Source: Candidatus Aenigmatarchaeota archaeon (lineage in GTDB: Archaea > Aenigmatarchaeota > Aenigmatarchaeia > Aenigmatarchaeales > JACQIB01). From it: a stretch of 64,000 nt of DNA. The translations under genes were made by a program, and so were the position numbers. The stretch is taken from the NCBI GenBank assembly GCA_016198755.1, contig JACQIB010000005.1, positions 160,001 through 224,000 on the forward strand. The letters are read 5' to 3'. Every line of letters begins with the position of its first letter. Within the stretch, counting starts at the first letter, position 1. Positions 1 to 64,000 of this stretch are shown one piece after another. Below the pieces are notes generated by a model that was given only the letters and a program-made list of their open reading frames with translations, ran no database searches and was not told the DNA's origin.

Positions 1-35
1 AACTTCCTGCTACCTGCGATAAAAACAGATTTCAT
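1..35 (-). CDS. N-terminal fragment of an unknown protein (MKSVFIAGSRK...), runs off the window
   Basis: ATG at 35 with an AT-rich TATA-like element upstream; only 11 codons visible. Confidence 0.45.
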   Translation of the reverse strand, partial: MKSVFIAGSRK

Positions 36-66
36 AAGCCTTATTTAATATCTCTTTATTTAAGCC

Positions 67-2574
67 TTAAGCAGACAGACCAGCCTCTTTTCTTAACAAA
101 GCTGCCATGTCTGTGCGCTCCCAGGTAAAGTCTGGGTCGTTCCTTCCAAAATGGCCGAAAGCTGAGGTTTTTTTGTAGATTGGCCTGCGAAGATTGAGAT
201 GGCTTATTATTGAGGCTGGGCGGAAGTCAAACTGTTTCTTTACAAGTTCTTCAATTTTTTCCTCTGGGAGCTTGTTTGTTCCAAAGGTGTTTACTGTGAT
301 TGAAACTGGGTGGGCAACACCTATAGCATAGGCAACCTGTATTTCACATTTGTCTGCTAAGCCTGCTGCTACAACATTTTTAGCAACATAACGGGCCATG
401 TAAGCCGCTGAACGGTCAACTTTTGTCGGGTCCTTTCCTGAGTTATGCACCACAAAACCGTTTGCTGTGAAAGCATGGGTTACAGGAATGTTGAGGTCAT
501 ATGTACGATTGAAAGAAGGGATTTTGCGGGAAGCTTTTGTATAGTAATGCTTCATGAAAAAGAGCTGTTTTAGGTAATCGAACTCCGGATCGCTTTTTAG
601 GAAGCTTTCATAAGCGTTCAAAAAGTCTTTTAACTTTTCATATGTAAGTTCTTTTGTTGCTTTGCCTTCAAATTTCCTTGTAAAGCGACTTATTTGAGCA
701 ATATCACTTCTCTGCTCCAGAACCGGAAGTTTTTTGAAAAGGCGTTTTATCCTCTGCCTCTGGTTTGGTATAACAGAACGGTCTGTTTTGTTTTCCAGCG
801 ATACTCTGTTCAATATTGCTTGTTTTCTTGGAAGTTGAAAACCCACTTCATTTTTGAAAATTCTAATGCTATCTGTGCCTTTTATTATCACATTATAAAG
901 TGCATGCTGGCTTGTTATTTTTCTTCCCCTGATTTCAGAGACTTTTCCAGGTTCAGTTTTGCATATGTGGGATATTATTCCGAAATTTAAAAGCAGGAGC
1001 TGAACATCTTCTGCAAGCTGCTTACTTGTTGTTGCTAAATGTGCTCTGGGAGAGGTTTTGTTTCTGCCGTCAATTCTAACAGATCCATCTGTGTCAAAAA
1101 GGCCGCGCAGAAAAGCGGCAACATTTGATTTTGTACCATTCCATATAGCCTCCGGTACAGTTTTATCAAAGGAACGCAGCCTTTTCAAGCCTATGAACTC
1201 AAGATATGCACGCAGTTCTACTCCACCCATATACGCCCAGTGACCGTATGCCTTACCCTTATCTCCAAAGAGGCGAAGGAAAAGCTCTTGCACATTTCTT
1301 TTTTGTTCTTCTTCACAGATACAAATTCTTATGCATCCTTCATCTGTACAATCCCCATCACCTACAAGCAGACCAAGCAAATAGGCATAATCATCTGTAA
1401 GCTTGTCTGGAAAGCTGTATTTTTTCTTTCGTCCTTCTGCTGTACCTTCTTTGTAAGAAAACTTGAATTTTCCAATATCCCCATTCCCAAATAACCTGTC
1501 TTTTTTCTGTATAGGCAATATATCCCCGGGCATTATTTCACTCATGGATTTCCATATATAATTTCCTTCTGAATCGAGAACTCTTATCTGGTGGTTGGGT
1601 GTGGCTTCCAGACTATATCCATCTGAAGTTAACAAAAGCATTGTTTCTTTTGTTCCATTGTCCCACCACTCTCCTGCAGGCATAGGGTGCACATCTGTTT
1701 TTACCAGTGTTCCAACTAGGGGTTTGCACTCCTCTATTTTTCTTGTTCCTTTGTCTGTATTTATTCTGCTATGCCCAGCAAGGCAGAATGCACCTCCTCC
1801 ATGCCTGCCCATTCCACCGTAAGTGTCCATTATTATTTTTCTTCCTGTAACTCCAGAATCTCCTGGAGGGCCTCCTATAATAAATTTTCCGGTAGAGTTT
1901 ATGTGGAACTGTGTTTCAGAATCTATCCATTTCCCGCATACAGGTTTTATCACTTTTTCAATAACATCACTTTTCAGCTTCTCATAAGTAACATCTGGAG
2001 AGTGCTGGATTGCTATAACAATTGTTGTTACTCTTTTAGGAACACTGCCCTCATACTCTACTGTTACTTGAGACTTCCCGTCTGGCCTTGCCCATGAAAG
2101 TTCACCTGAGCGGCGGGCTTCTGAAAGTTTCTGTGTTAATCTGTGAGCCAGAATAATTGGTAGTGGCATTAATTCTGGGGTTTCATTGGAAGCGTAACCA
2201 AACATTAAACCTTGGTCTCCTGCACCCTGTTCCCTCGCTTCAGTTGCTGTAACTCCCTGTGATATGTCTGGACTCTGCTCATGCAAAGCAACTAAAACAG
2301 CACAACTGTCTGCATCAAATCCATACTCAGGCTTGTCATATCCAACCTGCCTTATTGTATTGCGGACAACGCCCTGAACATCAATATAACCTTTTGTTGT
2401 AACCTCCCCTGCAACAACAATTAAACCTGTTGTGGTCAGGGTTTCTACAGCCACGCGGGAAAAGGGATCCTGCTTGAAAAGTGCATCCAGTACTGAGTCT
2501 GATATTTGGTCACAAATTTTGTCCGGATGACCTTCTGTTACCGACTCTGATGTAAACAAAGATGTTTTGCCCAT
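67..2574 (-). CDS. metK: Bacterial/eukaryal-type S-adenosylmethionine synthetase, interrupted by an intein
   Basis: [24 protein letters not shown]...[14 protein letters not shown] and FGHFGR motifs; start taken at MGKTSLF. Confidence 0.97.
442..1785 (-). mobile_element. 448-aa intein with LAGLIDADG homing endonuclease
   Basis: Starts CLAGHS, block [19 protein letters not shown] helices [10 protein letters not shown] and [10 protein letters not shown], ends FVVHN followed by Ser+1. Confidence 0.96.
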
Positions 2575-2671
2575 TAAATCACCTTTCACTTTCCTAGGGC
2601 AGAAAGTATAAAAAGCTTACTGTAGATTTGATTCTTATAAGAATAAATATATGCTTATATGAATATTTTAT

Positions 2672-3235
2672 ATGATTCAGGAGCTGTCTGAGATAAAGAA
2701 AAGGAGGAAAGCGGCTGGGCTTACGCAGGATTCGCTTTCAAAACTATCGGGTGTTAGTCAGGCTGCTATAGCAAAAATTGAGGCTGGAAAAATTGACCCT
2801 GGATACAGTTCTGTGAAAGCTATTTTCGGGGCTTTGGAAAAGGTTGGGAAGGGGAGGGCTGGAGTTGCAGGGGATATAGCAAATAAAAGGGTTTTGTTTG
2901 TGGGTGGGGGGGAAAGTGTGGGGAATGTTATAAAGCTGCTGAAAAGGAGGGGAATTTCCCAGATACCTGTTATTGAACAGGGTAAGGTTTTGGGGAGTAT
3001 TTCAGAAAAAACAATACTGGATGAAATTGCAAAGGGAAAGAACATGGAAGAACTGTCAAAGGATAGGGTAGAAAAAATAATGGACTCTCAGTTTCCTATA
3101 GTAGACAGAAAAACAGGTATAGGAATTGTGGAGGGGCTGTTAAGAGAAAATAATGCGGTTTTGGTAAGTGAGAGGGGTAGGATTTTTGGTATTATAACAA
3201 AATCTGATTTATTGAAGCTTGTTAGGAAGGTTTAG
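2672..3235 (+). CDS. XRE-HTH plus CBS-pair transcriptional regulator (COG3620-like)
   Basis: GLTQDSLSKLSGVSQAAIAKIE HTH; ISQIPVI and GIITKSDLL CBS motifs. Confidence 0.9.
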   Translation: MIQELSEIKKRRKAAGLTQDSLSKLSGVSQAAIAKIEAGKIDPGYSSVKAIFGALEKVGKGRAGVAGDIANKRVLFVGGGESVGNVIKLLKRRGISQIPVIEQGKVLGSISEKTILDEIAKGKNMEELSKDRVEKIMDSQFPIVDRKTGIGIVEGLLRENNAVLVSERGRIFGIITKSDLLKLVRKV

Positions 3236-4408
3236 GGAACGTAGGGCAGACATGTAAGATGAATGATCATATTTCCAGCTCATGTTTTTTGGATCAAAAT
3301 GTTCATGATACTTAAAGCGTAAATCATCTTGTGTTTTCCAGAATTTGTTTTTGGATTCCTCATAACTCTGCCAAATATAGTGGTTATGGCCATCTAGTTT
3401 TATGGAATCTGATATTACGTTCATAAATATTCTTGTTATGTTTTTTTGGTTGGTGAGTATATAGAAAACTGCGTGCCTACTGTTGTCACGTGAGGGATAT
3501 ACTATTGTTTTTACAGCATATTTGCTTATTTTCCTTGTTAATTCACTAAGATTCACATTGGGCTTAAGATCTAACATTAAGTGAAGTGTTATGTTCTCAC
3601 CTGAATACAGGGGATCGTATATTATTTTCATCTGCTGGAAAAGTTCATCGAAATTCTGCTCAAATGAATGTAATCCCTCTTTTATTTTGCCGGAAGTTAT
3701 TCCTGTTGGATTATAATGGACAGCTGACTTTCCGAGATTTTTCCTAAGGGATCTGGAAAGGTTTGAAATGGAATTAAAATTCCTGTTCATTTCAAATGCA
3801 AGGGGTAGCAAAATAGGGTTTTTCTTTATGTGGGGGTGGATGGATGCTGAGTATTCCTTTTTCATTGACTTTTCCAGAAGTTCGAAAGGATGTTCACCAT
3901 GCTCAAAGTCTGCATCAACAAAATTCCCGTCATTGTCAAGTATTTTGTGGAGAGGGGAATATATGTTTACAGAAGCGTTTGGCATATGTATATCATAGTT
4001 GTCTATTAGCTTGGATTTTTTTGCCTGTTCCCAGAAGGTTTTGAAAGAGGATAAATGGCCATCTGGTATTGTATAGAATATTATATTGCACTTGCTGTTA
4101 TTGTTGAATTCAAACCCTTCAGCTATGTAAGATCTGTACGGGAGTATGCTTAGCAGGGCATTATTCTTCACATTCCATGCTGTTAGTATAACAAGATTCA
4201 GACCAAAGCTTTCGTACCTTGGATATGGATAATATTGAAAACCATGCCTTCTAAGAGAGTTTAGCCAGCGGCGCACAGTCCTCTCAGTAACATTGTTTCC
4301 CTGCGAGTTCAGCATTTCAGTCATTTCCTTTGGCTGAAGCAATTTTTTGCTGTGGGAAAGAAGGTATGCAAATTCTAAAAGTTTTTTATTGAAAGCGTGC
4401 TTTACCAT
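3209..4408 (-). CDS. Putative winged-helix regulator, possibly with Lrp/AsnC-like C-terminal domains
   Basis: VTERTVRRWLNSL helix near the N-terminus; start taken at MVKHAF. Confidence 0.55.
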   Translation of the reverse strand: MVKHAFNKKLLEFAYLLSHSKKLLQPKEMTEMLNSQGNNVTERTVRRWLNSLRRHGFQYYPYPRYESFGLNLVILTAWNVKNNALLSILPYRSYIAEGFEFNNNSKCNIIFYTIPDGHLSSFKTFWEQAKKSKLIDNYDIHMPNASVNIYSPLHKILDNDGNFVDADFEHGEHPFELLEKSMKKEYSASIHPHIKKNPILLPLAFEMNRNFNSISNLSRSLRKNLGKSAVHYNPTGITSGKIKEGLHSFEQNFDELFQQMKIIYDPLYSGENITLHLMLDLKPNVNLSELTRKISKYAVKTIVYPSRDNSRHAVFYILTNQKNITRIFMNVISDSIKLDGHNHYIWQSYEESKNKFWKTQDDLRFKYHEHFDPKNMSWKYDHSSYMSALRSLNLPNKLQ

Positions 4409-4529
4409 ACTCTCTATATTGGACAGAATATTAATATAAACAAGTATTATTGTCAGTAGATTTAAAAACTTTGTCTTAACTTTATATATCCGTTGCAAGT
4501 TTATAAGTCTGTACTATGATAGTTTTAGT

Positions 4530-5735
4530 ATGGCTGTAAAGGCTGGATGGGTTGTTTTTATAATATTGTTGGCTGTACCAACTATGTTGATTGCTGCCCA
4601 GTTTGGGAATATACTTGATAGTTCTACTGTACTTCCGTTTTCAAACTCATTTGCACTGTTTAATCTAAAAGCGAGCGTGGAAAACCCTTCTGCATGTTCT
4701 TCAGATAAGCCTGGAAACTGTTTTACAAGTTCACTCTGCTCACAAGCCGGATTGCAGTGGTGCGGATCTAGTTTTATGTCAGGGTATTGTTCAGCAAGCT
4801 GCGGAACCTGCTCTTCAACAACGCCTTCGAGCTGTTTTTCTGCACAGTCATGTACTGGAGCAGGGGCAAACTGGTGTAGGACTGCTATAAACGGGGATGG
4901 TTCTGTCTCCGGATATTGTTCATCCGGTAGTTGCCGTGTATGCTCTTCATCAGATTTTGGGTCGTGTATTGATTCTGCAAGCTGCTTTTCTGTGGGTGGA
5001 GCATGGTATCCAATGCCCAGCAACTGGGCTACTTATGGACCAACTGGATGGTGTGGTGCCCCAGGATACACACAACCTGTATGCAGCTCTGCAATGCCAG
5101 ATATATGTAGTACAGAGAATTCCTGTTTGGGAACTGGGGGAAAATGGTGCACTGTATCTGCCCCATCAGGAACTTTAGGATTTTGTAAGTCCACGGCCTG
5201 CCCAACAGAACAAACAACAGAAGTTTTGAGAACATTTGTTTTTGATAAAAGCGGGATAGCCGTAATACCATTGGATGATACAAAGAATATTTACTTCCCA
5301 TTAACTGGAACTGGGTATATAGAAGTGCCTTTGCTGGATGGAACTATATACAGATATTCTGCTAATCCTGCTGATCCGCCACAACCATTGCCATTTCCGG
5401 ATTTTACTGGGAACATAAAGATAGAGAATTCTGTTATAATACATGGGTATGGGCAGAAAAGGACAATAATTGTTCCAAACAATCCGCTTGGTCCTGTGCT
5501 TGTGCCAATGGAAGGGGGTGGAGGATTTTTAGTGGCTCTTAAGGACTCTATATCAGGCAGGGTTTCAGGGTATTATAGTATGAAGGGAACTGTAACTATG
5601 GGAGAAGGAAATATGATATACTCTTACAAGAATAACTGTATAGTTTCAACCACAAAGAAGTTCTCAGCATATTGGAAAGATTTTGGATCACAGCTTGATA
5701 GCTTCATAAACATCAAGTGTCCGGCAATGCCTTAA
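4530..5735 (+). CDS. Secreted or anchored Cys-rich repeat protein
   Basis: N-terminal hydrophobic segment; about 4 repeats of CSSxxPxxCxxxxxCxxxGxxWC...GYC. Confidence 0.8.
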   Translation: MAVKAGWVVFIILLAVPTMLIAAQFGNILDSSTVLPFSNSFALFNLKASVENPSACSSDKPGNCFTSSLCSQAGLQWCGSSFMSGYCSASCGTCSSTTPSSCFSAQSCTGAGANWCRTAINGDGSVSGYCSSGSCRVCSSSDFGSCIDSASCFSVGGAWYPMPSNWATYGPTGWCGAPGYTQPVCSSAMPDICSTENSCLGTGGKWCTVSAPSGTLGFCKSTACPTEQTTEVLRTFVFDKSGIAVIPLDDTKNIYFPLTGTGYIEVPLLDGTIYRYSANPADPPQPLPFPDFTGNIKIENSVIIHGYGQKRTIIVPNNPLGPVLVPMEGGGGFLVALKDSISGRVSGYYSMKGTVTMGEGNMIYSYKNNCIVSTTKKFSAYWKDFGSQLDSFINIKCPAMP

Positions 5736-5838
5736 TTGGAATATTTCTGTATACTACTTCAAAGTGGGAGTGACATTTTATATGTAATAGCTGTCAATAG
5801 TTTATTGACAAGTGGGGAGAAAAATTGTCAGTGGGAAA

Positions 5839-6582
5839 ATGGATTGGAAAATCGTAATTCCGATAGTGCTTGTAGCAGCTGTCTTAGTTTTAGGTATAGC
5901 TTCTGGAGGGATGGGAACAGGAGGTTTCAATATAGCTTCTGCTGAAGCTGCAAAAGAACAGGGTGTAAAAGCTTCGCCTGCTGCTTTGCAGTTTGAAGAA
6001 AACAGCTTCAAAAGCAAGATAAACTTTCTTGGAAAGGATCAGTATAATTTTAAGAAGTTTCTGGGAGAGGGAGAGACTGGACCTGTTTTAATATACTATA
6101 GAAGCTTCAGGGGAGGGTTTGAATGGAAGATTACACTTTCTTCAGGATCCGGGAAGTTCTTGGTTTACAAAGAGTATAAGAGTGTGGTTCCGCTGAAAGC
6201 AGAAAAAAACAGCATACTTGGTGGAAAAGAGCTGTTGCCTGCTGGAACTGCGTTTGAAAAGTTTGCGGGAAAAAGAGATTTCTTGGATTCCATAGAAGCT
6301 GCTGAAAAAGCAAAACAAATAGAAGAGGTTGCTGGAGCTACCGGAAGTTTTGGAGCTGATGAGTATTCTATGATTTTTGTTGGGAAAGAGCTTGGGGTTG
6401 CAAATCCTTATGGGGTTTCAGAGGATATTTGGACTGTTCTGTTCTTTGATAAGGCTGGAAAACTATGGGGAATAGTGGATCTTTCTGCTGGGGATGGCAG
6501 TGTATTAGGATATTATATAGGCGAGGAAGCTGCTAAAAACTTGGAAAAAAGAGCTCTGATAAAGGACGTTATAGCCAGGTAA
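5839..6582 (+). CDS. Membrane-anchored hypothetical protein
   Basis: N-terminal TM segment KIVIPIVLVAAVLVLGIA; long ORF. Confidence 0.7.
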   Translation: MDWKIVIPIVLVAAVLVLGIASGGMGTGGFNIASAEAAKEQGVKASPAALQFEENSFKSKINFLGKDQYNFKKFLGEGETGPVLIYYRSFRGGFEWKITLSSGSGKFLVYKEYKSVVPLKAEKNSILGGKELLPAGTAFEKFAGKRDFLDSIEAAEKAKQIEEVAGATGSFGADEYSMIFVGKELGVANPYGVSEDIWTVLFFDKAGKLWGIVDLSAGDGSVLGYYIGEEAAKNLEKRALIKDVIAR

Positions 6583-7549
6583 CATTAACTTCATCTGCTC
6601 TCCAAAATCTGTTTATTTTACTTTCTTGCAGCTTTGTTTCACCTGAACCCTTCCAGACTAAAAGCCCTGTCCATGCTATGTTTGCACCGCAGTCTGTTGC
6701 ATACTCAATTGGAACCAGGAAAGTTTTTGCACTGCGCTCTTCTGCCATTATATCCAGCATTTTCCTGAACCTTTTATTAGCTGCTACTCCGCCTACAAGT
6801 AAAATTTCTTTTTTCCCTGCATGGGCTAAAGCCCTTTCTGTAACTTCTGTTAGCATAGAGAAACAGGTTTCCTGCATGCTAAAAGCCAAATCCTCTTTTT
6901 TTGCCCCATTTTTCAAAAGCCTTACTGCTTCAGCAAGTATTCCTGAAAAAGAAACATCCATCCCCTTTACCACATATGGAAGCTCTATCCATTTGCCTTT
7001 GCTTGCCAATTCTTCAATTTTTGGGCCTCCTGGGTGAGGTATTCCAAGCTCCCGCGCAAATTGATCTAAACAGTTTCCAAGGGCAATATCCTGTGTTTCC
7101 CCAAGAATCCTGTAACTTCCCTCGATACAGGCTAGAATCTGCGTATTTCCTCCTGAAACATATAAAACCAAAGGATCAATGCAGCCTGTTGCCAGTTTTC
7201 CAATTTCTACATGTGCAACAGCATGGTTTACTCCAACCAAGGGTTTTTTCAGTTTCAGGGATAAGGCTCTTGCCACAGCAGCCCCAATTCTCAGGCACTG
7301 CGGTATTCCTGGTCCCTGGGAAAAGGCTACAATATCTATATCTTTTGCTGAAAGTTTTGCTTCTTTCAATGCGCTCTCTATTAAACCTGCAGCAAGGGAA
7401 GAATGGTGTTCGCCTGCTTCAGAAGGCTTTATTCCGCCTTTTTCAGGTTTGTACATATCGCGGGAATTTGCGAGAATTTTCCCTTCTGAGTTTGCTATTC
7501 CTACAGAAAAGGTATGTGCTGTAGCCTCAATACCCAAACAGATTACCAT
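6569..7549 (-). CDS. kae1: KEOPS t6A synthase Kae1
   Basis: CLGIEATAH, VNHAVAHVE, LYVSGGNTQ, GETQDIALGN and GGVAAN motifs. Confidence 0.96.
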   Translation of the reverse strand: MVICLGIEATAHTFSVGIANSEGKILANSRDMYKPEKGGIKPSEAGEHHSSLAAGLIESALKEAKLSAKDIDIVAFSQGPGIPQCLRIGAAVARALSLKLKKPLVGVNHAVAHVEIGKLATGCIDPLVLYVSGGNTQILACIEGSYRILGETQDIALGNCLDQFARELGIPHPGGPKIEELASKGKWIELPYVVKGMDVSFSGILAEAVRLLKNGAKKEDLAFSMQETCFSMLTEVTERALAHAGKKEILLVGGVAANKRFRKMLDIMAEERSAKTFLVPIEYATDCGANIAWTGLLVWKGSGETKLQESKINRFWRADEVNVTWL

Positions 7550-7586
7550 GGGAAAGGTTTGTAATCAAGAGAATAAATTTCTATCA

Positions 7587-9350
7587 TTATTTGGATTGGC
7601 TGGCTGGTGCATAGCTGCTTAGCTTTTCTATAACTGTGACCTCTTTGTTTAAAGTGTTGTCACCAATAGCATTTGTTTCTGCTTTAAAATAAATAAAGAA
7701 TTCACTTATTAGCGCTTTATAATTATCGGAAACTTTCAGGGGAATAGATTGACGTTCCTTGTCTCCAAGATATTGGGAACCGCAGCGGGGAATAAGTCCG
7801 GAAGATGAGGAACCGCAGCGGGGAATAAGTATTCCGGTTTCCCTAGTTATTGTTGTTTTGTTTTGGCGCTCATCACTGATCCAATTTTTCATTAAATCTG
7901 CATACCTTGCCAAGAGTATGCCTTTTCGTATTCCTGTATTCTGGAAGAAATCTGATTGTTTTTCTTCTAGATTAACTGCAACATCATTTCCATCTTTATT
8001 TCCTAATCTGTCTTCGTATGACACGGTAAGCTTCAGGTTAGTATCATTGGATAATTTTTTCAGCTTCAGTAAAACCAGACCGCCCCTGGTTTCTGCCCCC
8101 TCTTTTTTTGATGGGAAGAGTGTATTTATTTTCATAATGGTGCCCGTTGCCTCATTTGCTTCTGGGGAACCATAAACTTTTATTATCTCATATCCTTTTG
8201 CGTCCAGATTTAGTATTAAATTGAATATAAGAGGTGTTACCATAAATTCAAATTCGTTGTCCATTCTTTTCTTGAATTCTGGAGACGAGTGAACAGAATA
8301 ATAATTGGCCCCTCTGATTTTTGTTATTGCTTCCACCAATTCTGTATTGAAGTCAACACCTATGCCAATGAATGTAGTGTATATTTTATTATCTGCATTT
8401 TTCTTTGTTATATTAAATAAACCTTCCTCGCTAGTTTCCCCTATATTTGGCATAGCATCTGTCAGGAAAATTATCCTGTTCTCATATTCTGACTGGTCAG
8501 AACCTTCATATTCCTTAAACAGGTTTGCACCCATTTTCATGCCAGATTCCATATATGTGCCGCCCTGTGGCCCTATATCGTTAAGTATATGCTGCTTTAT
8601 TCTTTCTATGTCTGTATTTTCTACAAGATTCATGGGTTTTGCCAAATAAGCTTTGTCATCGAAGACAACCATTCCAAATCTATCGTCTTTTTTTAGGTGG
8701 TCGAGAAGTGATGATATAGCTTTCTTGGCTATCTCCATTTTGCTTTTTCCAGAGTCCTCGTCAGTTTTATTTGAACCCTCAACAGGCACTCTTCCCCCGA
8801 ACCTATCATAATAATATTCGTTGAATGCGGAGCCCATTGATCCGGAAATGTCCAAAACAATAATAAGATTCAGTTTTTTCCTGTGAAAGTCACTTTCTTT
8901 TATATTGGAATTCAAGCCTACTGACATATAATATTCATCCTTTTTTGAAAAGGGATCCCTTGAGATTGAATAGGTATAGGAGGGGCAGAATAATTTTGTG
9001 CATTCCTGCTTTTCACTTGTATCGAAATAATAGTCGTAAAAAAGGCCTTCATATGTTATATCTGTAGATAACGGTGTGTAGTTGTTTTTTATGTTTTCCC
9101 TGAAGTTATTGATATCCTTTGCACCACCAACAGAATAGCCAATTGATTCGGGAGATGCTGCGAAAGGCGATACAGACTGAGTGGGACTCAAAAGAGGTGA
9201 TGAAATCTGTTTCAATAGAGGTATTTCAAATATAGAGGGTGAAAATTGCCAGTCGTCCGTTTTTCCAGTTAACCCTGATTTTGGTATTAGAAAATATCCT
9301 GCAATAATAGCTATAACTATAATAGCAATTATCAGAGGTCGCTTTTCCAT
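7587..9350 (-). CDS. Membrane-anchored vWA-domain protein
   Basis: MIDAS motif LDISGSM and FLTDAMPN; N-terminal TM. Confidence 0.88.
   Translation of the reverse strand: MEKRPLIIAIIVIAIIAGYFLIPKSGLTGKTDDWQFSPSIFEIPLLKQISSPLLSPTQSVSPFAASPESIGYSVGGAKDINNFRENIKNNYTPLSTDITYEGLFYDYYFDTSEKQECTKLFCPSYTYSISRDPFSKKDEYYMSVGLNSNIKESDFHRKKLNLIIVLDISGSMGSAFNEYYYDRFGGRVPVEGSNKTDEDSGKSKMEIAKKAISSLLDHLKKDDRFGMVVFDDKAYLAKPMNLVENTDIERIKQHILNDIGPQGGTYMESGMKMGANLFKEYEGSDQSEYENRIIFLTDAMPNIGETSEEGLFNITKKNADNKIYTTFIGIGVDFNTELVEAITKIRGANYYSVHSSPEFKKRMDNEFEFMVTPLIFNLILNLDAKGYEIIKVYGSPEANEATGTIMKINTLFPSKKEGAETRGGLVLLKLKKLSNDTNLKLTVSYEDRLGNKDGNDVAVNLEEKQSDFFQNTGIRKGILLARYADLMKNWISDERQNKTTITRETGILIPRCGSSSSGLIPRCGSQYLGDKERQSIPLKVSDNYKALISEFFIYFKAETNAIGDNTLNKEVTVIEKLSSYAPASQSK
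7776..7830. repeat. 22-bp exact direct repeat GGAACCGCAGCGGGGAATAAGT (33-bp period) within the vWA gene
   Basis: Copies at 7776-7797 and 7809-7830; encodes LIPRCGS twice. Confidence 0.9.
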
Positions 9351-9384
9351 ATAAGACTATTGTTTTGGCGATATATAAATCGTC

Positions 9385-9567
9385 TTACTTCTTTATTTCA
9401 GAATAATGACATTTCCCACAATGGGTCCTGTTCTTATGTTCAGCCATAAAGGTTCCTGCGCCGCAGCGTGGGCAGAACTTTCCTGTCCTTTTCCCGCCTG
9501 AATATTTTTTCCATAACTGCACTATCTTGTGCTTGGATTTGCTGTGTGGTTTTTTTCCTTCTGCCAT
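9385..9567 (-). CDS. rps27ae: 30S ribosomal protein S27ae (eS31)
   Basis: [23 protein letters not shown] zinc ribbon; conserved operon context. Confidence 0.93.
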
Positions 9568-9579
9568 TTTTATTCACCT

Positions 9580-9852
9580 TTATTGTGCTGCTGGAGCTGG
9601 TGCAGCTTTCTTTTTCTTCTCGGGTGGTTTTTCATCCCAAACCCTTACAGATGCCCTGCCCATAGAACGTCCAAAATCAGTAATTAATGTCCTTATCTCC
9701 ACATTTTCAGCGGGGACGGATAAGGTTTTTGCAAGCTCGTCTGAAACTGCTTTTTTAGAGGGAGTTGCAGCACCCTCATAATCCAATTTAAGTGTAAGTT
9801 CCTTTCTTTTCAGAAGCGGATTTTCCTTTTGTTCAACTGTTTCAATCTTCAT
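9580..9852 (-). CDS. rps24e: 30S ribosomal protein S24e
   Basis: ENPLLKRKE and ATPS motifs. Confidence 0.92.
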   Translation of the reverse strand: MKIETVEQKENPLLKRKELTLKLDYEGAATPSKKAVSDELAKTLSVPAENVEIRTLITDFGRSMGRASVRVWDEKPPEKKKKAAPAPAAQ

Positions 9853-9856
9853 CTTA

Positions 9857-10039
9857 TCACTTTATTTTTATTGCGAACTTGCCTGGAGAGGTTAAACCTG
9901 CTTCCTTTGCAAGCTCAGAGTCAGGGTTAATTACCATTAGAGTTCCTTTCCATGAACGTGTCAGGTCAGAGCTTTTGCATATTGGACAGACATTCCCTTT
10001 AACAAGCCTTTTGCATGTTTTACAGGCTTTCTCTGGCAT
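9857..10039 (-). CDS. spt4: Transcription elongation factor Spt4 (RpoE'')
   Basis: ACKTCK...CPIC...WKG and PGKFAIK. Confidence 0.93.
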   Translation of the reverse strand: MPEKACKTCKRLVKGNVCPICKSSDLTRSWKGTLMVINPDSELAKEAGLTSPGKFAIKIK

Positions 10040-10110
10040 TATAAAAACCTCTTTATATTTTTGTTTTGAGAGGTTTTTGGAATGTTAAAAATCCCTAAGA
10101 TTTTTCCCAT

Positions 10111-10701
10111 TTATTTCCCCTCCTTTTTCTTTTCCTTCTTTTCAGCCTGTTTTTCCTCTTTCTTTTCTTCTTTTGCTTTTTCCTCCACCCATTTTAAGTT
10201 TCCAAGGAAAGGCTGGCGCATTGTTAAGCCTACTTTGCTCTGCTCTTTAAGGCTGATAGAAATTATTCTTGCCCTTACTTTATCGCCTACTTTCAAAATC
10301 CTCTTGCTGGCTCTTCCAACAAGTTGTGCGTTTTTTTCGTCAAAGCTTACGAAATCATCCATAACCTGAGATATATGTGTCAGGGCATCCACAGGACCAA
10401 TCCTTACAAAAGCCCCCCATTCTGTTATATCGACAATTTCCCCTTCAACAACTTCATGCTCGCGCGGCATCCATGTTAACATTGTAAATTTAGTTGGGTA
10501 GTGAACTGAAGGATCGCCGGGAAGGATTTTCCCTTCACCCACATCCTCAATTGAAACAACTGACAGGTATATTCCAAAATCGTTGTCTATTTTTCCCTGA
10601 AACTTCTCTGAAATACTGTCTTTTATGGCTTTTTCAGCCTCCATAGAAAACTTCAATGGAGCGACTGTTATTGTATCTTCTGCTTCAACTAATTGGTACA
10701 T
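10111..10701 (-). CDS. rpoE: RNA polymerase subunit Rpo7 (RpoE')
   Basis: GEGKILPGD, GAFVRIGPVDALTHISQV and LTMRQPFLG. Confidence 0.95.
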   Translation of the reverse strand: MYQLVEAEDTITVAPLKFSMEAEKAIKDSISEKFQGKIDNDFGIYLSVVSIEDVGEGKILPGDPSVHYPTKFTMLTWMPREHEVVEGEIVDITEWGAFVRIGPVDALTHISQVMDDFVSFDEKNAQLVGRASKRILKVGDKVRARIISISLKEQSKVGLTMRQPFLGNLKWVEEKAKEEKKEEKQAEKKEKKKEGK

Positions 10702-10705
10702 TTTA

Positions 10706-11230
10706 TCACTTCTTTTTCTTTGCAAGGGCAACAGAATCTAAAATTGCTTTTTTTGCTGCTGCTGCTCCTTCCCATCCTTTTACTTTAACCCATTTTCCTG
10801 GTTCTAACTGTTTCATTGTTTCGAAAAAATGTGATATTTCCTTCGGTATATGCGCTGGTAAGTCCTTCAGGTCTTTTATCTCATCAAATCTCGGGTCCTT
10901 TATAGGTACGGCAACAATCTTATCATCCATTCCTTTTTCATCTTCCATTCTCATTACAGCCACTGGCCTTGCAGGAACCAGAGTTCCGGAAGGAATTGAC
11001 AAAGTGCAGAGCACAACAACGTCCATTGGATCTCCGTCATCGCAAAGGGTTTGCGGAATAAAACCGTATGAACCTGGGTAATGTTCTGAAGTATACAAAA
11101 CCCTGTCAAGCATCATTACACCCAAATTTTTGTCAAATTCCAGCTTGTTCTGGGAACCTTTTTCATTCTCTACAAAAACATAAATCTCATCAGGAACCTT
11201 TTTGCCAACTGGTATTTTGTTTATATCCAT
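10706..11230 (-). CDS. ppa: Family I inorganic pyrophosphatase
   Basis: YGFIPQTLCDDGDPMDV signature. Confidence 0.96.
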   Translation of the reverse strand: MDINKIPVGKKVPDEIYVFVENEKGSQNKLEFDKNLGVMMLDRVLYTSEHYPGSYGFIPQTLCDDGDPMDVVVLCTLSIPSGTLVPARPVAVMRMEDEKGMDDKIVAVPIKDPRFDEIKDLKDLPAHIPKEISHFFETMKQLEPGKWVKVKGWEGAAAAKKAILDSVALAKKKK

Positions 11231-11587
11231 TCACTCCACCTCTATATACTTTTTCTGCCTTATCATTATAGTTTTGCCGCCTGCTTTCCTTATCCTCCCC
11301 CTCAATTCCCTGTCCTGAGTTGCTACCGCATAGCCTGAAAGGGAAAGAGAAAGCAAAGCAGTGTCAGCTGTACCTTTTGCATTTAGTGTTTTTAAGCCTT
11401 TGCTTTTTGCAATTTTCATGGATATTCGTGCTGTAGAGGCTGTTTTTCCAGCCCCCTTTGAAAGCATTGTAAGCTCGCTTACAACAGGAGTTGAAAGGAA
11501 AAGTTCGTGCCCTGCCAGCTCTGAGAACAAATCTATCTTATAGTTCACTGTTGCTATAAGGAAATTTGTATCCAGCAGTATTTTCAT
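11231..11587 (-). CDS. PIN-domain protein (Fcf1/Utp24-like)
   Basis: ILLDTNFL and VATQDRELR; start at MKILLD. Confidence 0.88.
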   Translation of the reverse strand: MKILLDTNFLIATVNYKIDLFSELAGHELFLSTPVVSELTMLSKGAGKTASTARISMKIAKSKGLKTLNAKGTADTALLSLSLSGYAVATQDRELRGRIRKAGGKTIMIRQKKYIEVE

Positions 11588-11644
11588 GCACCTCTTTCGC
11601 AAGGCAAGCTTTAAAACCTTGCTCTGCACAGTTTTCCCATGCGA

Positions 11645-11728
11645 ATGGTAGGTCAAAGGAAAGCTCAGATGAAGTATTCACGGCAGAAAAAGAAGATGAA
11701 AAAGCCGCACTGGAACAGGTATTTCTAG
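11645..11728 (+). CDS. Putative 27-aa basic peptide MVGQRKAQMKYSRQKKKMKKPHWNRYF
   Basis: ATG about 30 nt after a TTTAAA element; ends just before the tatD SD-like site. Confidence 0.45.
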   Translation: MVGQRKAQMKYSRQKKKMKKPHWNRYF

Positions 11729-11738
11729 CGGTGAGTTT

Positions 11739-12515
11739 CTGATAGATTCCCACTGCCATCTGGAGTGGACAGATTTTGATAAGGACTTGAACGAAGTTGT
11801 CAAAGAGCTGAAAAAAGAACTGAAAGCTGTTGTAACTGTAGCAACAGAACCAAAGTTTTTTGAGCGTGGGCTTGAGATTGCTGAGAAGTATAGGAGCTTT
11901 GCCTTCCTTTCTGCTGGCATCCATCCGGAGTTTGTAAAGGAGATTTCTCAGGAGCAAATAGAGAAAGCTTTTGAGTGGTTAAAAGAAAATGAGAAAAGTT
12001 TGGTGGGTATAGGGGAAAGTGGTTTAGATTATTTCTGGGTTAAAGAACCAGAATGGAGAGAAAAACAGAAAGGGCTTTTTGAGAAGTCAATTGCGCTTGC
12101 AAAAGAGCTGGACAAGGTTCTTGTTGTGCATACGCGGGAAGCACACGAACAGGTTATAGAAATACTTGAAAAGAACAGAGCTGAAAAGGTGCAGTTGCAT
12201 ATGTGGGGAGGGAACAGCTTTGTGAAAACTATATTAGATCATGGATGGTTTGTTTCTGTTGGACCTGTTGTTAAAACCTCTAAAAAACACCAGAAAGTTG
12301 TGCGCGATCTTCCTTTAGAGCTTTTGCTGTTGGAGACTGATTCCCCGTGGTTCGGATTGAAAGATTCTGAAGGAAAACCATTGAGAGGCCTGCCAACAAA
12401 CATAAAAATCCCAGCGGAGGAAATTGCGAAAATAAAGGACCTGGAATTTAAGGAAGTTTGGGAAGAATGTGGAAAGAATGCTGTTAAATTGTTTAAGCTG
12501 CCCATTAGGATTTAG
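11739..12515 (+). CDS. tatD: TatD-family deoxyribonuclease, probable non-AUG start
   Basis: IDSHCHL (upstream of the tracked ORF), GIHP, IGESGLDY, VHTR and LLETDSP. Confidence 0.9.
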   Translation: MIDSHCHLEWTDFDKDLNEVVKELKKELKAVVTVATEPKFFERGLEIAEKYRSFAFLSAGIHPEFVKEISQEQIEKAFEWLKENEKSLVGIGESGLDYFWVKEPEWREKQKGLFEKSIALAKELDKVLVVHTREAHEQVIEILEKNRAEKVQLHMWGGNSFVKTILDHGWFVSVGPVVKTSKKHQKVVRDLPLELLLLETDSPWFGLKDSEGKPLRGLPTNIKIPAEEIAKIKDLEFKEVWEECGKNAVKLFKLPIRI

Positions 12516-13318
12516 CTGGATTGACCTACTTTCTCTATATTAAGAACACTTCTAAACCCGCTCAAAATAGAGGCAAATTCATTAAGCATCTGCCCTCTAT
12601 CGCCCTTTACATCGTGCAATTCAGGATCTGGTAACAAATGTTCTGCTCTTGCAAAACTGGGATGTGGAGAGCTTAGAAGCAATAATCCCAGCGCCTCTCC
12701 ACATACAAAAGAGTCTGGATCTTCTCTGCCATTTGAAGGAGTTGTGTTTGCAGCCAAAACCTCATATATTTCAGGATAGGCATAGAGAGCATGGCCAAAA
12801 AAATCCTTCTGTTCTTTTAAATAACCGTTGTTTGGCAGCACGCTCAGTGCTTCAGAAGCTATGGTTCTGCTCATTTTTGCTTCGCCAATTGTTCTAAGTG
12901 CAGGGTAAATGCCATCTGGTATCTGGCCGCGTTCTATGATAATAGGTACTGCTTCTTCGTTCCCGGCAAGCCTTTTTAGCCCTGCAGCATCTCTTCTGGC
13001 CCAGTTCAAAACCCTGCAAATATACTTGGCATGGAGAGTTTTGCCATCATATTTTCCAGCTGTTTGGAATGCAACATGAACTGGAGTTTCTCCTCTGTTC
13101 AACTGCCTTGTATCTACTCCTATACTCCTAAAATAGTCGGCTACCTGCGGTATGCCGCGATAATCTCCTAAAACAGTTATTTTATCGAAAATATTGCCTA
13201 AAACCCCTCTTGCAGTTTCGAAAACTCTGGGTGTTGCATCCCCAAGAGCGCATGTGGTTGTTACGAGAGATGGCATACCTATAATACTGAGTGTCAAAGT
13301 GTATAAAGTTTCTGTCAT
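12512..13318 (-). CDS. Hypothetical protein
   Basis: 268-aa ORF with no recognised motif. Confidence 0.6.
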   Translation of the reverse strand: MTETLYTLTLSIIGMPSLVTTTCALGDATPRVFETARGVLGNIFDKITVLGDYRGIPQVADYFRSIGVDTRQLNRGETPVHVAFQTAGKYDGKTLHAKYICRVLNWARRDAAGLKRLAGNEEAVPIIIERGQIPDGIYPALRTIGEAKMSRTIASEALSVLPNNGYLKEQKDFFGHALYAYPEIYEVLAANTTPSNGREDPDSFVCGEALGLLLLSSPHPSFARAEHLLPDPELHDVKGDRGQMLNEFASILSGFRSVLNIEKVGQSS

Positions 13319-13330
13319 TGCATAAAGGCT

Positions 13331-13537
13331 TTAAAAGGTATCTCTCGGATGTTCTCCGCCATTCAAATAAGAAATTAATCTTACAACACGCCCTTCATAT
13401 CTTCTGTTTGTTATTTCCATCTCTATGTGGCAAACATCTCCAAGGGTGTCCCTAAATGTTTCAAAAGCTGAATAAATTGCTTTATCAGTGGGATTTTGTC
13501 TCATCCATAAAACTGAGGGGCTGTCTTCTGTGTCCAT
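13331..13537 (-). CDS. Small hypothetical protein
   Basis: ATG about 22 nt after a TTTTATA element. Confidence 0.45.
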   Translation of the reverse strand: MDTEDSPSVLWMRQNPTDKAIYSAFETFRDTLGDVCHIEMEITNRRYEGRVVRLISYLNGGEHPRDTF

Positions 13538-13595
13538 AAGCAGAATATACGCATAGGTATAAAAGCTATTGTTGGGAATAAGGGAGAGTGGTTTA

Positions 13596-14069
13596 ATGGT
13601 TTTTGGTATTAGAAAGAAGTTGTTTGGCCCTGTGCATAATGGAACACCTTCTATTGCTCTGTTTGTGGACGGACCCAACATGATTAGGAAAGAATTTAGC
13701 ATAGACCTTTCAGAACTGAGGAACAGAGTTGAAAAGTATGGAAGGATTGTAATTGCAAAGGTTTTTCTGAACCAGTTTGCTTCAGAGAAGCTTATAGAAG
13801 CTGTTTCTAATGAGGGGTTTGAGACCGTTATTGCTTTGGGGGATCCTGAGCAAAAGACCGATGTGGATGTTCCTGTTACAGTACATGCAATGGAAGCTAT
13901 TTACAACTCTGATATACAGATTATAGCTTTGGTTAGCAGGGATGCTGATTTCCTGTCTTTGGTTTTGAAAGCAAAGGAAAGGGGAAAGAAAGTAATTTTA
14001 GTTGCAGCGACTTCCGGTCTTGCTACCAGCCTGAAGAATGCTGCTGATTATGTGGAGATTATGCGCTAA
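13596..14069 (+). CDS. NYN-domain protein (TIGR00288-like)
   Basis: LFVDGPNMIRK, TDVDV and SRDADF. Confidence 0.9.
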   Translation: MVFGIRKKLFGPVHNGTPSIALFVDGPNMIRKEFSIDLSELRNRVEKYGRIVIAKVFLNQFASEKLIEAVSNEGFETVIALGDPEQKTDVDVPVTVHAMEAIYNSDIQIIALVSRDADFLSLVLKAKERGKKVILVAATSGLATSLKNAADYVEIMR

Positions 14070-14072
14070 CTA

Positions 14073-15269
14073 TTACTGCTTATATCTCAGCAAAGCTCCT
14101 ATTCCGCCTATTGCCAAAAGCTTTTGACCTTCTGAGGTTTCTGTTGAGATAATTTCCAGCTTTGTACCAAAACTCTTTGCAAGATCCTCGAAAAATTCTA
14201 TTCCTGGGCGGGAGCCAATCCTTTCTATTTCCTTCCCGCAGCTTGTGCATTTTCCTTTTGAGTCTGTTTTCAGCAGGGTTTTAAAGCTGTTGCCGCAGGA
14301 ACAGGCAAATTCTGCTTCATCCCATGAAAACCCTTCGGAAATCAGCACTGTATTTGCAGCCCCATCTTCTACTGCTTTTTTCACAGCTTCCAGCCCATAG
14401 GAAACCATGCCAGAGTCTTTTCCAAGTTCCTGAAAGAACTTTTGCAATAAAGCTTTTTCTTTTGCAATAGAAGCTTCTGCTAATGCTTCCTGTGATCTTT
14501 GTACAAGCTCTTCCAACCCACTCTCATCAGTATTTCCCAGATCCTGCATTGTAATTATTTTGTTCCTGAACTCTGTTTTAAAATAGTCTTCTTCATACAG
14601 AGTTTGCTTTGCAGGTCCTGGACCGCCCAGTAAAATGCCTTTGCAATCTGCTGGTATAAGGTCTCGCGCGCGTTCTGCCACAATTTTGTACCAGTCATTT
14701 ATCAGCCCCTGTCTAACCCTTTCAAACCTTGCTTGGGACTGCCCGCCTTTTCCAACCTTGGAGGGTACAATAGAATCAAACCTTTTCAGCACCCGAATGC
14801 TTTTTCCTTTCAAAACTCCTACTGTACACTCTTGATTGTCCATTACCAAAAGACCGTAAACTTCCTTCTCCTCAACCATATTTTCCATGGGCTCTAGCTT
14901 GAAAACCTGATCGCACCAATATAGTTTTACTTTTACAGGTTCAGGAGGTTCTATTGCCCAGATTTTAATATCTGTTACTCCTTCATGCTCTGAAACATTC
15001 CCGCAGAAAACAACCAATCCATTGGGGGGGTTTTGCTTGTAAAGTTTTAAGTGTTGAACAACTTTTGTTAAGGCTGAAATAACGTTTTTCCTAACCTCTT
15101 TGCTCTTTACATTTTGTGTCAGGGAAATCTCGTTGCTCAGCAAATTCATTGTATCATTTAGGGAAGAGCCTGCTGGAACATAAAGAGAAACAAGCTCTGT
15201 ATGCCTTCCCCTAAGGGTAGAGAGCTCTTTCAGCAGAACCCTGAGCTTGTATATTCCCTCATCTACCAT
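14073..15269 (-). CDS. prf1: Peptide chain release factor aRF1
   Basis: GRHTELVSLY, NVKS (NIKS-equivalent), YWCD and GGQSQARF. Confidence 0.97.
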   Translation of the reverse strand: MVDEGIYKLRVLLKELSTLRGRHTELVSLYVPAGSSLNDTMNLLSNEISLTQNVKSKEVRKNVISALTKVVQHLKLYKQNPPNGLVVFCGNVSEHEGVTDIKIWAIEPPEPVKVKLYWCDQVFKLEPMENMVEEKEVYGLLVMDNQECTVGVLKGKSIRVLKRFDSIVPSKVGKGGQSQARFERVRQGLINDWYKIVAERARDLIPADCKGILLGGPGPAKQTLYEEDYFKTEFRNKIITMQDLGNTDESGLEELVQRSQEALAEASIAKEKALLQKFFQELGKDSGMVSYGLEAVKKAVEDGAANTVLISEGFSWDEAEFACSCGNSFKTLLKTDSKGKCTSCGKEIERIGSRPGIEFFEDLAKSFGTKLEIISTETSEGQKLLAIGGIGALLRYKQ

Positions 15270-15355
15270 ATTCTAACACCTAGAAAAAAGAGTCAATCTG
15301 CAGCAGACAATTTTGTTTGCAGCATGGAGAGAGTTGTTAGAGCGAGTTTAAATAG

Positions 15356-15751
15356 TTATAAAACGCCCACAGATTCCAAATCCTCTTTTGTTCCTTCAAC
15401 ACAGTCGAATTTTACATAATCTCTTGGTAGTACCCATCTGTATTCTGTATGTTCCTTTGGCTCTATTTTTACCTTGTCTGAATTCACAAAAACAGAAAAT
15501 GGTATTATTATCCAGTTGCCCCAGCTGTCCTTACACTCGAAAATCTTTCCAGATTTTTCTATCTTTCCTTCCAGTCCGGTTTCCTCTTTTACCTCCCTTA
15601 ATACACAATCTTCTGCAGCTTCGCCAGCCTCTAAAGTACCGGAAACAACTTGCCACTTACCTGGTGAGGTTCTTCTGGAGAGTGTTCTTTTAAGCAGGAT
15701 TATTTTATCCTTAAATTTTACCACGCCTATCACTGCCACATATATTCCCAT
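15356..15751 (-). CDS. NUDIX hydrolase
   Basis: GTLEAGEAAEDCVLREVKEETGL Nudix box. Confidence 0.9.
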   Translation of the reverse strand: MGIYVAVIGVVKFKDKIILLKRTLSRRTSPGKWQVVSGTLEAGEAAEDCVLREVKEETGLEGKIEKSGKIFECKDSWGNWIIIPFSVFVNSDKVKIEPKEHTEYRWVLPRDYVKFDCVEGTKEDLESVGVL

Positions 15752-15781
15752 AATAAAAGATTGACAATGTAGTTTATACTC

Positions 15782-16048
15782 TTATGCCTCACATTCCAGA
15801 CCTGCAGCTGTTGGATTCTCTTCAATAATTGTTTGAGGTATTAATGTACGCGCAATCCTGCCGGAAACAGAAATATAGACTATAAGTGTTGGGTTTAGAC
15901 CATATTGCACAAGGGCTGCATTGCCATACTCGCCCGGGTCTCCGTCAGAATCGCAAAACCCGCCTGAGTAGCGGGCGCTGTGCAAAAGAGCTGCTGCACT
16001 TGGCATTCTTCTTGTTCCAAACCCTATCATTGGAGATTCATTGGACAT
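15782..16048 (-). CDS. Hypothetical protein
   Basis: 88-aa ORF filling the intergenic gap. Confidence 0.4.
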   Translation of the reverse strand: MSNESPMIGFGTRRMPSAAALLHSARYSGGFCDSDGDPGEYGNAALVQYGLNPTLIVYISVSGRIARTLIPQTIIEENPTAAGLECEA

Positions 16049-16131
16049 ACAGACTGTTGACAGTTTGAGAATAAAATCTGTCCTTAAAAATGTACGGCAC
16101 TGGGTGGAGGGGAACAGCTTTTAAAAGGTTT

Positions 16132-16836
16132 CTATAGCAAAAACAAAACTAAAAGGGAAAAAATAAGCATTGAACCTAAATCTGCAACAGATGTTGTTAT
16201 AGGTATTAGGAAATTATTTGGATCTTCCTGCGCTCTGTATATTTTCATACCAAGAAAAACTGAAATTCCGAAGATAAGCAGAACCAGTAGAAGGGTTGAG
16301 AAGAGGGTTATTGAAGCTATTTTGAGGAAAAGAGAAGCTGAGAATTCAAACCCCTTTAAAATTGCAAACCCATAAGAAAGGGAGGAGATGTAGATTGCGG
16401 AGAGTATTGCTATTACAAGAACTGTCAGGAAGAGCTCCTTAACATATGGGGAAGTCAGTGGATTGCCTTTGATTTTTCCAAGGTAGAGTGCTGTTGTGAA
16501 TTTAGAGGAAACTATTGTTCCAAAATCTCCAATCATGTCATTCAGGGCAGGGAGAAGTATTAGGAGTGGAAGTATTTGGAAGAGGTTTTGTTTTATACCC
16601 TGCAAACCTATTCCGCCTATTGTGCTGAAAAGTGCAGCCAAAACGAGCATTTTAAAGCTCTCCTTTATTATTACAGAACTCACATGGGAGTGGGGGCCAT
16701 ATTCTTTCATATAAAAAACTGTGCCGCGGGAAACATTGTGTTTTTCCCTAATTTTGTGCTGGAGGATGTGGTAGCGGTGTCTTTTGAGTTTTATAATCTG
16801 TTTTCTAAACTTCTGGGATATATGGTGGTGGCTCAT
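16132..16836 (-). CDS. MgtE/SLC41-like membrane-domain protein
   Basis: LLPALNDMIGDFG and DPNNFLIPITTSVADL. Confidence 0.85.
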   Translation of the reverse strand: MSHHHISQKFRKQIIKLKRHRYHILQHKIREKHNVSRGTVFYMKEYGPHSHVSSVIIKESFKMLVLAALFSTIGGIGLQGIKQNLFQILPLLILLPALNDMIGDFGTIVSSKFTTALYLGKIKGNPLTSPYVKELFLTVLVIAILSAIYISSLSYGFAILKGFEFSASLFLKIASITLFSTLLLVLLIFGISVFLGMKIYRAQEDPNNFLIPITTSVADLGSMLIFSLLVLFLL

Positions 16837-17369
16837 ATTATCACCATTGCAAACATAATAGATAGAACGGAAACTATGTCCCCAACTGTTGTGATATAGG
16901 GACCCATTACATTGTTGGGGTCATGACCGCGCTTAAAAAGCCAGAAAGTTGCCGAAAGGGTTAGGGGGATTTCTATTATAGTTGCCAATACACCCGCTAT
17001 AAGGGACATTAGAATAATGTTTGGATAATTTATCTGGAATACAAAAAATGATAGTAGAAATGCCATTACTCCCAAAATAAGGCTTAGTATAATACCCATA
17101 GCAACCGCTGCTGTTATGTTTCCGTAAAGTATTCTTTGTTTGGAAATGGTTGGTTTTAAGACTTTTAGGAAAAGAGCTGAACTTATCCTTGCTGAAAGAC
17201 TGCCTGAAATACTTCCGCGGATTTCCAGGAAACCTGGTAATAGCAGGAGAAGGCCGGGTATAACTTCCAGCTTATTTGTTATAAAAGCCAGAAGAAAACC
17301 TGCGAACAACCCGCCTGTCATGGAGACAATTTCTATACTTAGGATTTCCTTGAAGTCTTTGTTAAACAT
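16833..17369 (-). CDS. MgtE/SLC41-like membrane-domain protein
   Basis: PGFLEIRGSISGSL and DPNNVMGPYITTVGDI. Confidence 0.85.
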   Translation of the reverse strand: MFNKDFKEILSIEIVSMTGGLFAGFLLAFITNKLEVIPGLLLLLPGFLEIRGSISGSLSARISSALFLKVLKPTISKQRILYGNITAAVAMGIILSLILGVMAFLLSFFVFQINYPNIILMSLIAGVLATIIEIPLTLSATFWLFKRGHDPNNVMGPYITTVGDIVSVLSIMFAMVII

Positions 17370-17400
17370 AGGTAAAGGTTGGTTTAGCTGGTAAAAAAGG

Positions 17401-19794
17401 TTACTGCTGCACTTCTACGGAGATCTCTTTTCCGTCCATGAAAATAAGTGACTTTGCTTTCGTTGCTGATAGCAGCTCCTCTTTTACAGCTTCTATTGCT
17501 TTTCTTTCTGCTTCAGGGCAGGCTATTTTCAGTGCAAAAAGCTCTGCGTTCAGCGGCAGGCCTTTTGAGTGCTTCCATTGCCTGACTTCTGATAAAATTA
17601 TGAGAGCAAAATTTCCTCCAGCCTCATAAATCCAGCTATCTGCTCTCTTATCTTTCAAAATAGGCTCTGGCCAGCCTGATAAATTAATTGAAATTGATTT
17701 TTCCCTTTTCCTGAAAAGCAGCTGATAGAGCTCTTCACAGATATGGGGGGTTATTGGATTGAACAGCTTTAGGAAGGTTAGGTAAGTTGTGTATAAAGTC
17801 CAGGCTGCTGCTTTATCCCCAGCGTATATTCTGGCTTTTACAAGCTCTAAATAATTATCACAAAAATCATGCCAGAAAAGCTGTTCTGTTGCTGCTTTTG
17901 AGCTGCTGTATTCACAGTTTTCATATTCTTTTGTGCTCTGAGCTATAAGTATTGAAAGTTTTCTAAGTAGCCACTTGTCTATTGCTCTGAGCTCTGGTTT
18001 CTTTGCCGGAGGTTTTGCCAAAACAGGTTCTATCAAACGCGCAGCAGACCAGAGCTTGTTTAAAAGTTTTTGGCCTGTAGCAACATCCTTTTCCTGATAA
18101 GGCATGTCATCACCAAGTTTAGCAGAGGAAGCCCAGAAACGGAGAGAATCTGCACTGTATTTTTCCACAACCGCCAGCGGGAGCACAACATTCCCCTTGC
18201 TCTTGCTCATCTTATCCCCTCTTTGGTCTAGGCCATGACCGGAAATCATTATATGCTTGAATGGTATGTCTTTGCGGTGGAAGTATGATTTTACAATTGT
18301 ATAGAAAGCCCAGAAGTTTATTATATCATGGGCTTGGGGACGAAGGTCTATTGGAAGGATTTTTTTGTTTAAGTTGTTTTTATCAAGCCAGTGGGAGTTA
18401 ATCATTGGTGTTAGGCCTGAGGTTGCCCATGTATCCATAATATCCTGTTCTGGAATAAAGTCTGTGGAGCCGCATATGCATTTTCCGTGCGGTTTATCTT
18501 TCAAAGGGTTTACTGGCAAATCTTTTTCATCAGCAACCTTTGTTTCCCCGCAGCGCAAACAGTACCAGACTGGGAAGGGGATTCCATAGAAACGCTGGCG
18601 GGAGATACACCAGTCCCATTTTAGGCCAGAAACCCAGTTCCTGTACCGTACATACATGTGGGGGGGGTGCCAGATTATTTTCTCGCCCATTTTCAAAAAT
18701 TCTTCTTTCAGGTCTAAATAACGGATAAACCACTGGTCTGTTACTATAAGCTCTATTTCTGTTCCACAGCGCTCATGCATATTCACTATATGTTTTATTT
18801 TCTCCTGCTTTACTAGTTTTCCCTGTGCTTTCAAGTCTTCTATAATTTTCTGCCTTGCTTCCTCTATTCTCAAACCCGAATAGGGACCTGCTTTCTCATT
18901 GAGGGTTCCGTCCCTGTTCAAAATATATATTATTGGTAACTTGTGAGATCTAACCCACTCAACATCAGCATAATCACCGAAAGTGCATACATAAACTGCA
19001 CCTGTTCCCTTGGAAGGATCTGCTGTACTGTCTGCTAAAATTGGGACTGAACGGTTGAAAAAGGGAATATAGACTTCTTCACCAACAAACTCGTCATACC
19101 TTTTATCTGAAGGGTTTACAAAGATTGCAACGCAAGCTGGCATAAGCTCTGGCCTTGTTGTAGCTATTGTTATTTTCCTATTCATACCTAGGACATCCAG
19201 GTCTATGTAATTGAGAGTCCCCTCTTTCTCTTTATCCTCCATTTCCGCCTGTGCTATAGCAGTTTTACAGCGCACGCACCAGATTGTTGCATCATCTTTC
19301 ATGTAAGCCCTCTTCTGTTTATAGAGCTGGATAAAAGACCATTGAGAGAGTTTTTGAACAGCAGGATCTATTGTTGTGTAAAGCAGAGACCAGTCGCAGG
19401 AGATTCCGAGGGTTTTCCAGATTTTTGTATATTCCTGCTGCCTTTCCTTTGTCACCTCCATAACAGCCTGTATAAACTTTTCCCTGCCTACAAATTCTGC
19501 TTTAATGTTCTTTGTCTTCTCTGTAAGCAAATCTGTTGCTAAACCATTGTTATCAAAGCCCATTGGATAGAAAACATTAAACCCGCGCATTCTCCAGAAG
19601 CGTGCTATAAACTCTGCCTGAGAGTAGGAGAAAGCATGTCCCATGTGAAGCTGGCCTGAGATTGTTGGGGGAGGGGTGTCTATGCTGTAAACATTATTTT
19701 TGCTTTTTGAGTCAAAGCTGAAAACCTTGTTTTCCTCCCAAAATTTTTGTATTCTAGGCTCTGTTTCTTTTGGATCGTATCTGTCTGCCAGCAT
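17401..19794 (-). CDS. valS: Valyl-tRNA synthetase
   Basis: IDTPPPTISGQLHMGH, WCISRQR and KMSKS. Confidence 0.97.
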   Translation of the reverse strand: MLADRYDPKETEPRIQKFWEENKVFSFDSKSKNNVYSIDTPPPTISGQLHMGHAFSYSQAEFIARFWRMRGFNVFYPMGFDNNGLATDLLTEKTKNIKAEFVGREKFIQAVMEVTKERQQEYTKIWKTLGISCDWSLLYTTIDPAVQKLSQWSFIQLYKQKRAYMKDDATIWCVRCKTAIAQAEMEDKEKEGTLNYIDLDVLGMNRKITIATTRPELMPACVAIFVNPSDKRYDEFVGEEVYIPFFNRSVPILADSTADPSKGTGAVYVCTFGDYADVEWVRSHKLPIIYILNRDGTLNEKAGPYSGLRIEEARQKIIEDLKAQGKLVKQEKIKHIVNMHERCGTEIELIVTDQWFIRYLDLKEEFLKMGEKIIWHPPHMYVRYRNWVSGLKWDWCISRQRFYGIPFPVWYCLRCGETKVADEKDLPVNPLKDKPHGKCICGSTDFIPEQDIMDTWATSGLTPMINSHWLDKNNLNKKILPIDLRPQAHDIINFWAFYTIVKSYFHRKDIPFKHIMISGHGLDQRGDKMSKSKGNVVLPLAVVEKYSADSLRFWASSAKLGDDMPYQEKDVATGQKLLNKLWSAARLIEPVLAKPPAKKPELRAIDKWLLRKLSILIAQSTKEYENCEYSSSKAATEQLFWHDFCDNYLELVKARIYAGDKAAAWTLYTTYLTFLKLFNPITPHICEELYQLLFRKREKSISINLSGWPEPILKDKRADSWIYEAGGNFALIILSEVRQWKHSKGLPLNAELFALKIACPEAERKAIEAVKEELLSATKAKSLIFMDGKEISVEVQQ

Positions 19795-19846
19795 AGTTTC
19801 AGATTTTGCTTAACATACTTATAAAGTAAGATGAGCCATATTCTGC

Positions 19847-20338
19847 ATGGTTGTTGAGCTGATACCTTTGGACTGGATTCCTATTGTACAGCTATATGGA
19901 CCGCTGGGTCTTTTTGTATGGAACTTTATATCAGGTTCTATCATTCCACTGAGCAATGAGATACCTATTGTGGGTGCAACAGCATTTTTAGATCCTTTAA
20001 CAATTTTTATTTACTCTACTCTTGGAACATGGGTTGGGGGACTTACAAACTATTATATTGGATATAAAGGGATAAACACATGGTGGGCAAAGAGAGACCC
20101 AAGAGCAGAAGCAAAGGCACAGAAGTTTTTCAAAAAATGGGGAGATATTTTATATCTTGGTGCCTCGGAAATACCGTTTATAGGAGATCCGCTGCTTATT
20201 GTGGCTGGGGCTGCAAAAGCTGACTTCAAAAGATTTGCTGTTCTTACTTTAGTTGGAAAGGGAATAAAAGTTGCACTTTTTGTTTTGGCTGGAAGGCTTA
20301 TTTTAGGCTGGTTTGGAGTGCCAATACCTATCGTATAA
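19847..20338 (+). CDS. DedA/YqaA (VTT-domain) membrane protein
   Basis: GGLTNYYIG and PFIGDPLLIVAG. Confidence 0.85.
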   Translation: MVVELIPLDWIPIVQLYGPLGLFVWNFISGSIIPLSNEIPIVGATAFLDPLTIFIYSTLGTWVGGLTNYYIGYKGINTWWAKRDPRAEAKAQKFFKKWGDILYLGASEIPFIGDPLLIVAGAAKADFKRFAVLTLVGKGIKVALFVLAGRLILGWFGVPIPIV

Positions 20339-20765
20339 TCTTTAGGCTGGAACCTATTTTTATATTGTTTTTGGCTGTGAACCCGCCTGGAGCTTCGAGA
20401 ATATACTTTGCACCTGTTGGGGGGGAATATACTGGACAATCTGCAATTTTGCATGGAACCATTTTTTGAATATATACAACTTTCAAATCCTGCGATATCC
20501 AGATAGCATCCAGATCATAGTATACATTTTTCATCCATAAACTATACTTATCCTCTTTATTGAAAACAAAGAACATACCCTCTGGAAGAACTGCCCTGTA
20601 CATTAATCCTGTTTCCTGATCCTGCTCTGTTTGTGCAAGTTCAGCATTTACTCTTATACCATTGTCAAATTCCAGAACCACACTTTCTTTTTTTGGAAAA
20701 ATAAATATCATGGAAACCGTTAGAAGTATGGCTATTCCTACTATAGCAAACAAAACCTTTTTCAT
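20328..20765 (-). CDS. DUF192 family protein
   Basis: GLMYR, GMFFVF, WMKN and YILEAPGG. Confidence 0.9.
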   Translation of the reverse strand: MKKVLFAIVGIAILLTVSMIFIFPKKESVVLEFDNGIRVNAELAQTEQDQETGLMYRAVLPEGMFFVFNKEDKYSLWMKNVYYDLDAIWISQDLKVVYIQKMVPCKIADCPVYSPPTGAKYILEAPGGFTAKNNIKIGSSLKIIR

Positions 20766-20802
20766 GCAACCTATTTATCAATTGAAGGGTTAAATAGGTT
20801 TC

Positions 20803-20820
20803 GGGCCCGTGGTCTAGCGG
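20803..20820 (+). pseudogene. Orphan tRNA 5' fragment GGGCCCGTGGTCTAGCGG
   Basis: Fits tRNA positions 1 to about 19 (acceptor strand, U8, D-stem strand, D-loop GG); GC-rich island in AT-rich DNA with no anticodon or T arm following. Confidence 0.65.
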
Positions 20821-20883
20821 ATGCTAAATATGTGATGTATAATAAAAATCTATTTATTTGGTCTTGTCCATAGCTTAAATGGA

Positions 20884-21861
20884 ATGATAACAATGAGACT
20901 CTTGATAAAAAACAAAGATGATGTATTCCAAACTTTATTTGAAAGAACCGGCTTGACGCGCGGACAACTTGCAAAAATAATAGGTGTTAGTTACTGGACA
21001 CTAAAACATTGGCTACGGGATTACACTGTACCGGAAAAATATTTCATAAAATTAAGTCATATTTGCCCAGAAATTGAAGATATTGCAATCTGCGAAAAGC
21101 TTCCAGATAACTGGGGTGCTGTTAAGGGTGGTAAAATTTCTTTTTGTAAGAAGAGTAGGTATGCTATACTTAAACAAGCCGAAAGAGCCAGAAATGGTAT
21201 AATATACAAATTTAAATCGCCTCCGTTTAATAGAGATTTCTGCGAATTTTATGGAATATTGCTAGGAGATGGTTGTGTATTCAAATTTTTTGTAAAGAGT
21301 GAGAATCGTACCAGATATAGTGTTTCTGTAAGCGGTAATAGTATTAATGATTTAGAGTATTTCAAAAATAATATTTTACCATTAGTTAATCGCCTCTTTG
21401 GGTTGTCACCATCTATCATATATTATAGCTCTTGTAATGGTATTAGAATTGATATTAGATATAAGGTAATGGCAGATGTGTTTTTGAAGCTGGGGTTCCC
21501 TTTAGGAAAGAAAAAAGAACTTTCTATACCAAATAAGATTCTAAATTCTGGCATGATAAATATAAACAGGACAATAAGAGGTTTATTTGACACTGATGGT
21601 TGTTTTTTTGCAAGAAAAGATGAAAACTATCTCTATCCTCATATTATGATAACGAGTTATAGTGCAAACTTGCGTAACCAGCTCGTAGAAATTTTAAAAA
21701 GACAAAACTTTCGTCCCTATATACACTCTACAAATGTAGTTATACGAGGGAAGAAAAATATTATAAAATGGTTTGGTAAGATAGGATCGTCTCACCCTCA
21801 AATATTAAATAGATATAAGACATGGAAGCTTACAGGAAGATTATTGCCAAAGGGCCCATAG
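20884..21861 (+). CDS. Free-standing double-motif LAGLIDADG endonuclease with N-terminal HTH
   Basis: EFYGILLGDG and IRGLFDTDG motifs; LTRGQLAKIIGVSYWTLKHW HTH; no intein splice residues. Confidence 0.9.
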   Translation: MITMRLLIKNKDDVFQTLFERTGLTRGQLAKIIGVSYWTLKHWLRDYTVPEKYFIKLSHICPEIEDIAICEKLPDNWGAVKGGKISFCKKSRYAILKQAERARNGIIYKFKSPPFNRDFCEFYGILLGDGCVFKFFVKSENRTRYSVSVSGNSINDLEYFKNNILPLVNRLFGLSPSIIYYSSCNGIRIDIRYKVMADVFLKLGFPLGKKKELSIPNKILNSGMININRTIRGLFDTDGCFFARKDENYLYPHIMITSYSANLRNQLVEILKRQNFRPYIHSTNVVIRGKKNIIKWFGKIGSSHPQILNRYKTWKLTGRLLPKGP

Positions 21862-21927
21862 ATCAATTGGAAGATCGCTACCTTCGCAAGGTAGAGGCTC
21901 CGGGTTCAAATCCCGGTGGGTCCACCA
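21852..21927 (+). tRNA. tRNA-Ala(CGC)
   Basis: Cloverleaf: GGGCCCA/TGGGTCC with G3:U70, D stem GATC/GATC, CTACC-TTCGCAA-GGTAG, TTCAAAT T loop, encoded CCA. Confidence 0.97.
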
Positions 21928-21940
21928 CAAACTTTAGAAA

Positions 21941-22894
21941 TTAATTAACAACATTTGTAGGTACATCACGAAGGAAGCTTTCTATATTGCTAATGAATGT
22001 CTCCTGTTTATTCAATCTTGCCTCTTTTGTTGCAAATGCAAGTGGGGGGTAAAGCACGCAATTTTTATAGTTTGATAGGGTTTTTATCAAATCTGGTAAC
22101 ATCTCATCTGTATGGTCTGCAATATAAACCATATCATTTTTTGCAAGCCTACTTTCCAGAGCAGAGAAATCTATAAGCTCGTTCGGTGATAGATTTACAA
22201 AAATTGCACCGGGCTTTATTTTTCTTATTTTGACTTCGTTCATGAAGAGGTTTGTATCTTTATTCCATGGAAGGTTTATAGATAAAAAATCTGACTCTGC
22301 CAATAGTCTGTCTATATCTTTATACTTTATTCCCTTTTGTTCTGCCTCAGGCTTCCTGTTTCTAGACCAATAATATACATTTGCACCAAATGCTAGAGCC
22401 AGCTCAGCAATCCTATAACCTATCCTTCCTAGCCCTATCACACCAAAGTTCTTTCTCATTATCTCGTATATAGGGAATTTTGGAACCTCGGAAAAATCCC
22501 CCTCACGCGCAAGTTGTTTTGAGCGCTCCAGGTCGCGTATATATTCTAAAATTGCACCAATGGCAAATTCCGCAACAGCTTCTGTACTAAAACCTGGGAT
22601 ATTGCAAATTGGAATATTTTTCGTTTTTGCATACTCTGGTTCTGCTTTCCCATAAGCTGTGGAGTATACACCAATATATCTTAGATTTGGAGCTGCATCA
22701 ATAAACTCCCTCGTAATAGGTACTGCAAATATGTTTGACAAAAGACAGTCTGCTCCCCGTAATTCTTCTACTATGTTTTGGCTGTCTTTTCCTAGTTTTA
22801 CAATATTATTCCCAAGGGAGTCGAGCCTTTGCCAATGCTCAGAATCTAAGAGTGCATCAGAAAAACCCAGCATTACTATTTTTTTAAATGTCAT
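21941..22894 (-). CDS. D-isomer-specific 2-hydroxyacid dehydrogenase family protein
   Basis: GVIGLGRIG Rossmann motif and STEAVAE; catalytic motifs look divergent. Confidence 0.85.
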   Translation of the reverse strand: MTFKKIVMLGFSDALLDSEHWQRLDSLGNNIVKLGKDSQNIVEELRGADCLLSNIFAVPITREFIDAAPNLRYIGVYSTAYGKAEPEYAKTKNIPICNIPGFSTEAVAEFAIGAILEYIRDLERSKQLAREGDFSEVPKFPIYEIMRKNFGVIGLGRIGYRIAELALAFGANVYYWSRNRKPEAEQKGIKYKDIDRLLAESDFLSINLPWNKDTNLFMNEVKIRKIKPGAIFVNLSPNELIDFSALESRLAKNDMVYIADHTDEMLPDLIKTLSNYKNCVLYPPLAFATKEARLNKQETFISNIESFLRDVPTNVVN

Positions 22895-22944
22895 ATTATA
22901 TACTTCATATTAAAGCTTTTAAGCTTTTCGAATTTGCGATTGGT

Positions 22945-23193
22945 TTATTTCAGCCTTCTTAACAGGTAGTTGTAAGCCACTGCAAAGATGTAGCCGAAAG
23001 CCAGTGCCATTGCTAATGTTCCAATCAAGCCATATGCCATTAGAGCTGGACTTGACCAGAAGCCTGGATAAAGCAGGTTTACCATAGATGGTTGTTGCAT
23101 AAGTCCATGGTATACATAGCCTGCCAGATCCATTAGGAATGTTACTGCTGCAAGTGCTACTGCCATAGCTTTCGGATTTATTTCATTTCCCAT
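22945..23193 (-). CDS. Small two-TM membrane protein
   Basis: Two hydrophobic helices; start at MGNEIN after GGGGTGA; the longer tracked ORF overlaps the tRNA. Confidence 0.7.
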   Translation of the reverse strand: MGNEINPKAMAVALAAVTFLMDLAGYVYHGLMQQPSMVNLLYPGFWSSPALMAYGLIGTLAMALAFGYIFAVAYNYLLRRLK

Positions 23194-23259
23194 GTTCTTC
23201 ACCCCCAGAAATATTGGGTTGTTCTTACCTTTAAAAATATGCGGCACAAACACTGAAAC

Positions 23260-23392
23260 GGCCCGATGGCTCAGACTGGTTAGAGCACCACACTGATAAT
23301 GTGGGGGTCGAGAGTTCAAAGCTCAGGGGGACGTTTCCCCCTACAGCCCTACCCCCTCTTGGTGGAGCTGGAAAATCTCTCTCGGGCCACCA
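23260..23392 (+). tRNA. tRNA-Ile(GAU) with a ~55-nt T-loop intron (about 23321-23375)
   Basis: GGCCCGA/TCGGGCC acceptor stem, CCACA-CTGATAA-TGTGG, T stem GAGAG/CTCTC split by an insert, encoded CCA. Confidence 0.93.
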
Positions 23393-23449
23393 CTTAATCT
23401 TTTACCGGAAACTTCTGCTGGGAGTATAACACTGTTATATTAGTGGACC

Positions 23450-23791
23450 TTGTATAGCGATTTGCGCTTCATAAGGAGTTTAAATAATGAGCAAGAGTTT
23501 TGCTGTATGTTAGATGGTGTGTGGTATTTGGGACAAACCATAGATGCTCCTTTGAAAAATGGAAGAAAAACCCCAGTTCACCTATATTCCGAGGGAAGTG
23601 ATCCAAAGCCATTTGGAAGCTATGCTGATGCAGCAGCAATGGCCATGAAATTTAATAGCGGACACTGGGAAGGACAACCAACAACAGGGGGCTCATGGAC
23701 TGTTTATAGTATGAAAGAACTGAAAGGAATGAAAATTACAAACCCACCGGCAAGGCCAAGGTCTGCTGCTGAAATACCGGATCTAGAATAG
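23450..23791 (+). CDS. Hypothetical protein
   Basis: ORF fills the gap; true start may be ATG at about 23507. Confidence 0.5.
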   Translation: MYSDLRFIRSLNNEQEFCCMLDGVWYLGQTIDAPLKNGRKTPVHLYSEGSDPKPFGSYADAAAMAMKFNSGHWEGQPTTGGSWTVYSMKELKGMKITNPPARPRSAAEIPDLE

Positions 23792-23801
23792 TGCTTTATA
23801 G

Positions 23802-25190
23802 TTAAGGAGCCACACCAAATATCCTCTTGATTAAGTTGATAAGATCCTGCAGAAGCTTTGCAAAAGTATTTATACATGCCCCATCACTGCAGCCGTTTGG
23901 ACAGGTTGTTTTATAGCTCAAAACTTGATTACCCTGACAATAGTATTCTGTTAAATTATTCTCTGCGCAGCTGTCTTCAGATATGCTGCCGTCTATTCCC
24001 ACAACAACCCCGCGTTCAGAAACTGATATGCCCTTATCGCTGTCTGTACAAATCTGTGATTGTGGAAGAGAAAGTGTTGTCTGGCTTGCCCCAGGGGTAG
24101 CACAAACAGAATTAAGACAGTATCCGCTTAAACAATAATTATGAGTTGAACATGGATATCCGTCTGGCGCAGTGCCCCTTATTGTAGTTGGGAAGAGAGT
24201 TGTTGTGGTTTGTCCAGCAGCTGTGGTTGTTGTCTGGATTGTAGTGGTTGTAACACTGGTCGCACCTGGACCAGCACCGCCTGCACCACCGGAAGTGGTT
24301 TGTGTCACACCACCGGAAGTTGTGGTTGTTGTGTTCGTGCAGACAGAACTGACAGAATTCCATATACATCCAGCAGCTCCGCAGCTCAATGAACCACATG
24401 CTGTACAGTTAGCAAGTGAGCAGGGAATTGTTGTTGTAGTTGTTGTTATAGTTGTGCTGGTTGTGGTTGTCGTAGTAGTTGTTGTAGTTCCGCCTGAGGA
24501 AAGGTAATAAGACGTTATTTCGCTATCACCTAAAGATCTGTTGTAAATTTTTAAGTCATCTATATCAGTATCCACTGCTGTGTCTCCAATTATTATGTCA
24601 ACGTGAGGCATTGCCGTGGGCTCAGCGTATTCACCCCCAGAACTTGAGTGAATCAATTGGGTATCAAGATAATAAGCTGCACTGTTAGCATCCCTTTTGA
24701 ATACAACATGGTGCCACTGGCCATGTGTCATGTTGTTTGGATTGCTTACTTGTCTCCAATAACCTGTAGAGCTGCTTCCAAAACCTGCTATTACAGGACC
24801 AAAATTATATTGGTTCCATAATTGCCTGAATATATAGAAATTATAATTTGTTGGACCGTTCCCTTTGTACACTAGATTCTGTGCAAAGCTTTGGTCTGAG
24901 CGCTGCCTGAACCAGAAGGAAATTGTATATGTCTGTAAATCGAAAGAACTGTTATAGGGAATTTTTAGCCAGTCTGAAGCTGAAGGAATATAAGCATAAC
25001 TTCCTACCTGCCCGCCTGATTTGTAGGAAACTCCACCTATAATTGCAGCAGCTGCTCCGCCGGAAACTTCGTTGTTCCCGTTCCCGTCAAACTTCCAGTA
25101 TCCCACTAATCCGTCTTCAGCTAAAACTGAAGTTGAAAGAACGGAAATGGAAATTAGAAGAGTGAAAGCTACAATAAACTTGTTTTTCAT
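23802..25190 (-). CDS. Secreted LamG/concanavalin-like domain protein with Thr-rich linker and Cys-rich modules
   Basis: Signal peptide, LVGYWKFDG, WHHVV, IDDLKIYNRSL, poly-Thr and CTDSD...CPNGCSDGAC. Confidence 0.88.
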   Translation of the reverse strand: MKNKFIVAFTLLISISVLSTSVLAEDGLVGYWKFDGNGNNEVSGGAAAAIIGGVSYKSGGQVGSYAYIPSASDWLKIPYNSSFDLQTYTISFWFRQRSDQSFAQNLVYKGNGPTNYNFYIFRQLWNQYNFGPVIAGFGSSSTGYWRQVSNPNNMTHGQWHHVVFKRDANSAAYYLDTQLIHSSSGGEYAEPTAMPHVDIIIGDTAVDTDIDDLKIYNRSLGDSEITSYYLSSGGTTTTTTTTTTSTTITTTTTTIPCSLANCTACGSLSCGAAGCIWNSVSSVCTNTTTTTSGGVTQTTSGGAGGAGPGATSVTTTTIQTTTTAAGQTTTTLFPTTIRGTAPDGYPCSTHNYCLSGYCLNSVCATPGASQTTLSLPQSQICTDSDKGISVSERGVVVGIDGSISEDSCAENNLTEYYCQGNQVLSYKTTCPNGCSDGACINTFAKLLQDLINLIKRIFGVAP

Positions 25191-25227
25191 AATTCTAATG
25201 GTAAAAACCAGTATATAAACGCTTCCC

Positions 25228-25650
25228 TTATAGATTTTCGATTTTAACTCTCTTGGAAAATTCAGCCCCGGAAAGTTTCTTGTCTAGGAAAGATAAAATA
25301 TCGGGTACAGTTGCCGTGAACTGGGCAGAAGGTTTCTGGCTTTTGAAAATAGTTACTACAACATCCTTGGATTTGGGAGAAACGCGCGCAGCAGCCCCAA
25401 ATGTGAAATATGCTGAAACTGCAGAATCCATTCCTGCTGGAAGCTCATATGCAACCTTTACTCCGCTGTCTGTAACATCAACAAGAGCATCATCTATTCC
25501 GCCGGAATAAAGGGCTGCAAAGAGCTCTGTGCTGCGGGAATCCAGCTCTGGAAGGGGTTCTGGTTTGGACATGTATAGATAAGAAAATAATCCTGCTACA
25601 GCAATAACAATAATCACAGCCAATGCCAAGATTACTTTTTTCCACTTCAT
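25228..25650 (-). CDS. Membrane-anchored hypothetical protein
   Basis: N-terminal TM; tightly coupled to the upstream gene. Confidence 0.7.
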   Translation of the reverse strand: MKWKKVILALAVIIVIAVAGLFSYLYMSKPEPLPELDSRSTELFAALYSGGIDDALVDVTDSGVKVAYELPAGMDSAVSAYFTFGAAARVSPKSKDVVVTIFKSQKPSAQFTATVPDILSFLDKKLSGAEFSKRVKIENL

Positions 25651-25652
25651 GT

Positions 25653-27506
25653 TTATCTACCTATACTGTACGAGAATGTCCCGCTTACAGAAGCCCCGCG
25701 CGCAGCCCCCATATAAAGAACCCCGGTTGGCTGGTAACTGGAAACAAATCCCATTCCCGTGTATGTTGGGGCATAAACTGGCTGGCGCTGCACAACTGAA
25801 TATATATAGCTGGGGGGCTGGGTATAGATGCCAGCGTTCTGTGAATATCTATTTGTATTGTAACTCATGTATCCTTGAGAACGTGCGTTCCCATATCCAT
25901 AATCAACTCCATACGAATTTACAAAAGTAACATGATTTTGGTTTGCTGGAACGAGATATGTTGTGCCGCGCGCATTTGTTGTTAGAGTTGCTGGGGATCC
26001 CATGTATGTAACCTGCTTTGTCTCTCCTGTCCTCACAACAAAAGCTGGAGGGTTCTGGCTCCTGCTTACCCCATCTATTGCGCCAAATCCTATCAGCAAA
26101 GCTGGGCTGTTTATGTCCCTGTTTATCCTCCCGTCTACAAGAGCTTTCAGAAATGTGCCTGCAATATCTTTGGAAGCTGTTATTTCATCTAGGGTGGTTT
26201 GCCTCATTGACATTGTCATCTCAGCTCTCTGCGGCTCCTTCACAAGCTGTGTTAGTGTTATCTCTCCATTCATCATGGATAGTAGAACAATCTTTTCACC
26301 TTTGCTGGAGCGCAAAATGAAATTTATCTTAAGCGTACTGAAGAAGTTCCTTACAACTGAAGGCACTTTATCCAGATTTTTATTATAGGTATTTGCAAAT
26401 GTATTTATCCTGTCTATCGTAATCCTATCAACATCAACGCCAAGCTTGCCAATGCAGCCATCCTCTATTGACGCTTTTTTCTTTTCAAGGTTTTCCTTTT
26501 CCCATCTCTGCATACTAGTAGAAGCCACCTTTGTTTCTATATCTGAAATCCTGCTTTCACAAGAAGCCTTCAGGGCTTTTTTAGTGTTCTCATCAAAATT
26601 ACCAAGATTTATCAGGGCTTCCCATGGATTTTCCTTTAGTTTTATCCCTTTTACATTATTTGGGATAGAATCCACTTTTTCCGTACATTCCTTCAGGACT
26701 TTCTCCCTCTCTTCCTGTGTTTTCGCGTTCTTCAGCCTCTCCTGACAGTCTAAAAGAGTTGTTATCAGCGCTTTTTTCCAGAGGTTGTCTACCTCCTCTG
26801 TTACATTCTGGGAACCTTCAGAGACTAAGCCCGAATATCCAAACTGCAGGCACTCGTATATTACCTTCATTTTTTCATCAACAGCCTGCTGCCTTTCAGC
26901 CTCGTTTTTGGCGTTGTCTACTTTTTCCTGTGCGTCCTTAATCTTTTCCTCACACCCCTTTACCCATGCATCAAAGCCTGCAACAGACCAGGGATCACTA
27001 GAACCTCCAATCCTTCCTATTGGAGGAGTTCTCCTCTCATCTACAACACCGCTCTGTGAAAATTGCTGGCACTCAAGAACTTTTTCCATTATTTTGTCTT
27101 CTATTGCAGCCTTTTCCTTGGATGTCTTTGCGTTTGCAGCTTGGCCCTTCAGGTCCTCAATTGCTGATTCGCAGCACATGAACATATTGTCAGTTATTTT
27201 ATCCCCCCAGTCTTTGAAGTTGTCCCCGCTGGAAAAAGAATCGTCTACAGTATAGGCTGCGCAGGCCATTTTTTCATCAAGCAGCCCTTTACAAACCTCA
27301 GCTGCCGCTCCATGATTCCCTGCAGCACGCGCATCTTTTGCCTGCGCCTCTTTCTTCTCTATGCTCTCCTTGCAGGCGTTGTAATCAGCAGCTTTTTCTG
27401 ATTGGGATTTTTCACTGATTTTTCCAACATCCACATTTCCTGCCTGCGCTAAAACAAAACCGGGAACAACCAAAGCAAGAACCAAAATTATAATAAGCTT
27501 TTTCAT
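25653..27506 (-). CDS. Secreted helical Cys-containing protein with a possible SCP2-like domain
   Basis: Signal peptide MKKLIIIL; helical K/E-rich repeats with spaced Cys; Y/G/T-rich tail. Confidence 0.7.
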   Translation of the reverse strand: MKKLIIILVLALVVPGFVLAQAGNVDVGKISEKSQSEKAADYNACKESIEKKEAQAKDARAAGNHGAAAEVCKGLLDEKMACAAYTVDDSFSSGDNFKDWGDKITDNMFMCCESAIEDLKGQAANAKTSKEKAAIEDKIMEKVLECQQFSQSGVVDERRTPPIGRIGGSSDPWSVAGFDAWVKGCEEKIKDAQEKVDNAKNEAERQQAVDEKMKVIYECLQFGYSGLVSEGSQNVTEEVDNLWKKALITTLLDCQERLKNAKTQEEREKVLKECTEKVDSIPNNVKGIKLKENPWEALINLGNFDENTKKALKASCESRISDIETKVASTSMQRWEKENLEKKKASIEDGCIGKLGVDVDRITIDRINTFANTYNKNLDKVPSVVRNFFSTLKINFILRSSKGEKIVLLSMMNGEITLTQLVKEPQRAEMTMSMRQTTLDEITASKDIAGTFLKALVDGRINRDINSPALLIGFGAIDGVSRSQNPPAFVVRTGETKQVTYMGSPATLTTNARGTTYLVPANQNHVTFVNSYGVDYGYGNARSQGYMSYNTNRYSQNAGIYTQPPSYIYSVVQRQPVYAPTYTGMGFVSSYQPTGVLYMGAARGASVSGTFSYSIGR

Positions 27507-27543
27507 CAAAAGAATTTCGTAAGGCTGGTATATAAACGTTGGC

Positions 27544-28950
27544 TTAATGCACAAGCTCTTCCAGTATTTCCTCCTCTATTTTTTCTTTCAGCTTAAACTC
27601 TTCTGTGAGTTTCAGTTTCTTCCATTTACCCTGCCAGAACAAAAAGTAGGAAAACGCTGCGCCGAAAATGTTGGAGATTGCAAAACCATAATAAATTCCG
27701 CTCTCTGCAAGGGCTGTGAAATGGGATAGGTAGTAGGAAAGCGGTATTCTGACTATCCAAAGGGTTAGGATAGCCATTGCTAAAGCAAGTACCATGCTGC
27801 CGGAACCGCGGAGTGTTCCCAGAAAAGTTTGTAAAATCCCGAAAAATCCCATGGAAAGTGCAACAATCCTTATGTAGAGAGCTGCGTTTGTGCTAACTGC
27901 TGTATTCCCTGGTATGAATATAGAAGCTATTTGTTCGCTTGTGAAAAATAAAACTATGCCTATTGCACTGAGTATAAGAAAAGAATAGAGTGCAGTTGTT
28001 TTTGCTATAGATTCTGCTCTCTCAATTTTTCCTGCTCCAATATTCTGCCCTATTAGTGTAGCACTCGCAAAAGATATGCCCATTGCGGGTATAATAACAA
28101 CTATTGAAATTCTTGCCCATATGCCATAAGAAGCTAAAGCTGTTGTTCCAAAGGCTGCAGCCAGAACAGTTATTGCTGCAATATTTAGGGATATAAGAGT
28201 TTGTTCTAAAGAAGCTGGAAAGCCAAGATAGAACATTTTTTTCATAAGAGTAAAGTCTGGCTTCATATTGGAAAGTTTTATGTGTATTCCGTGTTTCCCG
28301 CCGGATAAAAGAAAGAAACCTATTATTGCTGCTATAGCTTGTGTTGCAACAGTTGCTATTGCTGCACCGGAGACCCCAAATGCCGGTATTGGGCCTAATC
28401 CAAATATTAGTATAGGGTCTACAATAGCATTCAGGCAGACTGCAAGAAGCATGAGGTAGAGGGGTGTTTTAACATTCCCTATTCCCCGCATTAGGGACTG
28501 AAAAGCAAAAAAGTAAAACATAAAAACCATTCCGATAAAGGAAATCTGGATGTAGGAAGTAGCTTGCGGAAGTATGTCTTTTCCTGCACCCATTAGAACG
28601 AGCAGGGGTTCTGATAAAAAGTACCCTAGAATGCTGAGAATAACTGAAAGGAACATAACCAATAAAATTGTTTGTCCTGCCATCCTGTTAACTTCTTTCT
28701 CATCACCCTTTCCTTTGAACTGGGAAACAAGAGTTGTGCCTGCTGTTGTAAAACCCAGTCCAAATGAAAATAACGTAAAAATTATTGGGAAGCTTACTGC
28801 TATTGCTGCCACAGCTTCAGCCCCCAATCTTCCAACCCAGAGTGTATCAACAATCTGAAAAGTTGATTGAAGGATTTGTGTTATTATTATTGGTATGGAC
28901 AGGGCTATTATGGATTTTGCAATAGAACCTTCTGTGAGTTTGTTTTCCAT
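27544..28950 (-). CDS. MATE family efflux transporter
   Basis: LTEGSI, DTLWVGRLG, MRGIGNVKTP and about 12 TM segments. Confidence 0.93.
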   Translation of the reverse strand: MENKLTEGSIAKSIIALSIPIIITQILQSTFQIVDTLWVGRLGAEAVAAIAVSFPIIFTLFSFGLGFTTAGTTLVSQFKGKGDEKEVNRMAGQTILLVMFLSVILSILGYFLSEPLLVLMGAGKDILPQATSYIQISFIGMVFMFYFFAFQSLMRGIGNVKTPLYLMLLAVCLNAIVDPILIFGLGPIPAFGVSGAAIATVATQAIAAIIGFFLLSGGKHGIHIKLSNMKPDFTLMKKMFYLGFPASLEQTLISLNIAAITVLAAAFGTTALASYGIWARISIVVIIPAMGISFASATLIGQNIGAGKIERAESIAKTTALYSFLILSAIGIVLFFTSEQIASIFIPGNTAVSTNAALYIRIVALSMGFFGILQTFLGTLRGSGSMVLALAMAILTLWIVRIPLSYYLSHFTALAESGIYYGFAISNIFGAAFSYFLFWQGKWKKLKLTEEFKLKEKIEEEILEELVH

Positions 28951-28982
28951 GGAGCAGCATAATCTGCAGAGCTTAAATAGAT

Positions 28983-30872
28983 TTACTTTAGCCTGAGTGT
29001 TTCTAAGAGTTTTGGTGCCACAGATTCTGAGCGGAAATATTTGTGTACAGAATGCGCTAAGGATAAACATTTCTCAGCTTCCCCATGGTTTACTATAACC
29101 TTTTCTGGATTCTGCCTGAGCCTTCCAATAAAGTTTAACAGTTGTTTATAATCTGAATGGCCTGAAAGGCCGGAAATTGTAACAACATCCATGTTAACAT
29201 TAACTGAAACGTTCTTTCCTTTATCCTCCATTGGAACGCTTTTCCAGCCGTTCTGTATCTTCCTTCCTAAAGAATTCTCTGACTGGTAACCCACGAACAC
29301 GAGAGTATTTTTCTTATCATCTGCCAGATTCCTAAAGTAGGTTAATACGGGCCCGCCTACCATCATCCCTGAAGTGGAAATAATAACAGCCGGATCTCTG
29401 CTTTCTATCAAAGCCTTCCTCTCATCCTCACTCCCTATTCGTTTGAAAACCTCCTGTGTAAATGGGTTCCAGCCCTGCTGCAGAATTAGTTTTTGCAGTT
29501 CCCTCCCAAAGAACTCTGGATAAGCTGTATGTATTGCAGAAGAGTCCCAGATCATACCATCCAAATAAATTGGAGTTTCTATCCCAGCTTTAGCCAATAT
29601 AACCTGCACATCCTGACTTCTCTCCACAGCAAAGCTTGGTATCAGAACTTTTCCTCCGCGCTCCAGTGTTTTCTTTACAGTGTTAACAAGCAAAGCTTCT
29701 GTCTCTGCTCTGCGAGGCTGAATATCTTCTGGAAATCCGTATGTGGCTTCTGTAATAAAGGTTTCAACGCGGGCAAAGTCTGTGCTGGCTGGATCAAACA
29801 GTGCTGTGCGGTCAAATTTTAAGTCTCCGGAATAGAGTAGATTATGGAAGCCTGAACCTATATGGAAGTGAGCCAAAGCTCCACCGAGAATATGTCCGGA
29901 ATTTGCTAAAGTAAGCCTTATATCAGGAGTTATATCAGAAACCTGTCCATAATCAAGAGGTATGCAGCGCTTTATTGCTTCTTTTATTCCTTTGGTCGAA
30001 TAGGGAGCTGTCCTTCCCTCGCGCTGGCAGAGCTTAATGTAGTCCATGCAAAGCAAAACCATTAAGTCCCTTGTAGGGGTTGTACAGTATATAGGGGCTT
30101 CGCATCCCATTTCATACAGCAAAGGAATTCCGCCTGCATGATCCATATGTGTGTGAGTAAGAACAATCGCATCCAAATCATGGATATTGAATTCTGGAAC
30201 TGAAAGATATGGAAACTCGTTTGTTGTAGGTTTAACGCCGCAGTCCATTAGAACGCTGCTTTCCGGAGTTTGCAAAAGCAGGGCAGACCTTCCTACTTCC
30301 CTGAAAGCTCCCAAAGCTGTTAACCGCGCCCATTCTGTTGGCTTCCAGCCGGAATGAATAGATTTTCCAACTTTGTTTAAAAATTCCCTTCTGAAGTCAG
30401 ATTCTTTGTAAATTAACTCCCTTAAAGTTTTTACAATATCTGAAGGGATTATGGGAGCTCTTTTTACTATTGGAGTCCAGAATATTTTTTTCCTGAGTTC
30501 TTTAAGAGTTTCTCCTCCTCTCCCAATAACAATCCCTGGTTTTTCAGCTTCTATTGTAACAGAGCCAAAAGCCGGCTCAAACTCTATATCTTTTATACCG
30601 CCCTCTTCAGGTATTGTTTCCTTTATGATTTTCTCAGCTTCCTCAGGATCCAGACAAATTGAAGGGTCTGGCCTCAAAAGTATTCTTTTCTTTATAACTC
30701 CAACCATGTTTTTTATAGAATCTCCTGGCTCCCCAAAAAACTCCTTGTTCTTTGTATACAAAACAATTTCGCAGCCCTCAAATCCTATATTGGATATTTT
30801 TGCCTCTTTAGGAAGCGCTTCTTTTACACGCTCAAACAAATCAGAGGATTTTTCTTCAACCATTTCATTCAC
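28983..30872 (-). CDS. KH-domain beta-CASP ribonuclease aCPSF1 (FttA)
   Basis: KH motif IVIGRGG, THTHMDH, GHILG and SGHSD; precedes-psmB context conserved in archaea. Confidence 0.96.
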   Translation of the reverse strand: MNEMVEEKSSDLFERVKEALPKEAKISNIGFEGCEIVLYTKNKEFFGEPGDSIKNMVGVIKKRILLRPDPSICLDPEEAEKIIKETIPEEGGIKDIEFEPAFGSVTIEAEKPGIVIGRGGETLKELRKKIFWTPIVKRAPIIPSDIVKTLRELIYKESDFRREFLNKVGKSIHSGWKPTEWARLTALGAFREVGRSALLLQTPESSVLMDCGVKPTTNEFPYLSVPEFNIHDLDAIVLTHTHMDHAGGIPLLYEMGCEAPIYCTTPTRDLMVLLCMDYIKLCQREGRTAPYSTKGIKEAIKRCIPLDYGQVSDITPDIRLTLANSGHILGGALAHFHIGSGFHNLLYSGDLKFDRTALFDPASTDFARVETFITEATYGFPEDIQPRRAETEALLVNTVKKTLERGGKVLIPSFAVERSQDVQVILAKAGIETPIYLDGMIWDSSAIHTAYPEFFGRELQKLILQQGWNPFTQEVFKRIGSEDERKALIESRDPAVIISTSGMMVGGPVLTYFRNLADDKKNTLVFVGYQSENSLGRKIQNGWKSVPMEDKGKNVSVNVNMDVVTISGLSGHSDYKQLLNFIGRLRQNPEKVIVNHGEAEKCLSLAHSVHKYFRSESVAPKLLETLRLK

Positions 30873-30920
30873 TATCTATATAATTTGTTCTGTACCGAAC
30901 CAGAGAAATGTAACAAAATA

Positions 30921-31535
30921 TTATGCGTACTTCCTTAGCTCAGCTTCTGAAAGCTCCCTCAGTCCGTTTCTATCAATCACAACAACAGTAAATCCTCTCC
31001 CTCCAGATGCAATATCCCTTTCAATTGCCACCTTAATTGACTTTACAGCAAGTGAAACTGCTTCATCTGCTGACAACCCTTCCTTAAAACCTACTTCCAG
31101 AGACCCGTAAGCAAACGGGCTTCCTGAGCCTGTAGAATAGAATTTGTCCATATTACTCCAGCCGCCTATTGGATCTAATCCGTATAGCTGTGGGCCTGTG
31201 GAATCAAAGCCAGCTAAGATAAACTGATTATAATAGGGGAAGTATTTGCTGCCCTGCAAAATATTTGAAAGTAAGGTTGCAGCTGCTTTAACTGTTATTG
31301 GACCGCGCTCCAGCTTGTAAAGCTTGAACTGTGCTTTTAGCAAACGAACCATTGCAAGTGCATCCCCAACAGAACCTGCTATTGTCAAAGCCAAGTGATC
31401 ATCCAGTGGGTAAACCTTTCTAGCTAGTTTTGAGTCTACCATGTACCCCATTGTACTTTTCTTCTCTGCTGCAACAATAACAGCATCCTTGGCTATAATC
31501 CCGACTGTTGTTGTTCCTGTCTCTTTTGTTTCCAT
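30921..31535 (-). CDS. psmB: Proteasome beta subunit
   Basis: TG/TTTVG autocleavage site, GSGS and RDIASG. Confidence 0.96.
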   Translation of the reverse strand: METKETGTTTVGIIAKDAVIVAAEKKSTMGYMVDSKLARKVYPLDDHLALTIAGSVGDALAMVRLLKAQFKLYKLERGPITVKAAATLLSNILQGSKYFPYYNQFILAGFDSTGPQLYGLDPIGGWSNMDKFYSTGSGSPFAYGSLEVGFKEGLSADEAVSLAVKSIKVAIERDIASGGRGFTVVVIDRNGLRELSEAELRKYA

Positions 31536-31615
31536 TAAATCACTCAGAAGTTCTTTTTTACTTTATCCCCAGACCTATTTAAAGCTTTCCCAAAAGAGGA
31601 GCTATCTTTGGTGGT

Positions 31616-32326
31616 TTATGCTGAGTTGGAAGGTGGGGATGTGTTGAGAGGCGGATCCAGGTCTACCACATCTGCCACAACCGCACGGGCTGTTATTGGT
31701 ATGTATCCGGCAGGCCATCTTTCATAAACTTCCATTCTGCCTTTTGGGTCAATAATTATGTTAAGGGGCTGGTTGTCTTCTATAACGCGGTCAGGCTCCT
31801 CTTGCACTCTTACATATCCCATCATATTGTCATATTCTGTTTGTACAGCAGCTCTGGGATCTTGATCTGTAAACCTGTATACATAATAGGATGGTTCCCC
31901 GTTTGTATTGAGAACATAGCATCCTAAAATAGATCCAGCTGTGATAATTTCATCAGCTCCCTTTTTAGTTTGACCAAATATTCTCCTCCAGCCCTGCTGC
32001 GCGCGCTGCCTGCTTGTTGCAAATCGTTTTAAAACTTCAGCAACATCCTGCGAAACAAACAGTCTTGGTTCCAGCTGTGAAAGATGTTGAGGCGGCCGCC
32101 AGTTTTTGCTGCCACCGCCCAGTTCAGCAATAGCCTGCTCTATTGCTTCGTTGGATTCATACGCAAGCTTCTTCTGAAGTTCTCTCTGTCTCACAACTTC
32201 TGGAGACGCAAATATTGCCTCACGGAGTGTGAGAGCTGCATCAAAATAAGTTACTCTGGGCGGTGCAAAGGCTCCTGTGATTTCCTCAAATACAAAATCT
32301 CCGCTTGAAGCTTCCATGCAAATCAT
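31616..32326 (-). CDS. Hypothetical protein
   Basis: 236-aa ORF. Confidence 0.6.
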   Translation of the reverse strand: MICMEASSGDFVFEEITGAFAPPRVTYFDAALTLREAIFASPEVVRQRELQKKLAYESNEAIEQAIAELGGGSKNWRPPQHLSQLEPRLFVSQDVAEVLKRFATSRQRAQQGWRRIFGQTKKGADEIITAGSILGCYVLNTNGEPSYYVYRFTDQDPRAAVQTEYDNMMGYVRVQEEPDRVIEDNQPLNIIIDPKGRMEVYERWPAGYIPITARAVVADVVDLDPPLNTSPPSNSA

Positions 32327-32406
32327 AGGGTATTAAAGAATTAAATAGTTGAGGGAGACGATATCACGAACAACTTAATAGGCAATTTTATTCTGTTTAA
32401 AAAACA

Positions 32407-33243
32407 TTAAACCCATGTAAAGGAAAGCGGGGAATTGCCTGAGGAAATAGTGAGCTTTACCTGTCCGGTTTCTCCTTTAATCTCGGGGAAGAAAAGTTTT
32501 CCAGTTATGTGATGGCCTCCTGGTGGGGAACCTTCCCAGCGCAGAGGTGTATATTTATTCCCTTTATTGTCCTCAAGAACAGAATTTTTAGAAAAGTCTG
32601 AATCAAGGGAACCTGAGTGTGTGTTTACTGAAACTGAAAACACGGGGGGTTCAAGAGAAATAGGTGTGATATCATAGGATATGCTGTTTTGGCTTTCTGT
32701 AATGGTTTTAAAGGATGTTGTGGATGGGACAAAAGTGAGTAAAATAAAGGATAGGACAATAACTGCTGGCGAGAGCATTAAAATATGGTCTCTTACAGCT
32801 TTTATGTTGTATTTTGATATAGGTTTGATAAAATCTGGAAGGGAAGAATGTTTCTTAGCTATGCTTAGGAAATGCATTATTCCGACTGCATTGGAAAGTA
32901 TTCCTATTATAAGGAAAAGGGGCTGATAGTTTGAAAAAAACAGAGTTGCACCGGAAAGTCCGGCTATTGGAAGAACATCAGCAATATGATGAGCGCAGCA
33001 GGCTGCCATTGAACCTGTTGAGACTCCTCCGGTAGCTGCAATGCCTGCAACCGCTTTTTGTCTAATATAGGAAAACAAGTAGACTTGAAAGCCAAAACCT
33101 GTGATAAGAGGGAGCATAAGGTACCACAGGGAAAGGAAGCTTTCTAGAGCATGTTCAAAGCCCTGTGCTATCGAAACAATTAAAAAATAGCTGCCTATAA
33201 GGGATAGGCTGGCCACAACTCCGTAAACCTGCTCTTTTCTCAT
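32407..33243 (-). CDS. Membrane protein with ACCAHH motif and a C-terminal His-containing soluble domain
   Basis: About 5 TM segments, SMAACCAHH, NTHSGSL and WEGSPPGGHH. Confidence 0.75.
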   Translation of the reverse strand: MRKEQVYGVVASLSLIGSYFLIVSIAQGFEHALESFLSLWYLMLPLITGFGFQVYLFSYIRQKAVAGIAATGGVSTGSMAACCAHHIADVLPIAGLSGATLFFSNYQPLFLIIGILSNAVGIMHFLSIAKKHSSLPDFIKPISKYNIKAVRDHILMLSPAVIVLSFILLTFVPSTTSFKTITESQNSISYDITPISLEPPVFSVSVNTHSGSLDSDFSKNSVLEDNKGNKYTPLRWEGSPPGGHHITGKLFFPEIKGETGQVKLTISSGNSPLSFTWV

Positions 33244-33467
33244 TATCTCCCCTTTTTCTTTATATTGTCTACAAGGTTGCTGTGCATTGCATAGATCAGG
33301 AAAAATATTGCAAAAATTCCTGCTACCATTGCATCATAAAGGAATAACTCAGGCTGGATTAGGAATGGCTTTGTGCCTGTTGCCATAGCTGTCCATGCAA
33401 AACCATATGCTATCAAACCACAGATTACAAATATCCAAGATATTATGCCCCATAAATTGGCTTTCAT
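33243..33467 (-). CDS. Small two-TM protein
   Basis: Two hydrophobic helices; GGAGGTGA SD site. Confidence 0.75.
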   Translation of the reverse strand: MKANLWGIISWIFVICGLIAYGFAWTAMATGTKPFLIQPELFLYDAMVAGIFAIFFLIYAMHSNLVDNIKKKGR

Positions 33468-33478
33468 TTTATCACCTC

Positions 33479-33961
33479 CTATTCTTTGCAGCAGTCAACT
33501 ATTTTTTTTACTATTTCAGAAAACTTGCCAAGTTTACTCCCCTCCAAATCATCTCCTTTAAGCTCTTTCATTTCCACAATTTTCATGTTTATTGCAAAAA
33601 ACAGGGAAAATAAATTGAAAGCAAAAGAAAACATTCTTTCAGCCTCAGCCCTGTTTTTTTGTAACTCCTTTGTGCCAACTTCCACCAACCTCATGGAAGC
33701 TGCAAGCAGGTGTTTGGAAATGCACCACTCCTCACCCTTTGGGTCGGAAACTATCTTTTTCATCAGGGTTTTCCTCATTTCCCTTGTTGAGTAAAGCATA
33801 TCCAGATAAGACTGGTTTTGTGTTTTCATTGCAGTAAAATAGAAATGCTCCTCCAGACTAATCAAATTCATTAAGGCTATGCTTAGGTCCTCGTCTCTCG
33901 AGAGATCTGCGGAACCTTTTTTTGTTTCTTCTATTTTATTTAGCCAAAGGTTCTCGTCCAA
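33479..33961 (-). CDS. Helical hypothetical protein with LEEH, WCISKH and terminal DCCKE
   Basis: TTG start after GGGGTGAT; operon position. Confidence 0.7.
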   Translation of the reverse strand: MDENLWLNKIEETKKGSADLSRDEDLSIALMNLISLEEHFYFTAMKTQNQSYLDMLYSTREMRKTLMKKIVSDPKGEEWCISKHLLAASMRLVEVGTKELQKNRAEAERMFSFAFNLFSLFFAINMKIVEMKELKGDDLEGSKLGKFSEIVKKIVDCCKE

Positions 33962-33965
33962 AATA

Positions 33966-34505
33966 TCACCCCAGTGCAAGCTGGAAAACAACGCTTGCAG
34001 CCGCTAATACTCCAACAGTAAGCAAAACTCCCTGGAAAGGGAATAAAACCTTTCCATATAGCTCCTTTATTTTTAAGTGGAGCTTGAAAGCAAACAATGT
34101 TATTCCTACTCCAAAAACAGAACCGAAAAGGAGCTTGTCTACCCAGTAAATTTTGTTGAATACAGAACCTATTTCTCCGAAAAGCTTTACTGGTATGTAA
34201 ACATTCTCCTGCACACCAACAAGCAGGATAGAAGGTATGACTGTCAGTGCATAGGAAAGTATAAGTATAATCGGGAGCTGATATCTGAAATATTCTTTTT
34301 TTATCAATCTTGCAACCCATAAACCTGAGGAAATTGCAAGCGCACCTGCCAATAAACCAACAATAGTTATATCAAATCCGAAAATCTTCGCAGAAGCTAC
34401 AGCCATTCCTACTGCACCAACGCATAGTGGGCAGTGTGCAAAAGCTGGTGCACCTGAAAGAATAAAAGCTAAAAAAGCTGGAATTGCAATAAGCATTTTC
34501 CTCAT
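33966..34505 (-). CDS. Membrane protein with N-terminal HCPLC motif
   Basis: Signal-like start, AHCPLC, 4-5 TM segments. Confidence 0.75.
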   Translation of the reverse strand: MRKMLIAIPAFLAFILSGAPAFAHCPLCVGAVGMAVASAKIFGFDITIVGLLAGALAISSGLWVARLIKKEYFRYQLPIILILSYALTVIPSILLVGVQENVYIPVKLFGEIGSVFNKIYWVDKLLFGSVFGVGITLFAFKLHLKIKELYGKVLFPFQGVLLTVGVLAAASVVFQLALG

Positions 34506-34507
34506 GT

Positions 34508-34993
34508 TCACAGCCTCATAAACAAGCCCTGAACCTGCCCATCTGAAACAGAATAAATTTCAAGGGGCTGGCTCTTGTAACCTGGCATTCCAGGAGAACC
34601 CGAAGGCATTCCGGGAAGGGCTATACCGTCTATTTTTGGCTTTTCTTCCAGCAGTTTCTTTATTGCCTCTGCAGGAATATGTCCTTCAATAAAATAACCT
34701 CCTATCTTTGTTGTATGGCAGGTGCGGAGGTTGGATGGTATGTTTAGCTCATTGTTTATCTGGTCTGTGGTTTGAACCTGTACAGGTTTAACTGGCACTC
34801 CAGAATCCCTTAGGTAGCCAATATAGTTACCGCAGCAACCGCAGCTCTGTGAATAATAGACCTCGGCAGGGTTGCCCGCAAAAACAGACTGAGTTGCAGT
34901 TGCTTGGGCCGTTGAATTAGAGAAGGAAAAGGCAAAAAACAGACCTGCACCAACCAGCACCACTAATGTTACTATAGCCCACAGCCACTTCAT
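34508..34993 (-). CDS. DUF411 metal-binding protein (CopG-like)
   Basis: SCGCC, RTCHT, IEGHIP and ALPGMPSGSPGM. Confidence 0.92.
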   Translation of the reverse strand: MKWLWAIVTLVVLVGAGLFFAFSFSNSTAQATATQSVFAGNPAEVYYSQSCGCCGNYIGYLRDSGVPVKPVQVQTTDQINNELNIPSNLRTCHTTKIGGYFIEGHIPAEAIKKLLEEKPKIDGIALPGMPSGSPGMPGYKSQPLEIYSVSDGQVQGLFMRL

Positions 34994-34994
34994 T

Positions 34995-35255
34995 TTAACA
35001 TCCCCCAACCATTTGTGAACCTGTACCCTGAGACTGTGCAGCAACCTGATCTGGATGCATTCTTGCCATCATATCAGTGTAACTTTCTGCTCCAGCAGAC
35101 TGTACAGAACTTCCAGCTAAAACATTGCCTGTTGGACCAGATTTCTTCAGCTCAATTATTTGAAAGGATTGGAACATTGATATAACTAAAAGGAGTACAA
35201 CCATTGAAAGGGTTATGTAAATCTTCCAGTTAGCTTTTGATAATTCCTCTCCCAT
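34995..35255 (-). CDS. Small membrane-anchored protein ending in MVGGC
   Basis: One TM, MMARMH, C-terminal SQMVGGC. Confidence 0.8.
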   Translation of the reverse strand: MGEELSKANWKIYITLSMVVLLLVISMFQSFQIIELKKSGPTGNVLAGSSVQSAGAESYTDMMARMHPDQVAAQSQGTGSQMVGGC

Positions 35256-35257
35256 TT

Positions 35258-35959
35258 TTAACACCCCCCCACCATGCTTGAACCACCAGTGCCTTTCTCT
35301 ATTCCCCTATACTTGTTAGAAGCAAGGTTAATGTAATTTAGCTCAATTCCCTTGTCTTTCAGTATTTTTGCCTTTGCAGCTGTTGGTCCTGGGAAAAACA
35401 GAGTTTTCCACTTTCCTAACTCATCAAGTATCTGGTCATTTGTATACTCGCTCCCGTGATTCTTTAACAGGTATTTTGCCAACCCTCTCATAGCATAGCT
35501 GTGTGCGCATCCGCAAGCTGCATTACCGTTTGGAAAAATAATGGAAGCTGCTCCACAACAATATTCACAGCTTATCCTGCCTGCGATGTCTATATACCTT
35601 GTCATTTCTTCTGCACTGAGCGTTATCTGATCATCAAGAACACCAAGCTTGTTTATTGTTGCATCGGCCTTTTGGGGGTTTGTTACAGAAACATCATCAA
35701 AGCTCACCTTCAGCTCTTCTCCATATATAGAAGGAACCCCTTTTGGAGCTACATCTATTCCAGATACTTGGGACTGCTGTATTTGGGTAGTTGAAACTAC
35801 CGAAGATATTACATTTCCTGTAACCGTATTAGATACGGAAGCTGTAGCCAAGCTGTTCTTTTCTCCTACAAGGCTGTTTATTTGCATGGTGTTGAACCCA
35901 ACTATAAACAGGGCAGCTATCATAAGCCCAAAGCTTATCCTTTCCAATTCTTCTGACAT
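35258..35959 (-). CDS. Membrane-anchored Cys-cluster protein ending in MVGGC
   Basis: One TM, CEYCCG...ACGCAHS, C-terminal SSMVGGC. Confidence 0.82.
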   Translation of the reverse strand: MSEELERISFGLMIAALFIVGFNTMQINSLVGEKNSLATASVSNTVTGNVISSVVSTTQIQQSQVSGIDVAPKGVPSIYGEELKVSFDDVSVTNPQKADATINKLGVLDDQITLSAEEMTRYIDIAGRISCEYCCGAASIIFPNGNAACGCAHSYAMRGLAKYLLKNHGSEYTNDQILDELGKWKTLFFPGPTAAKAKILKDKGIELNYINLASNKYRGIEKGTGGSSMVGGC

Positions 35960-36015
35960 GAAACCCTATGAAAAGAAACAGTGTATATACCTACTACTGA
36001 AACTGGTTTCATTAC

Positions 36016-36507
36016 CTATTTCAGTACAATAATGTTAGTCATTCCCCTTCTCTTTCTCTCTAAAATATCCTTTAGCTCAAGCCTGTCAAGTATCCTTGTG
36101 ACTTTTACCTTGCCAAACCCTGTATCAGCTATTATATCTGTCTGGAAGGCTGAACCGCCTTTATTTTTTATAGTGTTATATACCTTTTTTTCCTCGTCTG
36201 CAAGTATAGAAAGGTCAAATAGTTTGAATTCTTTCTTCTCTGAGCCAATAGAAATTTTTGGCATAAATACCATATAACCTCCTAAACCGAGCACAAGAAA
36301 ACCAACACCAAATGAAGAAAGTATAAACCATGAGGCATTGCTTGTATGCACTGGGCAAGTTTTCATATCTAGGTTGTTCTTCTGGTACTGATCACACAAG
36401 AGTCCTGACTGGAAGTCATAGTCAAGCTTTACAAATGTAAGTACAAAGAGCAGGATTATGGAAAATCCTATAAGCAACGATCCCAGAGTTTTGGAGTTTA
36501 CATCCAT
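36016..36507 (-). CDS. Two-TM protein with a C-terminal winged helix (COG2512-like regulator)
   Basis: Loop C...CPVH between the TMs; FQTDI...GKVKVTRILDRLE...ERKRRGMTN. Confidence 0.85.
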   Translation of the reverse strand: MDVNSKTLGSLLIGFSIILLFVLTFVKLDYDFQSGLLCDQYQKNNLDMKTCPVHTSNASWFILSSFGVGFLVLGLGGYMVFMPKISIGSEKKEFKLFDLSILADEEKKVYNTIKNKGGSAFQTDIIADTGFGKVKVTRILDRLELKDILERKRRGMTNIIVLK

Positions 36508-36514
36508 GGTTCTT

Positions 36515-36552
36515 AGTGTATATAGAATGCTTTTAAAGGTATAGTATACACT
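36515..36552. promoter_or_regulatory. Candidate operator: inverted AGTGTATA...TATACACT flanking a TATA-like box; another AGTGTATATA copy at 35980-35989
   Basis: Exact motif matches read directly; function inferred. Confidence 0.4.
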
Positions 36553-36601
36553 TGGGAAGTGGCCTTATAATTTGGACCTTAAGTGTCGAAATACTTGCTG
36601 T

Positions 36602-38044
36602 TTAGTAAGAACGCGCAACATAAACCTTTTGAACTGCCTTTTTTCCGCATACAGCACACTCACCCTTTGCAGGTTCTTTCTTTCCTACTATAGTTCCTCT
36701 TACCTCAGCACCTGCATCTTCCTTTATTTTCTTTGCACAGCTCTCATTACCGCAGAAGTCTATATGCACAAACCCGCCTTTCTCTTCCAGAGCTTTTTTC
36801 AGTTCTTTCAATGTCTTTGCTGGTGTAATCTTTAGCAGTGCGTCAGCCCTTTTCTTGAGCTGGAAACCAATACTATCCAAAACTTCCAATGCCTGCTCTT
36901 CCAGCTTTTCTTCTGCTATTGATGTTCTCTCTAAAAAGTCCCTGCGCGTTAGAACCACCTGTCCCTTTTCCAGATCCCTAGGTCCAATCTCTATTCTCAA
37001 TGGAACTCCTTTCAGCTCCCATTCATGGAACTTGAACCCAGGAGTTTTCCCTTCCCTATCATCCAGAATAACCCTGAGGTTCTTCCCCTCTAATCTACCT
37101 AAAATCTCTCCAGCTTTCTCCATAACCTTTGTTTTAGTCTCTGCTGTGTAAATTGGAACAATAACAATCTGTGTTGGAGCAACTGCAGGAGGCAAAATCA
37201 ACCCTTTGTCATCCCCGTGTATTGCAACCAAAGCTCCCATTATTCTGGAAATTCCAATACCGAATGTGGTTTGGTTTACATAGATTTTCTTTCCGTTCTG
37301 GTCCATATACTTTATATCAAAAGGCTTTGAGAATTTCTCACCTAAATTATGCGTTGTGCCTATCTGCAATACTTTCCCATCAGGCAGTACCACATCATAT
37401 GCAGATGTCTTCTCTGCACCTGCAAACTTATCCCATTCAGGGCGCTGGCAAAGAAGGAAAGGTAAACAGAGAGAACTTAGCCCTTTTTCAAAAATACCCA
37501 TATCTTCTTCCACCTGCTTATCAGCATCATCGAATGTCTTCTGGGCTGTGTGCGCTTCTATCCAGAAAAACTCTCTTCCCCTTATAAGGGGTTTTGTCAT
37601 TTTAGTTTCAGCCCTATAGACAGAGACAGCTTGGTAAAGCTTGAAAGGAAGCTGGGTATGGGAACGGAGCCAGACAGAATACATGGGATAGAACGCTGTT
37701 TCTGACGTCGGGCGAAGACAGAGCCTTTCTTCCAGCTTGTGTTTTCCCCCATGGGTAACCCAGAAAACCTCATCCTCAAATCCTTTTATATGCTCGGCTT
37801 CCTTGTTTAAGTTCTTCTCAGGTATAACAACAGGAAAAATCACTGCTTTGTGCCCTGTTTTTTGCAGCCCTTCCTCAAAGATATCCTGCATCCTGCGCAG
37901 CAAGAATGTTCCTGTTGGCATGTAAATTACAAACCCTTTTACTCCATACCTTTCATCTAAAACCTCTGATTTCTGCAACACTTCCAAGTACCATTTACTA
38001 AAGTCATCTGCTTTCTTAACCGTTAAACCCATTTCTTCGCTCAT
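36602..38044 (-). CDS. proS: Prolyl-tRNA synthetase (archaeal/eukaryal type)
   Basis: LRPTSET, REFFWIEAH, FGIGISR and C-terminal ARSY. Confidence 0.97.
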   Translation of the reverse strand: MSEEMGLTVKKADDFSKWYLEVLQKSEVLDERYGVKGFVIYMPTGTFLLRRMQDIFEEGLQKTGHKAVIFPVVIPEKNLNKEAEHIKGFEDEVFWVTHGGKHKLEERLCLRPTSETAFYPMYSVWLRSHTQLPFKLYQAVSVYRAETKMTKPLIRGREFFWIEAHTAQKTFDDADKQVEEDMGIFEKGLSSLCLPFLLCQRPEWDKFAGAEKTSAYDVVLPDGKVLQIGTTHNLGEKFSKPFDIKYMDQNGKKIYVNQTTFGIGISRIMGALVAIHGDDKGLILPPAVAPTQIVIVPIYTAETKTKVMEKAGEILGRLEGKNLRVILDDREGKTPGFKFHEWELKGVPLRIEIGPRDLEKGQVVLTRRDFLERTSIAEEKLEEQALEVLDSIGFQLKKRADALLKITPAKTLKELKKALEEKGGFVHIDFCGNESCAKKIKEDAGAEVRGTIVGKKEPAKGECAVCGKKAVQKVYVARSY

Positions 38045-38898
38045 GTTTTCTCACATCTTATTTCTAGGGGCTGGTTTATATTCATACCGCTTAAGCCCAG
38101 TTCTCTTGACCTCTTGGCTGCAGCATCTATTATTCCTGAAATTCCTTCCTTTATTCCATTGGTTTTGGCAAAAGAAATGCCAGCTTCTGTAGTGCCCCCC
38201 TTTGAGGCCACCTTATCTATAAATTCCGTGTAAGACAGACCATTAGCTTTCAAAAACTCTGCAGTACCTTCTACGGTCTTCGTCAATAAACTATGTGCTA
38301 CCCTCTCTTGCAACCCCATCTTTATGGCTTTTTCTTCCATGCAGGAAAGGAAATAAGAAAAGAATGCTGGACCTGAACCACTAAGGGCTGTTACAACATC
38401 CATATCACTCTCGTTAACTCTGTATGTTGGACCGCCAGCTTCAAGTATGTATCTTGCATTTTTCTCTTCATTTTCACTACAATTTCCATTCAGGTAGTAT
38501 GCACTAACTCCACATCCGTAAAAGAAGCCTATGTTAGGCATTGCTCTGCAAATTCTTGTTTGACTTCCAAGTTTCTGTTCAAAATAACTTGTCCTCTTTC
38601 CGGCAGCTATAGACAACACTAGCCTTTCTCCTAAATGAATTCCCGCTAAGCCTTCCATAACAGTATCCAGACTCTGGGGTTTAACAGAAAAAACAACTAC
38701 ATCTGACTGTTCTGCAACCTTCCTGTTATCTGTAGTTGTTTCTATTTCATAGGTTTTATTAAGCCTTTCTAGCTGTTCAACACTCCTCCTACTAGCTACT
38801 ATGTTACCATTGTAGCCGCGTACAAGCAGGGATTTTATCATGGCTTCTGCCATATTTCCCGCTCCTATGAACCCTATAGTGCCTATACTACTTTCCAT
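38041..38898 (-). CDS. proC: Pyrroline-5-carboxylate reductase
   Basis: GFIGAGNMA, RAMPN, ALSGSGPA and VASKGGTT. Confidence 0.95.
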   Translation of the reverse strand: MESSIGTIGFIGAGNMAEAMIKSLLVRGYNGNIVASRRSVEQLERLNKTYEIETTTDNRKVAEQSDVVVFSVKPQSLDTVMEGLAGIHLGERLVLSIAAGKRTSYFEQKLGSQTRICRAMPNIGFFYGCGVSAYYLNGNCSENEEKNARYILEAGGPTYRVNESDMDVVTALSGSGPAFFSYFLSCMEEKAIKMGLQERVAHSLLTKTVEGTAEFLKANGLSYTEFIDKVASKGGTTEAGISFAKTNGIKEGISGIIDAAAKRSRELGLSGMNINQPLEIRCEKT

Positions 38899-39205
38899 AT
38901 TTGTCACCCAGTAGAGCTATATAGAAACTGCCAAATTTGGTCAGGCTCGCTATAGAACCGTTGCCAAATTCTATCAGACCCAGATTACGCAGGATTTTGG
39001 AGTTATGTTTTAGAGTGGATAGGGAAATTCCATTTTCCTTCTCTGTTTTCCTGAGAAGGGAGCTTATTGTAAGGCTGTTGTTCAGGGAAACAGCAGAAAG
39101 TATAAGCTTTTGGTTGGTGTTTAGAGAACGGGCTAATAAAATCTTTAGCCCTGCATTGGTTGGCTGTGTACCACCTTTAACACCTTTTAACAGTAGGAGA
39201 GTGAT
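38888..39205 (-). CDS. Unannotated winged-helix-like ORF with no in-frame ATG/GTG/TTG
   Basis: Hand translation: ...LARSLNTNQKLIL...TISSLLRKTEKENGISLSTLKHNSKILRNLGLIEFGNGSIASLTKFG...; stop overlaps the proC start. Confidence 0.6.
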   Translation of the reverse strand: MTLLLLKGVKGGTQPTNAGLKILLARSLNTNQKLILSAVSLNNSLTISSLLRKTEKENGISLSTLKHNSKILRNLGLIEFGNGSIASLTKFGSFYIALLGDKYGK

Positions 39206-39244
39206 TTATTTAAAAGCACTGGTCAGGTTAGATTGGCCAGAAAA

Positions 39245-39466
39245 TTATTTAGCCTTAAGCGGAAGCCTTACGCTTACATCGGAAAGCTCTTTTGCAGGGA
39301 TCCTTTTTGAAACATTGAGCATTTCTATCCCTAAAATTCTCCCCTTCGAATCCAAATCTATTAGTGTGTCGTCGTCTATTTTTTTGTTCTGGGCAAATTT
39401 GCCTTCTTGAAACTTTATGTATAGTGCATCTGCCTGTAGGTCAACGCTAATTTCCATTTCATTCAC
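39245..39466 (-). CDS. DUF2283-family protein (putative antitoxin)
   Basis: DLQADALYIKF...DLDSKGRILGIEML. Confidence 0.88.
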   Translation of the reverse strand: MNEMEISVDLQADALYIKFQEGKFAQNKKIDDDTLIDLDSKGRILGIEMLNVSKRIPAKELSDVSVRLPLKAK

Positions 39467-39680
39467 CCCAATAAACAGTTATAACAACCACGTTATCATG
39501 TACCATTGTGTATACCACACTTATTACTTTATTGTTTTCCACCCTTTTAATAGCTTGCTTTCTGCCTTCTGTTAGCCCCATTATTTTGTCCGGGCTTTTA
39601 ATAGCCTCTTCTATCCACACCTTCTTTATACCACGTTCTAAAGCCCTATACTCTGCATGCATAGAATAAATGATTCCCAT
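39459..39680 (-). CDS. DUF4258-family RelE-like protein (putative toxin)
   Basis: YSMHAEYRALERGI...VVVITVY. Confidence 0.85.
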   Translation of the reverse strand: MGIIYSMHAEYRALERGIKKVWIEEAIKSPDKIMGLTEGRKQAIKRVENNKVISVVYTMVHDNVVVITVYWGE

Positions 39681-39758
39681 AAGGTTATTTTGTATAGTTT
39701 GTTAATAAACATTCCTCATTTCCATAGAGATTAATACTTTCTTGTCTATAGTTTCAGA

Positions 39759-40955
39759 ATGAAAATAGCCATATTCTCAGATTGCCATATGGGTTTTGAT
39801 TATGGGGGACCAAGGGGAGAAGATAGTTTTTCCGCCTTTGAAGAAGCTTTGGAAAAGAGCAAAGATGCGGACATGATTCTTGTTGCAGGAGACTTATTTG
39901 ATATGAGAGTTCCTAGGCAGGAGGTTTTTGCGCGCGGTGCAAGAATACTTAGTAGGGTCAGGGAATGGGACGGAGGGGCAAAATTTGAGAGTATTATAGG
40001 GAAGAAAGCGGAAGATGTTTCGCCGCTTAGCCTGAAAGGGAAGCCTATGGTTGTTATAAGCGGAAACCATGATCGCAGGTCTCCACATTTAACAAATCCT
40101 GTTCAGGCACTGGAGCATGCTGGTTTACTTCTACATTTGCACTGTTCCACGGCTGTGTTTGATATAGAAGGTAGGAAAGTTGCTGTTCATGGAATGAGCG
40201 CTGTGCCTGAAAGGTATGCGAAGGAAGTTTTGCTGTCTTGGAACCCCAAGCCACTGGAAGGGGCTGTAAATATTTTCCTTATACACCAGAATATTGACCC
40301 CTATATTTTTAACCCATTGGAGCCGCCTTCTCTAAAACTTGAGGATTTGCCTATAGGTTTTGATTTGTATGTCATGGGTCACCTGCATTGGAATGATACG
40401 CAGAGATTCAGGGGCAAGAATCTTCTGGTAGCTGGTTCGACAACTCCAACAGGGCTGCACAAGATTGAGGCTGAGCAGAAAAAGGGAGTTTTCTTTTTCA
40501 ACGGAGAATATCTGGATTTTTCACCTTTGATAAAGCAGAGAAAAATTTTCTGGGAAGATGCTTACCTTTCACCGACAATTAAGGAAGATATGGATAGAAC
40601 TATAGGAAAGATTGTTTCTGCTGAAACCGGAAAGCCCATTATTGTAATTAAGGTAAAGGGAAAGCTGCCTATTGGTGCCCATGTTCCAAGTTTCAGGGAT
40701 ATAGAATTAAAGTATGATGAAAAAGCGTTGCTGTATATTTACACAAACTTGGAAGGGCAGGAATTTGAAAGCCAGCTTGATCTCATTAAATCCCTTAGGG
40801 AACAGAGACTTTCCCCCGAAGAGTATGGTTTGCAATTGTTAAAGGAAAATCTAATGCAGGCGAAGTGCGGTATAAAGGTGGAGGATATTTTTGAACTGCT
40901 AGTGGAAGGACAGACAGAAGAGATTTATAGCGGTATTGTGGGTGGGAACAAATGA
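39759..40955 (+). CDS. mre11: Mre11 nuclease
   Basis: SDCHMG, AGDLFD, GNHD and GHLH. Confidence 0.93.
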   Translation: MKIAIFSDCHMGFDYGGPRGEDSFSAFEEALEKSKDADMILVAGDLFDMRVPRQEVFARGARILSRVREWDGGAKFESIIGKKAEDVSPLSLKGKPMVVISGNHDRRSPHLTNPVQALEHAGLLLHLHCSTAVFDIEGRKVAVHGMSAVPERYAKEVLLSWNPKPLEGAVNIFLIHQNIDPYIFNPLEPPSLKLEDLPIGFDLYVMGHLHWNDTQRFRGKNLLVAGSTTPTGLHKIEAEQKKGVFFFNGEYLDFSPLIKQRKIFWEDAYLSPTIKEDMDRTIGKIVSAETGKPIIVIKVKGKLPIGAHVPSFRDIELKYDEKALLYIYTNLEGQEFESQLDLIKSLREQRLSPEEYGLQLLKENLMQAKCGIKVEDIFELLVEGQTEEIYSGIVGGNK

Positions 40956-43324
40956 TAAAGAAAATATCGCTAAAAAACTGGAGGTCTCATTCTGATACTG
41001 AGCTGGTTTTTTCAGATGGAACAAATGCGCTTATTGGGCTTATGGGAGGCGGGAAGAGCTCTGTGCTTTCCGGCATATGCTTTGGGTTGTTTGGAACTTT
41101 TCCGGAGCTGCAGAGCAGGAAAGTAAAGCTGGAAGATGTTATAATGAAAAAGCCAAAAGAACAGAAACAGGCTGAAATTTCCGTGGTCTTTGATTTGGGA
41201 GATGGCATTGACTGGACTGTTAAGAGGGTTATTTCAAAGGGAAAAAGTACGGAAGCTGAGCTTAGGAAAAACGGACAGATAGTAGAAGCACAGGTACAGA
41301 AAGTAAACGAAGATGTGGAACGATTATTGAAAATAAATTATGACCTGTTTACCAGGGCAATATACAGCGAACAGAACCAGATAGATATGTTTCTTACAAT
41401 ACCAAAAGGACAGAGAATGAAAAAGATTGATGAAATTCTGGCTATAGACAGGTTTGAAAAAGCTAGGACAAGCACAAAAACTCTGGGTGGAAGAGTCAGG
41501 CTGTCTGCCGATGAAAAGAAGACCATTATACAGGAACTTGAGAAGGATTCTGCTGTTCAGATGTTATCCGGATTAAAGAGTTCTATTGAAACTCTCAGGA
41601 AAGAAAAGGAAAGAATAGAGCAACAGCTGAAAACAGCCAAGAACAGGAGAGCGGATTTGGAAAGGGGTATAGATGAAGTTAGGAGAAGAGAAAAGGAAAG
41701 GAGAGAAATAGAGGACGGAATGAAAAGTTTTACGGCTCTTATAGAAGCTGTGGAAGAGGAAATAGACAAACTAAAAGAAGATCTTATGGATTTTGTTGAG
41801 AAAACTGATGAAGAGATTGGAGAAGGGTTTCAGGAAAAGAAAAAAGAATTAGAAGGGTTGGAAAGGGAGGTGGAGGATGAAAACAGAAAGTTGTTGTCAT
41901 TAAAAGAAATGCTGGGAAATAAACAGGGAAAATTGGCTGGTATGGAAGAGAAAATACCTGAAACGAGGAAAAAAATAAAAGAAAAGGAAGAATTGGAAAA
42001 AATACTGAAAAGGGGTGGGGTAAAGAAGGTTCTTGGAGAAATAGAAAAGAAGAGGGGAGAACTTGAGAAATCTGCAGCAGCTGTTCAGGCAGGCATAGAA
42101 AGAATTGCTGAAGCTGAAGAAGGTCTGAGAGAAATAAAGCGGGTTGAAAGCATTTGCCCTATATGTGATAATCCTCTGGGTGATAAGAAGAAAGAAAATA
42201 TAATAGAAAGGAAAGAAAAACTTATATCAAAATTAAAGCTGGATGTAGAACATGGTGGGGATAGGGCTGAAAAGTTGAGGGTTGAAATAAAAGATCTGGA
42301 GAAAGAACTAAAAGAAGTTGAAAATATTGAGTTTAAGCTTTCGCAGCTGGAAACTGTTGGAGCTGAGTTAAAGTTTTTGGTGGACGCTGTTAAACAGTTC
42401 AAATTGGATATACAGCAGATTAATACAGAAGTTAAGATGGCTGAAAAAGCGCAGGGATTGTTTAAAGGGAGGTATGAAACTCTGAGAAATGAGTATGATA
42501 ATATAAAGAGGGTTCTGGAAAAGAGAGCTGAACTTTCAGGAAGGGTTAAGAGGAGAAAGGAAATAGAAACAAATATTATAGGTTTGCAGGAAAAATCACA
42601 GAGGCTTGGCCCTCTTGGCTCGCTGAGCGCAGAAAGCATGGAAAGGGAATTACAAACTGCTATTGGATTTGAGAGCGCCGCTTCTGTAAGAATAGAAACA
42701 TTGGGGGACAATATAAAAGAAAAAGAAACGATTTTGGTTGAAACTGAAAAGAAAATGGAAACAATAGAGAAGATAAGGGCTGAAAGCATTAAGATGGAAA
42801 CTATAGCTGAACAGCTTGTTCTTTTGGAAAGTTCCCTGCTTGCAACACAGGAGCAGCTAAGAAGGTATTTTGTTTCTGCTGTGAATCAGGCTATGGGCCT
42901 TGTTTGGCAGAACCTTTATCCTTATGGGGATTTCAAATCCTGCAGGCTTGGGATAGAGGAGGGGGATTATATTTTGCAGTTACAAGATTCAACTGGATGG
43001 ATTCCTGTGGATGGTGTAGCCTCTGGAGGAGAAAGATCTATAGCTGCTTTGGCACTGAGGATTGCTTTCGCCCTTGTTCTGGCTCCGCAGCTGCGCTGGC
43101 TTATTTTAGATGAACCAACCCATAATCTGGATGAAAAGGCAACGCAGGAACTGGCTGCTGTATTGAGAGATAGGATTTCAGAGTTTGTGGAACAGGTTTT
43201 CCTTGTAACACATAACCCTGAAATGGAGAATGCTGTTTCAGGATATTTGTATAGGTTTGAGAGAGCTAAAGAAAAGGACGAACCCTCGCGTGTTACAATG
43301 ATAAGCGGGCCGCAGCTCACATGA
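40952..43324 (+). CDS. rad50: Rad50 SMC ATPase
   Basis: Walker A GGGKSS, coiled coil with CPIC zinc hook, SGGE and LDEPT. Confidence 0.94.
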   Translation: MIKKISLKNWRSHSDTELVFSDGTNALIGLMGGGKSSVLSGICFGLFGTFPELQSRKVKLEDVIMKKPKEQKQAEISVVFDLGDGIDWTVKRVISKGKSTEAELRKNGQIVEAQVQKVNEDVERLLKINYDLFTRAIYSEQNQIDMFLTIPKGQRMKKIDEILAIDRFEKARTSTKTLGGRVRLSADEKKTIIQELEKDSAVQMLSGLKSSIETLRKEKERIEQQLKTAKNRRADLERGIDEVRRREKERREIEDGMKSFTALIEAVEEEIDKLKEDLMDFVEKTDEEIGEGFQEKKKELEGLEREVEDENRKLLSLKEMLGNKQGKLAGMEEKIPETRKKIKEKEELEKILKRGGVKKVLGEIEKKRGELEKSAAAVQAGIERIAEAEEGLREIKRVESICPICDNPLGDKKKENIIERKEKLISKLKLDVEHGGDRAEKLRVEIKDLEKELKEVENIEFKLSQLETVGAELKFLVDAVKQFKLDIQQINTEVKMAEKAQGLFKGRYETLRNEYDNIKRVLEKRAELSGRVKRRKEIETNIIGLQEKSQRLGPLGSLSAESMERELQTAIGFESAASVRIETLGDNIKEKETILVETEKKMETIEKIRAESIKMETIAEQLVLLESSLLATQEQLRRYFVSAVNQAMGLVWQNLYPYGDFKSCRLGIEEGDYILQLQDSTGWIPVDGVASGGERSIAALALRIAFALVLAPQLRWLILDEPTHNLDEKATQELAAVLRDRISEFVEQVFLVTHNPEMENAVSGYLYRFERAKEKDEPSRVTMISGPQLT

Positions 43325-44828
43325 AAGCCTTTGCATCTTTCATTTTTTCTGAATGGTTTCCAGAGAACTCCAAACAGGCTTCCTCAAGAGGAATTCCTTT
43401 GTCTGTTTTCTTGCTTCTCCTCTCCCTTATCTTTAGAAACAGTGGGTAATTAACAGCCTCCCCCACAATCAGAGCTTCGCCAACTCTGAGAGAGGAAATT
43501 GTTTTTAAAACATCAGCTGTTAGGCCTTCGGAACTTTTCCCTATATGGTCCAAATCATAGGGGTTTGTTACTCTCAAAATCATGTGGGAGTTGCACTGGC
43601 TGAGAGCTGTGGTAGAGAGCTGGATAGGACGCTGGGAAATTAGGCAGAGGCAAGCGTGGAATTTTCTGCCTTCGCGCGCTATTCTCTCAATAATGTTCCT
43701 GCTTATTGCACCTTCTCTATGAACTCCTTCAGGAGCAAACTGATGCGCTTCCTCCACAATCAAAAGGAAGGGGGGTATTGCAGAAACCATTCTGGCTTGG
43801 AACAATTTTCTTGCCAAGTAAGTTACAACAATCTGCTTTTCCTTCTGGTTTGTCATATCTGAAATATCTATAACAGTAAAATGCCCTGGACGGGCAAGTT
43901 TATCCAGAGAAGGGTTATCATAGCTTGCGAACAAATTTGTGCTGTCCAGATCGTAAATATAGGTATAAAGTATATTGCGTGTATCTGATTTTTTTATTAT
44001 TTCATCTGTTTCAAGTTTTTGCAAAACATCCCTGAAATCGAAAGGCTTTCCCCTGCGTTCCTCGTTTATAAGGGATAAGAGCCTGTTAAGTTCCCTCTTT
44101 TGAACAGCACTCATGTCTGGAACAAGCTCAGCAACCATTGCTGCTGTTATCCCAGGTACTCCTATCCTAAAATCTTTTCCTTCTATGACATCAGCTTTAT
44201 CAGAGTAGCGCTTGTCCTCTGAAAAGCCTGTATATTCCCCGTGGGTATCTATTGCAATAACAGCAATCTGCCCGTTTTCAGGGCTTCTGTCCAAAAGTTC
44301 CTCTATAAACACAGAAACTCCATAGGATTTTCCGGAACCGCTTATACCGAGTATTGCTGTGTGTTTCTGCAGCAAACGGGTCATGTTAAGCCTTACAGGT
44401 AGAGAGTGGTGCTCTACTGTTCCCAGCTCAAGTCCTTTCTCTAAGTCCAGCCCAAAGAATTTTGACAAAAGATCGTTCTCAGCCATAAAAACCTTTGATC
44501 CAGGAGAAGGTGGAAAAGCTGAGCGCTGCAGCCTGCCTTCATTATAAACCCCTAGGGAAAGAGCCTCTGCAACAAGATACTCCCAGCGCTCTGCAGGAAA
44601 CATTTCTGCTAAAGGCCTTCCGGAACGCTCAAATTCCCTGACACTTTCTGCACGCTCAAAGTACCTGTTAGTTTTTATTATGTCTGCTATTCTTGCCACA
44701 ACCTTTCCCTCAGCTGTATCAACAGTAACAAACTGACCCTTTCTGGCAGATGAAGAAACAATAAATGCAAACTCAGAGGAGTTTGGATTGCCTTCTGTTG
44801 AAATAACTGTTCCTAAAGGTTCTGGCAT
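43317..44828 (-). CDS. herA: HerA helicase/ATPase
   Basis: HAS-barrel-like N-terminus, GISGSGKS, EEAH, AREGRKF and SQRP. Confidence 0.92.
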   Translation of the reverse strand: MPEPLGTVISTEGNPNSSEFAFIVSSSARKGQFVTVDTAEGKVVARIADIIKTNRYFERAESVREFERSGRPLAEMFPAERWEYLVAEALSLGVYNEGRLQRSAFPPSPGSKVFMAENDLLSKFFGLDLEKGLELGTVEHHSLPVRLNMTRLLQKHTAILGISGSGKSYGVSVFIEELLDRSPENGQIAVIAIDTHGEYTGFSEDKRYSDKADVIEGKDFRIGVPGITAAMVAELVPDMSAVQKRELNRLLSLINEERRGKPFDFRDVLQKLETDEIIKKSDTRNILYTYIYDLDSTNLFASYDNPSLDKLARPGHFTVIDISDMTNQKEKQIVVTYLARKLFQARMVSAIPPFLLIVEEAHQFAPEGVHREGAISRNIIERIAREGRKFHACLCLISQRPIQLSTTALSQCNSHMILRVTNPYDLDHIGKSSEGLTADVLKTISSLRVGEALIVGEAVNYPLFLKIRERRSKKTDKGIPLEEACLEFSGNHSEKMKDAKAFM

Positions 44829-44899
44829 TCCTAAAAAAGTGCAGTGGAAGGATAAATAGATATTTATGTGCTGACAGCAGATATTCTTGGGGGTTTTCT

Positions 44900-45175
44900 A
44901 TGGGTAGATTACAAATAGTAGATTTTGTGCCTGGTCAAACGCCTGTTAATTCTGCTGATCCCCTTAAACTTCCACGTTACATGAGACTAAAAGATGTACC
45001 GATTGAATTGGCAGACAAAGCTCTTGTAGGAGGTGTTGTATATAGGAATAATGGGGATGTTTTTTATGCAGATAAAAATGGAAACGGATTTAGGGTTCCG
45101 CAGGATGTTTTTGTTGTTGGGATGAGCAGGGGATATGAATGGTGGAAAGATACACCTGATAGACCAGCAAGTTAA
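44900..45175 (+). CDS. Hypothetical protein
   Basis: 91-aa ORF after a GGGGGT SD-like site. Confidence 0.55.
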   Translation: MGRLQIVDFVPGQTPVNSADPLKLPRYMRLKDVPIELADKALVGGVVYRNNGDVFYADKNGNGFRVPQDVFVVGMSRGYEWWKDTPDRPAS

Positions 45176-45210
45176 GCATTGTTTTTAAGTGTTCTGCAAT
45201 AACCTTTTAT

Positions 45211-45939
45211 ATGAAGTTCCTGCTAGACAATGCACTGCTAATTGGAAAAACACTGGCTATAGCTGATTTGCATTTGGGTTTGGAGAGATCTCTGGGAGAG
45301 AAAGGAATAAGCATACCACCACAGACAAAAAAACTGGAAGCAAGAATAGAAAAGATTGTCAGAGAAACAAAAGCCAAAAAGATTGTTTTTGTTGGGGATT
45401 TCAAGGACAAAGTTATGGGTATAAGTCTGCAGGAAAGGAGGGAGATACCTGAGTTTTTAAAATATTTTCAGAAAAAGCTGAAGATTGCAATTGTAAAGGG
45501 AAATCATGATGGGAATCTGGAGTTCATAGTACCAAATGGAATTAAAATTTATGGGAGTGAAGGATTTAGGGATGGAAAAACAGGATTTGCACACGGGCAT
45601 GCTTGGCTTTCAAAAGATATACTGAAAGCTGAGAGGGTTGTGCTGGGAGATTTGCATCCTGCAGTTGAGTTTGTTTCCGGAAGGTCGAGAGCTGTGGAAC
45701 AGATATGGATACGTTGTCCTGTTAACAGACAGTTTTTAGAGAAAAAGTTTAAGGTAAAAGTTAATCTGAAGGAGGCTGTTATAGTTCCTGCATTTAACAG
45801 GTTAACTGGCTCTGCTCCAATAAACAGGAAAGGGTTTAAGATGAATGGGCCTATAGGAAAATTTTTAGACTGGAAAAACGGGGATATTTTTCTTACTGAC
45901 GGAACATTATTGGGAAAGCTGAAAGAATTTAAAAATTAG
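45211..45939 (+). CDS. Calcineurin-like metallophosphoesterase (COG1407-like)
   Basis: ADLHLG, GDFK, KGNHD, HGH and PAFN. Confidence 0.88.
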   Translation: MKFLLDNALLIGKTLAIADLHLGLERSLGEKGISIPPQTKKLEARIEKIVRETKAKKIVFVGDFKDKVMGISLQERREIPEFLKYFQKKLKIAIVKGNHDGNLEFIVPNGIKIYGSEGFRDGKTGFAHGHAWLSKDILKAERVVLGDLHPAVEFVSGRSRAVEQIWIRCPVNRQFLEKKFKVKVNLKEAVIVPAFNRLTGSAPINRKGFKMNGPIGKFLDWKNGDIFLTDGTLLGKLKEFKN

Positions 45940-45997
45940 AATTATTTTTATCTAGCCCAAGCTAACCATAAGCAATACCCATAGCAAGATTAGTATG

Positions 45998-46288
45998 CTA
46001 GAGGACTGTTAGTTTTCCCTGTTTCCCTACTCCCAACTGTAGTTCTCCCTTAAACTCTTTTGTAAAGCCGCCGGCTATTTCTACTTTCTTGCCTTCTGAT
46101 ATGCCTTCTGCCTGATTGCCCCAAAGAGTCAGCTTTATGGTTTTTCCAGAACCGTCATCTAAAGTGGCTTCAGTAAGTGTAGTCTGGGAACCAAATTTAG
46201 TGTTAACAGAGCGCGGCTCTGAAACACTTGAAACAGTTGCTTGTAGGTTCACATTATTTTGGCCTGAGGTTAGTTCTGAAATTTTCAT
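45998..46288 (-). CDS. Single OB-fold ssDNA-binding protein (SSB/RPA-like)
   Basis: MKISEL, LDDGSG-TIKLTLW and GELQL. Confidence 0.88.
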   Translation of the reverse strand: MKISELTSGQNNVNLQATVSSVSEPRSVNTKFGSQTTLTEATLDDGSGKTIKLTLWGNQAEGISEGKKVEIAGGFTKEFKGELQLGVGKQGKLTVL

Positions 46289-46734
46289 GCAGCTACTCCC
46301 CCTTCATCATCTTCTGTAGATTCTGTCTCTTCTGTTTCTTCTACACTTGCTTCAGACTCTCCGCCTTCAGCTGGTGTTGCCCCCTCTGTTTCCTCTTCTC
46401 CCTCTCCCTCAGATGCTGGTGCTGACCCGCCAGAAACAACCTCTGCAACCGCATGGCGACCGCGTACTTCTTTTATCTTTATTTTTACGTTGTCTCCTTT
46501 TTGTGTTCCGGGCACGAAAATAACAAAGTTGTTTATCCTTGTTATACCATCTCCCTTGCTTCCGGTTTCAGTTATCTGGACCTCGTATTCGTCCCCTTCC
46601 TTCACCGGCTTTTCTCGTGTGTCTTCTTCTCTACTAAATCTTGGCCTTCCTCCGCCAAATCCTCTGCTGCCTCCTCCACGGAAGCCTCCTCTATCTCCTC
46701 CTCTATCTCCTCCTCTTCTACCAAAGTCTCTCAT
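46285..46734 (-). CDS. TRAM-domain RNA-binding protein with RGG N-tail and acidic C-tail
   Basis: KPVKEGDEYEV, GSKGDGI and FVIFVPG. Confidence 0.9.
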   Translation of the reverse strand: MRDFGRRGGDRGGDRGGFRGGGSRGFGGGRPRFSREEDTREKPVKEGDEYEVQITETGSKGDGITRINNFVIFVPGTQKGDNVKIKIKEVRGRHAVAEVVSGGSAPASEGEGEEETEGATPAEGGESEASVEETEETESTEDDEGGVAA

Positions 46735-46865
46735 TCAATTCAACCTCCTTTATTTTTTTATGCCTCAGTTCAGTAAGAAATAGACCTTTTTTGTGTTCTC
46801 GGTCACACCTTACCTACCTTTTAGGCTTCTTTTTATTATGCGATAAAGGTTTATAAAGTTGTGCA

Positions 46866-47498
46866 TTATACGCTTTCCGAACCCGATAAAAGCCCCCTTT
46901 CCTTAAGAACAGCTTCGACAATGGGTTTTGTACCAGTGTGTACTGTTAACTGCTTGCTGTTTGAAGGTGGGGCAGATTCAACTGCAAAGAGGTAGGGACA
47001 CTCACCCTCCCTCTCAGCACCCCTGTTTACAACAGCTATAGAAACTGGAATTCCAGCTAAATTTTTCGGGGGTTTCGGAAGTTGTTCTATGCTATTTACC
47101 CTTTCAATTTCCTTTCCATCTGGAGAACCTGTTAAAAAGTAAATTTCCAAAGCATGATGTGGAGGGTGTAGATAGTATCTTGTTAAAGCAGCGCCTCTTT
47201 CTATGAATTCTGCTGGCAGGTCAACCCTGTCTCTACACCAAGGTTTATTGTGCCCTGGTCCACTACCTTGACCTGGTGTATCATAAAAGAAACCAACTGA
47301 ATTTACTATAGTCTCTTTTCCTGCTGGCTCTGGTTTTATAGAAAAGAGGGGAGTATAGGTTATACCTGGTGGTGCATACCCTGAAAAAAGCCAAACTCCC
47401 CTGCCTTCTATTGTCCTTGTATTTACTTTCCATCCATCCAATTCCTGTGGATGGGACACTGTACAATGCCTTCCCAGATTAAACCTTACTCTGCTCAT
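46866..47498 (-). CDS. Hypothetical protein
   Basis: About 210-aa ORF. Confidence 0.55.
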   Translation of the reverse strand: MSRVRFNLGRHCTVSHPQELDGWKVNTRTIEGRGVWLFSGYAPPGITYTPLFSIKPEPAGKETIVNSVGFFYDTPGQGSGPGHNKPWCRDRVDLPAEFIERGAALTRYYLHPPHHALEIYFLTGSPDGKEIERVNSIEQLPKPPKNLAGIPVSIAVVNRGAEREGECPYLFAVESAPPSNSKQLTVHTGTKPIVEAVLKERGLLSGSESV

Positions 47499-47549
47499 CA
47501 AAACAGATTGTGTGGATAGAAATAAGAATATGCTGCACAAAGCTTTTCT

Positions 47550-47693
47550 ATGGGTTTGTTGGAGAGTTTGATTGGTATAGGAGCTGTTATTGCTGTTGTA
47601 CTTATTGTATGGAAAATTTTTAAGAAAGTGCTGGGTGCTGCTATATTGCTTATAATATTGCTCGTGGTTCTAAAGCTTGCTGGATTTTTTTAG
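47550..47693 (+). CDS. 47-aa two-TM peptide (not in ORF track)
   Basis: MGLLESLIGIGAVIAVVLIVWKIFKKVLGAAILLIILLVVLKLAGFF. Confidence 0.65.
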   Translation: MGLLESLIGIGAVIAVVLIVWKIFKKVLGAAILLIILLVVLKLAGFF

Positions 47694-48089
47694 ATTTTTA
47701 TACTGCTTGTACAGGGCTTCCACTGTTTTGCTGTCTATCCTTTTCCTCTCCAACCCTCCCTTTCCATCAAACTGAACCCTGTTATGGGAGAGTAAAGCCC
47801 CTGAAAAAGATTTGGGTATATGGATAAGCTCGTGCAGCAGAACCTTTTCCTTTTCTTCTTTTTCCAGCTTGTCAAAAGCTTCTGAAACAACTTCTATTAT
47901 ATAATGTGCTTCTATGCCCATTGCAGCCTGCCATATTTTAGGAAAATTCCATATTCTGGCTATTGCCCTGCTTTTGCTTCCATGGGAACGGAAAAAACGC
48001 AGCCTGTTTGTTTTAATGTGGGAAAACTGCAGAGTTTTAACTAGGTCAGAAACAGTCTCTTCCAGATCTGGAGCAGGCTCAAAGCGCAT
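47670..48089 (-). CDS. Putative HExxH metallopeptidase (COG4900-like)
   Basis: RSHGSKSRAIARIW and VLLHELIHIP; start at MRFEPA. Confidence 0.82.
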   Translation of the reverse strand: MRFEPAPDLEETVSDLVKTLQFSHIKTNRLRFFRSHGSKSRAIARIWNFPKIWQAAMGIEAHYIIEVVSEAFDKLEKEEKEKVLLHELIHIPKSFSGALLSHNRVQFDGKGGLERKRIDSKTVEALYKQYKNLKKSSKL

Positions 48090-48122
48090 CCATTTATTAA
48101 GTTTACTAAGCAGTTTAAAGTT

Positions 48123-48548
48123 ATGGTTGCTGAGGATTATGTGGAAGAGACTCTGGAAGAGCCTAAAAGGAACAGCAGTGTGAAGTACTCTTTCTTTCCT
48201 GATGATGCAAAGTATAATAGAGAAAACAGAACAGTTGGGCTTTATCTTGCTCCACCTTTGGTTTTGCCTGAGTCTAGTATAGAATTTGACCAAAAGGTTG
48301 CTGCAGACAGGACTTTGTATGCAAATGGAAAGGATTTGATGGTTTTGGATCACAGCCTTCCGCGCACATGGGGATTTACTGACAGGGAAAATGTAGTGGG
48401 CATAAATCCAAACCATCCTTCGCGCGCAGACAGGGAAGATACATGGATGCATGAGATTAGGTGGCATGTATGGATGGGAAAGGGGGATGATTATGATACT
48501 GGTTTCTGGGTGGAAAAGGAAAGAGAACGGGGGAAAAGTTATACATAA
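48123..48548 (+). CDS. Hypothetical protein with an HEIRWH motif
   Basis: WGFT...DTWMHEIRWH resembles a degenerate zincin motif. Confidence 0.55.
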   Translation: MVAEDYVEETLEEPKRNSSVKYSFFPDDAKYNRENRTVGLYLAPPLVLPESSIEFDQKVAADRTLYANGKDLMVLDHSLPRTWGFTDRENVVGINPNHPSRADREDTWMHEIRWHVWMGKGDDYDTGFWVEKERERGKSYT

Positions 48549-48551
48549 TAG

Positions 48552-49646
48552 TTAGAATGGACGTTGTTCTCTCCTAAGTTTCATTAAGCTGGGGGTTATT
48601 CCAACCCTGTCAACTAATTGATCGTGCAAAGAATTTACATCGTTTTCCTGAAGCTTGGCTCGGAAATCTGCCTCAATCAATGGAGCTGGGAACCCATAGC
48701 TGTTATGTGGAGAAAGGCTTAGAACTATACTGGCGATTTTGTTTGCTGTTTCTATTGGATTGCCTAAAGAGAAAAAGTCTATGCGGACAGGCCTGTCAAA
48801 CTCTGCTGTTTTCAAATAAAAGGAAAATATTTTCTCCCCATAAGGCTGCAAATCTGAAAGGATTGGATGATCGGAAGGGTTTTTTGAGTAGCGGAAAACT
48901 GCTGTGCGCTCCCCTTTTCTTAGTGTATAATAAAGCAGATTTGTATCGCGTGTGCTTGCTAAAATCCTCCTTAGCTCCTCTGCTTTTGGGTTATTCAGCG
49001 CTGATAAAATACTGCTGGATACAATTTCACAAAAGCTTCTGCCTCTGCTGTCCTCAACGCAACCAGCTAACAAACTTCCTGAAGAGGATTTGTAAAGGGA
49101 AATAAAGCTGCGCAGCACAGATTCATACCTTTCCCAGGCTGCGCTTGTTTTTGCTGGTTTATCCTTCCCATGCGGAACAACAGAACCATCCAATAAAAGT
49201 AGTTGAGGAGGGAATTTTGAAAAACATTCTGCAGCAAGCTCTATCTCTCCTCTTTCCCTTTCAAGGCTGCTGGATAAGAAAAACTCTTCCTCTGAATAAG
49301 GATCTGATATTATTGTTAAGGTCGGAGTAACAATTGAGTGAGGGTGGTAATCTACTTTATCCAGCTTTCCCCCCAAGTAATCAAAAACGACAGCAACCGC
49401 TCTTGTCAGTATAAGGTCGATACCGTGATAAGAATGCTGAGAAAGTCCCCCGTCAATTGCAATAACTTTTTTTCCATCTAAAAGATCCGGAGTGGCTGTG
49501 TAAATCAGGTTTGGTTCCAGTACATCTCCGGACAGCTCAACTTTTTCAGAAACTTCGCGAAGGAAATGCCCTAATTTCTCGCGGTTTGTTTCAAGCGTGC
49601 GAATCTTTTCAGCTATCTCTGGAAGCTTTGAAAGAAGTTCATGCAT
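48552..49646 (-). CDS. nurA: NurA nuclease
   Basis: IAIDGG, LLLDGS and YGFPAPLIEAD. Confidence 0.9.
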   Translation of the reverse strand: MHELLSKLPEIAEKIRTLETNREKLGHFLREVSEKVELSGDVLEPNLIYTATPDLLDGKKVIAIDGGLSQHSYHGIDLILTRAVAVVFDYLGGKLDKVDYHPHSIVTPTLTIISDPYSEEEFFLSSSLERERGEIELAAECFSKFPPQLLLLDGSVVPHGKDKPAKTSAAWERYESVLRSFISLYKSSSGSLLAGCVEDSRGRSFCEIVSSSILSALNNPKAEELRRILASTRDTNLLYYTLRKGERTAVFRYSKNPSDHPILSDLQPYGEKIFSFYLKTAEFDRPVRIDFFSLGNPIETANKIASIVLSLSPHNSYGFPAPLIEADFRAKLQENDVNSLHDQLVDRVGITPSLMKLRREQRPF

Positions 49647-49696
49647 GCTGGGAGTTGGTGCGGAAAATACTTAAAGGTGCTTTGCTAAGAGAAAGT

Positions 49697-50293
49697 ATGG
49701 AAGAGATAGCGCGCGGGGCTGAGGCTGTTATTTATAGGGAGGGAAATGAGCTGGTAAAGGATAGGATAAAGAAAGGGTATAGGATTCCTGAGCTGGATAC
49801 AAAATTAAGGAAAGAGAGAACCAGAGCTGAAGCTAGGCTACTTACAGAAGCGCGCAGTGTGGGGGTTTCAACACCGAAAGTTCTGGAGGTTTCTGAAACA
49901 AAAGTCAGAATGGAACTTATTGAAGGGGAAAAATTGAGAGACATTTTAAATATTAGGCCTGAGCTAGCGGAAGATATTGGAACTGCTATAGGCAGGCTGC
50001 ACGCGGCAGGTATTGTTCATGGGGATTTAACTACAAGCAACATGATTCTGTCAGAGGGAAAAATATTCCTGATAGATTTTGGGCTTGGGTTTTTTTCAAA
50101 AAAACCAGAGGATCTGGCAACAGACTTAACTGTGTTTAAAGAAGCGCTGCGTTCTGTGCACTTTGCAGTTCTCGAAAAGGTTTGGGTAGAATTTTGCTCA
50201 TCTTATGGAAAGGAATTCTCGGGTGCTGGAAAGGTATTTAAAGCTCTCGAAAGCATAGAGAAGAGAGGAAGATATATATTCAGGGGAGATTGA
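49697..50293 (+). CDS. bud32: KEOPS kinase Bud32
   Basis: RGAEA, HGDLTTSN, IDFGL and RGRY. Confidence 0.94.
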   Translation: MEEIARGAEAVIYREGNELVKDRIKKGYRIPELDTKLRKERTRAEARLLTEARSVGVSTPKVLEVSETKVRMELIEGEKLRDILNIRPELAEDIGTAIGRLHAAGIVHGDLTTSNMILSEGKIFLIDFGLGFFSKKPEDLATDLTVFKEALRSVHFAVLEKVWVEFCSSYGKEFSGAGKVFKALESIEKRGRYIFRGD

Positions 50294-50533
50294 ATGAAAA
50301 TTATTAATCCGCTGGTTTGGTTTAAAGAGGCTGAAGGGACAGCAGAAAAGCTGTTTAGGTTCAGCCTTATTTTAGCTGGCTTTGCAACTGTTTTGCTGTT
50401 TTTCGGCATTCTTCTTGGCAGCTTTATTCAATATTCAATTTTGCTGGGTATGATTGGAGCTGTGCTGTATATACCTGCTGTTGTTCTGTTCTTGCTTTCT
50501 GAGGTAATGAGAACGGAAGCACATGGTGTCTGA
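50294..50533 (+). CDS. Small membrane protein
   Basis: Two TM segments; abuts bud32. Confidence 0.65.
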   Translation: MKIINPLVWFKEAEGTAEKLFRFSLILAGFATVLLFFGILLGSFIQYSILLGMIGAVLYIPAVVLFLLSEVMRTEAHGV

Positions 50534-50690
50534 AGGTTGGGAAAAGGTTTAAATACCTTCTTGAGGCAATAAAAGGAGACTGCTGGGGCGATGCTCTGAC
50601 AGCTCTTACGGGTGTACAAATGAAGAATGAAAATAAAAATAGGAAAATCTCTTTCTTTACTTATAAAAATGTTTCTTCTGTGTGGTTTTG

Positions 50691-51149
50691 ATGGCAAGAA
50701 TATATGCTAAAAAAAGTGGAAAATCTGGAAGTAAAAAGCCATTGATACCTGCACAATGGGTTACCTATACTGGGGATGAGGTTGAGAGACTTGTTGTTAA
50801 GCTTGGGAAGGATGGGGTGCAGGCTGCACAAATTGGACTGACTTTAAGGGATCAGTATGGAATTCCTTCTGTACGCGCTGTTACCAAAAAAACAATAATG
50901 GGAATTTTGGAAGGAAATGGGATGAAAAAAGCTGTGCCTGATGAGTTGTTTAATTTGCTAAAAAGGGCTGTAAACCTGAGAAAACATTTGGGAAACAACA
51001 AAAGAGATTCTCATTCTAAAAGGGCTTTGGAACTGCTGGAAAGCAGGATCAGAAGGGTTGCAAAATACTATATAGCCAACGAAAGGCTGCCTGAAAGCTG
51101 GAAGTATAATGCTGAGCAGGCAAAGCTGTTGGTAGAGAAGGGTGCATAA
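50691..51149 (+). CDS. rps15: 30S ribosomal protein S15 (S13e)
   Basis: GKSGSKKP, LRDQYGIP and ESRIRR. Confidence 0.95.
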   Translation: MARIYAKKSGKSGSKKPLIPAQWVTYTGDEVERLVVKLGKDGVQAAQIGLTLRDQYGIPSVRAVTKKTIMGILEGNGMKKAVPDELFNLLKRAVNLRKHLGNNKRDSHSKRALELLESRIRRVAKYYIANERLPESWKYNAEQAKLLVEKGA

Positions 51150-51151
51150 TT

Positions 51152-51715
51152 ATGGAAAAACCAACTTTAACAAAAGCACTGAAAGGAAAGCAATGGATAC
51201 CTGTTTTTGCACCGGCATTCTTTGAAAGTGTACAATTGGGGGAAGTTTTGGCTTCTGATCCTTCTTTACTTGTTGGCAGAACTATTTCAGCAAGCTTAAC
51301 TGATTTAACTGGGGATCCTGGCAGATATTATGTAAAGCTGTTTTTCAGAATTTCCAGTGTTCAGGGAAACAGGGCAGAAACCGTGTTTTTTGGACATGAT
51401 TGCACAATGGATTTTATTTCAAGGATTGTACAGCTAAGAACACAGAGAATTGATACAAATGAAGTTATTCAGTTAAAAGATGGAAAAGTAAGGATTAAAA
51501 CTATAACAGTAACGAACGGGAAAGTTTCCGGGCAGCTTGATAAATTAATAAGAAAAACTGCAGCAGATATGATTAGGGAAGAACTTTCTAAATTAACTAT
51601 AGAAGAATTTATTAAAAAGTTTTCTTCGGGTGAAGTGCAGGGAATTATTAGGGATGCTCTAAACAAACTCTATCCTACCCGTGCGTTTGAGATTAGAAAA
51701 AGCAGGGTTCTCTAG
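51152..51715 (+). CDS. rps3ae: 30S ribosomal protein S3Ae (eS1)
   Basis: KQW...APAFF, GRTI and LYP...EIRK; follows rps15. Confidence 0.9.
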   Translation: MEKPTLTKALKGKQWIPVFAPAFFESVQLGEVLASDPSLLVGRTISASLTDLTGDPGRYYVKLFFRISSVQGNRAETVFFGHDCTMDFISRIVQLRTQRIDTNEVIQLKDGKVRIKTITVTNGKVSGQLDKLIRKTAADMIREELSKLTIEEFIKKFSSGEVQGIIRDALNKLYPTRAFEIRKSRVL

Positions 51716-51903
51716 TCTATATGAGCTGTGCTTATCCAGAGCATTCCTGCTATTAGGATAAGGACAAACCCAAAAATTAGAGCTATCAAAACTGTTCCTG
51801 GGTTGTTTCCTAAAGCTGCAGGGTCTGCACTGCTCGTTATTAACACTCCAAAAAATAGACAAAAAGAACCAAGCACCCAGAAGACAGCAGACTTTGTGCG
51901 CAT
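51712..51903 (-). CDS. Small two-TM protein
   Basis: Hydrophobic hairpin. Confidence 0.6.
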   Translation of the reverse strand: MRTKSAVFWVLGSFCLFFGVLITSSADPAALGNNPGTVLIALIFGFVLILIAGMLWISTAHID

Positions 51904-51935
51904 GAGATTTCTTAGGAAAGAAAGGATTTAAACAC

Positions 51936-52736
51936 CTATTTCTCGAGCAGATAATCAACAGCTTCGTCTATATTGGAAACTTCTTTTATATCTATTCCAA
52001 GGCTTTCCCCGACACTGACAGTTATTTTCTTGTAGGTTGTTTCGCAAATTAGCAAACCTAGCTGGCGTGTGCAGTTTTCCTCAGGTTTTACATAAGTCTG
52101 TATACCCTCCCCCTTTGGAACCAAAAATAATTTTGCACCCACAGCCTTTGCGGCTCCTGCTTTTTCCAGAATTCCACCAACCCTTCCTACAGAACCGTCA
52201 GTTTCTATTGTACCTGTTATTATTATATCCTTTTTCAACTGTTTTCCTTCCAGTGCTGCTATTGTGGCTACTGTTAAAGCTGCACCTGCTGATGGACCGC
52301 CAACAACAGTTGCTTTGTCTGTGCGCAGCCCATAAACAATATCCAGCTTACTCAGGTCTGCTCCTGTTTTCTTTGCTGCAACATCCCTTGCTGTTTGTAT
52401 TGATTGCTGTGTATCTGTCCAAAATAAAAGTTTATCTATATCTGTTAAAACCTTTCCTGAACCTGTTTTAACTTCAACGACAAGAGCTGATACAACACCG
52501 TTGCCTGCATTATCCACTGCCGGAAGGTTTATTGTGGCTGTGCCGCGGGGAGATTCAGTTGAAATAAGCGGAAGGTCCCTGTCAGGAAAATTCAACTGGT
52601 TTTGATTTATTGTTTTTGTGCCTGAAAATTGTGTTCCAACAAAAAATGCAATAGCTGCAACAAACAATATAACTATTATAAGCTCTATATCTTCTCTTGA
52701 GCTTTTTTGTTTTCTCATAGGTTTCTGCTTTCCCAT
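51936..52736 (-). CDS. Membrane-anchored S16 (Lon-like) serine protease
   Basis: VGGPSAG, ITGTI and VGGILEK (Ser-Lys dyad). Confidence 0.9.
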   Translation of the reverse strand: MGKQKPMRKQKSSREDIELIIVILFVAAIAFFVGTQFSGTKTINQNQLNFPDRDLPLISTESPRGTATINLPAVDNAGNGVVSALVVEVKTGSGKVLTDIDKLLFWTDTQQSIQTARDVAAKKTGADLSKLDIVYGLRTDKATVVGGPSAGAALTVATIAALEGKQLKKDIIITGTIETDGSVGRVGGILEKAGAAKAVGAKLFLVPKGEGIQTYVKPEENCTRQLGLLICETTYKKITVSVGESLGIDIKEVSNIDEAVDYLLEK

Positions 52737-52782
52737 AAACATCCTATTCTATCAGGCCCTTTTTAAAGATTATGAACAAAAC

Positions 52783-53055
52783 GGCAGGGTATGCCCCTGG
52801 TTGATGGGAAAGACCTGATAGGTAACCCAACTACCCCTCTCCACACAGCTTCCCCACAAACGCTTCCACAAAGGTTTATGCTTGCTTCCTTCCGGACCTG
52901 GGCAGGTTCGCCCCTGCAGCTGCTCTGCAGGACCATGCTTCTCAGAGGAAACAGCTGGACCTTGTCAGACCTTATCACCGCCCAAAGACTCAGGCTCCGC
53001 CATAATGTCCGTTTGCGGTTACAGGTTAGGACAAGCTCCCCGGCCATCCCCTGCC
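52783..53055 (-). ncRNA. ffs: Archaeal SRP (7S) RNA
   Basis: Helix 8 CCAGGTCCGGAAGGAAGCA on the minus strand; Alu-like CCTGTAACC; terminal helix GGCAGGG/CCCTGCC. Confidence 0.9.
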
Positions 53056-53254
53056 AGTTTCTAGTTGGTCTGCACCCTTTAAATTGCTTTACCCGAGACA
53101 GCTTGAGCTAGTTGTAGTATAGTAGAGAAATAAATTGTTAGAAAAGGAAGAAAAGTAAAAGAAAAACAATAATAGCAACTGCAAGCCCCAAAGCCAGGCA
53201 TTTGCCTATCATACCAAATAATGGGCAAAGAAGCTATAAAAAACGTGTGGTTTA

Positions 53255-53401
53255 CTATGCTTTGCCTATGATTTTGAACATCTTTGTGCCGCACTTTGTA
53301 CAAAGACCTGACATAGCTTTCATGCCGTTCTTCATTATAACTTCTTTCTCATCTTTCATTGTCCTTGTTTCCCTGCATTTCATGCATCTTCCATCTGTCA
53401 T
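53255..53401 (-). CDS. 48-aa zinc-ribbon protein (DUF5679-like; not in ORF track)
   Basis: MTDGRCMKCR...MKNG...GLCTKCGTKMFKI after an AGGTGA SD site. Confidence 0.85.
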   Translation of the reverse strand: MTDGRCMKCRETRTMKDEKEVIMKNGMKAMSGLCTKCGTKMFKIIGKA

Positions 53402-53573
53402 AAAATTCACCTGCTTTCTAAGGGGGAAATAAGTATATAAAACTGCCTGCCCTTGAATTTAGGCTTGGAAACCCCTTATTATATAGGCGTACTCATGCAC
53501 TTATTGTTAGGATTTTCCTGCGAAGTTCTGATTAAGAAGGGTAGAACGGTAGGAGAAAGCCTTTCCCTGCGCT

Positions 53574-56500
53574 TTACTCTGGAGAAGGTTCAAAGCCGCC
53601 TGAGGTTGTCGGTGGGAGGGTTGTAGGGGCTGCTGGAGCTGGGGGTGCGCCTCCGAACAACATAGCTAGGAAGCCGCCTGCGAATTTGTCTTTATCGCCA
53701 GCCTGCTTGTCCAGAAGGTCAGCCTGAACATTCAGCTCCTGTATTTGAGCCTGTAAAGCAGCCTTGGCATCTAAGTTTGTGGATGCATCAAGCACAAGGT
53801 TTAAGCTGGATCCAATATCCCTTAGCTTCTGTGCACGCTCCTTCAATAATAGAGCATCTTTCTTTTCCTGATCAGCAACCATTCCAAAGAACTGCTGTAT
53901 TGCATAGCCTATGTCCTTTGACTTGTTCTGTACTTCCTCTATATCAGCAGTTGTCTGTATAATATCCCTTTCGTTCTCTGTTACGTGTGCATCAAGTGAA
54001 TCTGGTATTTTATCCAAATCTTTTAATGCTTCCAGCCTCTGTAGGTAACGATCCTTGTCTGTAATTTTTCCTGAAGCTCCCTCATCAGGTCCTGCAAGGC
54101 TCATATGATCTACTGTAACATCATCTACAAACTCAAGCCTCCTTAGGTTTGCTAAGTTTGCTGCTTTTGCAGTTGCCCTGTAAATATAGGTTGTTGAAAC
54201 CTTTAGAGGAGCATCATCAAACTTTATCGTCAAAGCCCTTATCTTTGAGAGCTCATCTGATTTTAGCTTGGCAGAGCTTGCTATAACAACTGGCAGGTTA
54301 TCTCCAACAGACTTTGCATCCCTTATTTTTGGCTTGTAAGCCTTTAGGTCGCACAAGTTCTTTACAACATTATCTGAAACTTTCTCAGCAATAAGTTCTG
54401 GTTTGAACTTCTCTGGATCGCAGCTTGCAGCCTTTTCCTTGACTTTAACACAGAACTTTGGAAGTTGATCACAAATAAAACCTTTCTGCTTTGTCAGGGA
54501 TTCACAAAGTTGAGCTGGTGTTGGACCTCCAAACCCTCCTCCTGAACCTCCATAACCGAAGCTGCCTCCTCCATAACCGCCTCCTGATGGTGGAGCAAAG
54601 CCTCCTCTTTCATATCCGCCCTGATAACCCTGTGGTGGACCTCCTGAACTACCTGGTGGATATCCGCCCTGTCCTCCTGGACCGCCAAATCCTCCTTGGC
54701 CACCGAAGTCACCACCTGGTGGGAATCCTCCTGGACCTGGCTGGCCTCCAAACCCTCCCTGTCCGCCTGGACCGCCTGGACCTCCGAAGTCACGACCCTG
54801 ATCACCGAAACCGCCTGGAGGTGGACCAAATCCTCCTTGTCCTCCAAATCCTCCTTGGCCACTGCCGCCTTGTCCACCACTACCCTGTCCGCCTGGACCG
54901 CCTATCTGCTGCCCTGTTGGACCGCCAGAACTTGGGAAAGAAGGATATTTGCCTGCACAAGCCTCAGAAGCAGCTTTTGTTATTTCTGAACAGCCTCTAA
55001 CAAGTTCGCTTGAACATTTCTCAGCCCCATTCTTTAACTCATCGCACATGTTCTGTATTCCTGGACCCTGTGAAAATTCAAATACTGCCCTTTCCTTTAC
55101 TTTTTCTTTGAAATCATCTGGATGTGCACAAACATAATTAACAGCATCTGGAGGCATTTCTGACTTTATGCCGCGTAGTGCCTCTTCTGACATAAATTGA
55201 ACTGGATCTGATAATAGTAGTTCAGGAGGCAGTTGAGGTTCTCCAAACCCTCCTCCAATTGTTGGAGGTCCAAATCCTGGTTTGTTTGGTCCGCCTGTAA
55301 AGTCTGTTGTTCTTGGAGTGCTGCAGCCTGTAAGCTTTTCAAGTTCATCTGTGCTGAATATCTTCTCGTATCTTTGCCCACCTATGAACCATGTTGGACT
55401 GCCTGTTCCTTCATTTGGTCTAGTAGAACCATAACAGCATGTCTTTATCTGCTTTGCAGCGCAGCTCGCCTCATCAACATTGCAATTTACAGCAAAACCA
55501 AGGTTCCTCATTATTTCAAACCCAGGTCCTAGCATATCTATCTGTTTCCTGCTCTCATCATTGGAAGTGTAATAAAACTCTACCTGAGCCTTCTTTATAC
55601 AGGAAGAAATCCTGTTTATCTCCTGTGGAGGCAATGGCGCTGAACAAGCTCCTGGCCTTGCACCGCCAACATCACCACAGCACCAAGTTCTTGCTGCAGG
55701 GTCAAAAGTAGGCTTATCCAAACCTGTTGCAGCTGGACAGAAAAACCCTGGTGGAGGCTTTATCTTGTCAGGTCTTTCTGAGAAGCAGTCTGACTGACAT
55801 GACCTTTCCTCTCCTGGCTCACACTTGTTATTTCCACAGACAGAATATCCCTTACAATCCTGTTGACAATTGTATGGACCTTCTCCCTCTCCACATACTC
55901 CATCACCGCACTTTATTGTGTTTTCAAAGCCACCATTATCCCCCCCTCTTCTACCAAAGTCTTTTGTACAGTCCTTTGGACATGAAAAATCATTTTCATT
56001 TGGATATTCGCATATAGCATTGCCGCAGAATGATTGAGGCTTTTCCTGGATTGTAGGACATGGACTACTTGTACAATATCCATTTCCTGATGAAGGACAC
56101 CAATTTGCACCCCTTACACCGCTGCATTCTGCTTGGCTGTGACAGTTCCATGGCTGCTCGCTTGTACACTGATTATATGATGTAATTGATGGGCTTCCTC
56201 CACCAGAGGTTCCACATTCATTTTGACTATAATATTGATTATATTGACCTGATCCTGTACTTGAACAACAATAACCAGCATCTGTTACAAATCCGCCTCC
56301 GCAATTGCATTTGGAAGTTATTTTACCTATAGAACAGATTGGATATTGACCAGATGTTGTGCTTGGATATCCCGGTGTACCAGGACCTGAACAAATTCCG
56401 CCTGAACAAAAGCCAGATGAGCACTCGTTATTTAGGGAACAGCTTTGTCCATTTGATTTGGGTCCTGTGCCACCGCCGCAATAGGTTGTGCTTTCGCAGC

Positions 56501-57143
56501 CATTATCATGCCTCTGATCACAGTTGTAATAGCCTGCGTTGCAATAGTTTACAATACATACCCCATTTTGCATCATCCCCTTTGCATTTGGAACTGAACA
56601 TTCACCCCCGCCTCCTGCTGTGCCTGTGCCGCATGCTGTAGTTTGATAAATATTAGAACAGCAGTAACCTGAGGCATATGTTGTTCCGCCGCAGGAACAG
56701 CTGGCAGATATTGGACCTGAACTGCAGAAGTTTCCAGTTGTTGTAGTTGAGCTGGAAGTTGGTGAGGTTCCGCCGGCACATACTCCATTTGAACAAGTTC
56801 CGGAATAACATTGTGAATTAGAAGCACACTGAGCTCCTTCAGTTCTTAGTTGAGATGTACTGGTTGTGCTAGAAGAAGTTGTGGATGAGGATGTAGTTGA
56901 GCTGGATGTAGAAGTGGAGGTTGAAGTGGATGTAGAGGTTGAAGAAGAGGTTGTGGATGAGGAAGTTGGCTGGCCTCCACTGGAAACGCAAACTCCACCT
57001 GAACAGCTGTTTGATAAGCATTCTGAGTTTTGGATACATGTTTGACCTTCTGATTTTTGTTGGGCAAAAGCAACCGCAGACATTGAAAATGAAACTACAA
57101 AGAAAACTGCTATGGCAATAAGTGCAAAATTCCTACAGCCCAT
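53574..57143 (-). CDS. Large secreted mosaic Cys-rich surface protein
   Basis: Signal peptide, several Cys-repeat types, S/T linker, thioredoxin-like segment, G/P/Q/F low-complexity tract and helical C-terminus. Confidence 0.85.
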   Translation of the reverse strand: MGCRNFALIAIAVFFVVSFSMSAVAFAQQKSEGQTCIQNSECLSNSCSGGVCVSSGGQPTSSSTTSSSTSTSTSTSTSTSSSTTSSSTTSSSTTSTSQLRTEGAQCASNSQCYSGTCSNGVCAGGTSPTSSSTTTTGNFCSSGPISASCSCGGTTYASGYCCSNIYQTTACGTGTAGGGGECSVPNAKGMMQNGVCIVNYCNAGYYNCDQRHDNGCESTTYCGGGTGPKSNGQSCSLNNECSSGFCSGGICSGPGTPGYPSTTSGQYPICSIGKITSKCNCGGGFVTDAGYCCSSTGSGQYNQYYSQNECGTSGGGSPSITSYNQCTSEQPWNCHSQAECSGVRGANWCPSSGNGYCTSSPCPTIQEKPQSFCGNAICEYPNENDFSCPKDCTKDFGRRGGDNGGFENTIKCGDGVCGEGEGPYNCQQDCKGYSVCGNNKCEPGEERSCQSDCFSERPDKIKPPPGFFCPAATGLDKPTFDPAARTWCCGDVGGARPGACSAPLPPQEINRISSCIKKAQVEFYYTSNDESRKQIDMLGPGFEIMRNLGFAVNCNVDEASCAAKQIKTCCYGSTRPNEGTGSPTWFIGGQRYEKIFSTDELEKLTGCSTPRTTDFTGGPNKPGFGPPTIGGGFGEPQLPPELLLSDPVQFMSEEALRGIKSEMPPDAVNYVCAHPDDFKEKVKERAVFEFSQGPGIQNMCDELKNGAEKCSSELVRGCSEITKAASEACAGKYPSFPSSGGPTGQQIGGPGGQGSGGQGGSGQGGFGGQGGFGPPPGGFGDQGRDFGGPGGPGGQGGFGGQPGPGGFPPGGDFGGQGGFGGPGGQGGYPPGSSGGPPQGYQGGYERGGFAPPSGGGYGGGSFGYGGSGGGFGGPTPAQLCESLTKQKGFICDQLPKFCVKVKEKAASCDPEKFKPELIAEKVSDNVVKNLCDLKAYKPKIRDAKSVGDNLPVVIASSAKLKSDELSKIRALTIKFDDAPLKVSTTYIYRATAKAANLANLRRLEFVDDVTVDHMSLAGPDEGASGKITDKDRYLQRLEALKDLDKIPDSLDAHVTENERDIIQTTADIEEVQNKSKDIGYAIQQFFGMVADQEKKDALLLKERAQKLRDIGSSLNLVLDASTNLDAKAALQAQIQELNVQADLLDKQAGDKDKFAGGFLAMLFGGAPPAPAAPTTLPPTTSGGFEPSPE

Positions 57144-57270
57144 AGGTTTCTATTTATTAAGGGTAGTATATAAATATTTAGTCAGTTGAGTTTTGACACA
57201 TAAACCAGTATTTTGTCAATAAATTTGGGAGTAAAGCCGTGTTTTTAAATGTTCTATACTATTTTATAGT

Positions 57271-58233
57271 ATGCCTTTGGAATCAAACCAGCTGAAAAAG
57301 CTGCAGGGAGCTGGGTACAAAGTTATTGGACCCTCTAAACACTCTGCTGTAAAGCTCTGCCACTATACAAAAGAGTCAATAAAAACTGGAGAGAAGAAGA
57401 ACTGCTATAAACAAAGGTTTTACGGGATTAGAAGCCACCGCTGCCTTCAAATGACTCCCTCCCTCACAGTCTGTAATTTGCGCTGTTCCTACTGCTGGAG
57501 AGACTTTAGGTACTTTAGGGATAAGGAAAAGGATTTAGTGGACGATCCAAAAGTTTTGGTTGAAGAGGCTATAAAAGCGCAGCTTTCTCTTTTGTCTGGT
57601 TTGGGGGGTGTTGAACATTCTGCGAAACATTTGAAGGAAGCAAAAGAACCTGCGCATGTTGCAATTTCATTGGATGGGGAGCCTACAAGCTATACGCATT
57701 TGGGGAAAATGATTGAAGATTTCCATTCCAGAAACTTCACAACATTCTTGGTTACAAACGGTACAAAACCGGATATATTAAGTAAACTAAATCCTTTACC
57801 CACCCAACTCTATACCTCTTTATCTGCTTTTTCTGAAGAGATGTTTTTGTTAACCCAACACCCGACTGAAGGGAAACAACTCTGGCAGAATATCCTGAAA
57901 ACTCTTGATTTATTACCAAGTCTTAACTGCAGGAAAGTTATCAGGCTTACAATGGTTAAAGGTTTGAACATGGAAAAACCTGAAGAATATGCAAAACTGA
58001 TTTTGAAGGCAAAGCCGCACTTTATTGAAGTTAAGGGCTGGAGCGCGGTTGGACAATCTAGGCAGAGAATGCCTACAACCAGAATGCCAACTCATGAAGA
58101 AATAAAGAAATTTTCACAGGAGTTAGTTGGGTTTTTACCTGGCTATTCTTATGCTGATGAACAGCCTGACAGCAGGGTGGCTTTGATAAAGGTTGCAGGA
58201 AAGATACCGGGGCTTTATGAAAAGTTCTCCTGA
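57271..58233 (+). CDS. taw1: 4-demethylwyosine synthase Taw1/TYW1 (radical SAM)
   Basis: HSAVKLC, CYKQRFYGI, CNLRCSYC, GEPT and LVTNG. Confidence 0.95.
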   Translation: MPLESNQLKKLQGAGYKVIGPSKHSAVKLCHYTKESIKTGEKKNCYKQRFYGIRSHRCLQMTPSLTVCNLRCSYCWRDFRYFRDKEKDLVDDPKVLVEEAIKAQLSLLSGLGGVEHSAKHLKEAKEPAHVAISLDGEPTSYTHLGKMIEDFHSRNFTTFLVTNGTKPDILSKLNPLPTQLYTSLSAFSEEMFLLTQHPTEGKQLWQNILKTLDLLPSLNCRKVIRLTMVKGLNMEKPEEYAKLILKAKPHFIEVKGWSAVGQSRQRMPTTRMPTHEEIKKFSQELVGFLPGYSYADEQPDSRVALIKVAGKIPGLYEKFS

Positions 58234-58274
58234 GAGCCATATTGCTTTTTATTCCTTTCTTTACCAGTTCCCGT

Positions 58275-59855
58275 ATGCAATACACTATAGCCATAATTGG
58301 CTCTGGTCCAATGGGCTTTACAAGCGGTGTAGCTTTTGCAAGCTGGGGGAATAAAGTAAGGTTTTTGGACCTTAACCAAAAGATAGTTGAAAAAATAAAC
58401 TCTGGAATTTCCCCTTTCTATGAGCCTGGATTGCAGGAGCTTTTCCTTTCTTCCAGAAACAACATTACTGCAACTTCTGATTATTCCGAAGCTTTGAAGT
58501 GGGCTGATATCGCTTTCATCTGCGTTGGCACTCCTGAGAAGGAAGATGGAAGTGTTGATTTAAAGTACGTAGAATCTGCTGCAGCTTCCCTTGGACAGAA
58601 CCTGCCAAATGCCCCTGGTTTAACAATAATAAACAAGAGCACTGTTCCCCCAGGCACTGTTTCCGGCTTGATTAAGGAAACTTTGGAAAAGATTTCTGGG
58701 GGGAAAGCTGGAAAGGATTTTTATATAGGCTCTAATCCTGAATTTTTAGCTGAAGGGAAAGCTGTTGAGGATGCTCTGAGACCTGACAAAATTGTTATCG
58801 GGGTTTCAAATGACCGCGCTAAAGAAGTTTTACTATCCCTCTATTCCCACCCTTCCCTTTCAAACTCGAAAATTGTTGTTACAGATACTAACACAGCAGA
58901 AGCTGTCAAATACGGGAACAATAACTGGCTCCCCTCTAAAGTTTGCTTTGTGAACGAGGTTGGAAGGATTTTGCTAAAGCAGGGTATTGATGTTTATGAT
59001 ATTGTTAAAAGGGCAAAAGAGCTTGGGATGGAGGATTTTCTTGCTGAAAACTTTGAAAGGGAAGTTCCTGTTACTGGGAAAGAGGTTTTGATATTGAAAA
59101 AACTTGGGGAGAAAACTGGAGTTAAAACTCCTATATTAGACTCTATTATAGAATCCCTAAATCCTTCTGAGCCAGCGGAGATGGACTGGCCAGAACTGTT
59201 TAAAGGAGCTCTTTATAGTTTGCATCAGGTATTTTTGAAAGAATATTCTGCACTTGGAAAACTGTTGAACTTTAATTCAGCTGAAGTTGTGCATGCTGTT
59301 TCCCTTGATAAAAGGGCTGCACATGGGTTTTTGGATGCAGGTCCGGGAATAGGAGGGAGCTGTTTTGTAAAGGATTTGAAAGGTATGGCTGCTGTAGCCA
59401 AAATTAAGGGGTATGAAGCAAAGCTGCTTTTGGCTGATGTTGAATCAGATAAAATACAAAAATCCTATGCTTTTGAAAGGCTGAAAGAACAGATCGCAGA
59501 ATTAAAGGGGAGAAAGATTGCTGTTCTTGGTTTGGCTTTCAAGCCTGACACAGACGATATACGGGAATCTGCTGCAATTTCTGTTATAAATAAACTGTTA
59601 GAAGCAGGCGCTGAAGTGCACGCATGGGACCCGAAAGCTGCAGAGAACATGAAACGAATCTATCCTAACATAACTTACTTTAATCATGTGAACGCTGCTT
59701 TGGCAGGAACTGACGCTGCAATTGTTCTTACACATTGGAAGGAAGTGAAAGAAGCTGATTTTTCAGGCATGAATGGAAATCTGATTGTGGATGCAAGGAG
59801 AACAGTGGAGAAGGGAACTGCTGGAAAAACTGTTATTGGTATTTGCTGGCCCTGA
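58275..59855 (+). CDS. UDP-glucose/GDP-mannose dehydrogenase family protein with an expanded central domain
   Basis: IIGSGPMG, ICVGTP, NKSTVPPG, NPEFL, GGSCFVKD and LAFKPDTDD. Confidence 0.92.
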   Translation: MQYTIAIIGSGPMGFTSGVAFASWGNKVRFLDLNQKIVEKINSGISPFYEPGLQELFLSSRNNITATSDYSEALKWADIAFICVGTPEKEDGSVDLKYVESAAASLGQNLPNAPGLTIINKSTVPPGTVSGLIKETLEKISGGKAGKDFYIGSNPEFLAEGKAVEDALRPDKIVIGVSNDRAKEVLLSLYSHPSLSNSKIVVTDTNTAEAVKYGNNNWLPSKVCFVNEVGRILLKQGIDVYDIVKRAKELGMEDFLAENFEREVPVTGKEVLILKKLGEKTGVKTPILDSIIESLNPSEPAEMDWPELFKGALYSLHQVFLKEYSALGKLLNFNSAEVVHAVSLDKRAAHGFLDAGPGIGGSCFVKDLKGMAAVAKIKGYEAKLLLADVESDKIQKSYAFERLKEQIAELKGRKIAVLGLAFKPDTDDIRESAAISVINKLLEAGAEVHAWDPKAAENMKRIYPNITYFNHVNAALAGTDAAIVLTHWKEVKEADFSGMNGNLIVDARRTVEKGTAGKTVIGICWP

Positions 59856-59860
59856 GCTTA

Positions 59861-61042
59861 TTATGTTTTAGCTGGAAGTAAAGAAACGGTCCCATTAAAT
59901 TCACCGCCGCCAAGCCTTGACTGGACTTCTCTCACTGCACTTGCAAGTTCACTGTCATCATCTATTCCATAAACAAATGTTTTATTCAATTCACCCATTC
60001 TTATGGTTAGGTCTGCAGAATGCTGAAGTTCCAAATCCTTATAGGGAGCAACTTTTCTTCCTTCCAGAACTGGAGTTTCAATTGCAGGGTTAGGGGGCTT
60101 GTGTTTTTTTACCTCAAACGGGCTTTTTGTTAGTCTTTCCAATTCTTTCACAACAACTTCAGGCTCAGCTTTAACTGTTCCATAAGATTGAAAACCATCC
60201 ATACTGAAAATCCTTTCTGCAAGCTCCCCTGTTTTTCTGGCAAGCCATTCAAATTCCATATCCACCATCTGGAAAAGGTTTTGCATGTTAACAAATCCTC
60301 TCTTATGCAGCTCCTTTGCTACTCTTCCGACAAAAGCTTCCTTTGCCATAAGCCCAGGATCCCTGTAAAACTTTTCGTACATCTTTGTACGCGCTTCCAA
60401 AAACTCCCCAACAACATGGGAATCTCCAAAAACAATCCTTCCATTAACTATAGAAACAGATTCGAATGGATCTGGCATATATCTATCAGTCCATGTAAAT
60501 GGTAGTTGGCCTAATTTGCATGCATCCAAAGCAACGTAACTCCACCTGTCCACATCTATCGAATTTTGACTGTTAACCAGCTGCCCAAGAGGTGAGCTAT
60601 CTTTCCCGCGCACAAGGTTTACAACCCTCTCTTTCTCTATCCCGTGCCTTCTAAGGTATTCTAAAGCTTTCGGGGAACTGTTAAGTACTTTTTCAAAGAG
60701 ATCCTCATCACTTATCCCTAATGCTTTTGCAACAGAATCTGAAAGAGGAGGGGATGCTATATCATGCAGCATTGCCACTGTTACTGCAAGTTTTCTATCC
60801 AACCCAAGTGTTTGAGCTATATAATCTATCTGCGTTGCAAAAACCAATGAGTGGAGATAGCGTGTGTGTTCTGCGGGAATGCCTTTTGCAGTCTGGCTAA
60901 CCAGCCCAAGTTGTTTTACACGACTCAGTCTAGCTACTGCTGGAATAACACCCAATTCCCTGTAAAGGCTGCGTCCATAGTTTATTATAGTACTTGTTTG
61001 CGGAACAACAACTGGATCATCAATCCTATCCATTAATCGCAT
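59861..61042 (-). CDS. HD-domain phosphohydrolase (dNTPase/YdhJ-like)
   Basis: RVKQLG, HTRYLHS, LHDIA and DVDRWSY. Confidence 0.88.
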   Translation of the reverse strand: MRLMDRIDDPVVVPQTSTIINYGRSLYRELGVIPAVARLSRVKQLGLVSQTAKGIPAEHTRYLHSLVFATQIDYIAQTLGLDRKLAVTVAMLHDIASPPLSDSVAKALGISDEDLFEKVLNSSPKALEYLRRHGIEKERVVNLVRGKDSSPLGQLVNSQNSIDVDRWSYVALDACKLGQLPFTWTDRYMPDPFESVSIVNGRIVFGDSHVVGEFLEARTKMYEKFYRDPGLMAKEAFVGRVAKELHKRGFVNMQNLFQMVDMEFEWLARKTGELAERIFSMDGFQSYGTVKAEPEVVVKELERLTKSPFEVKKHKPPNPAIETPVLEGRKVAPYKDLELQHSADLTIRMGELNKTFVYGIDDDSELASAVREVQSRLGGGEFNGTVSLLPAKT

Positions 61043-61114
61043 CCATTGTCTTGTGTTGCTGTATCGTGTAATTTCTCTCATAATTCTACATGGATGCAAA
61101 AGCTTAAGTGCACA

Positions 61115-61244
61115 TGGTGGGCCCGCTGTGATTTGAAATCCTGCTTTGCAGACACAGGTCGCCAGCATTTCGGCTTCTCTTAAGCTTGAGTGTCCCCAAG
61201 CTGGTATCCTACCATTCTAGCGCATGTAGCTAGACTACGGGCCC
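61115..61244 (-). tRNA. tRNA-Pro(GGG) with three introns
   Basis: Removing 61215-61227, 61168-61193 and 61138-61152 yields a 76-nt cloverleaf ending in CCA; BHB-type junctions. Confidence 0.92.
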
Positions 61245-61297
61245 AGATATATTCTACTTAAAGTAGGTTTAAATATGAAAACATTCATATCACTACA

Positions 61298-61996
61298 ATG
61301 AAAATAATTTTGGTGATGCTCTCTTTGGTGGTGGTAGCTGGCTGTACAATAGGTAGCAAATCTGTCGGCAATGTTCCTGAAGAGGTTTTTAAGAACTGGC
61401 TAGTTAGCTCCGGGCTTTTTACTACCGATTATGTGAATCAGCACTTTACAAATTTTATTGTAACTGGTGAAGTGAAGGTGGAAGATAAGTGTCCTTCAAG
61501 TAAAATACAAACAAAAAAGAATGTTGTAGAAAATATAATAACGTTGGAATGCAAAGAACCAAACGAAAATACATTTAATATATATAAAATAGATAAAAGG
61601 TTTTTGGGCTATTCTGTTGTGTCTGTGAGATATTCTGTTGTTGTGGATGGGATAGATTTATGCTCTGCCATAGAATGCAGTGCAGACATTTACAAATCTC
61701 CGGATGGTAATATGACGGATATCAAATATGTATATGGAGTGCTGCGGGAATACCCAGTTAAAGTTTCCAGGGAACAGGCTATTGAAATAATGAAAAGAGA
61801 CGCTGATTGTAAATATGCAAATCCTTCACTATCTTTGGGGGGTCCTAATGACAGGTATACTATCAATAAAGGGTTGGAACTCAGCAGCTATCCTTTCCTT
61901 TGGTCTGGTGCTGTAGCTGTGAATGGTTTTTGTAGCTTCAGTTGTACGGTAGATATAAATAGCGGTGCTTTCTATAAAGAAAAGGCTTGCATATAG
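61298..61996 (+). CDS. Putative lipoprotein
   Basis: VVAGC lipobox-like signal. Confidence 0.7.
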   Translation: MKIILVMLSLVVVAGCTIGSKSVGNVPEEVFKNWLVSSGLFTTDYVNQHFTNFIVTGEVKVEDKCPSSKIQTKKNVVENIITLECKEPNENTFNIYKIDKRFLGYSVVSVRYSVVVDGIDLCSAIECSADIYKSPDGNMTDIKYVYGVLREYPVKVSREQAIEIMKRDADCKYANPSLSLGGPNDRYTINKGLELSSYPFLWSGAVAVNGFCSFSCTVDINSGAFYKEKACI

Positions 61997-62063
61997 GTTT
62001 GTTATTACTCTATCTTTCTCTTTATTTCTTCAATGTTATTAATACATATCAATATGCACAAAA

Positions 62064-62528
62064 TCACTGCTTCTTTTTCATGAATTTGTAAGCCATAATA
62101 ATGTGGTTTTTAACCTGCGGCGGAAAGTCAAAGTTTTTCAGCTCTTTAATATCCACCCATTTGCAGCTTATAGTGTCGTCAAGCGGCCTTGCTTTTCCTG
62201 ACTTGTACCTGCATGCAAAAACAAGCTCAACCACATGCTCACCTGTTGAGCGGATAAATGTATTATTAACAACTAAATGAACATTATTTTTAATAGCCAC
62301 TCCAACCTCTTCCTTAATCTCCTTTCTCAGAGTTTTTTCAATGACTCCATATACACCACCTTTGGTTTTTTCAACCTTTCCCCCAGGTATTGTCCACTTG
62401 CCAGGCATGTGAGTTTCCTTCCAGCTCCTCTGGGAAATTAGAACTTTATCTCCCCTGAAAACTGCGCCGTTTACAAGAAGTACATGCAGTTTATTTTTTG
62501 CTGAATCATATACTTTTCCTTTATTCAC
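62064..62528 (-). CDS. NUDIX hydrolase
   Basis: PGGKVE...LRKEIKEEVGV. Confidence 0.88.
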   Translation of the reverse strand: MNKGKVYDSAKNKLHVLLVNGAVFRGDKVLISQRSWKETHMPGKWTIPGGKVEKTKGGVYGVIEKTLRKEIKEEVGVAIKNNVHLVVNNTFIRSTGEHVVELVFACRYKSGKARPLDDTISCKWVDIKELKNFDFPPQVKNHIIMAYKFMKKKQ

Positions 62529-62606
62529 AATAAACTGTTTCGCAAAGCCTGCTTAAATACAAAGCTATTTATTAATTAGCGAATCAAAAATGTGGCTGGG
62601 AATAAA

Positions 62607-63323
62607 ATGGATTATTTGATTTTTGCACTGGCGGGTGTAACATTCCTGTCAACACTGGCTGGAGGAGCTCTGGCTTTAAAGAATAGAAAAATGCTTCCTT
62701 ACCTGTTTGCATTTGCTGCAGGGAGTTTAATTGCGGTTTCTATGCTTGATCTGCTTCCTGAAAGCCTTTCTCTCGCCTCCTCAATAAACATGCCAATAAG
62801 GTATCCGCTGATAGCTGTTGTTGTTTCCTTTCTTGTCTACAGCCTTTTGGAAAGGTTTTTCCTTACACACCACCATGATGATGAACATCCGCACATAATG
62901 GGACCTGTTGGGGCTGGGGGGCTTGTTTTGCATAGTTTTCTGGACGGTGCAGCAATAGGCGCAGCCTACCAGATAAACCCTTCTATAGGTCTGGTAGTGG
63001 CATTGGCAGTGATTTTCCATGATTTTACTGATGGAGTAAACACTGTAACTTTAATGCTGAAAAATAAGCATTCAATTAAAAATTCCATGTTGTTTTTGGG
63101 CGCAGATGCTTTAGCTCCTGTTATTGGAGTTTTGTTTACATCCTTTGTTTCAATAAGCCAGAATTGGCTCTCTCTTTTACTTGCATTCTTTGTAGGTGAG
63201 TTCCTGTATATAGGGGCAGCTAACCTTTTACCAGAAACATACAAACATGGACAGGCAAAAGAAATGATGCTTGCTATGGGGCTGGGAATAGGTATAATTT
63301 TAGTTCTTACTTCTTTGGTTTGA
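62607..63323 (+). CDS. ZIP family metal transporter
   Basis: LHSFLDG, FHDFTDG, His-rich loop and LLPE. Confidence 0.92.
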   Translation: MDYLIFALAGVTFLSTLAGGALALKNRKMLPYLFAFAAGSLIAVSMLDLLPESLSLASSINMPIRYPLIAVVVSFLVYSLLERFFLTHHHDDEHPHIMGPVGAGGLVLHSFLDGAAIGAAYQINPSIGLVVALAVIFHDFTDGVNTVTLMLKNKHSIKNSMLFLGADALAPVIGVLFTSFVSISQNWLSLLLAFFVGEFLYIGAANLLPETYKHGQAKEMMLAMGLGIGIILVLTSLV

Positions 63324-63329
63324 ACTGTT

Positions 63330-63860
63330 TTAAGAAACATAGATTATTGTTGTAAACTTGTTGTTTCCTTCATTAGACTCTGCAATCCTGTTGTCTGGAT
63401 CAACAAAAGCAATAACCTCGTAGTTGCCGGGTATTTTTGCAGAAACATTGCATGAAGCCTGATATATTTTCCCTGGCATAGTCTCAAAATAGCCTGTTGG
63501 ACCTGGGTATACACAAGCATATTTAGCGCTTGAGTTTGTTGGCAAAGAATAATCTACTCTTACACGCACACCGGTAACATTTACTTCCCCTGTATTCAGC
63601 ACATACATTAGAGGTTTTCTGTTTCCATCCTCAAAACTCACTATCTCAACAGTAAGGTCTGGCTTTGGCTGGATTGTAGTAGTGGTTGTGGTTTTTGCTG
63701 TAGTTGCAGTTTCATTGACTATAGTTGCTGTCGTAGTTGTAGGTGAGGCTGCTGTTGTAGTTGTTGTGGTTGTGTCTGCTACCGCATTCCCGGTTGCTTG
63801 TGAAGTGCAGCCTGCTGCCAGCGCAACTAAAATTAAGGCAGTGACAATTAACTTTACCAT
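63330..63860 (-). CDS. Lipoprotein with Thr-rich stalk and CARDB domain
   Basis: LAAGC lipobox; KPDL...VDPDNRIAESNEGNN. Confidence 0.85.
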   Translation of the reverse strand: MVKLIVTALILVALAAGCTSQATGNAVADTTTTTTTAASPTTTTATIVNETATTAKTTTTTTIQPKPDLTVEIVSFEDGNRKPLMYVLNTGEVNVTGVRVRVDYSLPTNSSAKYACVYPGPTGYFETMPGKIYQASCNVSAKIPGNYEVIAFVDPDNRIAESNEGNNKFTTIIYVS

Positions 63861-63893
63861 GCTTTTCCTTCGTTAGAAATCCTTATAAGCTTA

Positions 63894-64000
63894 TCAGCGC
63901 CTGAATTTTGACATCTGCTGAAGCAGGTCTACATGCGTTAAGAAAAGTGAGCGGCAGCAAAATCTTTTCACTCCTAAATCATCCATAACTTTCTTTGCCT
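63894..64000 (-). CDS. rpoN: RNA polymerase subunit Rpo10 (RpoN), C-terminal part
   Basis: Hand translation AKKVMDDLGVKRFCCRSLFLTHVDL matches the LG..RYCCR..L.HVDL signature. Confidence 0.9.
   Translation of the reverse strand, partial: AKKVMDDLGVKRFCCRSLFLTHVDLLQQMSKFRR

Follow-up and report, generated by a model that had tools for sequence, protein, structure and literature searches.

Judged from their sequences, eight co-oriented genes of a tiny groundwater DPANN archaeon (genome 0.89 Mb; assembly 89% complete) form an operon of previously undescribed membrane proteins, the cassette of which is conserved in DPANN archaea. Two adjacent products, g2 and g3, are membrane-tethered by a single N-terminal helix, and each carries a disordered linker of Gly and Ser that terminates in Met-Val-Gly-Gly-Cys-COOH. 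Our preferred reading, of moderate confidence, is that the operon is a soft-metal system of the DPANN envelope, the metal being most likely Cu(I).

Gene order and predicted products

The window analysed is a stretch of 64,000 nucleotides. All eight minus-strand ORFs described in an earlier sequence-only reading are present in the ORF list at the coordinates below, each with the motifs attributed to it. The tight coupling described there was also observed: junctions are overlaps or gaps of 1–11 nt, with the 56-nt g1–g2 spacer as the exception.

36515..36552, minus strand: candidate operator, inverted repeat AGTGTATA-N22-TATACACT bracketing a TATA-like TTTAAAA box upstream of g1
36016..36507, minus strand: g1, putative membrane-bound one-component regulator with two TM helices and a cytoplasmic wHTH domain
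35980..35987, minus strand: third TATACACT copy, inside the g1–g2 spacer
35258..35959, minus strand: g2, N-terminally anchored extracytoplasmic protein, a putative hub, with helical domain, Gly/Ser linker and MVGGC tail
34995..35264, minus strand: g3, anchored mini-protein with Met/His motif YTDMMARMHPDQ (MMARMH) and SQMVGGC end (tail codons 34998–35012)
34508..34993 (ORF 34508–35044), minus strand: g4, anchored CopG/DUF411 protein with Pfam and PDB matches
33966..34511, minus strand: g5, small polytopic membrane protein with AHCPLC right after a signal-like hydrophobic stretch
33479..33991, minus strand: g6, cytoplasmic helical protein with no signal peptide and a C-terminal helix with a DCCKE end
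33243..33467, minus strand: g7, 74-aa two-TM ORF, start–stop coupled to g8
32407..33243, minus strand: g8, membrane domain S-M-x-A-C-C-A-H-H plus optional extracytoplasmic domain (THxGSLDFD ... WEGSxPGGHH)

The true start of g3 is likely the ATG at 35255, 2 nt past the g2 stop, and that of g4 likely the ATG at 34993, 1 nt past the g3 stop.

The g2 protein contains CEYCCG and ACGCAHS motifs and ends in SSMVGGC (tail codons 35261–35275). Five Cys and one His are invariant in 47 sequences (C131-x-x-C134-C135 ... C149-x-C151-x-H153). More than 2,087 homologues were found, with 307 family clusters (50% identity, E ≤ 1e-3), and none carries a Pfam domain or name. In the AlphaFold model (pLDDT 84) helices of the confidently modelled domain flank the Cys-rich loop, and linker and tail are disordered (residues 226–233 below 50). 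The closest structural match is the periplasmic domain of CcmH (2hl7_A; 77 of 82 residues aligned, rmsd 3.3), and the modelled g2 domain looks CcmH-like at a middling Z-score of 5.9. It shares with CcmH (PMC3884852) a helical domain that is anchored by a single TM segment and bears CxxC in the loop following helix 1. In contrast to CcmH, g2 has an extra CC, CxC and His, and none of the 47 family members matches Pfam CcmH.

The assignment of g4 to DUF411/CopG in the earlier reading is borne out. Its SCGCC, CHT, EGH and PGMPSGSPGMP motifs accompany a Pfam DUF411 match (3.6e-25), and alignment to PDB 6WIS (E 1.3e-18) pairs CGCC, CHT, EGH and the Met-rich stretch, identifying g4 by homology as a CopG-type protein. 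A review (PMC7558416) describes CopG as binding a Cys-bridged Cu4 cluster via CxCC and contributing to anaerobic copper resistance.

Residues H25, C26, P27, C29, G44, G55 and Q159 are invariant in 43 g5 orthologues, which thus share an H-C-P-x-C at the outer membrane face; FPFQG close to the C-terminal end is also conserved, and the alignment contains no conserved cytoplasm-facing Cys. No Pfam family was found for g5, and its 55 homologues are all annotated 'hypothetical'. In 32 g6 orthologues, E46-E47-H48 (LEEH) and E86-x-W-C89-x-S-K-H93 (WCISKH) are invariant, and 24 have a CC tail ([DKN]CC[KRM]E, mostly DCCKE). The g6 model is a four-helix bundle (pLDDT 78.5) with a Glu/His/Cys site; structural matches are weak, the best being sulerythrin and rubrerythrin. 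The gene adjoins g5 in the places listed, and g5 is encoded in 24 of the 26 genomes that contain g6. At least 90% of 19 g8 sequences conserve M78, C81, C82 and H84; g8 has no Pfam family (DUF5643 is weakly matched by four of the 19) and falls in the Atlas into 'hypothetical' clusters only. From its distribution, g7 appears lineage-specific: a single weak tblastn match was obtained in 102 loci, and it is missing from one locus (L034) where the cassette is otherwise complete. It does not count as a conserved member of the cluster.

Conservation does support the transmembrane wHTH regulator proposed earlier. Its outward loop, C38-x12-C51-P-V-H54 (LLCDQ...KTCPVH), recurs as C-x(5-13)-C-P-[AV]-H in most of 38 orthologues, with C51 invariant. 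The protein matches Pfam DUF7343 (6e-11; 42.5 bits against a cut-off of 27.6), and its gene usually precedes the cassette: among 46 loci with enough sequence, 26 have it no more than 2.5 kb upstream of g2. The window contains seven copies of the TATACACT element (1.25 expected), three of which fall in this cluster's two promoter regions. No conservation of the AGTGTATA/TATACACT repeat was found upstream of g1 orthologues in other loci, so the operator stays a lead only.

The MVGGC tail

Among 4,931 ORFs of at least 40 aa in the whole genome, only g2 and g3 end in MVGGC. The tail is kept at the protein level in homologues: 101 related loci and the window (102 loci in total) encode 158 distinct MVGGC-ending proteins by 70 different 15-nt sequences, which use all synonymous codons of Val, Gly and Cys. 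This diversity rules out that the G-rich tail codons are retained merely as a ribosome-binding site. The coding sequences indicate that the tail is not a chance feature and is under protein-level selection.

GGC forms the C-terminus of 80 of the 120 best g2 homologues (MVGGC in 74) and of 100 of 128 family representatives of at least 170 aa (50% identity clusters), and a further 20 of these have a Cys among their final six residues. Of 5,451 ORFs of at least 40 aa in the window and related loci, 174 distinct ones end in G[GS]C; 71 are g2-type and 103 encode small anchored proteins (median 82 aa), and no other kind was seen. Position −5 is Met in 65 of the g2-type and 93 of the small tailed proteins, and position −4 is Val in 70 and 100, respectively. 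The tail is often longer (LPxMVGGC). A sizeable minority of representatives (26 of 128) has Gln at position −5, ending in QVGGC; Gln is a poor Cu(I) ligand, and the tail Met may therefore be no ligand.

Met/His motifs of the type used for Cu(I) are found in the 103 small tailed proteins (<170 aa): MMx[RAE][MH]H in 25 and MxYE[MH]HG in 34. Twelve tail mini-proteins of other loci carry an N-terminal [HMP]DCC motif, presumably cytoplasmic. In 10 of the 15 loci with a tailless g2 orthologue, a tail-only ORF lies on the strand of g2, and two further such orthologues are followed by a mini-protein with a QVGSC end. This pattern argues for the tail as the functional unit.

The cassette in other genomes and its copper context

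The related loci are best matches to g2 that include several near-duplicates, and genomes of one phylum are kin, so the counts given here are descriptive rather than statistical. As the earlier reading anticipated, other genomes hold the cluster genes together, in the order regulator, Cys-cluster protein, tail-only mini-protein(s), optional CopG, HCPLC membrane protein and cytoplasmic helical protein with a DCCKE end. Within 2.5 kb downstream of g2, the 46 loci with at least that much sequence contained a tail-only ORF in 43 cases, g5 in 35, g6 in 28, CopG in 14 and g8 in 11. Of the 11 loci without g5, 10 have redoxin/CcdA or thioredoxin-fold neighbours in its place. Across genomes, g5 or a DsbD_TM/CcdA protein was present in 37 of 40 with g2 compared to 37 of 161 without, and 15 of 18 g2 genomes lacking g5 encode a DsbD_TM protein. 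Loci L044, L064–L066 and L068 carry g2, a tail protein, an AhpC/TSA-redoxin and CcdA consecutively, mirroring the known CcdA, CcmG/ResA, CcmH order. Seven genomes have g5 and g6 and no g2 match; in five of seven loci examined (the other two read in part) the pair stands among housekeeping genes with neither g2 nor an MVGGC ORF. The operon's two halves are thus separable modules.

Cassette neighbours identified by Pfam include YHS-type P1B ATPases, PadR regulators, a multicopper oxidase, DsbA, redoxin and CcdA. In 15 loci with at least 6 kb on both flanks, a copper-type ATPase was found within about 9 kb of the cassette in nine, a PadR regulator in seven and a multicopper oxidase in one. The source genome encodes a copA-type ATPase with the Cu(I)-type signature (HMA CxxC domain, CPC, YN, MxxSS) as well as a PadR-TRASH regulator on another contig (C5). 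The cluster itself lacks a P-type ATPase, multicopper oxidase and CcdA, as first reported, and neither DsbD_TM nor Cu-oxidase_3 was matched in the whole assembly (89% complete), i.e. no CcdA or multicopper oxidase was detected.

The sequence-only reading is therefore partly upheld. Its cassette, tail, CopG, regulator and copper link stand, the last strengthened by copA, PadR-TRASH and one multicopper oxidase adjoining the cassette in other genomes. Its description of the system as stand-alone was too strong given the ATPases on contig C5 and near the cassette elsewhere, and neither g7 as a conserved member nor a modification or sorting tag was supported. Gene context suggests that the cassette handles copper at the cell surface. 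The limited occurrence of CopG and of the ATPase in the counts above, and the placement of the source genome's copA on a separate contig, speak against a copper role.

Alternative readings and a proposed mechanism

The main alternative, which we consider unlikely, is a pure thiol–disulfide pathway without metal cargo. In it, g2 would act as a reductase or isomerase resembling CcmH, with the arms' terminal cysteines as its partners or substrates, and would be recycled by redoxin/CcdA in some genomes and by g5–g6 in genomes of the present type. These archaea secrete many Cys-rich proteins, whose surface thiols such a pathway would protect or repair. The CcmH-like fold is just as compatible with a thiol-redox role, and so are the redoxin/CcdA neighbours, including the consecutive g2–tail protein–redoxin–CcdA genes, the substitution for g5 and the DsbD_TM proteins of g5-less genomes. 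However, the structural Z-score is middling, Pfam CcmH is unmatched, and g5 lacks the conserved cytoplasm-facing Cys that a cross-membrane thiol cascade needs. A metal is indicated instead by the extra CC, CxC and His of g2, the conserved tail Met, the Met/His motifs of the mini-proteins, CopG within the cassette and the copA, PadR and multicopper oxidase neighbours.

The same relay design could serve another soft metal (Hg, Ag, Cd, Zn or Ni), which we regard as improbable. The Mer transport chain runs from an outer carrier through a paired-Cys membrane protein to a cytoplasmic acceptor with a Cys-Cys tail; the MVGGC arms, the HCPLC of g5 with the ACCAHH of g8, and the DCCKE tail of g6 follow this layout, and thiolate ligands have no copper specificity. 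Against it stand the absence of Mer-family Pfam matches in g5 and g8, the Cu(I)-type ATPase, CopG and the adjoining multicopper oxidase of one related locus. More doubtful still is a SoxY-like arm whose terminal Cys bears covalent persulfide or polysulfide sulfur between envelope enzymes. V-G-G-C at the extreme C-terminus of a flexible arm resembles the C-terminal GGCGG of SoxY, whose Cys binds the sulfur substrate according to PMC6067878, but it lacks the trailing GG. SoxY was unmatched by Pfam in the window's eight proteins and the 47 g2-family members, no rhodanese or sulfur-oxidation family occurred in 24 neighbouring ORFs scanned, and the Met/His motifs and CopG are ill-suited to sulfur chemistry. 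Least probable is a sorting, anchoring or lipidation signal in which the terminal Cys is no ligand and is modified or cross-linked to the S-layer or host surface. The motif is strictly terminal, is common to otherwise unrelated proteins and frequently has the LPxMVGGC extension, but an N-terminal helix already anchors the tailed proteins, tail-only proteins would lack cargo, and the neighbourhoods show no recurrent modifying enzyme and no recurrent sortase-, archaeosortase- or transferase-like gene.

We favour, with moderate confidence, a previously undescribed Cu(I) relay or buffer that would rely on cysteine arms and span outside, membrane and cytoplasm. The terminal thiolate, aided by Met at position −5, would catch Cu(I) beside the membrane, and the tail would hand it to the g2 Cys cluster and CopG for buffering or oxidation. 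As the membrane and cytoplasmic legs, g5 and g6 may either carry the metal through the membrane or maintain the outer cysteines in reduced form, a position that redoxin and CcdA would take in other genomes. The regulator g1 may respond to this metal or redox state on the outside and thereby control the operon. Matching motifs on both sides of the membrane also favour the relay, the DCCKE tail of g6 resembling the presumably cytoplasmic [HMP]DCC of the 12 tail mini-proteins. Detoxification alongside CopA would be a more likely direction of flow than uptake.

The cassette and its genomic setting

The eight minus-strand ORFs proposed from sequence alone between 36507 and 32407 were confirmed in the ORF listing, each with the motifs attributed to it. 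They encode a membrane-bound wHTH regulator (g1), a Cys-cluster protein and a mini-protein that both end in MVGGC (g2 and g3), a CopG/DUF411 protein (g4), an HCPLC membrane protein (g5), a helical protein ending in DCCKE (g6), a 2-TM ORF (g7) and an ACCAHH membrane protein (g8). Junctions are tight, with the g3 ATG 2 nt past the g2 stop and the g4 ATG 1 nt past the g3 stop, and the G+C content of the cluster is unremarkable. Housekeeping genes flank the cassette: ProRS and ProC upstream and, on the downstream side, a 236-aa ORF followed by the proteasome beta subunit and FttA/aCPSF1. The 236-aa ORF (31616-32326, minus strand) lies immediately 3' of g8, has no Pfam match and was not seen beside the cassette in other loci.

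Database searches gave few names. Pfam matches among the eight proteins were limited to g1 (DUF7343 wHTH) and g4 (DUF411); NCBIfam returned only sub-threshold matches and PHROGs none. PDB sequence searches with g2, g8, g6 and g5 yielded nothing meaningful, and the Protein Atlas held only unnamed clusters for g8 and g6. Weak rows for an Hsp70 substrate domain against g2 (E about 0.006) were discounted, as they fall ahead of the Cys domain in a part of the protein with little conservation. The proteins g2, g3, g5, g6 and g8 represent five families without a Pfam model and without a name in any source searched. Homologues of g2, numbering more than 2,087 at roughly 55-80% identity, are likewise all unnamed and without Pfam domains; those of named origin belong to Woese-, Aenigm-, Diaphero- and Nanoarchaeota. 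Full-text literature searches found no paper on the MVGGC tail or on these families, and among the matches listed for DPANN, copper, CopA and Woesearchaeota (titles and abstract openings) none dealt with the cassette.

Synteny was assessed by tblastn searches of related loci with the eight proteins and with 13 families of neighbours. The loci number 102, of which 22 come from species genomes and 80 from metagenomes (L036, a duplicate of the contig of L001, was left out); they are the best g2 matches, near-duplicates included, and the counts are descriptive. One gene order recurs: g1, g2, one or more tail proteins, optional g4, g5, g6, then g8 or other small Cys/His membrane proteins. The supposition that the genes travel together elsewhere was therefore borne out, with the exception of g7, which is not conserved across the related loci and was dropped as a member. 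Downstream of g2, in the 46 loci with at least 2.5 kb of sequence, we found a tail-only ORF (a small anchored protein ending in an MVGGC-type tail) in 43, g5 in 35, g6 in 28, g4 in 14 and g8 in 11. The regulator g1 lay within 2.5 kb upstream of g2 in 26/46 loci with enough upstream sequence.

The g1 protein matched DUF7343 (PF24034) over residues 103-162 with 42.5 bits against a cut-off of 27.6. Its C51 is kept in 38/38 orthologues, most of which carry an outer loop of the form C-x(5-13)-C-P-[AV]-H. Two elements were seen in the sequence upstream of cassette genes:

36515-36552: inverted repeat AGTGTATA-N22-TATACACT around a TATA-like box upstream of g1
35980-35987: third half-site of the inverted repeat, upstream of g2

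The half-site 8-mer occurs in 7 copies in the window against 1.25 expected. The inverted repeat was not found in 29 other g1 upstream regions and, as an operator, is a lead only.

Copper genes often lie beside the cassette in the related loci. A Pfam scan of neighbours returned YHS-type P1B ATPases, PadR regulators, DsbA-like proteins, AhpC/TSA-redoxins, CcdA/DsbD_TM and PCYCGC-family proteins, and placed a multicopper oxidase immediately upstream of g1 in one locus (L037). Among 15 loci with at least 6 kb on both sides, the ATPase was present in 9, a PadR regulator in 7 and a multicopper oxidase in 1. In our own assembly (six contigs, 0.89 Mb, 89% complete, with the window on contig C3), neither DsbD_TM nor a multicopper oxidase domain was found. 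A CopA-type P1B ATPase (HMA CxxC domain, CPC, YN, MxxSS) is encoded outside the window at C5:143701-146566, with a PadR regulator bearing a Cys-rich, TRASH-like C-terminus divergently placed beside it. This is the copper-export locus of the genome and is unlinked to the cassette. The sequence-only reading was accordingly right that the cluster contains no pump, oxidase or CcdA, but the system cannot be called stand-alone, given the ATPase and regulator on contig C5.

By its sequence, g4 is a CopG member. It scored 87.9 bits against PF04214 (cut-off 27, E 3.6e-25) and aligned to PDB 6WIS (E 1.3e-18) across CGCC, CHT, EGH and the Met-rich stretch PGMPxGSPGM. In passages of PMC7558416, CopG is a thioredoxin-like protein of the periplasm that binds a Cu4 cluster via CxCC and contributes to anaerobic copper resistance. 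The CxxCC...CxCxH site of g2 resembles this vicinal-Cys logic. In contrast to soluble periplasmic CopG, g4 is membrane-anchored; it is also one optional part of the cassette (14/46 loci), and g2, g3, g5, g6 and g8 are unrelated to it by sequence.

Terminal-cysteine arms and the g2 hub

Only g2 and g3 end in MVGGC among the 4,931 ORFs of the genome. Tails were counted over the window and 101 related loci (L001 excluded). Here, the tails of 158 distinct MVGGC proteins are encoded by 70 different 15-nt sequences, so that selection acts on the peptide and not on a ribosome-binding site. Conservation of the tail at the protein level, a condition of the sequence-only reading, was upheld, and its explanation as a mere ribosome-binding site was rejected. 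A profile search with g2 against 1.84 billion cluster representatives gave 307 clusters at E<=1e-3. Of the 128 listed representatives of at least 170 aa, 100 end in GGC; a further 20 have endings such as MVGSC, MVGAC, MVGDC or WVGDC, with a Cys among the final six residues, and the other 8 have no Cys there. The GGC end was present in 80 of the 120 best g2 homologues; the remainder end about 10 residues earlier, at ...RGIENGN.

The window and 101 loci contain 174 distinct ORFs ending in G[GS]C, comprising 71 of g2 type, 103 small anchored proteins (median 82 aa) and no other kind. Many of the small proteins, which we term arms, consist solely of a helix, a linker of Ser/Gly/Ala/Gln and the tail; 25 carry MMx[RAE][MH]H (the g3 type) and 34 carry MxYE[MH]HG. 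Tail-less g2 orthologues (n=15) were mostly accompanied by a separate tail. A same-strand tail-only ORF was present in the locus for 10, and for two others the next ORF encodes a mini-protein ending in QVGSC. Of the remaining three, two lie at contig ends and one is fused to a g3-like motif with no terminal Cys. As these loci show, the invariant unit consists of a g2 core and one or more terminal-Cys arms, provided either in cis or in trans. In the fused case (L106:8502-8735), the g2 orthologue continues into a g3-like motif, MTGWTEDEKMMYEHHG, and terminates at ...ARLQQKSQ, which may reflect fusion, or loss of the tail through a stop codon.

Six residues of g2, which we refer to as the hub, are invariant across 47 sequences: C131, C134, C135, C149, C151 and H153. 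Its structural model is confident at 70-220, with a disordered linker before the domain (38-61) and a disordered tail (226-233), and places the CxxCC loop between helices 116-126 and 152-168. An exhaustive structure aligner ranked the CcmH periplasmic domain 2hl7_A top of 48,161 chains (rmsd 3.3, 77/82 residues, over model residues 107-217), with a Z of 5.9 that lies below the level excluding a common arrangement. Rows ranked below it align just the first ~50 residues of g2, the N-terminal TM-anchor helix. Foldseek with the g2 model returned nothing at E<=1e-3. The CcmH Pfam model PF03918 was not matched by g2 or 47 family members even at E up to 5, and no Ccm gene occurred among the neighbours scanned. 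On the predicted model, the relation of g2 to CcmH is one of fold-level resemblance, not membership.

According to passages of PMC3884852, one TM segment anchors CcmH, whose CxxC lies in the loop that follows helix 1. A similar layout is predicted for g2, with one TM anchor and a small helical domain whose CxxC loop comes behind the first helix, and some cassettes are followed by redoxin and CcdA, known upstream reductants of CcmH. The two differ in motif, I-S-C-E-Y-C-C-G in g2 versus LRCxxC in CcmH/NrfF/CycL, and unlike CcmH, g2 has three extra invariant Cys and a His, plus the C-terminal Cys arm.

The g5-g6 module

The membrane protein g5 has an invariant A-H-C-P-x-C straight after a signal-like segment, together with G44, G55 and Q159 in FPFQG. 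Across 43 orthologues its N-terminal CPxC pair provides the only conserved cysteines. It belongs to no family and has no named homologue, and neither g5 nor any of the 43 orthologues matched CcdA/DsbD_TM (PF02683). The g6 protein lacks a signal peptide and has invariant E46-E47-H48 as well as E86, W88, C89, S91, K92 and H93. A CC tail, mostly ...KKIVDCCKE, is present in 24/32 g6 orthologues. In its model, g6 folds into a four-helix bundle, after which come a disordered linker and a terminal helix. Its best structural match was sulerythrin (7o8d_A; Z 9.4 over 119 residues, rmsd 4.1), which is within noise for helical bundles, and Foldseek matches to sulerythrin/rubrerythrin (E about 1, probability 0.5-0.7) fell below the noise level of the tool for such bundles. 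In place of two di-iron E...ExxH motifs, g6 has EEH and ExWCxSKH.

Genome-level distribution was compared by searching g2, g5, DsbD_TM and g6 in the same 201-genome phylum sample, using a single g2 sequence as query; related genomes in the sample are not independent. Positive genomes numbered 40 for g2, 33 for g5, 51 for DsbD_TM and 26 for g6. Among the 40 with g2, g5 was found in 22 and DsbD_TM in 15 of the other 18. Either g5 or DsbD_TM was thus present in 37/40 genomes with g2, versus 37/161 without it. At the locus level, 11 loci lack g5 downstream of g2, and in 10 of these its place is taken by a redoxin, CcdA or thioredoxin-fold membrane protein.

The g5-g6 pair also occurs independently of the hub. 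Of the 26 g6 genomes, 24 contain g5, the pair being adjacent in the listed places, and the pair is found in seven genomes that gave no g2 match. Five such loci were fully read (L134-L138, from genomes G010, G006, G056, G079 and G074, respectively): g5-g6 is present, with no g2 and no MVGGC ORF. In the two whose neighbours were scanned (L135 and L136), the pair sits among housekeeping genes encoding tRNA synthetase, SRP54 and Pus10. Occurrence of the pair without g2, taken with that of g5 or CcdA alongside g2, identifies g5-g6 as a separable two-gene module recruited by g2 and its arms, as an alternative or addition to CcdA-based modules. At L136, g5 has TCPVC as its motif and is preceded by a 144-aa anchored ORF that contains Cys.

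In the eighth gene product, g8, the membrane domain carries a conserved S-M-x-A-C-C-A-H-H, and an outer domain with GGHH is optional. The vicinal CC of g8 lies inside a hydrophobic stretch and bears only a resemblance to the Mer TM Cys pair, as no Mer family (MerT/MerC/MerF) appeared among the Pfam matches of g5, g8 or their orthologues. The Mer relay passes from MerP through MerT/MerC/MerF to MerA, whose N-domain and C-terminal Cys-Cys tail complete it, the tail acting as a mobile hand-over device. Paired Cys outside, in the membrane and in the cytoplasm are common to both systems, the DCCKE tail of g6 and the MVGGC arms being the mobile Cys tails here. In contrast to Mer, no part belongs to a Mer family, there is no reductase and the likely metal is copper. 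Twelve tail mini-proteins begin with an [HMP]DCC motif, presumably cytoplasmic, ahead of the TM helix (L059, L060, L074, L076, L089, L093, L105, L111, L113, L114, L117 and L118). Judged from the motifs, this appears to echo the DCCKE of g6, so that the same Cys-Cys signature would mark the cytoplasmic side of both.

TlpA/ResA and CcdA reduce copper-site cysteines, and Scs is a copper-tolerance system. These systems place thioredoxin-like and CcdA/DsbD-type proteins beside copper proteins, and the same partners adjoin g2 in other loci. The present genome differs in having no detectable CcdA, with the g5-g6 pair in its place.

Copper, thiols and a proposed conduit

The results support a conserved and so far undescribed envelope system, whose working parts are terminal Cys residues on flexible tethers, the Cys5His hub, the CPxC membrane protein g5 and the helical protein g6 with its Cys tail in the cytoplasm. 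Copper is the best candidate cargo, being favoured by CopG in the cassette, by neighbouring copA, PadR and multicopper oxidase genes, and by the tail Met and the Met/His motifs of the arm proteins. From motifs and gene context we lean towards a Cu(I) relay or buffer; metal capture, with copper as a possible metal, was one of the functions anticipated for the cluster at the outset. The CcmH-like fold and the redoxin/CcdA partners fit thiol reduction equally well; that the system is a metal-free thiol pathway we judge unlikely. The two roles are not exclusive, since the cysteines must stay reduced to bind Cu(I).

Smaller weights are given to other soft metals, a sorting tag or a SoxY-like sulfur carrier. 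In the Sox thiosulfate oxidation pathway, the carrier arm of SoxY holds its working Cys in a Gly-flanked C-terminal GGCGG, as described in passages of PMC6067878. Common to both systems is a flexible arm with a Cys next to Gly at its very C-terminus. Here, however, the Cys is the last residue (GGC-COOH), the arms are membrane-tethered and many lack a folded domain, and the gene context is that of copper and thiol redox; no SoxY Pfam match was obtained for g2, g3 or 47 g2-family members.

Beyond the Cu(I) relay or buffer, we tentatively raise the possibility that free-standing tethered peptide arms serve the shared hub g2, with g5-g6 as a CcdA-independent conduit to the cytoplasm, which would make the cassette a previously undescribed type of envelope machinery. 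Each arm, 60-90 aa long, would comprise a single helix and a disordered linker leading to a working tip of five residues with a terminal Cys-COOH. The g5-g6 conduit would carry either the metal itself or reducing power between hub and cytoplasm. The pair occurs alone in other genomes, and g5 or CcdA is present in 37/40 genomes with g2.

DPANN genomes are tiny, yet the cassette is kept in thousands. Its hallmark is a strictly terminal pentapeptide, retained even by mini-proteins without a folded domain. If the conduit proposal holds, ultra-small archaea would manage envelope copper/thiol homeostasis with parts that lack a counterpart in model organisms. Arms carrying Cu(I) would represent a new copper-stress solution for single-membrane cells without Cus- or CueO-type systems, and a simple model of a tethered 'fishing-line' metal carrier. 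As thiol-redox substrates, they would mark out a reducing pathway outside the cytoplasm that is new and may contain a substitute for CcdA. On either reading, a block of 'hypothetical proteins' becomes a defined system.

Further Cys-rich proteins were seen in and around the related loci. Anchored PCYCGC-family (PF13798) proteins adjoin SfLAP/CcdA-like membrane proteins at L040:9464-9928 and L040:5585-5989, and also in L034, L037, L038, L061 and L083; one such protein of the copper islands ends ...PLPAGCSV, with a Cys near the terminus. Kinship of this family with g2 was rejected (hhalign probability 0.7%), and a lipoprotein survey mentions PCYCGC in passing. Shorter g2-like paralogues end in AGSCSA, AGSCNV or AGACG. 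Two further families, both unassigned, recur downstream of the cassette and were not found in our own genome: small anchored proteins with C-[AK]-T-P-x-G-Y-T-D-x-x-W-x-E-H-M-x-H-H-P...C-L (L050:13831-14055 type, 11/46 loci) and ~150-aa membrane proteins with S-A-H-S-V-C-H-x-x-C-L-G (L050:11135-11599 type, 7/46 loci). Outside the window, our genome encodes a 571-aa ORF (C5:14740-16455, plus strand) with a Cys-rich C-terminus ending ...SSCATGPGCGC.
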